In this document: piece after piece, positions 1-24,000 of the stretch | Layout of the letters: every line of letters begins with the position of its first letter | How positions within the stretch are numbered: position 1 is the first letter of the stretch | Source: Solirubrobacteraceae bacterium | Lineage (GTDB): Bacteria; Actinomycetota; Thermoleophilia; Solirubrobacterales; Solirubrobacteraceae | Assembly: GCA_036501315.1 (NCBI GenBank) | Contig: DASYAM010000010.1 | Span: forward strand, 11,543 to 35,542 | Direction of reading: 5' to 3' | DNA length: 24,000 bases | Position numbers and translations under genes: made by a program | The notes under the pieces: model-generated | What the model was told of the DNA's origin: nothing | Databases searched by the model: none | The model's input: the letters and a program-made list of their open reading frames with translations, nothing else

Positions 1-1748
1 GGCGCGATCTGCGTCGTCTCGACCACGGGATGGCGGTAGGAGCCCGGCTGCACCGTCCCCGGCGCGTAGACGACGATCGGCACGTCCCGGTCGGCCGAGT
101 TGGCGCCGCCGTGCTCGGCGATCTTGCTGCCGCCGGTGTACACCACGCCGACCTGGACCACACCCCACACGTCCGGATGGCGCGGATCGCTGACGGGCAC
201 CCCGAAGTAATGCGCAGCACCCTTGCCGGCATAGATCTCGGCCAGCCCCGAGTGTTCCAACGTGCGCGAGCTGCCGTCATACGCGACGCCGGTCGCCGTG
301 TGGTTCCAGAGGTATTCCTTGACGAAATCGGCGGCTTCCTGGGAGGGGTTCGACAGGTAACTCTGCCACGCGTCGTCGTCGGTCCCAGCGACGATCAGGG
401 CGCCGGACCCAGGGTGAGCCGCTTCCCAGGCCTGGTTGATCGCTTCGATGATCGGGCCGTCCTTGATCCGGACCAGCGAGCTCGGGTCCTGCGGCGACTG
501 GCCGTGCTTGGCCGAGACGACGATCGCGGTCGAGCCCCCAAGGCCCTGCGCCTGGATCGCTTCGTCCATTGCCTGCAGCTTCGCGTTGACGTAGTCGAGC
601 GCGCGCTGTAGCAATGGCCCGGGCGTCGTCGTGCCCGGTTCATAGCCGCCCTTCAGGCCGTCTGAGGTCAGCAGCTTCTCCGCGGTCGAGACCGTCTGGA
701 AGTTCATCCCGAAGATCGCCGGCACGCCGGCCTTTGTCTTGCCGCTGTGGTCGTAACCGTCGATCTCGTTGAGCACCGCCTGGACCTTGTAGGAGTCGTA
801 CTGCATCGTCGCGGCGTTGTCTTCGGTCCAGCTGATTTCACCCGGGTACGGGTTGCCGCTCGGTTCGAGCGCGATCGAGTCGATCTCCGGCGTGAACAGG
901 TCGTCGATCGAGTTGCCCGACGGGCCCTCGAGCGCTTCGTAAGCGGGGTGCTTGTCAGACCAAGCGGTCCGCAGGCCGTGATCGTGCGCGACTTCGAAGA
1001 TCGTGTTGACCTGGAGATATTCGTGCGGGTAGATCGGCTTGCAGGTCTGCGGGTTGACCTGCAACGCAGCCGGGTTGAGCAGCGACTGTGGCTGATCGGT
1101 CATTTCGAGGATGCTCCCAGGCAGACCGCTGAGGCCCTGGCCGGCGTCGAGCGCGTTCGCGTTGACATCGTCCGGCGAGTCGTAGATGACTTCGCCGCCG
1201 GTCGGCTGGCCGTGGCAGGAGATCGTCCCCGCCGGCAGGACGGCATGGCTGTACTCGTCGTCGTAATAGATGCCGGTCGTGCGCGGGTTGCCGCCCGTGA
1301 CCTGGGCGGTCATGCCCGGGAACGAGTCGGACGGGATCGGCGTCTGCGCCTGTGCGTACTCGGCGCCGCCGCCGATGAGCTTCGCAAGCTCCGAGGTCGG
1401 GTGGTTGCCCACATACCATTCGACGTCCGACTGGTGCAGACCGTCGACTGAGATCAGCAGCACGTGGGTGATGGCGCCTTCTTCCTGGTGTCGTCCATGG
1501 CCTCCCGAGCCTTCGCCGTGATCTCCCTGCTGCCCTCCACGACCGCGTTGCCCCCGCTGGCCTCCACGCCCGCCTTGCTGCCCCCCACGACCTCCCGACC
1601 GTCCTCCGCCGCGATCGCCCGATTGCCCTCCGTGACCACCGCCGTCGCGCGACGGGTGCGCGAAGACCGCAGCCGCCGGGATCACGGTTGCGATTGCACT
1701 GGCAACAAGCGCTGTCAGTACGTCGCGATGTATTCGTCCAAGCATCAT
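1..1748 (-). CDS. Secreted alkaline-phosphatase-superfamily enzyme (type I phosphodiesterase / nucleotide pyrophosphatase-like); C-terminus lies beyond the left edge
   Basis: Absent from the supplied ORF track because it has no stop inside the window. Hand translation of the minus strand from ATGATG (1748/1745) gives an uninterrupted frame down to nt 3. GAGGAG lies at 1755-1760, 6 nt upstream. The product starts MMLGRIHRDVLTALVASAIATVIPAAAVFAHP (signal-like), followed by a Gly/Arg/Gln-rich linker. Family-typical blocks follow: HVLLISVDGLHQSDVEWYV, DSFPGMTAQVTGGNPRTTGIYYDDEY, IVVSAKHGQSPQD, AEHGGANSADRDVPIVVY. Confidence 0.8.
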   Translation of the reverse strand, partial: MMLGRIHRDVLTALVASAIATVIPAAAVFAHPSRDGGGHGGQSGDRGGGRSGGRGGQQGGRGGQRGQRGRGGQQGDHGEGSGGHGRHQEEGAITHVLLISVDGLHQSDVEWYVGNHPTSELAKLIGGGAEYAQAQTPIPSDSFPGMTAQVTGGNPRTTGIYYDDEYSHAVLPAGTISCHGQPTGGEVIYDSPDDVNANALDAGQGLSGLPGSILEMTDQPQSLLNPAALQVNPQTCKPIYPHEYLQVNTIFEVAHDHGLRTAWSDKHPAYEALEGPSGNSIDDLFTPEIDSIALEPSGNPYPGEISWTEDNAATMQYDSYKVQAVLNEIDGYDHSGKTKAGVPAIFGMNFQTVSTAEKLLTSDGLKGGYEPGTTTPGPLLQRALDYVNAKLQAMDEAIQAQGLGGSTAIVVSAKHGQSPQDPSSLVRIKDGPIIEAINQAWEAAHPGSGALIVAGTDDDAWQSYLSNPSQEAADFVKEYLWNHTATGVAYDGSSRTLEHSGLAEIYAGKGAAHYFGVPVSDPRHPDVWGVVQVGVVYTGGSKIAEHGGANSADRDVPIVVYAPGTVQPGSYRHPVVETTQIA

Positions 1749-1880
1749 TGACTTCTCCTCGGTTGCAGGTGAGCAGTTTGCGTAGTCCTACCCGCGCACC
1801 CGCGCGTCGAGGTTGCCGAGCTGTGCAAATCGTGTGGCTATCTCGTGACCGCGCGTTCTGCCGAGAGCCGAGCCAGTCCC

Positions 1881-2675
1881 TCAAACCGCCGCTAGCAGGA
1901 ACAGCGCTGCGACCCCGGAGTAGCCCACCGCGACCCGCTGCCGCCCGCTGCGTGGACGTCGCGTCAGCCGCTCGTAGGTCATCGCGACCGTCACCCCGAC
2001 CATCACCAGCGGACGAGTCCCTGCTGCCGCCAGCATCGCGAGCATCGACGCCCAACACGACGCCACGCAGCCGCTCGCGCTGATCCACGCGAAGCGGGCG
2101 ACACCGATAACGCTATGCAACCCCGACGGCGGCAACGGCCAGCTTCGGTGACAACGGTTCAGTGCCCAACGCTTTACTGTCGTCAGCTCGTACACCGCGG
2201 CAGCGGCCAGCACAACCGCAAACACCGCGCCCCCCGGCGCTACGCCCACCGCAGTGATGAGCATCTCCGCCGCGACCCCAAAAGCAATCCATATCAGCAG
2301 GTACGTCCCGATGAACGCGCCGACCGCCCTTGACCTTCCCCGACGAAACGTGTTCGTCGCAACGTGCTGCGCCGCTGGTAGAGCTCCCGGCAACATCATC
2401 GCCGCGGCCATCAATAGCCACATCGGCAGACTCGACACGACTTTAACCGGCACCGACGCTCCGATCGAGGCTCCCGAGCTCATCCCCGGCATGCACCACC
2501 AAATCGGCGCCCTGCCTCGCGGTGCGTGGACTCCGCTCCGTGCCCAGACATATAGGTAGAGCAGCCACGCCAACACGCTTGTGGCCTGGATCAGCGCCAC
2601 CTGCCCGCACCACCACGGAGCAAAAATGAAACCGGCCATGCGCCGCGGCCCCGCCAGCCGGTCTGCTTTGCCCAT
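1881..2675 (-). CDS. DUF2182-like predicted metal-binding integral membrane protein
   Basis: Track ORF 1881..2819(-). Start placed at ATG 2675 (MGKADRLAGP...). This ATG shares its A with the tyrosinase TGA (TGATG at 2677-2673); the 48 codons upstream lie inside the tyrosinase CDS. It is a polytopic hydrophobic protein. The blocks PMWLLMAAAMMLPGALP, YELTTVKRWALNRCH and GCVASCWASMLAML match my recollection of the DUF2182 signature. Confidence 0.7.
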   Translation of the reverse strand: MGKADRLAGPRRMAGFIFAPWWCGQVALIQATSVLAWLLYLYVWARSGVHAPRGRAPIWWCMPGMSSGASIGASVPVKVVSSLPMWLLMAAAMMLPGALPAAQHVATNTFRRGRSRAVGAFIGTYLLIWIAFGVAAEMLITAVGVAPGGAVFAVVLAAAAVYELTTVKRWALNRCHRSWPLPPSGLHSVIGVARFAWISASGCVASCWASMLAMLAAAGTRPLVMVGVTVAMTYERLTRRPRSGRQRVAVGYSGVAALFLLAAV

Positions 2676-4084
2676 CACGCGTCGTAGAACACGCTGATCC
2701 TCCCCAGCCGCACCGGCAGATCCCGGTGCGCCGGAGACGCCACCGAATGCTCGCCGGCTCCCGACGCCGCCAGCAGCTGCAAAGGCTCGAACATCACCCG
2801 CAACTCGTGGCCCGCCCATTCGCCGCGTGCCTCGAGTTCACGCGCAATCGAGGTGATCTCAAACGAGGACTGAAGCGCATGCGGGGCTTGGTCGCCCGCC
2901 GGTTCGCGCGCTCGCTCGATCCCGAAGAACGAGAGGTTGCCGACGTGACGACTGCTCTGAGCGTCGACGGGACGGTCGGGCTGAAAATCGGCGTACACGG
3001 TGTAGCCGGTGCCCGGATTGCTCTCGCCCGCGATCTCCTCGACGTTCAAGTACACGTTGACGTTCGGCCCGAACCGCGCAGCGGCCTGCGCGTCGATCGG
3101 AATCGATGCCGTGACCTGCTCGCCTGTCAATACGACCTCGTGCTCGGTCGCGCCAACCATTTCTCGCTCGGGCTTGCTCACGGTGGCAACTTCCAGGTGG
3201 GCCGGCGGCGGACCGGGCGGGGAAGTCGGCGGCGACGGTTCTGTGTCGTAGGCATATTCGAGGTCCGCGATCGTCTCAAGAACCTGATCGCAGCGCAAAC
3301 TCGCCGGTTGACCGTGCTCGTCGAAGAACGCGAAGGGCTGGCTCTGCCACGAGCCTTCGCGGGGATTCTGATGGCTTGCCACGCCGATCCAGTCCGACCA
3401 GATCCGGTCGATGTTCGCGTGATGCAGCCAGAAGATCGGGTCTTGCGCCGCCCTGAGGATGTCGCCCATGAGCCCGCGCCCACCGACCAGCCCGTGGACG
3501 ACGTTGTGAGGGGTTTCCTCGAGTTCTCCACCACTTTTGGAGAACTGCGCGGGTGCCGTCCGATCGCCGCCGAATTCGGCTTTGCCGATGAACTCCGGAC
3601 GCGCGAGCGCTTTCGCGGGCGAACCCGCACGGGCAGGTATGGAGCCTGCGCCGGAGTTCATCCCTTCGGCGCGTTCAGCGATGTAAAGCGGGTTGTCGCC
3701 GCCATCGGCAAGCTTCGGCTGCCTGAACGCCAACGGCAACTCCGCCCGCACACCGCCAAGGCCGTAGTTCCAATAGGGGAGAGCCCAATCCGCCGGTCCG
3801 CCGCCCTCGACTACAGCTGCCCGGACGATTTTCTCGAAGTAATAGAGGAACATCCGATGCCACGGCAAGAAGAACCAGGTCCCGTGCTGGCATCCGTTCC
3901 AGCCCGGCCGGTTCGGTTTGGCATGCGTGCCGTGGATCGCCGCCTGATAGCTCCAGCTCGTCGGGTCGTTGGCCGCCCGTCCGCGCATCCTGCTCACCGC
4001 ATCGGCATATGCAGTCACGATCACATCGTCCGCCTGCAGGCTCCAGATATCGCGTCGCACGAACACCGTCGCCGGTGCGCTCAT
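2675..4084 (-). CDS. Type-3 copper tyrosinase / polyphenol oxidase with a long C-terminal extension
   Basis: Track ORF 2675..4129(-). Start moved to ATG 4084 (MSAPATVFVRRDIW) because AGGAGGAGGA sits at 4091-4100, 6 nt upstream. CuA block: AAIHGTH...NGCQHGTWFFLPWHRMFLYYFE. CuB block: PHNVVHGLVGG...DPIFWLHHANIDRIWSDW. About 190 residues follow the YAYD motif. Confidence 0.9.
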   Translation of the reverse strand: MSAPATVFVRRDIWSLQADDVIVTAYADAVSRMRGRAANDPTSWSYQAAIHGTHAKPNRPGWNGCQHGTWFFLPWHRMFLYYFEKIVRAAVVEGGGPADWALPYWNYGLGGVRAELPLAFRQPKLADGGDNPLYIAERAEGMNSGAGSIPARAGSPAKALARPEFIGKAEFGGDRTAPAQFSKSGGELEETPHNVVHGLVGGRGLMGDILRAAQDPIFWLHHANIDRIWSDWIGVASHQNPREGSWQSQPFAFFDEHGQPASLRCDQVLETIADLEYAYDTEPSPPTSPPGPPPAHLEVATVSKPEREMVGATEHEVVLTGEQVTASIPIDAQAAARFGPNVNVYLNVEEIAGESNPGTGYTVYADFQPDRPVDAQSSRHVGNLSFFGIERAREPAGDQAPHALQSSFEITSIARELEARGEWAGHELRVMFEPLQLLAASGAGEHSVASPAHRDLPVRLGRISVFYDA

Positions 4085-4259
4085 CTTCGCTCCTCCTCCT
4101 TTGTCGCAGATATCTCCCAGTCTTCCCAAGCCGGGTAAAAAGTCAACAGGTTGGCACGATCCCTTTTACAAAACAAATGCAAACTGCGACTTAATCGCCG
4201 TCGACGATCGGCCGGCGCCAGCACTCTGACTCGGCGAAACCGTCAAACGACAATCAATC

Positions 4260-4297
4260 GGCGCCGCAATACCATTCGGGCGCCGCAATACCATTCG
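4260..4297. repeat. Perfect tandem duplication of the 19-mer GGCGCCGCAATACCATTCG
   Basis: Read directly: 4260-4278 and 4279-4297 are identical. The repeat lies 176-213 nt upstream of the tyrosinase start and downstream of the VOC gene stop. Confidence 0.9.
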
Positions 4298-4306
4298 CCC
4301 CGCGCC

Positions 4307-4331
4307 ATCGGCGACCGAAGCGGGCGCCGAT
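4307..4331 (-). terminator. Hairpin immediately after (overlapping) the VOC gene stop; candidate U-tract-less terminator
   Basis: ATCGGCG (4307-4313) pairs with CGCCGAT (4325-4331). Two inner C-G pairs close a 5-nt loop. No T/U run follows, which is common in high-GC actinobacteria. Confidence 0.3.
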
Positions 4332-5107
4332 CAAGCCGGCGACGGCGGCTGCATCACCGTGAAGGATGCTCCCTGTGGATCGATCAGGCCGGCGAAGCGC
4401 CCGATCGGCATGTCCATCGGCTCGTTTGTGACGGTCGCCCCGAGCTCACGGGCCTTGGCGACGGTGGCGTCGCAGTCGGCAACCGCGAAGCACACGCCCC
4501 AGTGCGGCGGGATCTCCGCCGGGAAGTACTCATCGGTCATCTGCATCATGCCGCCGACCTGCTGCCCGTCGAGCTCCCAGACCGTGTACGTGGTCGGCGC
4601 GCCCTCGAACGCCGGGGGACGACCAGCCCAGTCGAAGATAGCCTGGTAGAACGCCTTGTCGGCGTCGGCGTCGCGGGTCAGCACCTCGTTCCAACAGAAT
4701 GATCCCGGCTCGTTGACGACGTCGGCGCCGGTGAACGTCTTCGGCTGCCAGACGCCGAACACCGCTTCGGTGGGATCGGAGAAGAAGGCCATCCGTCCGA
4801 TGTCCATCACATCCATCGGCTCCACCACCACGCTGCCGCCCGCCGCCTTTACCTTGGCCGCGGTCTCATCGGCGTCGGCGACGCTTATATAGGTGGACCA
4901 CGCAGTGGGCTGACCCTCCTGCATGTGGCCCATCAGACCGGCGACACTCTTGCCGTCCAGCTGGAACATGCGATACCCGCCGGACTCGGCCGGCCCGGGC
5001 TCCGTGGCGCTCCAGCCCATCAGCTCGCGATAGAACCAGGCGGCGGCATCGGTATCCGGTGAGGTGAGTTCGACCCACGACGGGGTTCCGGGCGCATACT
5101 CGGGCAT
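4331..5107 (-). CDS. VOC (glyoxalase/bleomycin-resistance/dioxygenase fold) family protein, two tandem domains
   Basis: Track ORF, 258 aa. AAGGAGAG RBS sits just upstream of ATG 5107. Two repeated VOC-like halves: PSWVELTSPD...GGYRMFQLDG...FFSDPTEAVFGVWQ and FCWNEVLTRD...YTVWELDGQQVGGMM...GLIDPQGASFTVMQ. Confidence 0.85.
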   Translation of the reverse strand: MPEYAPGTPSWVELTSPDTDAAAWFYRELMGWSATEPGPAESGGYRMFQLDGKSVAGLMGHMQEGQPTAWSTYISVADADETAAKVKAAGGSVVVEPMDVMDIGRMAFFSDPTEAVFGVWQPKTFTGADVVNEPGSFCWNEVLTRDADADKAFYQAIFDWAGRPPAFEGAPTTYTVWELDGQQVGGMMQMTDEYFPAEIPPHWGVCFAVADCDATVAKARELGATVTNEPMDMPIGRFAGLIDPQGASFTVMQPPSPA

Positions 5108-5289
5108 GGCTCTCCTTTACTCGGACGGGTGGGTGCGGCAGGCGGCCGACCACAATCCTCGCACATCGGCACCGGGCACGTATTCCCTTTGCTGGGATCT
5201 TCGGCCAAACGCCGAGGAATCCCAGATGTCTTTCTGCGCAGGCGTAATCAATTACGCGAATGTTATTTGGCGCTCATAGCCTGACCCGC

Positions 5290-5931
5290 TCAGGCGACCA
5301 CGTACTTGACGTGCGTCACCTGAGGAGCGTCCACGGCGCGGACCTGCTCGAGCTTCAGCGAGCCCCGCTCAATCCCCTCGAACAGGCGCTCGCCCCCGCC
5401 GAGGATCACCGGCGAGATCGAGACGTCGATCTCATCGACGAGACCAGCCGCCAGGTACTGGTTTACAACCGATGCGCCGCCGGCGAGCCAGATGTCGCCT
5501 CCCTGCGCGGCGTCTTTCGCCTGCGCAAGCGCAGACTCGATGCCGTCCGTGACGAAGTGGAACGTCGTTCCGCCCTGCATCTCCAGAGGCTCCCGCGCGT
5601 GGTGAGTCAACACGAAGACGGGATGGTGATAAGGGGGGTCCTCGCCCCACCAACCCCGCCAGGACTCATCGGGCCACGGTCCGCGAATCGGACCGAACAT
5701 GTTGCGGCCCATGATCGTCGCGTCGATGTTCGCTCGGCGCTCCTCGACGACGGCCGAGCTGGCATTGGTCTCGCCGCCCCGCTCGCCGTGCATCTCCCGG
5801 AACTCCTTGAGCGGGAAGAACCACTCGTGCAGCGCCATCGCGCCTTCGCCGAGCGGGTTGTCCTCGCTTTGGTGCGGCCCGGCGACATAGCCGTCGAGCG
5901 ACATCGTGATGGTGAGTCTCAGCTTGCTCAT
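5290..5931 (-). CDS. Dihydrofolate reductase-family protein (RibD C-terminal domain type)
   Basis: Track ORF 5290..6129(-). Start moved to ATG 5931 (MSKLRLTITMSLDGYVAGP), which has AGGAG 5 nt upstream. Family blocks: ITMSLDGYVAGP, ATIMGRNMF, LAGGASVVNQYLAAGLVDEIDVSISPVILGGGERLF. The 66 upstream codons translate the GC-rich tandem repeat. Confidence 0.85.
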   Translation of the reverse strand: MSKLRLTITMSLDGYVAGPHQSEDNPLGEGAMALHEWFFPLKEFREMHGERGGETNASSAVVEERRANIDATIMGRNMFGPIRGPWPDESWRGWWGEDPPYHHPVFVLTHHAREPLEMQGGTTFHFVTDGIESALAQAKDAAQGGDIWLAGGASVVNQYLAAGLVDEIDVSISPVILGGGERLFEGIERGSLKLEQVRAVDAPQVTHVKYVVA

Positions 5932-5992
5932 CTCGCTCCTATTGGTATTTAGCATTCTGCTACAGGGACCGCCGCGGCGAGCTGAGCTCATC

Positions 5993-6067
5993 GGTCCGCC
6001 CCGCGCGCGAGGTCCTGCCCGGCGCGCAAGGTCCTGCCCCGCGCGCGAGGTCCGCCCCGGCGCGCGA
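5993..6067. repeat. Four tandem imperfect copies of an 18-19 bp unit GGTCC(T)GCCC(C/G)GCGCGC(G/A)A
   Basis: Units at 5993-6010, 6011-6029, 6030-6048 and 6049-6067, read directly. A more degenerate copy (GGACCGCCGCGGCGA) precedes them at about 5966-5980. The array lies in the divergent spacer between the DHFR-family gene and the SDR remnant. Confidence 0.85.
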
Positions 6068-6131
6068 CCCATCCCTGCGCAATCCCCACAAGCGAAGGCT
6101 CCGAGCCGTACGAGGCATCGCGGGAGCATAT

Positions 6132-6668
6132 GTGCTCGATCCGCCCAGTCCGCGTCGAGCTCGTGAACGCGGCTGCGCGTCCGCTATCTCGTCGCGAGTA
6201 GCGCGAACCTGCGCGAGCGGATCTTCAACGCCCGCGGGGCCTCCAGGTGTTGTCGTGTACAACGCTGCCTTACCAGATCCAGGCCAGATCCTCGACTCTA
6301 CCGTCGAGCGGCTCCGAACCGCCCACGACGTCGACGTCCTCGGCGCCGTCGTCGCGGCACAGGTAGCCGCACCCGTCATGCGGGCAGCCGGCAGCGGCAC
6401 CCTGCTGGTCACCAGCGGAGGCTTCGCCGACAATCCAGTGCCTGCATTGGCGAGCCTCTCGATCGGGAAGGCCGCCCTGCGCTCAGCGCAAACGCTGATC
6501 GCCGCCAGCGTCCGAGAGGACGGCATCCACGCCGCGACCATCACGATCGCCGGCGCCGTCAAGCCGGGAACGGACTTCGATCCCGACAACATCGCCGAGC
6601 TTTTCTGGACCGCCCACACCGACTCGAAGGATGCCTGGCAGACTGAGTATCGGTTCACAGGCGCATAA
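6132..6668 (+). pseudogene. SDR-family oxidoreductase remnant: C-terminal two-thirds only, no Rossmann N-terminus
   Basis: From about nt 6246 the product reads like an atypical SDR: VVVYNAA (NNAG position), GTLLVTSGG, LSIGKAALRS, GIHAATITIAGAV, FDPDNIAELFW. The first about 38 codons are Arg/Ser/Pro-rich. I found no TGxxxGxG-like Gly-rich beta-alpha-beta in any plus frame upstream; that space is occupied by the tandem repeats. Confidence 0.45.
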
Positions 6669-6673
6669 GCGAA

Positions 6674-8059
6674 GTGCCAGCACCGACGCGCGTGCCGACG
6701 ATCCGCTCAGTGGCTACACCGCGTGAGAAGCAGTTGACCCTGCTCGCAGCCGTGCTTGGTACGAGCGTGGTGTTCCTCGACGCGACCGTAACCAGTGTCG
6801 CGTTGCCGGCGATTCGAGGCGACCTGGGTGGCGGTCTGGCGGGCCAGCAGTGGGTGACGAACGCGTACCTGCTGACGCTGGGGTCGCTGTTGTTGATGCG
6901 CCTGATCTTCCTGCTCAATGCGCCGCTCGTGCTCGTGACGGTGACGCTGATTGCTCGTGGCGTGCCGGGTGGCGCGAGCGCTGGCAGTGGCGGGCGTCTG
7001 GACTTTCTCGGGGCCTTCTTGGCGGCGGTCGCGCTCTCGGGTTCGGTGTTCGCCGTGACCGAGGAGCCGGCGCGCGGATGGAGCACCCTGGTGATCGGCT
7101 CGCTCGCGGTAGGGGTTCTGGGAGCGATCGCGTTTATTGTGCGCGAGGCACGAGCCCGAGGCCCGATGCTCCCGTTGAGCCTGTTTCGCGAGCGCAATTT
7201 CACGATCGGAAACGTAGCGACATTGACTGCCTACCTTGGGCTAGGGGGTGTGATCTTTCTACTGCCTGTGTTTCTGCAGGAGGTCAGCGACTACAGTCCC
7301 ATCCAGGCAGGGCTTGCCCTGCTGCCGGTCACCTCACTGATGATCGTGCTCTCCCGCCGCTTCGGCGCGCTCGCCGACCGCATTGGGTCGCGGGTGCCGA
7401 TAAGCCTCGGGGCGCTGATTGCTGGATTCGGCCTCTTGCTCTTGGCGCGTGTCGATCAGCGCGCTGATTACCTCAGCGAGGTTCTGCCGGGGCTGCTCGT
7501 GTTCGGGTTGGGGCTCGCGATGCTTGTCGCGCCGTTGACCGCCACGGTCCTTGGGGCAGTGGAGGAGGATCACGCAGGTGTCGCCGCCGCGGTGAATACG
7601 ACGCTCTCACGCGTCGCGCAGCTTTTCGCGGTCGCTGTGCTGGGAGCAGTCGTCTCTCTTGCGTTTGCCACTCGGGTCGACGCGACGCTACGACGGTCCA
7701 CGATCGATCCCGCCGGTCGCTCGGCGATCAGCCGCGCCAAGCGACAGCCCCTCGGTCCGGCGAGCTTGGTGGGAGTACGCTCCGGCGAGCGCCTTCTTCT
7801 GAGGGCGGCCTTCGACGATGCGGCGGTGCACGCCTTCCGCGTTGCGGACGCAATCGCGGCCGTACTCGTAGCGAGCGGCGGTCTCATTGCATTCGTCGGG
7901 ATCCGCAATCCCCGGCGCTCCGTGGCCGCCGAGCTATGTCCGGCCGGGGCGCTCTGCGGAGCTAGTCAAGAACTCGTCAATGCTCGCGAGGATCGATCCT
8001 CGGACCGGGGTTTCGTGAACCACGCGGTCGAAATTCCATCACCGAGGGTGGCCCCGTGA
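6674..8059 (+). CDS. MFS transporter, DHA2 (EmrB/QacA-like) family, with an apparent internal in-frame deletion
   Basis: Track ORF, GTG start. DHA2 blocks: FLDATVTSVALPAIRGDLGG...QWVTNAYLLTLG, RLIFLLNAP, LSLFRERNFTIGNVATLTAYLGLGGVIFLLPVFLQEV, LMIVLSRRFGALADRIG. The segment normally lying between TM2 and the WRxIFxINxP block is missing (see finding). Confidence 0.8.
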   Translation: MPAPTRVPTIRSVATPREKQLTLLAAVLGTSVVFLDATVTSVALPAIRGDLGGGLAGQQWVTNAYLLTLGSLLLMRLIFLLNAPLVLVTVTLIARGVPGGASAGSGGRLDFLGAFLAAVALSGSVFAVTEEPARGWSTLVIGSLAVGVLGAIAFIVREARARGPMLPLSLFRERNFTIGNVATLTAYLGLGGVIFLLPVFLQEVSDYSPIQAGLALLPVTSLMIVLSRRFGALADRIGSRVPISLGALIAGFGLLLLARVDQRADYLSEVLPGLLVFGLGLAMLVAPLTATVLGAVEEDHAGVAAAVNTTLSRVAQLFAVAVLGAVVSLAFATRVDATLRRSTIDPAGRSAISRAKRQPLGPASLVGVRSGERLLLRAAFDDAAVHAFRVADAIAAVLVASGGLIAFVGIRNPRRSVAAELCPAGALCGASQELVNAREDRSSDRGFVNHAVEIPSPRVAP

Positions 8060-8179
8060 GCGCGCCGCAGACTGTCATCTGGACCGCGCGTGTGTGCGGT
8101 CTTGCTCACACGCAAACGTCCAGTGGTACGCAGGTGGGCAAGGCCTATGAGTGCACCGCGACGTTGTCGGCGCGTAGCA

Positions 8180-8779
8180 TCACCAGCCGCCACTTGAACC
8201 TACCGCCAGTCCGCGGAAACCGCCAGTGCGGATATGACCAAGGTAGTATCGCTGCGAGGCGAAGTACTTTCGTGTGCCGCTGACTTCGTCGTTTGCGAGC
8301 ACCCCAACCCGTAGGTAGACCGCCGGTGTGGCCGATAGCAGCGCCTCAAGCGCGATCAATTCCTCGGCGTCGGGATCAATCTTGGCGACAGCGAGAAGGC
8401 GCGGGCTTGCGTCTCTCCACAAATGCGGACGCATGTCGATACGTATCACGCGGCTTACCTTCGGTCGCAATCGCATTACCCCGTCCGTCGCGGGATAAAG
8501 TTTGAGGATAGAGAAGGTCTTTGTCGCGGGCGCCTCTGCGTAGGAAATCAATTCGTTCCCCAGGTGCAGCGAGACAGAAAACGCTAGATCGACGGCGCCC
8601 CGTCTGCCGCGATTCAGAACCTTGAAGCGGTAGACGGCTTCGCCCTCGTGGGTCAGGCGGCTGATCGCCTCTCCGAACTCGAGCCGTGGCACCGCGAAAC
8701 GTAGCTGGATCCACCAAACGGCAAGGGCCACGATAAACGCGAGCGCCGCACCCAGGAGTAGGCCTCCCCAATCCATCAC
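8180..8779 (-). CDS. Hypothetical protein: N-terminal TM anchor plus a soluble, probably beta-rich domain
   Basis: Track ORF, 199 aa. GTG 8779 or ATG 8776 could be the start; no clear SD. One hydrophobic helix (LLLGAALAFIVALAVWWIQL). I recognise no family. GC is lower than the flanks (32/60 in 8461-8520). Confidence 0.55.
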   Translation of the reverse strand: MMDWGGLLLGAALAFIVALAVWWIQLRFAVPRLEFGEAISRLTHEGEAVYRFKVLNRGRRGAVDLAFSVSLHLGNELISYAEAPATKTFSILKLYPATDGVMRLRPKVSRVIRIDMRPHLWRDASPRLLAVAKIDPDAEELIALEALLSATPAVYLRVGVLANDEVSGTRKYFASQRYYLGHIRTGGFRGLAVGSSGGW

Positions 8780-8974
8780 GCCAGGTTACGCCAAATGGGT
8801 GCGTCGCACACTCGGCGATGGACGGCAAGTTGGGGCGCCCTCAGGATGTCCCTACGCCCGTTCTCAACGCCCAAGGCCGAGGAGCAGCGGCAGCGGCGGA
8901 AATCACTCAAGGGGCCTCGCACTGTATGCTCCACTATCCGAATTATCAATACTAGGCGATTTTGGGAGGCGAAA

Positions 8975-9280
8975 ATGGAGGGTAACACGGGGCTCGCAGA
9001 TAGCCACGGCTGGTTTCATCATCGTGAGCGAGATGGTGAGCATGACTTTGGTCTAGCAACTTTGCTTGAGCGGCTCAAGCGAGAACTTACCCAAGCGGCA
9101 ACTCATGACCGAGCCTCAGGTGGGACACAGCTAAAAGTCAAGGAATGCACCGTCGAACTTGGTCTTACCTGGACACTTGAGGGTGATGGGGACGTAAAAT
9201 TCTGGGTTCTCGATTTCACCGGCAAGGCTACTCGCGAGAACGCTCAGACGATCAAGGTAACGCTTGAGCCGGCAGCCTAG
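8975..9280 (+). CDS. Small (101 aa) trypco2-like protein (trypsin-co-occurring domain 2 type)
   Basis: Inner ATG of track ORF 8795..9280, with GGGAGG 7 nt upstream. The segment LATLLERLKRELTQAA...QLKVKECTVELGLTWTLEGDGDVKFWVLDFTGKATRENAQTIKVTLEP fits my recollection of the trypco2 pattern. That pattern is an N-terminal helix, then a strand-rich core ending FWV(L/V)(E/D)...G, then a basic or polar stretch and (I/V)x(L/V)TLxP. GC is about 48% (29/60 in both 8941-9000 and 9121-9180). Confidence 0.55.
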   Translation: MEGNTGLADSHGWFHHRERDGEHDFGLATLLERLKRELTQAATHDRASGGTQLKVKECTVELGLTWTLEGDGDVKFWVLDFTGKATRENAQTIKVTLEPAA

Positions 9281-9842
9281 AGATCGAACAGCTACCGAGC
9301 AGCCAGCGCAGCAGCACCAGCACCAGCACGATCGAGCGCCCGGTCATCCTTGTGTGAGCACGCGAGTCACCCTCAACGTTCCGCAACAGGATGTCGCAGT
9401 CGAAACCCGGTGGGTCTACCCACCTGTCGATGCGCTGCCAGAGCTCGCAACTGGTCCCTACCGGGCGACCCAGCATGACGCTTGGGATTGCCCCCAACTC
9501 GGGACACCCTTGATAGCCGGTCACAGCGGCGACCAGATGGGAGATCCCGAACCATGCCGGAACAAGCGATGCGGGCCACAACGCGATCGCTCCCGGCAAC
9601 CGGCGCGTACCCAACGCACCAGCAAAGACGAGGAACACAAGCCCAGCCATCGCACGAGAACGTCGAGCGGCACGAGCCATCGGAGCCTGCGACTCCACTA
9701 CGCCGCCGTCTTCCGAGCAACATCCGCCGCTAAGCAGGCCGCCCTCGGTCGCGGGGCGCGCGCCCGCGCATCCGCATGGATCGACAGCGCAGCTTGCACC
9801 ATCAGGGGCTGTCTCTGGGCGATTGGGTGGCGTTTCGGACAT
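9252..9842 (-). CDS. Cys-rich membrane protein (possible DUF2892/YgaP-like GxCP transmembrane module)
   Basis: Track ORF, 196 aa; AAGGGA RBS 7 nt upstream of ATG 9842. The N-terminal tail has CAVDPCGCAG and GGCCSEDGG. Two hydrophobic helices end in AAVTGYQGCPELGAIPS. A third helix (SIVLVLVLLRWLLGS) sits near the C-terminus. The 3' end overlaps the convergent trypco2-like gene by 29 nt. Confidence 0.55.
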   Translation of the reverse strand: MSETPPNRPETAPDGASCAVDPCGCAGARPATEGGLLSGGCCSEDGGVVESQAPMARAARRSRAMAGLVFLVFAGALGTRRLPGAIALWPASLVPAWFGISHLVAAVTGYQGCPELGAIPSVMLGRPVGTSCELWQRIDRWVDPPGFDCDILLRNVEGDSRAHTRMTGRSIVLVLVLLRWLLGSCSISRLPAQALP

Positions 9843-9862
9843 GCGTATTCCCTTTCATCGTT

Positions 9863-9896
9863 GTGATCACGATAAGGTCTACAACTTCAAGTAGGC
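9863..9896. promoter_or_regulatory. Candidate MerR operator region in the 63-bp divergent spacer
   Basis: Perfect 8-bp palindrome GTGATCAC (9863-9870), plus the dyad GTCTAC-N8-GTAGGC (9877-9896; CTAC-N8-GTAG is perfect). On the minus strand the dyad is bracketed by TTAAAG and TATCGT hexamers about 20-21 bp apart. This resembles the long-spacer MerR/CueR promoter layout. Confidence 0.35.
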
Positions 9897-9905
9897 TTTA
9901 AGTCA

Positions 9906-10343
9906 ATGCCGACACGCAACGACAACCTGACAATCGGAGAAGTCGCCCGTCAGGCGGGAGTGCCGGCCTCAACGCTTCGCTACTGGGAGAGCGCGGGACT
10001 GTTGACGGCGCCAGGGCGTGTCAGCGGTAAGCGCCGCTACGACCCGCAGACCCTCCGACAGATATCGCTGATCGTCTTGATCAAGCGCGCCGGATTCACG
10101 CTGGCCGAGACGCGCATCGTTCTCTCCGGCCTCTCCGACAGGACACCACCACCTGATATCTGGCGCAAGCTGGCCAAACGCAAGCTACCCGAGATCAAGC
10201 AAACGCTTGCCGAGGCTAGAGCAATGAAGAAGATCCTCGAAGAGGGCCTTCGCTGCGACTGTCTGACACTTGATGACTGCCTACGTCAAGGCGGGTCGCG
10301 GACCGCAGCGCACAGGCCTGTATCGATGTCGGCACAGAAGTAA
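9906..10343 (+). CDS. MerR-family transcriptional regulator, SoxR-like C-terminal Cys motif
   Basis: Track ORF, 145 aa. N-terminal MerR HTH: LTIGEVARQAGVPASTLRYWESAGLL...GKRRY. A coiled-coil dimerisation helix follows, then RCDCLTLDDC (C117, C119, C125). Confidence 0.9.
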   Translation: MPTRNDNLTIGEVARQAGVPASTLRYWESAGLLTAPGRVSGKRRYDPQTLRQISLIVLIKRAGFTLAETRIVLSGLSDRTPPPDIWRKLAKRKLPEIKQTLAEARAMKKILEEGLRCDCLTLDDCLRQGGSRTAAHRPVSMSAQK

Positions 10344-10619
10344 CCAACCTTCACGCAGCTCCCCGCCGGCCGCTCGGGACGGAACGCCACGATCACGCGA
10401 CCCATCTTGGATGGCCTCCTCGATTTGGCCTCGCAGTCGGCCAGCGAGATTGCGGCTGATCACGTCGATGATTGCCTTGCGGCCATCGCAGAGCTGCCCG
10501 TCCTCGACTCCATACCACTGCGCATCGGGCGCCAGCGCTTCACCCAAGACCTCCGGGCCACCTTCGATCATGGCCTCCCCCGCCCGGCGCACGACCTCGA
10601 TCTCGGGACTCTCGCCCAT
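10281..10619 (-). CDS. NTF2/SnoaL-like small protein, 3' part possibly frameshifted
   Basis: Inner ATG 10619 of track ORF 10281..10904(-). The product MGESPEIEVVRRAGEAMIEGGPEVLGEALAPDAQWYGVEDGQLCDGRKAIIDVISRNLAGRLRGQIEEAIQDGSR is SnoaL-like. Upstream codons of the track ORF run through the tRNA gene and are rejected. Downstream of about 10400 a different frame looks more coding (see finding). Confidence 0.5.
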   Translation of the reverse strand: MGESPEIEVVRRAGEAMIEGGPEVLGEALAPDAQWYGVEDGQLCDGRKAIIDVISRNLAGRLRGQIEEAIQDGSRDRGVPSRAAGGELREGWLLLCRHRYRPVRCGPRPALT

Positions 10620-10809
10620 AACCGTGATTGTCGCGCATCCACTCGCCGGAGGCTGCGGTCCCTTTGCGGTCCGTTTTGGCTCTCCCTGGCGGTCCGTTTG
10701 AGATCTCCAGCCCAACGAACAGCCGCGATCACGAGCGGATTCCGTCCCGCGAGGCCCAGCGTTTTCGGGGGTTTCGCCCGTTCGCTGGTCTCCGCGGTTC
10801 ACTAACCAA

Positions 10810-10883
10810 TCGGGGCGCCCGGATTCGAACCGGGGACCTCGCCGACCCGAACGGCGCGCGCTACCAGGCTGCGCCACGCCCCG
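10810..10883 (-). tRNA. tRNA-Pro (anticodon CGG), 74 nt, CCA not encoded
   Basis: Folded by hand from CGGGGCGTGGCGCAGCCTGGTAGCGCGCGCCGTTCGGGTCGGCGAGGTCCCCGGTTCGAATCCGGGCGCCCCGA. It has a 7-bp acceptor stem (CGGGGCG/CGCCCCG) and a 4-bp D stem (GCGC/GCGC) with the GG loop. The 5-bp anticodon stem (CGCCG/CGGCG) carries loop TTCGGGT, giving anticodon CGG. The T arm is CCCGG-TTCGAAT-CCGGG and the discriminator is A. Confidence 0.95.
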
Positions 10884-10931
10884 ACGCAGAGACCAGTATC
10901 CCACACCGCCCGCTATCGTCGCCCGACGCCC

Positions 10932-11705
10932 ATGTCGACGACGACGACCGCAACGTCGGAGATCCTCACAGAGCTCGACCGGCTGCTGGAGCCGGCGCGG
11001 TTCGACGACTACTGTCCCAACGGCCTGCAGGTGCCAGGTGCGGCGCAGGTATCGACCATCGCAACCGGCGTAAGCGCGAGCGTGGAGCTGTTCGAGCTAG
11101 CCGCCGCCGAGCGGGCCGAGCTGCTGATCGTCCATCACGGCATCTTCTGGGGACCCTCCCCCGGCCCTGTAGACGCCCCGCTGAAGCGCCGGCTGCAGAC
11201 CCTCTTCGATGCGGACATCGCCCTCGCGGCTTACCACCTGCCACTCGACGCGCATCCGCAGATCGGAAACAACGCGCTGCTCGCACGCGCGCTCGGAGCG
11301 GAGCCGATCGAGCCGTTCGCGCTGCACCACGGCGAGCCGATCGGCTGCCTCGCGCGCCTGCCCGGCGACGGCATGGACGCAAGCGAGCTCTTCGCGCGCG
11401 TGCGCGAGGCAACGTCGAGAGAGCCACTGGTGTTCGACGCCGGACCCGCGCTCGTGCGCACCCTCGCGATCGTCACCGGCGCGGGCGCCGACTACTTCGC
11501 CGAGGCCGCCGCGGCCGGCGCCGGCGCGCTCCTCACAGGCGAGCCGGCGGAGCGCGTGATGGCGCAGGCGCGCGAGACCGGCCTGCACTTCATCGCCGCA
11601 GGCCACTACGCCACAGAGACATTTGGCGTGAAGCGCCTCGGCGAGCACCTGGCCGAGCGTTTCTCCGTGCGCCACGTGTTCATCGACGTGCCGAACCCGG
11701 TGTGA
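10932..11705 (+). CDS. Nif3-like dinuclear metal centre protein (YbgI / GTP cyclohydrolase 1 type 2 homologue)
   Basis: Track ORF, 257 aa. Family blocks: DYCPNGLQV, LLIVHHGIFW, AAYHLPLDAHPQIGNN, AAGHYATETFG. Confidence 0.9.
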   Translation: MSTTTTATSEILTELDRLLEPARFDDYCPNGLQVPGAAQVSTIATGVSASVELFELAAAERAELLIVHHGIFWGPSPGPVDAPLKRRLQTLFDADIALAAYHLPLDAHPQIGNNALLARALGAEPIEPFALHHGEPIGCLARLPGDGMDASELFARVREATSREPLVFDAGPALVRTLAIVTGAGADYFAEAAAAGAGALLTGEPAERVMAQARETGLHFIAAGHYATETFGVKRLGEHLAERFSVRHVFIDVPNPV

Positions 11706-11834
11706 GTTGGGCTCGACCGGCGTAGAGAGGACGGTCCCTCTCGGATTGGGATCGACCGGCCGGCGTCGGGTCCGTGCCGGCAACGCCGGAGCGCCATTCA
11801 GGGCTCCGCTCCGCGCGCCTGAGACCCGCGCAAA

Positions 11835-11863
11835 TTGCGCTGGTAAGACCGGAGCACTAAGAT
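11835..11863 (+). promoter_or_regulatory. Candidate housekeeping-sigma promoter for the acyl-CoA ligase gene
   Basis: TTGCGC (11835-11840), a 17-nt spacer, then TAAGAT (11858-11863), about 48 nt upstream of ATG 11911. Sequence match only. Confidence 0.3.
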
Positions 11864-11910
11864 TTGCCGGTCGGGTTCCGCACGATCGATTGAGGAGGAG
11901 TGCTGCTGTC

Positions 11911-13713
11911 ATGGAGGCCACCGCTACGGCGTCGCAGACGATCGCCGACCTGATCCCGAATGCAGCAGCAGCGCATGCGGAGCGAATCGCGATCCGCTTC
12001 AAGCACGACGGCGCCTGGCAGGACGTGACCTACGCTCAGCTCGCGGAGATCGTGCAGGAGATCGCCCTCGGGCTGATCGACCTCGGAATCGAGTCGGGCG
12101 AGCGCGTATGCATCCTTGCCAACACCCGCCCGGAGTGGTCCTACGCCGACCTTGCCGCAACCTCGGTCGGCACGGTGGTCGTGCCGATCTACCAGACCAA
12201 CTCGCCGGAGGAGTGCTTGTGGGTGATCTCGGACTCCGACGCCTGCGCGATCGTCTGCGAGAACGCCTCCCAACTAGCCAAGGTCGCCGCGGTGCGCGAG
12301 CGGCTCCCGCACCTGCGCACCGTGATCGTGATCGACCCACCGTCCGCCGAGGAGACGACGCCGGAGATCGCGGCGCTCGAGGCGATCTCGCTCGAGGACG
12401 TTCGCAGCCGTGGACGCTCGCGAACGAGCGAGGAGCTCGAGGCACGCCGTGGGGCGGTGCGCCCCGAGGATCCTTACACGTTCATCTACACGTCCGGCAC
12501 CACCGGGCCACCGAAGGGTTGCGTGCTCTCGCATGGCAACTACCGCGCGATCGTCGATATGGTCGAGCGGCGTGCCAGCCTCGACGCCGAGGCCAGCGAC
12601 GTCGTCTACCTATACCTGCCGCTCGCCCATTCGTTTGCGCTGCTGTTGCAGCTGATCGTGTTCGATCTCGGTGTCACGATGGCTTATTTTGGCGGCGACA
12701 CCAAGCAGATCATCGGCGAGCTCGCGGAGGTCAAACCCACCTACCTGCCTTCGGTGCCGCGCATCTTCGAGAAGATCTACACGCTCGTATCCGCAAACGG
12801 TGACGCCGAGGAGTTGGCCGGGGCGGTCCGGGTGGGCATGCAGGTGCGTGAGCTGCAACGCTCGGGGAAGCCGATCCCCGCCGAGCTGCAGAGCCAGTTC
12901 GACGAGGCCGACGAGCGGCTGTTCAAAAACGTGCGCGCGGCTTTCGGCGGTCGGTTGCGCGAGGCCGTCAGCGGCGCCGCGCCGATCGCCAAGGAGATCC
13001 TCGAATTCTTCTACGCCTGCGGCGTGCCCGTGATGGAGGGCTACGGCATGACCGAGACGGCCACGGCCGCGACCGCGTGCAGCCCGAACGATCACCGTTT
13101 CGGCAGCGTCGGCAAGCCACTACCGGGCGTCGAGGTGAGGATCGCCGAGGACGACGAGCTGCTGATCAAAGGCCCGAACATCTTTCAGGGCTACCACAAC
13201 AACGCCGACGCGTCGTTCGGCGCGGTCGAGGACGGCTGGCTACATACCGGCGATCTCGGGCGCATCGACGAGGACGGCTTCGTTTACATCATCGGGCGCA
13301 AGAAGGACATCATCATCACCGCGGGCGGCAAGAACTTGACGCCGGCCAACATGGAGAACGACCTGAAGCAGTGTCGCTGGATCTCTCAGGCGGTAATGCA
13401 TGGCGATCAGCGTCCCTTCCCGGTCGCGCTGGTGACTCTCGACGAGGAGGAGATACCGGCATACGCGCGCGAGCACGGTCTGCCCGAGGACATCCCCTCG
13501 CTCGCTCGTGAGCCACAGGTCAGGGCCCTGATCCAGGAGGCGCTTGACCGCGCGAACGCGAAATACGCGCAGGTCGAGCAGGTCAAGAAGTTCGCGATCC
13601 TCGACCACGACTTGTCGCAGGAGACGGGCGAGCTGACGCCGACGCTGAAGGTCAAGCGCAACGTCGTCAACGAGAAGTACGCCGACGTGCTCGACTCGCT
13701 TTACGCCGCATAG
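11911..13713 (+). CDS. Long-chain fatty-acid--CoA ligase (AMP-forming, FadD15-like)
   Basis: Track ORF 11707..13713. Start moved to ATG 11911 (MEATATASQ), which has GAGGAGGAG at 11892-11900. Family blocks: YTSGTTGPPKGCVLSHGN, GYGMTET, TGDLGRIDEDGFVYIIGRKKDIIITAGGKN, and a C-terminal ELTPTLKVKR. Confidence 0.9.
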   Translation: MEATATASQTIADLIPNAAAAHAERIAIRFKHDGAWQDVTYAQLAEIVQEIALGLIDLGIESGERVCILANTRPEWSYADLAATSVGTVVVPIYQTNSPEECLWVISDSDACAIVCENASQLAKVAAVRERLPHLRTVIVIDPPSAEETTPEIAALEAISLEDVRSRGRSRTSEELEARRGAVRPEDPYTFIYTSGTTGPPKGCVLSHGNYRAIVDMVERRASLDAEASDVVYLYLPLAHSFALLLQLIVFDLGVTMAYFGGDTKQIIGELAEVKPTYLPSVPRIFEKIYTLVSANGDAEELAGAVRVGMQVRELQRSGKPIPAELQSQFDEADERLFKNVRAAFGGRLREAVSGAAPIAKEILEFFYACGVPVMEGYGMTETATAATACSPNDHRFGSVGKPLPGVEVRIAEDDELLIKGPNIFQGYHNNADASFGAVEDGWLHTGDLGRIDEDGFVYIIGRKKDIIITAGGKNLTPANMENDLKQCRWISQAVMHGDQRPFPVALVTLDEEEIPAYAREHGLPEDIPSLAREPQVRALIQEALDRANAKYAQVEQVKKFAILDHDLSQETGELTPTLKVKRNVVNEKYADVLDSLYAA

Positions 13714-13748
13714 CGTGCGTTCGCGTCCCGAGCTGCGAACATAGACAG

Positions 13749-14234
13749 ATGGCAAGCTCGGACCCCAGCGACAACGGCGGCCTGTTCGTCGGGCGCAGGC
13801 CCGGCACGGCGCCCGTGCGCTTCCGCGCGCTGCCTCATCATGGCAGCGACGCCCGCCAGCGCATCGACGGCTCGCTGGCCGGGCTGATGCTCGCCGCGAT
13901 GGTGGTACTCAGCCTGCTCTGTTGGGGCCCGATCCCGATCGCGTGCCTGTGGCTCGGCTCGCAGGCCAACTACCTGTCGGGCAGCGTCAGCCTCGGTCTC
14001 CTCGCCTCATTCGTCGCGCTATTCGCGCTGCTGTTCGGCACCCTGTCGCTGTTGCGCCGCCTCGACCAGGCCTGGATCCTCGTGCGCCGTGCCGCCGGGC
14101 ACGACCAGCGCTCAGGGGTGATGGGACGGATCTTTGCGATCGCCGTGGTCGTCTGCGCCGGTGCTTTCCTGCTGTGGTTCCTCGTCATCCACGGGCCGGG
14201 CACGAGCCTCGTAAGCAAGGGCGAAGGCGGATGA
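13749..14234 (+). CDS. Hypothetical small membrane protein (about 3 TM helices)
   Basis: Track ORF, 161 aa. Three hydrophobic stretches: LAGLMLAAMVVLSLLCWGPIPIACLWL, LGLLASFVALFALLFGTLSLL, IFAIAVVVCAGAFLLWFLVI. I recognise no family. Confidence 0.6.
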   Translation: MASSDPSDNGGLFVGRRPGTAPVRFRALPHHGSDARQRIDGSLAGLMLAAMVVLSLLCWGPIPIACLWLGSQANYLSGSVSLGLLASFVALFALLFGTLSLLRRLDQAWILVRRAAGHDQRSGVMGRIFAIAVVVCAGAFLLWFLVIHGPGTSLVSKGEGG

Positions 14235-14276
14235 GCGCGCATGAGTGCGCATGGCTGCGCTGGATCGGCGTCCTTA

Positions 14277-14309
14277 CCGATTGTCGATCAGATGCGATCG
14301 ACCAATCGG
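14277..14309 (+). terminator. Strong stem-loop 43 nt downstream of the membrane-protein stop (terminator or leader structure)
   Basis: CCGATTGTCGATC - AGATGC - GATCGA(C)CAATCGG gives 13 bp with a one-nt bulge and a 6-nt loop. No U tract follows. Confidence 0.35.
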
Positions 14310-14467
14310 CCAGCTCGCGTGCACAGCACGCCACGCGAATTGCCTGTACCCGTCAGGGTGCGTCCTTGCCCAGCTTGCCCTGCGCACTCATGCAGGCGTG
14401 CTCAATGTCATGTGGGCGAGCGGTATGAGAGTCGATCGATCTCGGCACTGCTAGAACGGGCGTTGCC

Positions 14468-15574
14468 GTGGGTCTGCTCGATTACTACCGTCAGTTCGAA
14501 GGAATGTCCGAGGAGGAAGTCAACACGGGGCTGCGCGCGCAGGCGGCCGAGCGCCGGCGCAAGGCGCTCACCCGCGTGGAGACGCTCGACCTGTCGCAGA
14601 CGACGTGGCCAAAGCTGCCGCACACGCGAATCGTCAACGCGATCACGTTCGTGGCCAGGCGCGGTCTGCAACGCTACCCGCACCTGCGCGGGTCGGACCT
14701 GCGCAACGAGCTGGCCGAGCGGCACGGCATCGACAGCTCAGCGCGCCTGATATTGGGTAACGGCGCCGCCGAACTGCTGAGCTCCGCGACGCGCGCGCTG
14801 ATCGAGCCCGGCCAGCAGCTGCTCACGTCGTGGCCGTCATACCCGCTGTATCCGATCATGGCGCGCCGCGCTCACGGCCGCGCGGTCCCGGTCTCTGGCG
14901 GGGTCGACGCGCTGCTCGCGGCCGCGAACGAGAACGAGGACACGCGCGTGGTCGCGCTTGCGAGCCCGAACGACCCTACGGGCGAGCTGCTGCCCACGGC
15001 AGAGCTCGAGCGGCTGCTCGCGGGCCTGCCCACGAACGTGGCGGTGCTGCTCGACGAGTCGCTCGTCGAGTTCGCCGACGCCCAGCCTGCCGAGGGCTCG
15101 GTGCGGTTGTTGGAGAGCCATCCGCGGCTGCTCGTGTTCCGCAGCTTCTCCAAGGCCTGGGGACTGGCGGGGTTGCGCGTCGGCTACGCGCTCGGCGGCC
15201 CCGGCGCGGAGGATTTGCTGGCCGAGCTCGAGCCTGACCTCGGAGTCTCAGAGGTCTCCCAGGCGGGAGCGCTCGAGGCGCTGCGCACGTGCTCTGAGCT
15301 CATCGAACACCGCGTGGCGGAGATCGCCGCGGAGCGTGTACGGCTGATCGCCGCCCTGCGCGAGCGACGCTTCGAGGTGGCGGAGAGCCAGGCCAACTTC
15401 GTATGGGCCGCCCATCCGGTGGTCGAAGGCGACGAGTTGGCCGCACGGCTGGCGCGCGCGGGCGTGCTGGTGGCGGCGGGCTCGGCGTTGGGCGAGCCGC
15501 GGCACGTGCGGATCGCCGTGCACGACGACGCCTCCTCCGATCGTCTGCTCACCGCGCTGGATAAGACGCTGTAG
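14468..15574 (+). CDS. Histidinol-phosphate aminotransferase-family PLP enzyme (class I/II aminotransferase)
   Basis: Track ORF, 368 aa, GTG start. Family blocks: ILGNGAAELL, ASPNDPTGE, LLDESLVEF, and FRSFSKAWGLAGLRVGY (the PLP lysine block). Confidence 0.85.
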   Translation: MGLLDYYRQFEGMSEEEVNTGLRAQAAERRRKALTRVETLDLSQTTWPKLPHTRIVNAITFVARRGLQRYPHLRGSDLRNELAERHGIDSSARLILGNGAAELLSSATRALIEPGQQLLTSWPSYPLYPIMARRAHGRAVPVSGGVDALLAAANENEDTRVVALASPNDPTGELLPTAELERLLAGLPTNVAVLLDESLVEFADAQPAEGSVRLLESHPRLLVFRSFSKAWGLAGLRVGYALGGPGAEDLLAELEPDLGVSEVSQAGALEALRTCSELIEHRVAEIAAERVRLIAALRERRFEVAESQANFVWAAHPVVEGDELAARLARAGVLVAAGSALGEPRHVRIAVHDDASSDRLLTALDKTL

Positions 15575-15580
15575 CGACGG

Positions 15581-16897
15581 TCAGCCGGCGGTGGAGCCCG
15601 ACTGACGCAAAAGCGCGCCGGTGGTCTCTTCGAGGATCTTGCGCCAGCCGCTGACTCGCTCACGCTCGTCGTCGAAGTGTTCGACTACCTTGCGCACACG
15701 CTTGGCCGAGATCTGCAGGCCGTGACGTTCGGCGATCTCGCTGTAGCGCTCGTATTCGCCAGCGAGCTGCACCGTCACCGACTGGAAGCCGTGGCGCGCG
15801 ATCTCGACGCGCGAGGCGAAGTTCATCATCGACGTCTGGAACATCAGCTCGTCGGAGGGTTGCGGCTCGATCAGCACAATGTCGACGCCGGGGTAGCGCT
15901 CCTCCCAGGTCTTGGCCAGCTCGTGCAGGCGTTGGTAGGCGAGCAGCTTGAACGCTTGATAGCCGATCTGTGGAAAGCCCATGTCGGAGACCCGCTGCGG
16001 GCGGGTGCCCCGCAAAGTTCTGACGGTGCCAGAGAAGTCGTTTACGAACGGGGCGATCGGGTTGATGACGAGGACCAGCTTCGCGCCCTGCTCGACCGCG
16101 ATGTCGAGGTTGGTGGTCGACACGATGCCGCCGTCGATCAGCTCGCGCTCGCCGACGCGCACGGGCGCGTAGACCATCGGCAGCGCTCCGGACGCGCGCA
16201 CGGCGGTCGAGATCGGCACGTCGTCGAAACCGTCGGAGCCGAACACGATCCGCTCGCACGTGTCGAGGTCGGTGGCCGTAAGGTACAGCTCGTTGTCGAG
16301 CTCTCTGAAATCGTCGCTGCGCCCGGGCTCGCCGAGCACCTTGTGCAGATAGCTCTCGATTCCGGCGCCGGTGTATGCGCCCGATGGGAGGCCCTCGGCG
16401 ATCCCGAGGATCATGTCCATCAGCGACACCTGTCCGCGCTGGGCGATTGCGTCGCGCGCGAGCGAGGCGATGCGCAGCGGCATCAGCGCGCCCTTGCGCG
16501 CGAACTCGAACAGGTTGAGGTGGAGCAGGTCTTCGATGTCGATGTCCCTGAACGGAGCTTTGCCCTGACGGGTGACGACGCGCATCATTTCCTCGGGGGT
16601 GACGCCGTTGGCGCACAGCGCGGCGATGAACGACCCGGCGGAGGTGCCGACGTAGACGTCGAACTGGTTGACCGTGCTGTTGACCGCGAGCAGGTCGAGC
16701 GCGCGCAACGCGCCGATCTCATAGACCCCTCCGGTGAAGCCGCCGCCGCCCAGCACGAGCGCGGTCTTGCTGGGCCTCCGTGCGCGCGTTTGTCGCGCCC
16801 TGGACGCTTTCGTTCGCGCTGCGCCGGCCGCGCGCGCACCGTCCTTGGCGGACCTTCGCGCCCTGGTGGTCGGTTCCAGCTTGACAACCTTGCCCAT
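15581..16897 (-). CDS. Patatin-like phospholipase family protein
   Basis: Track ORF, 438 aa. LVLGGGGFTGGVYEIGALRAL is the Gly-rich oxyanion loop, GTSAG is the GxSxG nucleophile, and LIDGG is the catalytic Asp motif. It is convergent with the aminotransferase, with a 6-nt gap between stops. Confidence 0.9.
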   Translation of the reverse strand: MGKVVKLEPTTRARRSAKDGARAAGAARTKASRARQTRARRPSKTALVLGGGGFTGGVYEIGALRALDLLAVNSTVNQFDVYVGTSAGSFIAALCANGVTPEEMMRVVTRQGKAPFRDIDIEDLLHLNLFEFARKGALMPLRIASLARDAIAQRGQVSLMDMILGIAEGLPSGAYTGAGIESYLHKVLGEPGRSDDFRELDNELYLTATDLDTCERIVFGSDGFDDVPISTAVRASGALPMVYAPVRVGERELIDGGIVSTTNLDIAVEQGAKLVLVINPIAPFVNDFSGTVRTLRGTRPQRVSDMGFPQIGYQAFKLLAYQRLHELAKTWEERYPGVDIVLIEPQPSDELMFQTSMMNFASRVEIARHGFQSVTVQLAGEYERYSEIAERHGLQISAKRVRKVVEHFDDERERVSGWRKILEETTGALLRQSGSTAG

Positions 16898-16985
16898 GCT
16901 CGATTGATTTTACGGGCACGTGCCCCGGAATAACCTGCCACGGCTTCTCGCGCCGCCCTACGCGCGCACGAGCGACCGCTGGACG

Positions 16986-18302
16986 ATGCGGCTTCCAGGC
17001 CGCAGAACGCGGCTTCTGAGCCGGACGACATGGCTGCTGGGCTCGAGGATGTGGCGCTTGTGCCTGTCTGCGCTCCTCGTCTGCGTCTGCTGCGCCGATG
17101 TGGGCGCGCCCGCGACCGCAAGCGCCGCGGGAGGGCTCACCGCGCTGCAGGCGGACCTCAGCCACCAGCTCACGCTCGCCGGCCCGGCTAACGGCGCCTA
17201 CGTGTATGACCTGACAGCACACCAGGCGCTGTTCTCCGAGCGCGCCACGGCGATGCGCCCGCCGGCGTCGGTGGAGAAGCTATACACGGCGACGACCGCG
17301 CTCGAGCGGATGGGCGCGACGGCGCGCCTGCCGACGACGGTGCTCGGCGCCGGGCAGCTGCTACCGGGGGGTGTGTGGGAAGGCAACCTGTATCTGCGCG
17401 GTGGCGGCGACCCGACGTTCGGGTCGGCGTCGTTCATCGAACATCATTACGGTGGTATCGGCACGAGCGTCGCCGGGCTCGCGTCGCAGCTCGTGCAGGT
17501 TGCCGGCATCCATCACATCACCGGGTCAGTGTATGGCGATGAAGGCTGGTTCGACTCGCTGCGTGGCGAGCCCTCGTCGAACTTCGGGCTCGACCCGTTC
17601 CTCGAAGGCACGCTCTCGGGGCTCGCGTTCAACCGCGGCGCGAGCGGATCCGAACGCGGCCCGCACGGGCCGGCCGCGTATGCGGCGCGCGAGCTGTGGG
17701 CGGCGTTGAAGGGCGACGGCGTCTCGATCCACGACGCGCCCGGCGCCGCGCCGACGCCGGCCGGAGCGCTGCAGCTCGCGCAGGTGCAGTCGCCGACGGT
17801 GACGCAGCTGCTCGGGCTGATGCTGCCGCCGTCGGACAACTTCTTTGCGGAGACGCTGGTGAAGGACCTCGGCGCGTTGTACGGCGGCGCCGGCACGACC
17901 GCGGCGGGAGCGTCAGTCGTGAGCGCGACGATCGCTTCGGTGCTCGGCATCCACCCGCACGTGGTCGACGGGTCGGGGTTGTCGGAAGCGGACCGGACCT
18001 CGCCCTACCAGGTCGCCGATCTGCTGGTGGAGCTGGCCACAACCCCGCTCGGCCCGGTGCTGCGGGGCAACCTCGCGATCGCCGGGCACACCGGCACGCT
18101 TGCCACGCGTATGCGCAACACGGGCGCGTCGGGGCGCTGTCAGGGCAAGACCGGAACGCTGACAGGCGTGTCGAACCTCGTCGGGTACTGCAACGCGGCG
18201 GACGGCCATACGCTTGCGTTTGCGATCTTCACCGACGGCATTGCCACGGAGACCGCGCATACGTTCCAGGACCACATGACGATCACGATCGCGGACTACT
18301 GA
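16986..18302 (+). CDS. dacB: D-alanyl-D-alanine carboxypeptidase/endopeptidase (PBP4, peptidase S13)
   Basis: Track ORF 16920..18302. SVEK (SxxK) lies in PPASVEKLYTATTAL, SDN in LPPSDNFFAETL, and KTG in GKTGTLTGVSNLVGY. The start is uncertain. ATG 16986 (MRLPGRR...) or ATG 17043 (MWRLCLSALLV..., signal-like) is preferred over GTG 16920, which sits inside a palindrome 22 nt from the divergent patatin start. Confidence 0.9.
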   Translation: MRLPGRRTRLLSRTTWLLGSRMWRLCLSALLVCVCCADVGAPATASAAGGLTALQADLSHQLTLAGPANGAYVYDLTAHQALFSERATAMRPPASVEKLYTATTALERMGATARLPTTVLGAGQLLPGGVWEGNLYLRGGGDPTFGSASFIEHHYGGIGTSVAGLASQLVQVAGIHHITGSVYGDEGWFDSLRGEPSSNFGLDPFLEGTLSGLAFNRGASGSERGPHGPAAYAARELWAALKGDGVSIHDAPGAAPTPAGALQLAQVQSPTVTQLLGLMLPPSDNFFAETLVKDLGALYGGAGTTAAGASVVSATIASVLGIHPHVVDGSGLSEADRTSPYQVADLLVELATTPLGPVLRGNLAIAGHTGTLATRMRNTGASGRCQGKTGTLTGVSNLVGYCNAADGHTLAFAIFTDGIATETAHTFQDHMTITIADY

Positions 18303-18307
18303 GCAGT

Positions 18308-18328
18308 AACGCTTGCTCGGGAAGCGTT
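18308..18328 (+). terminator. Small hairpin just after the dacB stop
   Basis: AACGCTT - GCTCGGG - AAGCGTT gives a 7-bp stem and 7-nt loop, starting 6 nt after TGA 18300-18302. No U tract follows. Confidence 0.25.
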
Positions 18329-18424
18329 CGAGCTCGCGCGCTGTGCCGCGACCTGCACGGCTTGAGTCGGCATCGACGAGCAGTGGACCAGCGCTAGTGT
18401 TCTACTCTCATCCAAACGGTGAAT

Positions 18425-18547
18425 ATGACTGAACTTCCGTTCTGGAACTGGCTCAGCGCGGAGACCGTGACGTCCAAAGCACGCGTATGCAGATTTTGCG
18501 GCTACCGATTCGCGCCGCAGCTGCAACCCGAGGAGCTCAGCGCGTAA
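18425..18547 (+). CDS. Candidate 40-codon small ORF (MTELPFWNWLSAETVTSKARVCRFCGYRFAPQLQPEELSA)
   Basis: Below the ORF-track size cut-off; found by reading the sequence. ATG 18425 to TAA 18545-18547. Third-position GC is 30/40 by my count, which is coding-like for this genome. The RBS is weak. It contains one CxxC. Confidence 0.3.
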   Translation: MTELPFWNWLSAETVTSKARVCRFCGYRFAPQLQPEELSA

Positions 18548-18561
18548 CACTCCGATGAGGT

Positions 18562-18683
18562 CAGCGGGGCCGCATGCGGCCCCGCTGCGGTTCCGCACAT
18601 GTGCGGAACCGCCGTCGGCGCATGCGCCGACGGTATGACGAGCCGCATGCGGCTCGTCACGGGGTCGCGCATGCGCGACCCCG
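18562..18683. repeat. Array of five abutting perfect palindromes sharing a CGCATGCG core
   Basis: Read directly. The five are 18562-18587 (26 nt), 18588-18611 (24), 18612-18633 (22), 18636-18659 (24) and 18660-18683 (24). The array lies between the small-ORF/dacB unit (+) and ligA (-). Confidence 0.9.
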
Positions 18684-18692
18684 AACAGCATC

Positions 18693-21571
<2,879 letters not shown>

Positions 21572-21658
21572 CCGGCTTCCCAGCATAGGGGGAGCTTCGG
21601 TCCTCGACGGATCTCGCCGGTGATCACCCGGCGCGGTCCGCTCCCCCGCGCCCGGGTA

Positions 21659-21706
21659 CCCGCTCAGCCTCGCCGGTTCGTGCCCGCTCAGCCTCGCCTG
21701 TTCGTG
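21659..21706. repeat. Tandem duplication of a 24-mer (CCCGCTCAGCCTCGCC[G/T]GTTCGTG)
   Basis: 21659-21682 and 21683-21706 differ at one position. The repeat lies in the truA-stop / surE-start spacer. Confidence 0.85.
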
Positions 21707-21718
21707 CCCAGGTCGGCG

Positions 21719-22456
21719 TTAGGAGCGGTCGTCGTCGTCGTAGCTAACCGAGGCCAGCGCCAGCCCGTGCGCCGGCGCGGTCCTGCCCGCGTGCGCGCGC
21801 GGGCGGCCGCCGAGCAGGCGTTCGAACTCCACAACCGTGCTGCGGCCGGAGGCGACGTCGAGCATCGTGCCCACCAGGATTCGGTTCATGTGTCGCATGA
21901 ACGTGTCCGCCTCGATCCAGAACTCGAGCACGTCTCCCGCCCGCACTCGCCATTCTGCCTGCCGTACCACACGGTCGAACCGCGTGTGCTCGGTCTCGGT
22001 GGGCGTGAACGCTGTGAAGTCGTGCTTGCCTAAGATCGCCGCGGCGCACTCTGCGAGCGCCTCGCGGTCCAGCTCGCCTGGCCACCAGAACGCGCGTCCA
22101 CGCTCGAACGGGGAGCGCGGACGGCGCGCGAGCACCCGGTAGCAGTAGGTCCTGCTGATCGCATCGCGCCGGGCATTGAAGCCGTCGGGCGCAGGCTCTG
22201 CGGCGAGCACGGCGATGTCGTCGTCGAGTAGCCCGTTCAGCCGCAGCGGGTCGACGGCCTCGTGCTCGTAGCTGACCACCTGACCCCAGGCGTGCACCCC
22301 CCGGTCGGTGCGACCGGCAACGGTCACCGTCAACGGCTCGCGCAGCACCGTTTCGAGCGCGCGCTCGAGCAGCTCCTGAACGGAGCGCTCGCCGGGCTGA
22401 CGCGCCCACCCGGCGAACCGAGAACCGTCGTACTCGAGCGTCAACTTGGTGACCAT
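21719..22456 (-). CDS. truA: tRNA pseudouridine(38-40) synthase TruA
   Basis: Track ORF 21719..22486, whose start is TTG. ATG 22456 (MVTKLTLEYDGSRFAGWARQPG) is preferred as the family-typical N-terminus. AGRTDRGVHAWGQVVS contains the catalytic Asp block. Confidence 0.9.
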   Translation of the reverse strand: MVTKLTLEYDGSRFAGWARQPGERSVQELLERALETVLREPLTVTVAGRTDRGVHAWGQVVSYEHEAVDPLRLNGLLDDDIAVLAAEPAPDGFNARRDAISRTYCYRVLARRPRSPFERGRAFWWPGELDREALAECAAAILGKHDFTAFTPTETEHTRFDRVVRQAEWRVRAGDVLEFWIEADTFMRHMNRILVGTMLDVASGRSTVVEFERLLGGRPRAHAGRTAPAHGLALASVSYDDDDRS

Positions 22457-22533
22457 CACCAACCTGTCTAGCGGCTCGATGGCCAAGCTGGCCGAAACGG
22501 GGATGCGAGCCGCGAGGCGAGTGTCTCCCGGCT

Positions 22534-22548
22534 TCGGTAAGGACGCAG
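22534..22548. repeat. 15-mer TCGGTAAGGACGCAG, copy 1 of 2
   Basis: Exact direct repeat of 22607-22621. Both copies lie in the rplQ-truA spacer. Confidence 0.7.
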
Positions 22549-22606
22549 TGAGCGTAGCGTGCTCCGCACGTGTGCTGGCCGATCGGGGATCACATTTGAT
22601 TCACGA

Positions 22607-22621
22607 TCGGTAAGGACGCAG
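22607..22621. repeat. 15-mer TCGGTAAGGACGCAG, copy 2 of 2
   Basis: Exact direct repeat of 22534-22548, 73 nt away. Confidence 0.7.
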
Positions 22622-22644
22622 CCTGGCGCCGTGCCAGCGGGCCG

Positions 22645-22998
22645 CTAGACGAGCTCGATGAAGACCATCTCGGTCGCGTCGCTGCGGCGTGGGCCGAGCT
22701 TCAAGATGCGAGTGTATCCGCCGGGGCGCTCGGCATAGCGGGGAGCGAGGTCCTCGAACAGCTTGTGCACCGCGAACTTGTCCTGCGACAACGTCGACAG
22801 CGCCTGACGGCGCGCGTGCAGATCGCCGCGCTTGGCGAGCGTGATCAGCTTCTCGACCTCGGGCTTGACCGCCTTGGCCTTGGCCTGGGTCGTCTTGATC
22901 CGCTCGTGCTCGATGATCTCCTTGCTCAAGTTCATGAGCAACGACTTACGGTGCGCGGAGTCGCGGCTGAGCTTGTTGCGTGTCTTCTGGTGTCTCAT
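22645..22998 (-). CDS. rplQ: 50S ribosomal protein L17
   Basis: Track ORF, 117 aa. [24 protein letters not shown]...[15 protein letters not shown] is unmistakably L17. It lies directly downstream of rpoA, the usual order. Confidence 0.97.
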
Positions 22999-23022
22999 GA
23001 GCTAGGGAAGTCTAGGGCGTCC

Positions 23023-24000
23023 TCAGTCTTGACGGAGGTCGAGACCGCGCGAGTGCAGCGTCTCGATGACCTCGTCGATCGACTTTTTGCCGAAGTTCGG
23101 GATCGCGTTCAACTCGGCCTCGGACTTCGAGATCAGGTCGCCCACGGTCTGGATGCCGGCCCGCTTGAGGCAGTTGTAGGAGCGAACGCCGAGCTCGAGC
23201 TCCTCGATCAGGATCGACCACTCCTCGCCCTGCAACGCCGCCGGTGGGCCGCCGGCGCCGACCGCCAGGCCGTGGCCGTCGAGCTGGCCGCCCGGCGCCG
23301 CGCGCAGCTCCTGGATGCGATCGGCGTCGGTGAAGATCGCGAGCTGTGAGATCAAGAGCTCGGCCGCCTCGCGCAGCGCCGCCTGCGGATCGATCGACCC
23401 GTCCGTCTCGATGTCGAGCGTGAGCTTGTCGAAGTCCGTCTTCTGGCCGACGCGCGCCTGCTCGACGGCGTAGGCGACGCGACGCACGGGCGAGAAGATC
23501 GAGTCGATCGGGATCACGCCGATCGGCTGGTCGGCCGACTTGTTCTCCTCGGCGGGCCGGTAGCCGCGGCCGCGGCCGATCGTCATGTACAGCTCGAGCT
23601 TGGTTTTCTTCTCGAGCGTCGCGACGTGCACGTCGGGGTTGAGGATCTCGACGCCCGCAGGCAGGTCGATGTCCTTTGCGGCGATCTCGCCCGGTCCGGT
23701 GACGACCAGCGGCGCCTCGACCTCGGTCGCATCGGAGTGCATCCGGCAGACCACGCCCTTGAGGTTGAGCACGATGTCCGTGACGTCCTCCTTGACTCCT
23801 TGGATCGTGGAGAACTCGTGCGCCACGCCCTCGATACGCACGCTCGTGACGGCGGCGCCGGCGAGCGAAGAGAGCAACACGCGGCGCAGCGAGTTGCCGA
23901 ACGTGTAGCCGAACCCGCGATCGAGCGGCTCGATGGTGAACGTGCCACGGTTCTGCTCCACGGACTCACTGGTGATCCGGGGGATTTGGAAGTCGAGCAT
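23023..24000 (-). CDS. rpoA: DNA-directed RNA polymerase subunit alpha (complete; ATG is the last 3 nt of the window)
   Basis: Track ORF, 325 aa. The N-terminal domain has FTIEPLDRGFGYTFGNSLRRVLLSSL. The C-terminal domain has LELGVRSYNCLKRAGIQTVGDL. The length and N-terminus match full-length actinobacterial RpoA. Confidence 0.97.
   Translation of the reverse strand: MLDFQIPRITSESVEQNRGTFTIEPLDRGFGYTFGNSLRRVLLSSLAGAAVTSVRIEGVAHEFSTIQGVKEDVTDIVLNLKGVVCRMHSDATEVEAPLVVTGPGEIAAKDIDLPAGVEILNPDVHVATLEKKTKLELYMTIGRGRGYRPAEENKSADQPIGVIPIDSIFSPVRRVAYAVEQARVGQKTDFDKLTLDIETDGSIDPQAALREAAELLISQLAIFTDADRIQELRAAPGGQLDGHGLAVGAGGPPAALQGEEWSILIEELELGVRSYNCLKRAGIQTVGDLISKSEAELNAIPNFGKKSIDEVIETLHSRGLDLRQD

Follow-up and report, generated by a model that had tools for sequence, protein, structure and literature searches.

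Palindromes and genes at the ligA locus

The window, which is the whole 24,000-nucleotide stretch of DNA that was analysed, carries an array of palindromes between the ligA gene and an S13-family carboxypeptidase gene. The features of this region are listed below with their window coordinates and strand.

15575..15580, no strand: site b, empty in the window, a 6-nt gap between convergent aminotransferase and patatin genes
16920..18302, plus: S13-family D-Ala-D-Ala carboxypeptidase gene (Pfam Peptidase_S13, E = 9e-66)
18303..18549, no strand: lineage-specific spacer with a doubtful 42-codon ORF, no counterpart in relatives
18550..18561, minus: other array edge, GACCTCATCGGA, compared with loci L001 and L042; the profile alignment extends to 18551
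18562..18587, no strand: unit U6, CAGCGGGGCCGCATGCGGCCCCGCTG, GGCAGGGCC type, perfect palindrome with 13-nt arms, aligned to family profile U6
18587..18612, no strand: unit U5, GCGGTTCCGCACATGTGCGGAACCGC, 13-nt arms, from palindrome scans and profile alignment
18612..18633, no strand: unit U4, CCGTCGGCGCATGCGCCGACGG, CCGnnCGGCG type, 11-nt arms, from palindrome scans and family alignment
18634-18635: A/T spacer TA between the third and fourth units of the window, which marks the U3/U4 junction in other copies
18636..18659, no strand: unit U3, TGACGAGCCGCATGCGGCTCGTCA, TGACGnGCC type, 12-nt arms, from palindrome scans and family alignment
18660..18683, no strand: unit U2, CGGGGTCGCGCATGCGCGACCCCG, CGGGGnCGCG type, 12-nt arms, from palindrome scans and family alignment
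18684..18692, minus: polar edge motif GATGCTGTT (family edge G-N-N-G-TT) between the ligA stop codon and U2
18693..20741, minus: ligA, NAD-dependent DNA ligase, 682 aa, with Pfam matches to the adenylation, OB, HhH and BRCT domains

Positions 18562-18683 read as five abutting perfect palindromes, and independent palindrome scans agreed with the first-pass annotation on this point. Its conserved core was also found, with CGCATGCG at the centre of four units and CACATGTG at the centre of one, the latter in U5, the family position that usually carries CACATGTG. The array starts 14 nt past the TAA of a small ORF (18419-18547), and 9 nt separate its end from the ligA stop codon (18693-18695, minus strand), as had been described. 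The second unit is indeed a palindrome, but its extent had been given as 18588-18611, while the scans give 18587-18612. In 100 dinucleotide-preserving shuffles of the 24-kb window, palindromes whose arms reach 10 nt or more occurred at a mean of 0.11 per 24 kb, versus the five observed, all at one spot. Folding of both strands, proposed earlier as a check, gave five hairpins on each strand at about -110 kcal/mol (z = -9.0 and -8.0), and the DNA fold gave z = -10.4. An assembly artefact, about which the first reading had asked, is excluded because arrays of this kind recur in chromosomes of long-read MAGs (MFD ...bin.c) and also in short-read assemblies made independently (SMAG k141, JGI).

The small ORF had been noted as a 40-codon candidate gene facing ligA. 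It has 42 codons, no homologue in the related loci and an atypical GC3 (0.72 vs about 0.88), and its UPF0547 match is sub-threshold (21.6 bits vs a cutoff of 29). It was rejected as a partner protein on these grounds, and it is unlikely to be a gene. What truly converges on ligA is the gene for the S13 carboxypeptidase, and the S13/ligA synteny is kept in 50 loci. Neither blastn nor tblastn matched the spacer at 18303..18549 to anything in 1.84 Mb of related DNA, and in the nearest relatives its place is taken by only about 40 nt. The ligA/S13 gap, hereafter site a, ends a long co-directional run of ribosomal-protein genes, rpoA, rplQ, truA, surE and ligA.

A dispersed family with an ordered, polar architecture

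As the earlier reading had proposed, similar palindromes were sought in relatives. Arrays were present in 16 of 50 related Solirubrobacterales loci selected by ligA, one in each, at either of two convergent gaps. Site b, the patatin/aminotransferase gap, holds an array of 5-7 units in L003, L004, L005, L009, L012 and L041, and one of 3 units in L028. The arrays of L006, L009 and L030 belong to complete chromosomes of the order (OY970062.1, OY970204.1 and OY970247.1). An inversion of the S13-patatin segment was considered as the cause of the placement at site a or site b and rejected, the gene order and orientation being unchanged. A metagenome search that used only CGCATGCG, three times at 24-26 nt spacing, returned 120 stretches, and 95 of these carry true arrays, on contigs of 63-75% GC; the 25 non-array stretches, on reading, proved to be 24-nt direct tandem repeats of the ordinary kind. 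The window locus is thus not unique. More than 100 different genomic contexts hold an array of this kind, and the flanking genes (n = 146) fall into 195 Pfam families, are of housekeeping type and are unrelated between arrays. Two contigs carry two arrays each. BLAST of a plasmid collection gave no match, and a scan of viral contigs with the triple-core pattern gave four stretches, all of them ordinary 24-nt direct tandem repeats and none with palindromes.

Arrays contain 3-8 abutting 24-nt units, each with a 10-bp stem, a CATG loop and the centre YRCATGYR. A unit-by-unit alignment holds for 16 arrays from different contexts, and it showed a shared and polar order of seven units, GCTGATG..GTT, U1-U7, ..ATCAGC. 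A family profile built from 9 unrelated metagenome arrays only matched the window with E = 3.8e-35, at 114.8 bits on the minus strand vs 27.1 bits on the plus strand, and the two strands differed by at least 20 bits in 75 of the 102 profile-matched regions. Aligned in this way, the window copy reads as U2-U6 plus a stub of U7, and the full element as GCTGATG-nn-GTT, then up to 7 or 8 abutting 24-nt hairpin units, then ..CC-A-ATCAGC. Within the edge at 18550..18561, GACCTC would be the first 6 nt of the truncated U7 (compare GACCTCGCCGCATGCGGCGAGGTC in L001 and L042), and ATCGGA reads as a degenerate version of the terminal ATCAGC motif.

The termini were also visible outside the alignment. GTT stands at 58 of about 220 array edges, vs a background of 0.8% per position, and in 56 arrays it is found on one side only. 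GCTGTT is the commonest edge hexamer (13 cases), followed by GTTGTT (10), GTAGTT (9) and GCAGTT (8). For 19 of 111 arrays, vs about 5 expected, the pair GCTGAT..ATCAGC is found no more than 40 nt away, and some copies have longer, A/T-rich terminal inverted repeats. These are about 30 nt long in L009 and partial in L041, L030 and L006; they are clear in a minority of copies, and most short arrays show the asymmetric GTT edge only.

Array density in the ligA loci is one per 14-24 kb, and the 588 kb of metagenome DNA that flanks the 95 trigger arrays holds two extra arrays. This suggests about ten copies in each genome, with a rough range of 1 to about 40, whereas classical REPs number in the hundreds. 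Among the four options that the first-pass annotation had listed and left undecided, that of a REP/BIME-like dispersed palindromic element gained support from the many contexts and the common ordered architecture. The literature on the core, on Solirubrobacter and Conexibacter repeats and on tandem perfect palindromes gave no prior description. All these results indicate that the window array belongs, as one copy, to a small-repeat family of Solirubrobacterales, soil Actinomycetota, that is located at gene ends and had not been described before.

Insertion between convergent genes

In relatives without the array, the stop codons of ligA and the S13-peptidase gene overlap, and the window element is thereby shown to be an insertion into an ancestral 7-nt overlap. 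Empty sites in general have stop codons that overlap or lie 0-30 nt apart. AGTAG is found on both sides of the filled site a (empty form TCAGTAG vs filled ..AAGTAG|element|TCAGTAG), and site b in L003 and L004 reads CTRCAGAAGCT|CTACAG. These repeats are only suggestive of target-site duplication, and no such duplication was seen at a third site examined or around the terminal inverted repeats of L009. Decayed remnants of 32-36 nt persist in L032 and L046, L003 has a replaced or nested copy next to an old half-unit, and unit number varies between genomes whose LigA proteins are 91-95% identical.

Among 50 arrays with both neighbours called by a crude GC3-based gene caller, 37 (74%) are convergent, 11 tandem and 2 divergent. 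The median gap between stop codon and array is 12 nt.

Arms vary and remain paired

The arms were compared across 476 units, 357 of them distinct. The inner 10 pairs are perfect in 97% of the units, and the roughly 4,750 stem pairs contain almost no mismatches or wobble pairs. Unit spacing is exactly 24 nt at 74% of junctions and otherwise 23-26 nt. Both sides had changed in 40 of 54 consensus pairs, with wobble in only 5 cells, and one arm column contained all four Watson-Crick pair types. Changes in both arms outnumber those in one arm by about 12 : 1, and the 336 pairs of tandem-context arrays include no non-Watson-Crick pair, hence no G:T. Arm-pair divergence is 0.10-0.38 vs 0.09-0.43 at fourfold sites, and the core YRCATGYR varies by transitions only. 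As read from the aligned units, the arms co-vary under strict Watson-Crick pairing at an approximately synonymous rate.

It had been proposed that variable stems around a fixed apex reflect selection on structure plus a specific core, and not simple duplication. In substance this stands, given the two-sided changes and the transition-only core. The paired changes nevertheless run at a near-neutral rate, which favours templated correction over classical selection acting alone. Template switching at quasipalindromes is well established as a source of mutations (PMC7202029, PMC3820800).

At site b, the fast divergence partly reflects replacement of copies and not change in place.

Search for transposase, terminator and RNA signals

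E. coli RAYT, IS200 and IS608 TnpA queries gave no tblastn match in 1.84 Mb of loci, and the 25 commonest flanking Pfam families, out of 195, include neither a transposase nor a recurring partner gene. In L100, GTAG-tagged palindromes flank 3 kb of DNA, and the locus was rejected as a REPtron because the intervening ORFs encode acyl-CoA dehydrogenase and PQQ-propeller proteins and not a RAYT. An integron attC site, defined by R''/R' core sites (RYYYAAC ... GTTRRRY) around an imperfect palindrome at cassette ends, was rejected as well, since GTT at the array edge is followed by C(C/G)GG and not RRRY, and the neighbours are conserved housekeeping genes in fixed synteny. A restriction-site reading of the core (RCATGY or CATG) was discarded, CATG being only mildly depleted outside the array (53 vs about 74 expected from base composition).

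A terminator consensus scan of 17800-19200 found none, and a promoter consensus scan found no promoter-like site. A U tract, scored when an 8-nt stretch no more than 32 nt outward of the array holds 6 or more T, accompanies only 5 of 111 arrays; it is missing from the window copy and from the other 106, which makes canonical intrinsic termination unlikely. Only tRNA passed the Rfam gathering score, and the best local matches reached 17-23 bits vs gathering scores of 40-80 (naRNA4, 17 bits vs 59.5). GC skew over the window has no sign change and gives no origin or terminus signal.

Comparison with known repeat elements

With 24 nt, the units fall within the 20-40 nt of G+C-rich hairpin palindromes known as REPs. 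The closest likeness is to the group 3 REPtron REPs of Stenotrophomonas maltophilia and Marinomonas sp. MWYL1, which are perfect palindromes (PMC8266576); both kinds are short, G+C-rich, hairpin-forming, extragenic, dispersed and located at gene 3' ends. In REP_Mb the arms measure 10 nt and the loop 4 nt, and a tetranucleotide tag sits 2 nt away from the stem (PMC8266576); the arrays match it with a 10-bp stem, a 4-nt loop and an edge of G-N-N-G, TT and the first stem, which is GTAGTT at 9 of the 58 GTT edges. The differences are considerable, however. The tag occurs at one array edge only and not per unit, so that abutting internal units are untagged, and it is G-N-N-G rather than a fixed GTAG (or CGTC) foot. 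The arms within a genome are not copies of one master sequence, no TnpA_REP (RAYT, HUH Y1) gene was found in the DNA examined, and copy number appears far lower than the more than 100 per genome typical of REPs. REPs conserve the foot and tag, whereas the arrays conserve the apex (YRCATGYR). A fixed apex with free arms turns the classical REP pattern around and hints at a different recognition logic.

BIMEs of Enterobacteria and Pseudomonas, for which terminator, stabiliser and topology roles have been proposed (PMC2817692, PMC3116915), are likewise clusters of hairpin units, variable in number, in extragenic 3' regions, and their presence varies between strains. They alternate REP orientations with defined linkers, whereas the units described here are self-symmetric and linkerless in a 24-nt register, and the unit types keep the fixed order U1-U7. 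The BrickBuilt MITE of Porphyromonas gingivalis (PMC4596501) resembles the arrays in its leader and tail with small inverted-repeat ends, its spacer-less array of units of about 23-24 nt in variable number, and its intergenic location, and it is present in tens of copies per genome. Its units are direct repeats of one sequence, however, while those of the arrays are individually perfect palindromes with divergent arms, and no promoter activity is indicated for the arrays. Rho-independent bidirectional terminators share the G+C-rich dyad between convergent genes, and in a few full copies (L009) an A tract and a T tract bracket the structure in the same manner. They differ in their U tract, a stack of five to seven hairpins is unneeded for termination, and the arrays are homologous copies and not locus-specific. 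Pneumococcal BOX elements have the modular form boxA-boxB(n)-boxC, and the likeness lies in leader and tail segments around a tandem array.

Interpretation of the arrays

We favour, at a probability of roughly 70%, a dispersed, polar and composite REP/BIME- or MITE-like element made of a hairpin array, whose arms are kept symmetric by hairpin-templated correction and which may act as a two-way barrier at RNA 3' ends. As a non-autonomous element it would spread or be exchanged between sites. Each unit would fold into a hairpin when the nucleic acid is single-stranded, and a change in one arm would rapidly be copied to the other through intrastrand template switching of the quasipalindrome type, which is our proposed reason why the arms are hypervariable and still pair perfectly. 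In a transcript, the stack of hairpins would be the same from both directions and could form the barrier as an exonuclease block, a termination aid or an insulator, as REPs do in E. coli, where they are combined 3'UTR terminators and stabilisers (bioRxiv 10.64898/2026.03.23.713779). A terminator or RNA-stabiliser role is plausible as a predicted consequence, and it fits the strong bias toward 3' ends and convergent genes. A bolder version, to which we give markedly less credence, is a new class of self-symmetrising hairpin element rather than a REP/RAYT variant. Its apex (YRCATGYR and the 10-bp stem) would be read by a putative protein specific for hairpins, such as a new kind of transposase or nuclease, or else an RNA/ssDNA-binding factor, and its arms would drift at or above the neutral rate as changes are copied, giving a natural, genome-wide case of templated palindrome maintenance in an ordered set of seven hairpins.

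The arrays might instead be bidirectional terminators or mRNA-stabiliser stacks that evolved in the host, arose and were kept in place by selection on RNA hairpins, and are neither mobile nor exchanged. The convergent bias, the short distance to stop codons and the position of site a at the close of the run from ribosomal-protein genes to ligA agree with such an origin, as do the A and T tracts in the closing stem of a few full copies (AAAAAGCUGAU/AUCAGCUUUUU) and pairing kept over deep divergence. However, a unit order and polar termini common to unrelated loci mark the arrays as homologous copies and not convergent inventions. In close relatives the spacer is missing and the stop codons overlap, the distribution of arrays is patchy and includes remnants and a replaced copy, and nearly all arrays lack a U tract. 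The absence of G:U pairs even where only one strand should be mRNA, and the approximately neutral rate of paired changes, are also unlike ordinary RNA-helix evolution. We therefore consider this origin improbable. A multi-hairpin non-coding RNA gene or RNA-protein platform, present in several copies with loops read by an RNA-binding protein, would account for the very stable fold (z = -9 to -12), the conserved loop and closing pairs and a unit order that resembles a defined RNA architecture. It is very unlikely given Rfam matches that are weak and at chance level, the missing promoter-like site, the unit-by-unit strand symmetry, a unit number that varies from 3 to 8 and the absence of wobble pairs.

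Two readings at the DNA level deserve equally little weight. Operator-like sites, bound through CGCATGCG by a dimeric dsDNA-binding protein that loads cooperatively every 24 bp, would explain the palindromic, nearly invariant 8-bp core and the strict 24-bp register. A reader of the core, however, leaves perfect palindromy at variable, uncontacted arm positions unexplained, and stems remain perfect in units with the asymmetric loops CAAG, CTTG, CGTG and CACG. The arrays also lie at gene 3' ends and not at promoters, no regulator gene accompanies them, and this option of the first-pass annotation is accordingly disfavoured. A cruciform or hairpin feature for replication, recombination or topology, such as a gyrase or nucleoid-protein site at convergent transcription, would suit Watson-Crick symmetry that is perfect on both strands and a location where positive supercoils accumulate, and the E. 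coli BIMEs, which bind gyrase and IHF (PMC2817692), offer a precedent. Against this reading, 10-bp stems are short for cruciform extrusion, relatives have the same sites without the element, and the GC skew of the window is uninformative.

Significance

Nearly all that is known of Solirubrobacterales, abundant Actinomycetota of soil, comes from MAGs, and the literature searched held no description of their repeat elements. The arrays provide a recognisable landmark at gene ends that is useful in annotation, where they also give rise to false ORFs, as in the window, and they can help to predict where transcripts end and to type strains by their number of units. They show compact genomes with overlapping convergent stop codons acquiring structured inserts of 70-190 bp. 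They also offer unusually clean natural data on how inverted repeats stay perfect: with 476 units, almost no mismatches or wobble pairs and pair change at about the synonymous rate, hairpin-templated correction becomes directly testable against compensatory selection.

The palindrome array and its neighbour genes

The sequence at 18562-18683 matched the first-pass annotation, which had described five abutting perfect palindromes beside the ligA stop codon, and all five were recovered by two independent scans. The palindromes and the surrounding genes, the latter identified by Pfam, are as follows.

18562-18587: perfect palindrome 1, arms of 13 nt
18587-18612: perfect palindrome 2, arms of 13 nt
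18612-18633: perfect palindrome 3, arms of 11 nt
18636-18659: perfect palindrome 4, arms of 12 nt
18660-18683: perfect palindrome 5, arms of 12 nt
16920-18302, plus strand: S13 D-Ala-D-Ala carboxypeptidase gene, convergent with ligA
18693-20741, minus strand: ligA
Upstream of ligA: surE
Neighbours of the array in the window: patatin gene and aminotransferase gene

The centre was CGCATGCG in four of the five palindromes and CACATGTG in one. When the 24-kb window was shuffled 100 times with dinucleotides preserved, palindromes whose arms reach 10 nt or more numbered 0.11 on average; the real sequence has five, all at one spot. RNA folding of both strands, which had been proposed as a check, gave five hairpins on each (about -110 kcal/mol, z = -9.0 and -8.0), and the array folded as DNA reached z = -10.4. 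The array finding is real, non-random and conserved.

A spacer found only in this genome (18303-18549) separates the S13 stop codon from the array; the nearest relatives, L001 and L042, have just ~40 nt at this place. It holds the 42-codon ORF adjoining the array, with a CxxC-like 'CRFCGYRF' stretch. This ORF had been put forward as a candidate and is probably no gene: its GC3 was 0.72 versus about 0.88 in real genes of the window, its match to UPF0547 fell under the Pfam cutoff, and no counterparts of the ORF or its 259-nt segment were found in related loci. Elsewhere in the window, 6130-10930 had a GC of 0.61-0.64 compared with about 0.67-0.69 outside it, lacked the high-GC3 gene signature, and contained a truncated SDR fragment, an MFS transporter, a Trypco2-domain ORF and a MerR regulator. 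The segment ends at tRNA-Pro(CGG) (10809-10884, minus strand) and could represent a tRNA-adjacent island or variable region.

Arrays are insertions into minimal spacers of the ligA locus

A LigA search of the genome collection returned 80 loci. In about 50 of them, which belong to Solirubrobacterales MAGs, LigA shared 70-95% identity with the window protein, and the gene order surE-ligA> <S13 patatin> <aminotransferase was kept in all of these ~50 loci. Comparison of their ligA-downstream gaps, as the first-pass annotation had suggested, showed that 16 carried exactly one array with the same centres, composed of 3-7 abutting 24-nt perfect palindromes. Each array occupied one of two convergent gaps, ligA/S13 (site a) or patatin/aminotransferase (site b), and both sites were filled together in none of the ~50 loci. 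Array presence was patchy across the tree, implying repeated gain and loss. In array-free loci the convergent genes overlapped or almost touched; the ligA and S13 stop codons shared TCAGTAG at empty site a, and empty site b measured 3-13 nt in relatives and 6 nt in the window. These minimal or overlapping gaps indicate that the arrays are insertions, the window array having entered where two convergent stop codons overlapped. Filled site a had AGTAG on either side (..AAGTAG, element, TCAGTAG), a pair that looks like a target duplication and could not be generalised.

Turnover is shown by these flanks, by the L003 copy described below and by a decayed one-unit remnant of 32-36 nt that persisted in L032 and L046. 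A third insertion site, which holds a 3-unit array in L162 (22-93) and L174 (557-628), is the gap between rpmJ and the gene upstream of it; no array is present there in L032 or Conexibacter arvalis L039. Together with sites a and b, three gaps within about 12 kb have thus been used by different lineages.

Several other features were observed in these loci. Nine array-free loci (L016, L018, L019, L026, L035, L036, L038, L040 and L047, at ~8000-8046) had a 7-nt ligA/S13 stop-codon overlap, TCAGTAG or TCAGTAA, and hence zero intergenic DNA, an extreme compaction for convergent genes. L003 (12487-12927) carried an extra terminal segment (..CATCAGCTTTTTATGAGACATGTG..) compared with L004 (10953-11145), followed by a half-unit that corresponds to the final unit of L004, which looks like a newer copy beside an old half-unit, by nested insertion or copy replacement. 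The ligA/S13 gaps of L004 (8025-8325) and L030 (8203-8338) had in common GTTAG(C/T)ATG(T/C)AG(A/G)T..GGTTATCA..GCGGCGGCCCGC-TTCG-GCGGGTCG, which includes a UUCG-type hairpin and could represent a small RNA gene or what is left of a tRNA; L004 additionally had a tRNA-like T-arm (GGTTCGATTCC). The same gap in L008, L009, L011 and L012 (~8100-8450) contained a conserved hairpin and a short conserved ORF resembling an XRE-type HTH (..EAGISTSTLSRVERGLHQPSLPTLRKLA..), absent from the window. An odd polypurine/polypyrimidine hairpin was seen at L033 757-798, a 19-bp perfect stem with C/T against A/G only (CTTCTTTCTCTCTTTCTCT-GGAG-AGAGAAAGAGAGAAAGAAG) in a genome of 68% GC.

The window array belongs to a dispersed, ordered and polar family

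The metagenome scan required only three CGCATGCG cores spaced 24-26 nt apart, and the sample is biased to such arrays. True palindrome arrays were present in 95 of the 120 metagenome stretches listed (contigs of 63-75% GC), and those inspected among the remaining 25 were ordinary direct tandem repeats. Taxonomy of these arrays was based on GC content and three overlaps with known loci. Nearly all of the arrays listed sat in other contexts; the three stretches overlapping the ligA neighbourhood were L203, which is site a of a relative, and L162 and L174 at the third site. On each of two contigs, a second array was present a few kb from the first. Metagenome arrays were flanked by 146 genes, whose 195 Pfam families have ordinary housekeeping roles, and no transposase or recurring partner gene was among the families listed.

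Family statistics were pooled from 113 distinct arrays with 476 units, which comprised 357 distinct 24-mers. Centre-to-centre spacing was exactly 24 nt in 74% and otherwise 23-26 nt, and the inner ten pairs were perfect in 97% of units. The centre was YRCATGYR, that is CGCATGCG, CACATGTG, TGCATGCA or TACATGTA, so that it varies by transitions only, with G/C at both pairs just outside it. In the ligA-selected loci, whose units are free of search-pattern bias, 76 of ~81 units had a CATG loop, and the other five had one-base changes (CAAG, CTTG, CGTG, CACG) with stems still perfect, which places the constraint on the stem-loop and not on the duplex palindrome. An orthologous edge unit, GGCCATGCCG-loop-CGGCATGGCC, had identical arms with a CAAG loop in L009 (11116-11139) and L041 (11276-11299) and CTTG in L003 (12665-12688); this inversion of the loop is the kind of 'flip-flop' that occasional copying through the hairpin would leave.

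The arrays are polar: GTT stood at 58 of ~220 array edges versus a background of 0.8% per position, and on one side only in 56 arrays. The edge hexamers were GCTGTT, GTTGTT, GTAGTT and GCAGTT, and the opposite edge tended to ..CC(A)ATCAGC. An inward GCTGAT lay within 40 nt in 19 of 111 arrays, with about 5 expected. Full copies with A/T-rich terminal inverted repeats of ~30 nt were few (L009; partly L041, L030 and L006), and the repeats of L009 closed six hairpins into one multibranch structure (-163 kcal/mol, z = -12).

Unit-by-unit alignment of 16 arrays from different contexts gave the common order GCTGATG-nn-GTT, hairpin units U1..U7, CCCAATCAGC. A profile HMM built solely from nine metagenome arrays in unrelated contexts matched units U2-U6 in the window at E = 3.8e-35, with 114.8 bits on the minus strand versus 27.1 on the plus strand; across all DNA compared, 75 of 102 match regions differed by at least 20 bits between strands. 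The alignment and the HMM match make the window array an ordered, homologous copy of the family. Past U6 the window reads GACCTC and then ATCGGA, which, judged from L001 and L042, would be the first 6 nt of U7 and a degenerate terminal ATCAGC. The window array thus belongs to a hairpin-array family that is dispersed, ordered and polar, and the probability that both this membership and the insertion of the window array are correct is about 0.9.

Arm sequences turn over while stems remain complementary

Alignment of the 16 arrays showed changes on both sides in 40 of 54 consensus pairs, all four Watson-Crick pair types within single columns, and wobble in only five cells. Among ~4,750 stem pairs, 1.7% were non-Watson-Crick, mainly at the outermost positions, and 0.4% were G:T. 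In 11 arrays between tandem genes, where mRNA is expected from one strand only, none of 336 inner pairs was non-Watson-Crick and hence none was G:T. Between orthologous arrays, 0.10-0.38 of pairs had changed on both arms, with ligA fourfold-site divergence of 0.09-0.43; both-arm changes outnumbered one-arm changes by about 12 to 1, and many arm differences were single pairs. Arm sequences turn over, and the two sides of each stem stay strictly complementary. Slow compensatory selection acting on an RNA helix does not give this combination of a nearly neutral paired rate, near absence of intermediates and lack of wobble. It is the pattern that intrastrand template switching on a hairpin would give, and such quasipalindrome correction is an established mutational mechanism (PMC7202029, PMC3820800). 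We infer that it operates in these arrays, with about even chances that it is the main reason for their perfection. L003 and L004 differed at 25% of arm pairs, yet their fourfold divergence was only 0.09-0.14, and some of this fast divergence probably reflects copy replacement.

Position at gene ends and relation to known elements

Gene ends facing arrays, from a GC3-based caller whose flanking calls are approximate and agree with earlier versions, comprised 37 cases of 3'/3', 11 of 3'/5' and 2 of 5'/5'. Stop codons stood a median of 12 nt from the array, and 3' ends faced the GTT edge and the opposite edge alike. The family is strongly associated with gene 3' ends, and site a closes a long co-directional run of ribosomal-protein operons, rpoA, rplQ, truA, surE and ligA. 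A transcribed stack, identical from either direction, could form a barrier at RNA 3' ends, as modelled on E. coli REPs, which limit read-through and stabilise upstream mRNA (bioRxiv 10.64898/2026.03.23.713779). No canonical U tract was found at the window array, and just 5 of 111 arrays had one next to them. That the arrays truly terminate transcription or stabilise RNA is less likely than not. A canonical terminator, an attC site and an Rfam family each failed its defining test for these arrays.

The feature is best filed among REP/BIME/MITE-type elements. At unit level, group 3 REPtrons come closest with their perfect-palindrome REP: in REP_Mb (PMC8266576), 10-nt arms enclose a 4-nt loop and a GTAG tag stands 2 nt off the stem, comparable to the G-N-N-G + TT + stem at the array edge. 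Unlike group 3 REPs, the units here lack individual tags, the conserved part is the apex and not the foot, and the copy number, extrapolated from the DNA sampled, looks to be near ten in each genome (roughly 1 to ~40) and not hundreds. BIMEs share the clustering and variable unit number but have alternating orientation and linkers (PMC2817692), and BrickBuilt MITEs share the leader, spacer-less tandem array and tail, whereas their units are plain direct repeats (PMC4596501). A different repeat with the same core, the GTAG/CTAC-tagged 28-nt perfect palindrome GTAGGGGCGACGCATGCGTCGCCCCTAC, occurred twice in L100 (1048-1075 and 4104-4180), one copy within a HIT-domain ORF; after the other, its right half recurs in two direct copies of 24 nt. 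No RAYT gene lies between the two palindromes, and the repeat points to REP-like elements with a GCATGC apex in other soil bacteria.

The array is best read as a putative non-autonomous REP/BIME- or MITE-like element that would move or be exchanged between sites, and whose units could fold in single-stranded DNA, making templated symmetrisation possible, and in RNA too. A search of 1.84 Mb of related DNA with approximate query sequences turned up no RAYT gene, and transposase-driven spread is possible, with the balance somewhat against it. No earlier description of the family was found in the literature searched, and its evolutionary signature is unusual and testable.
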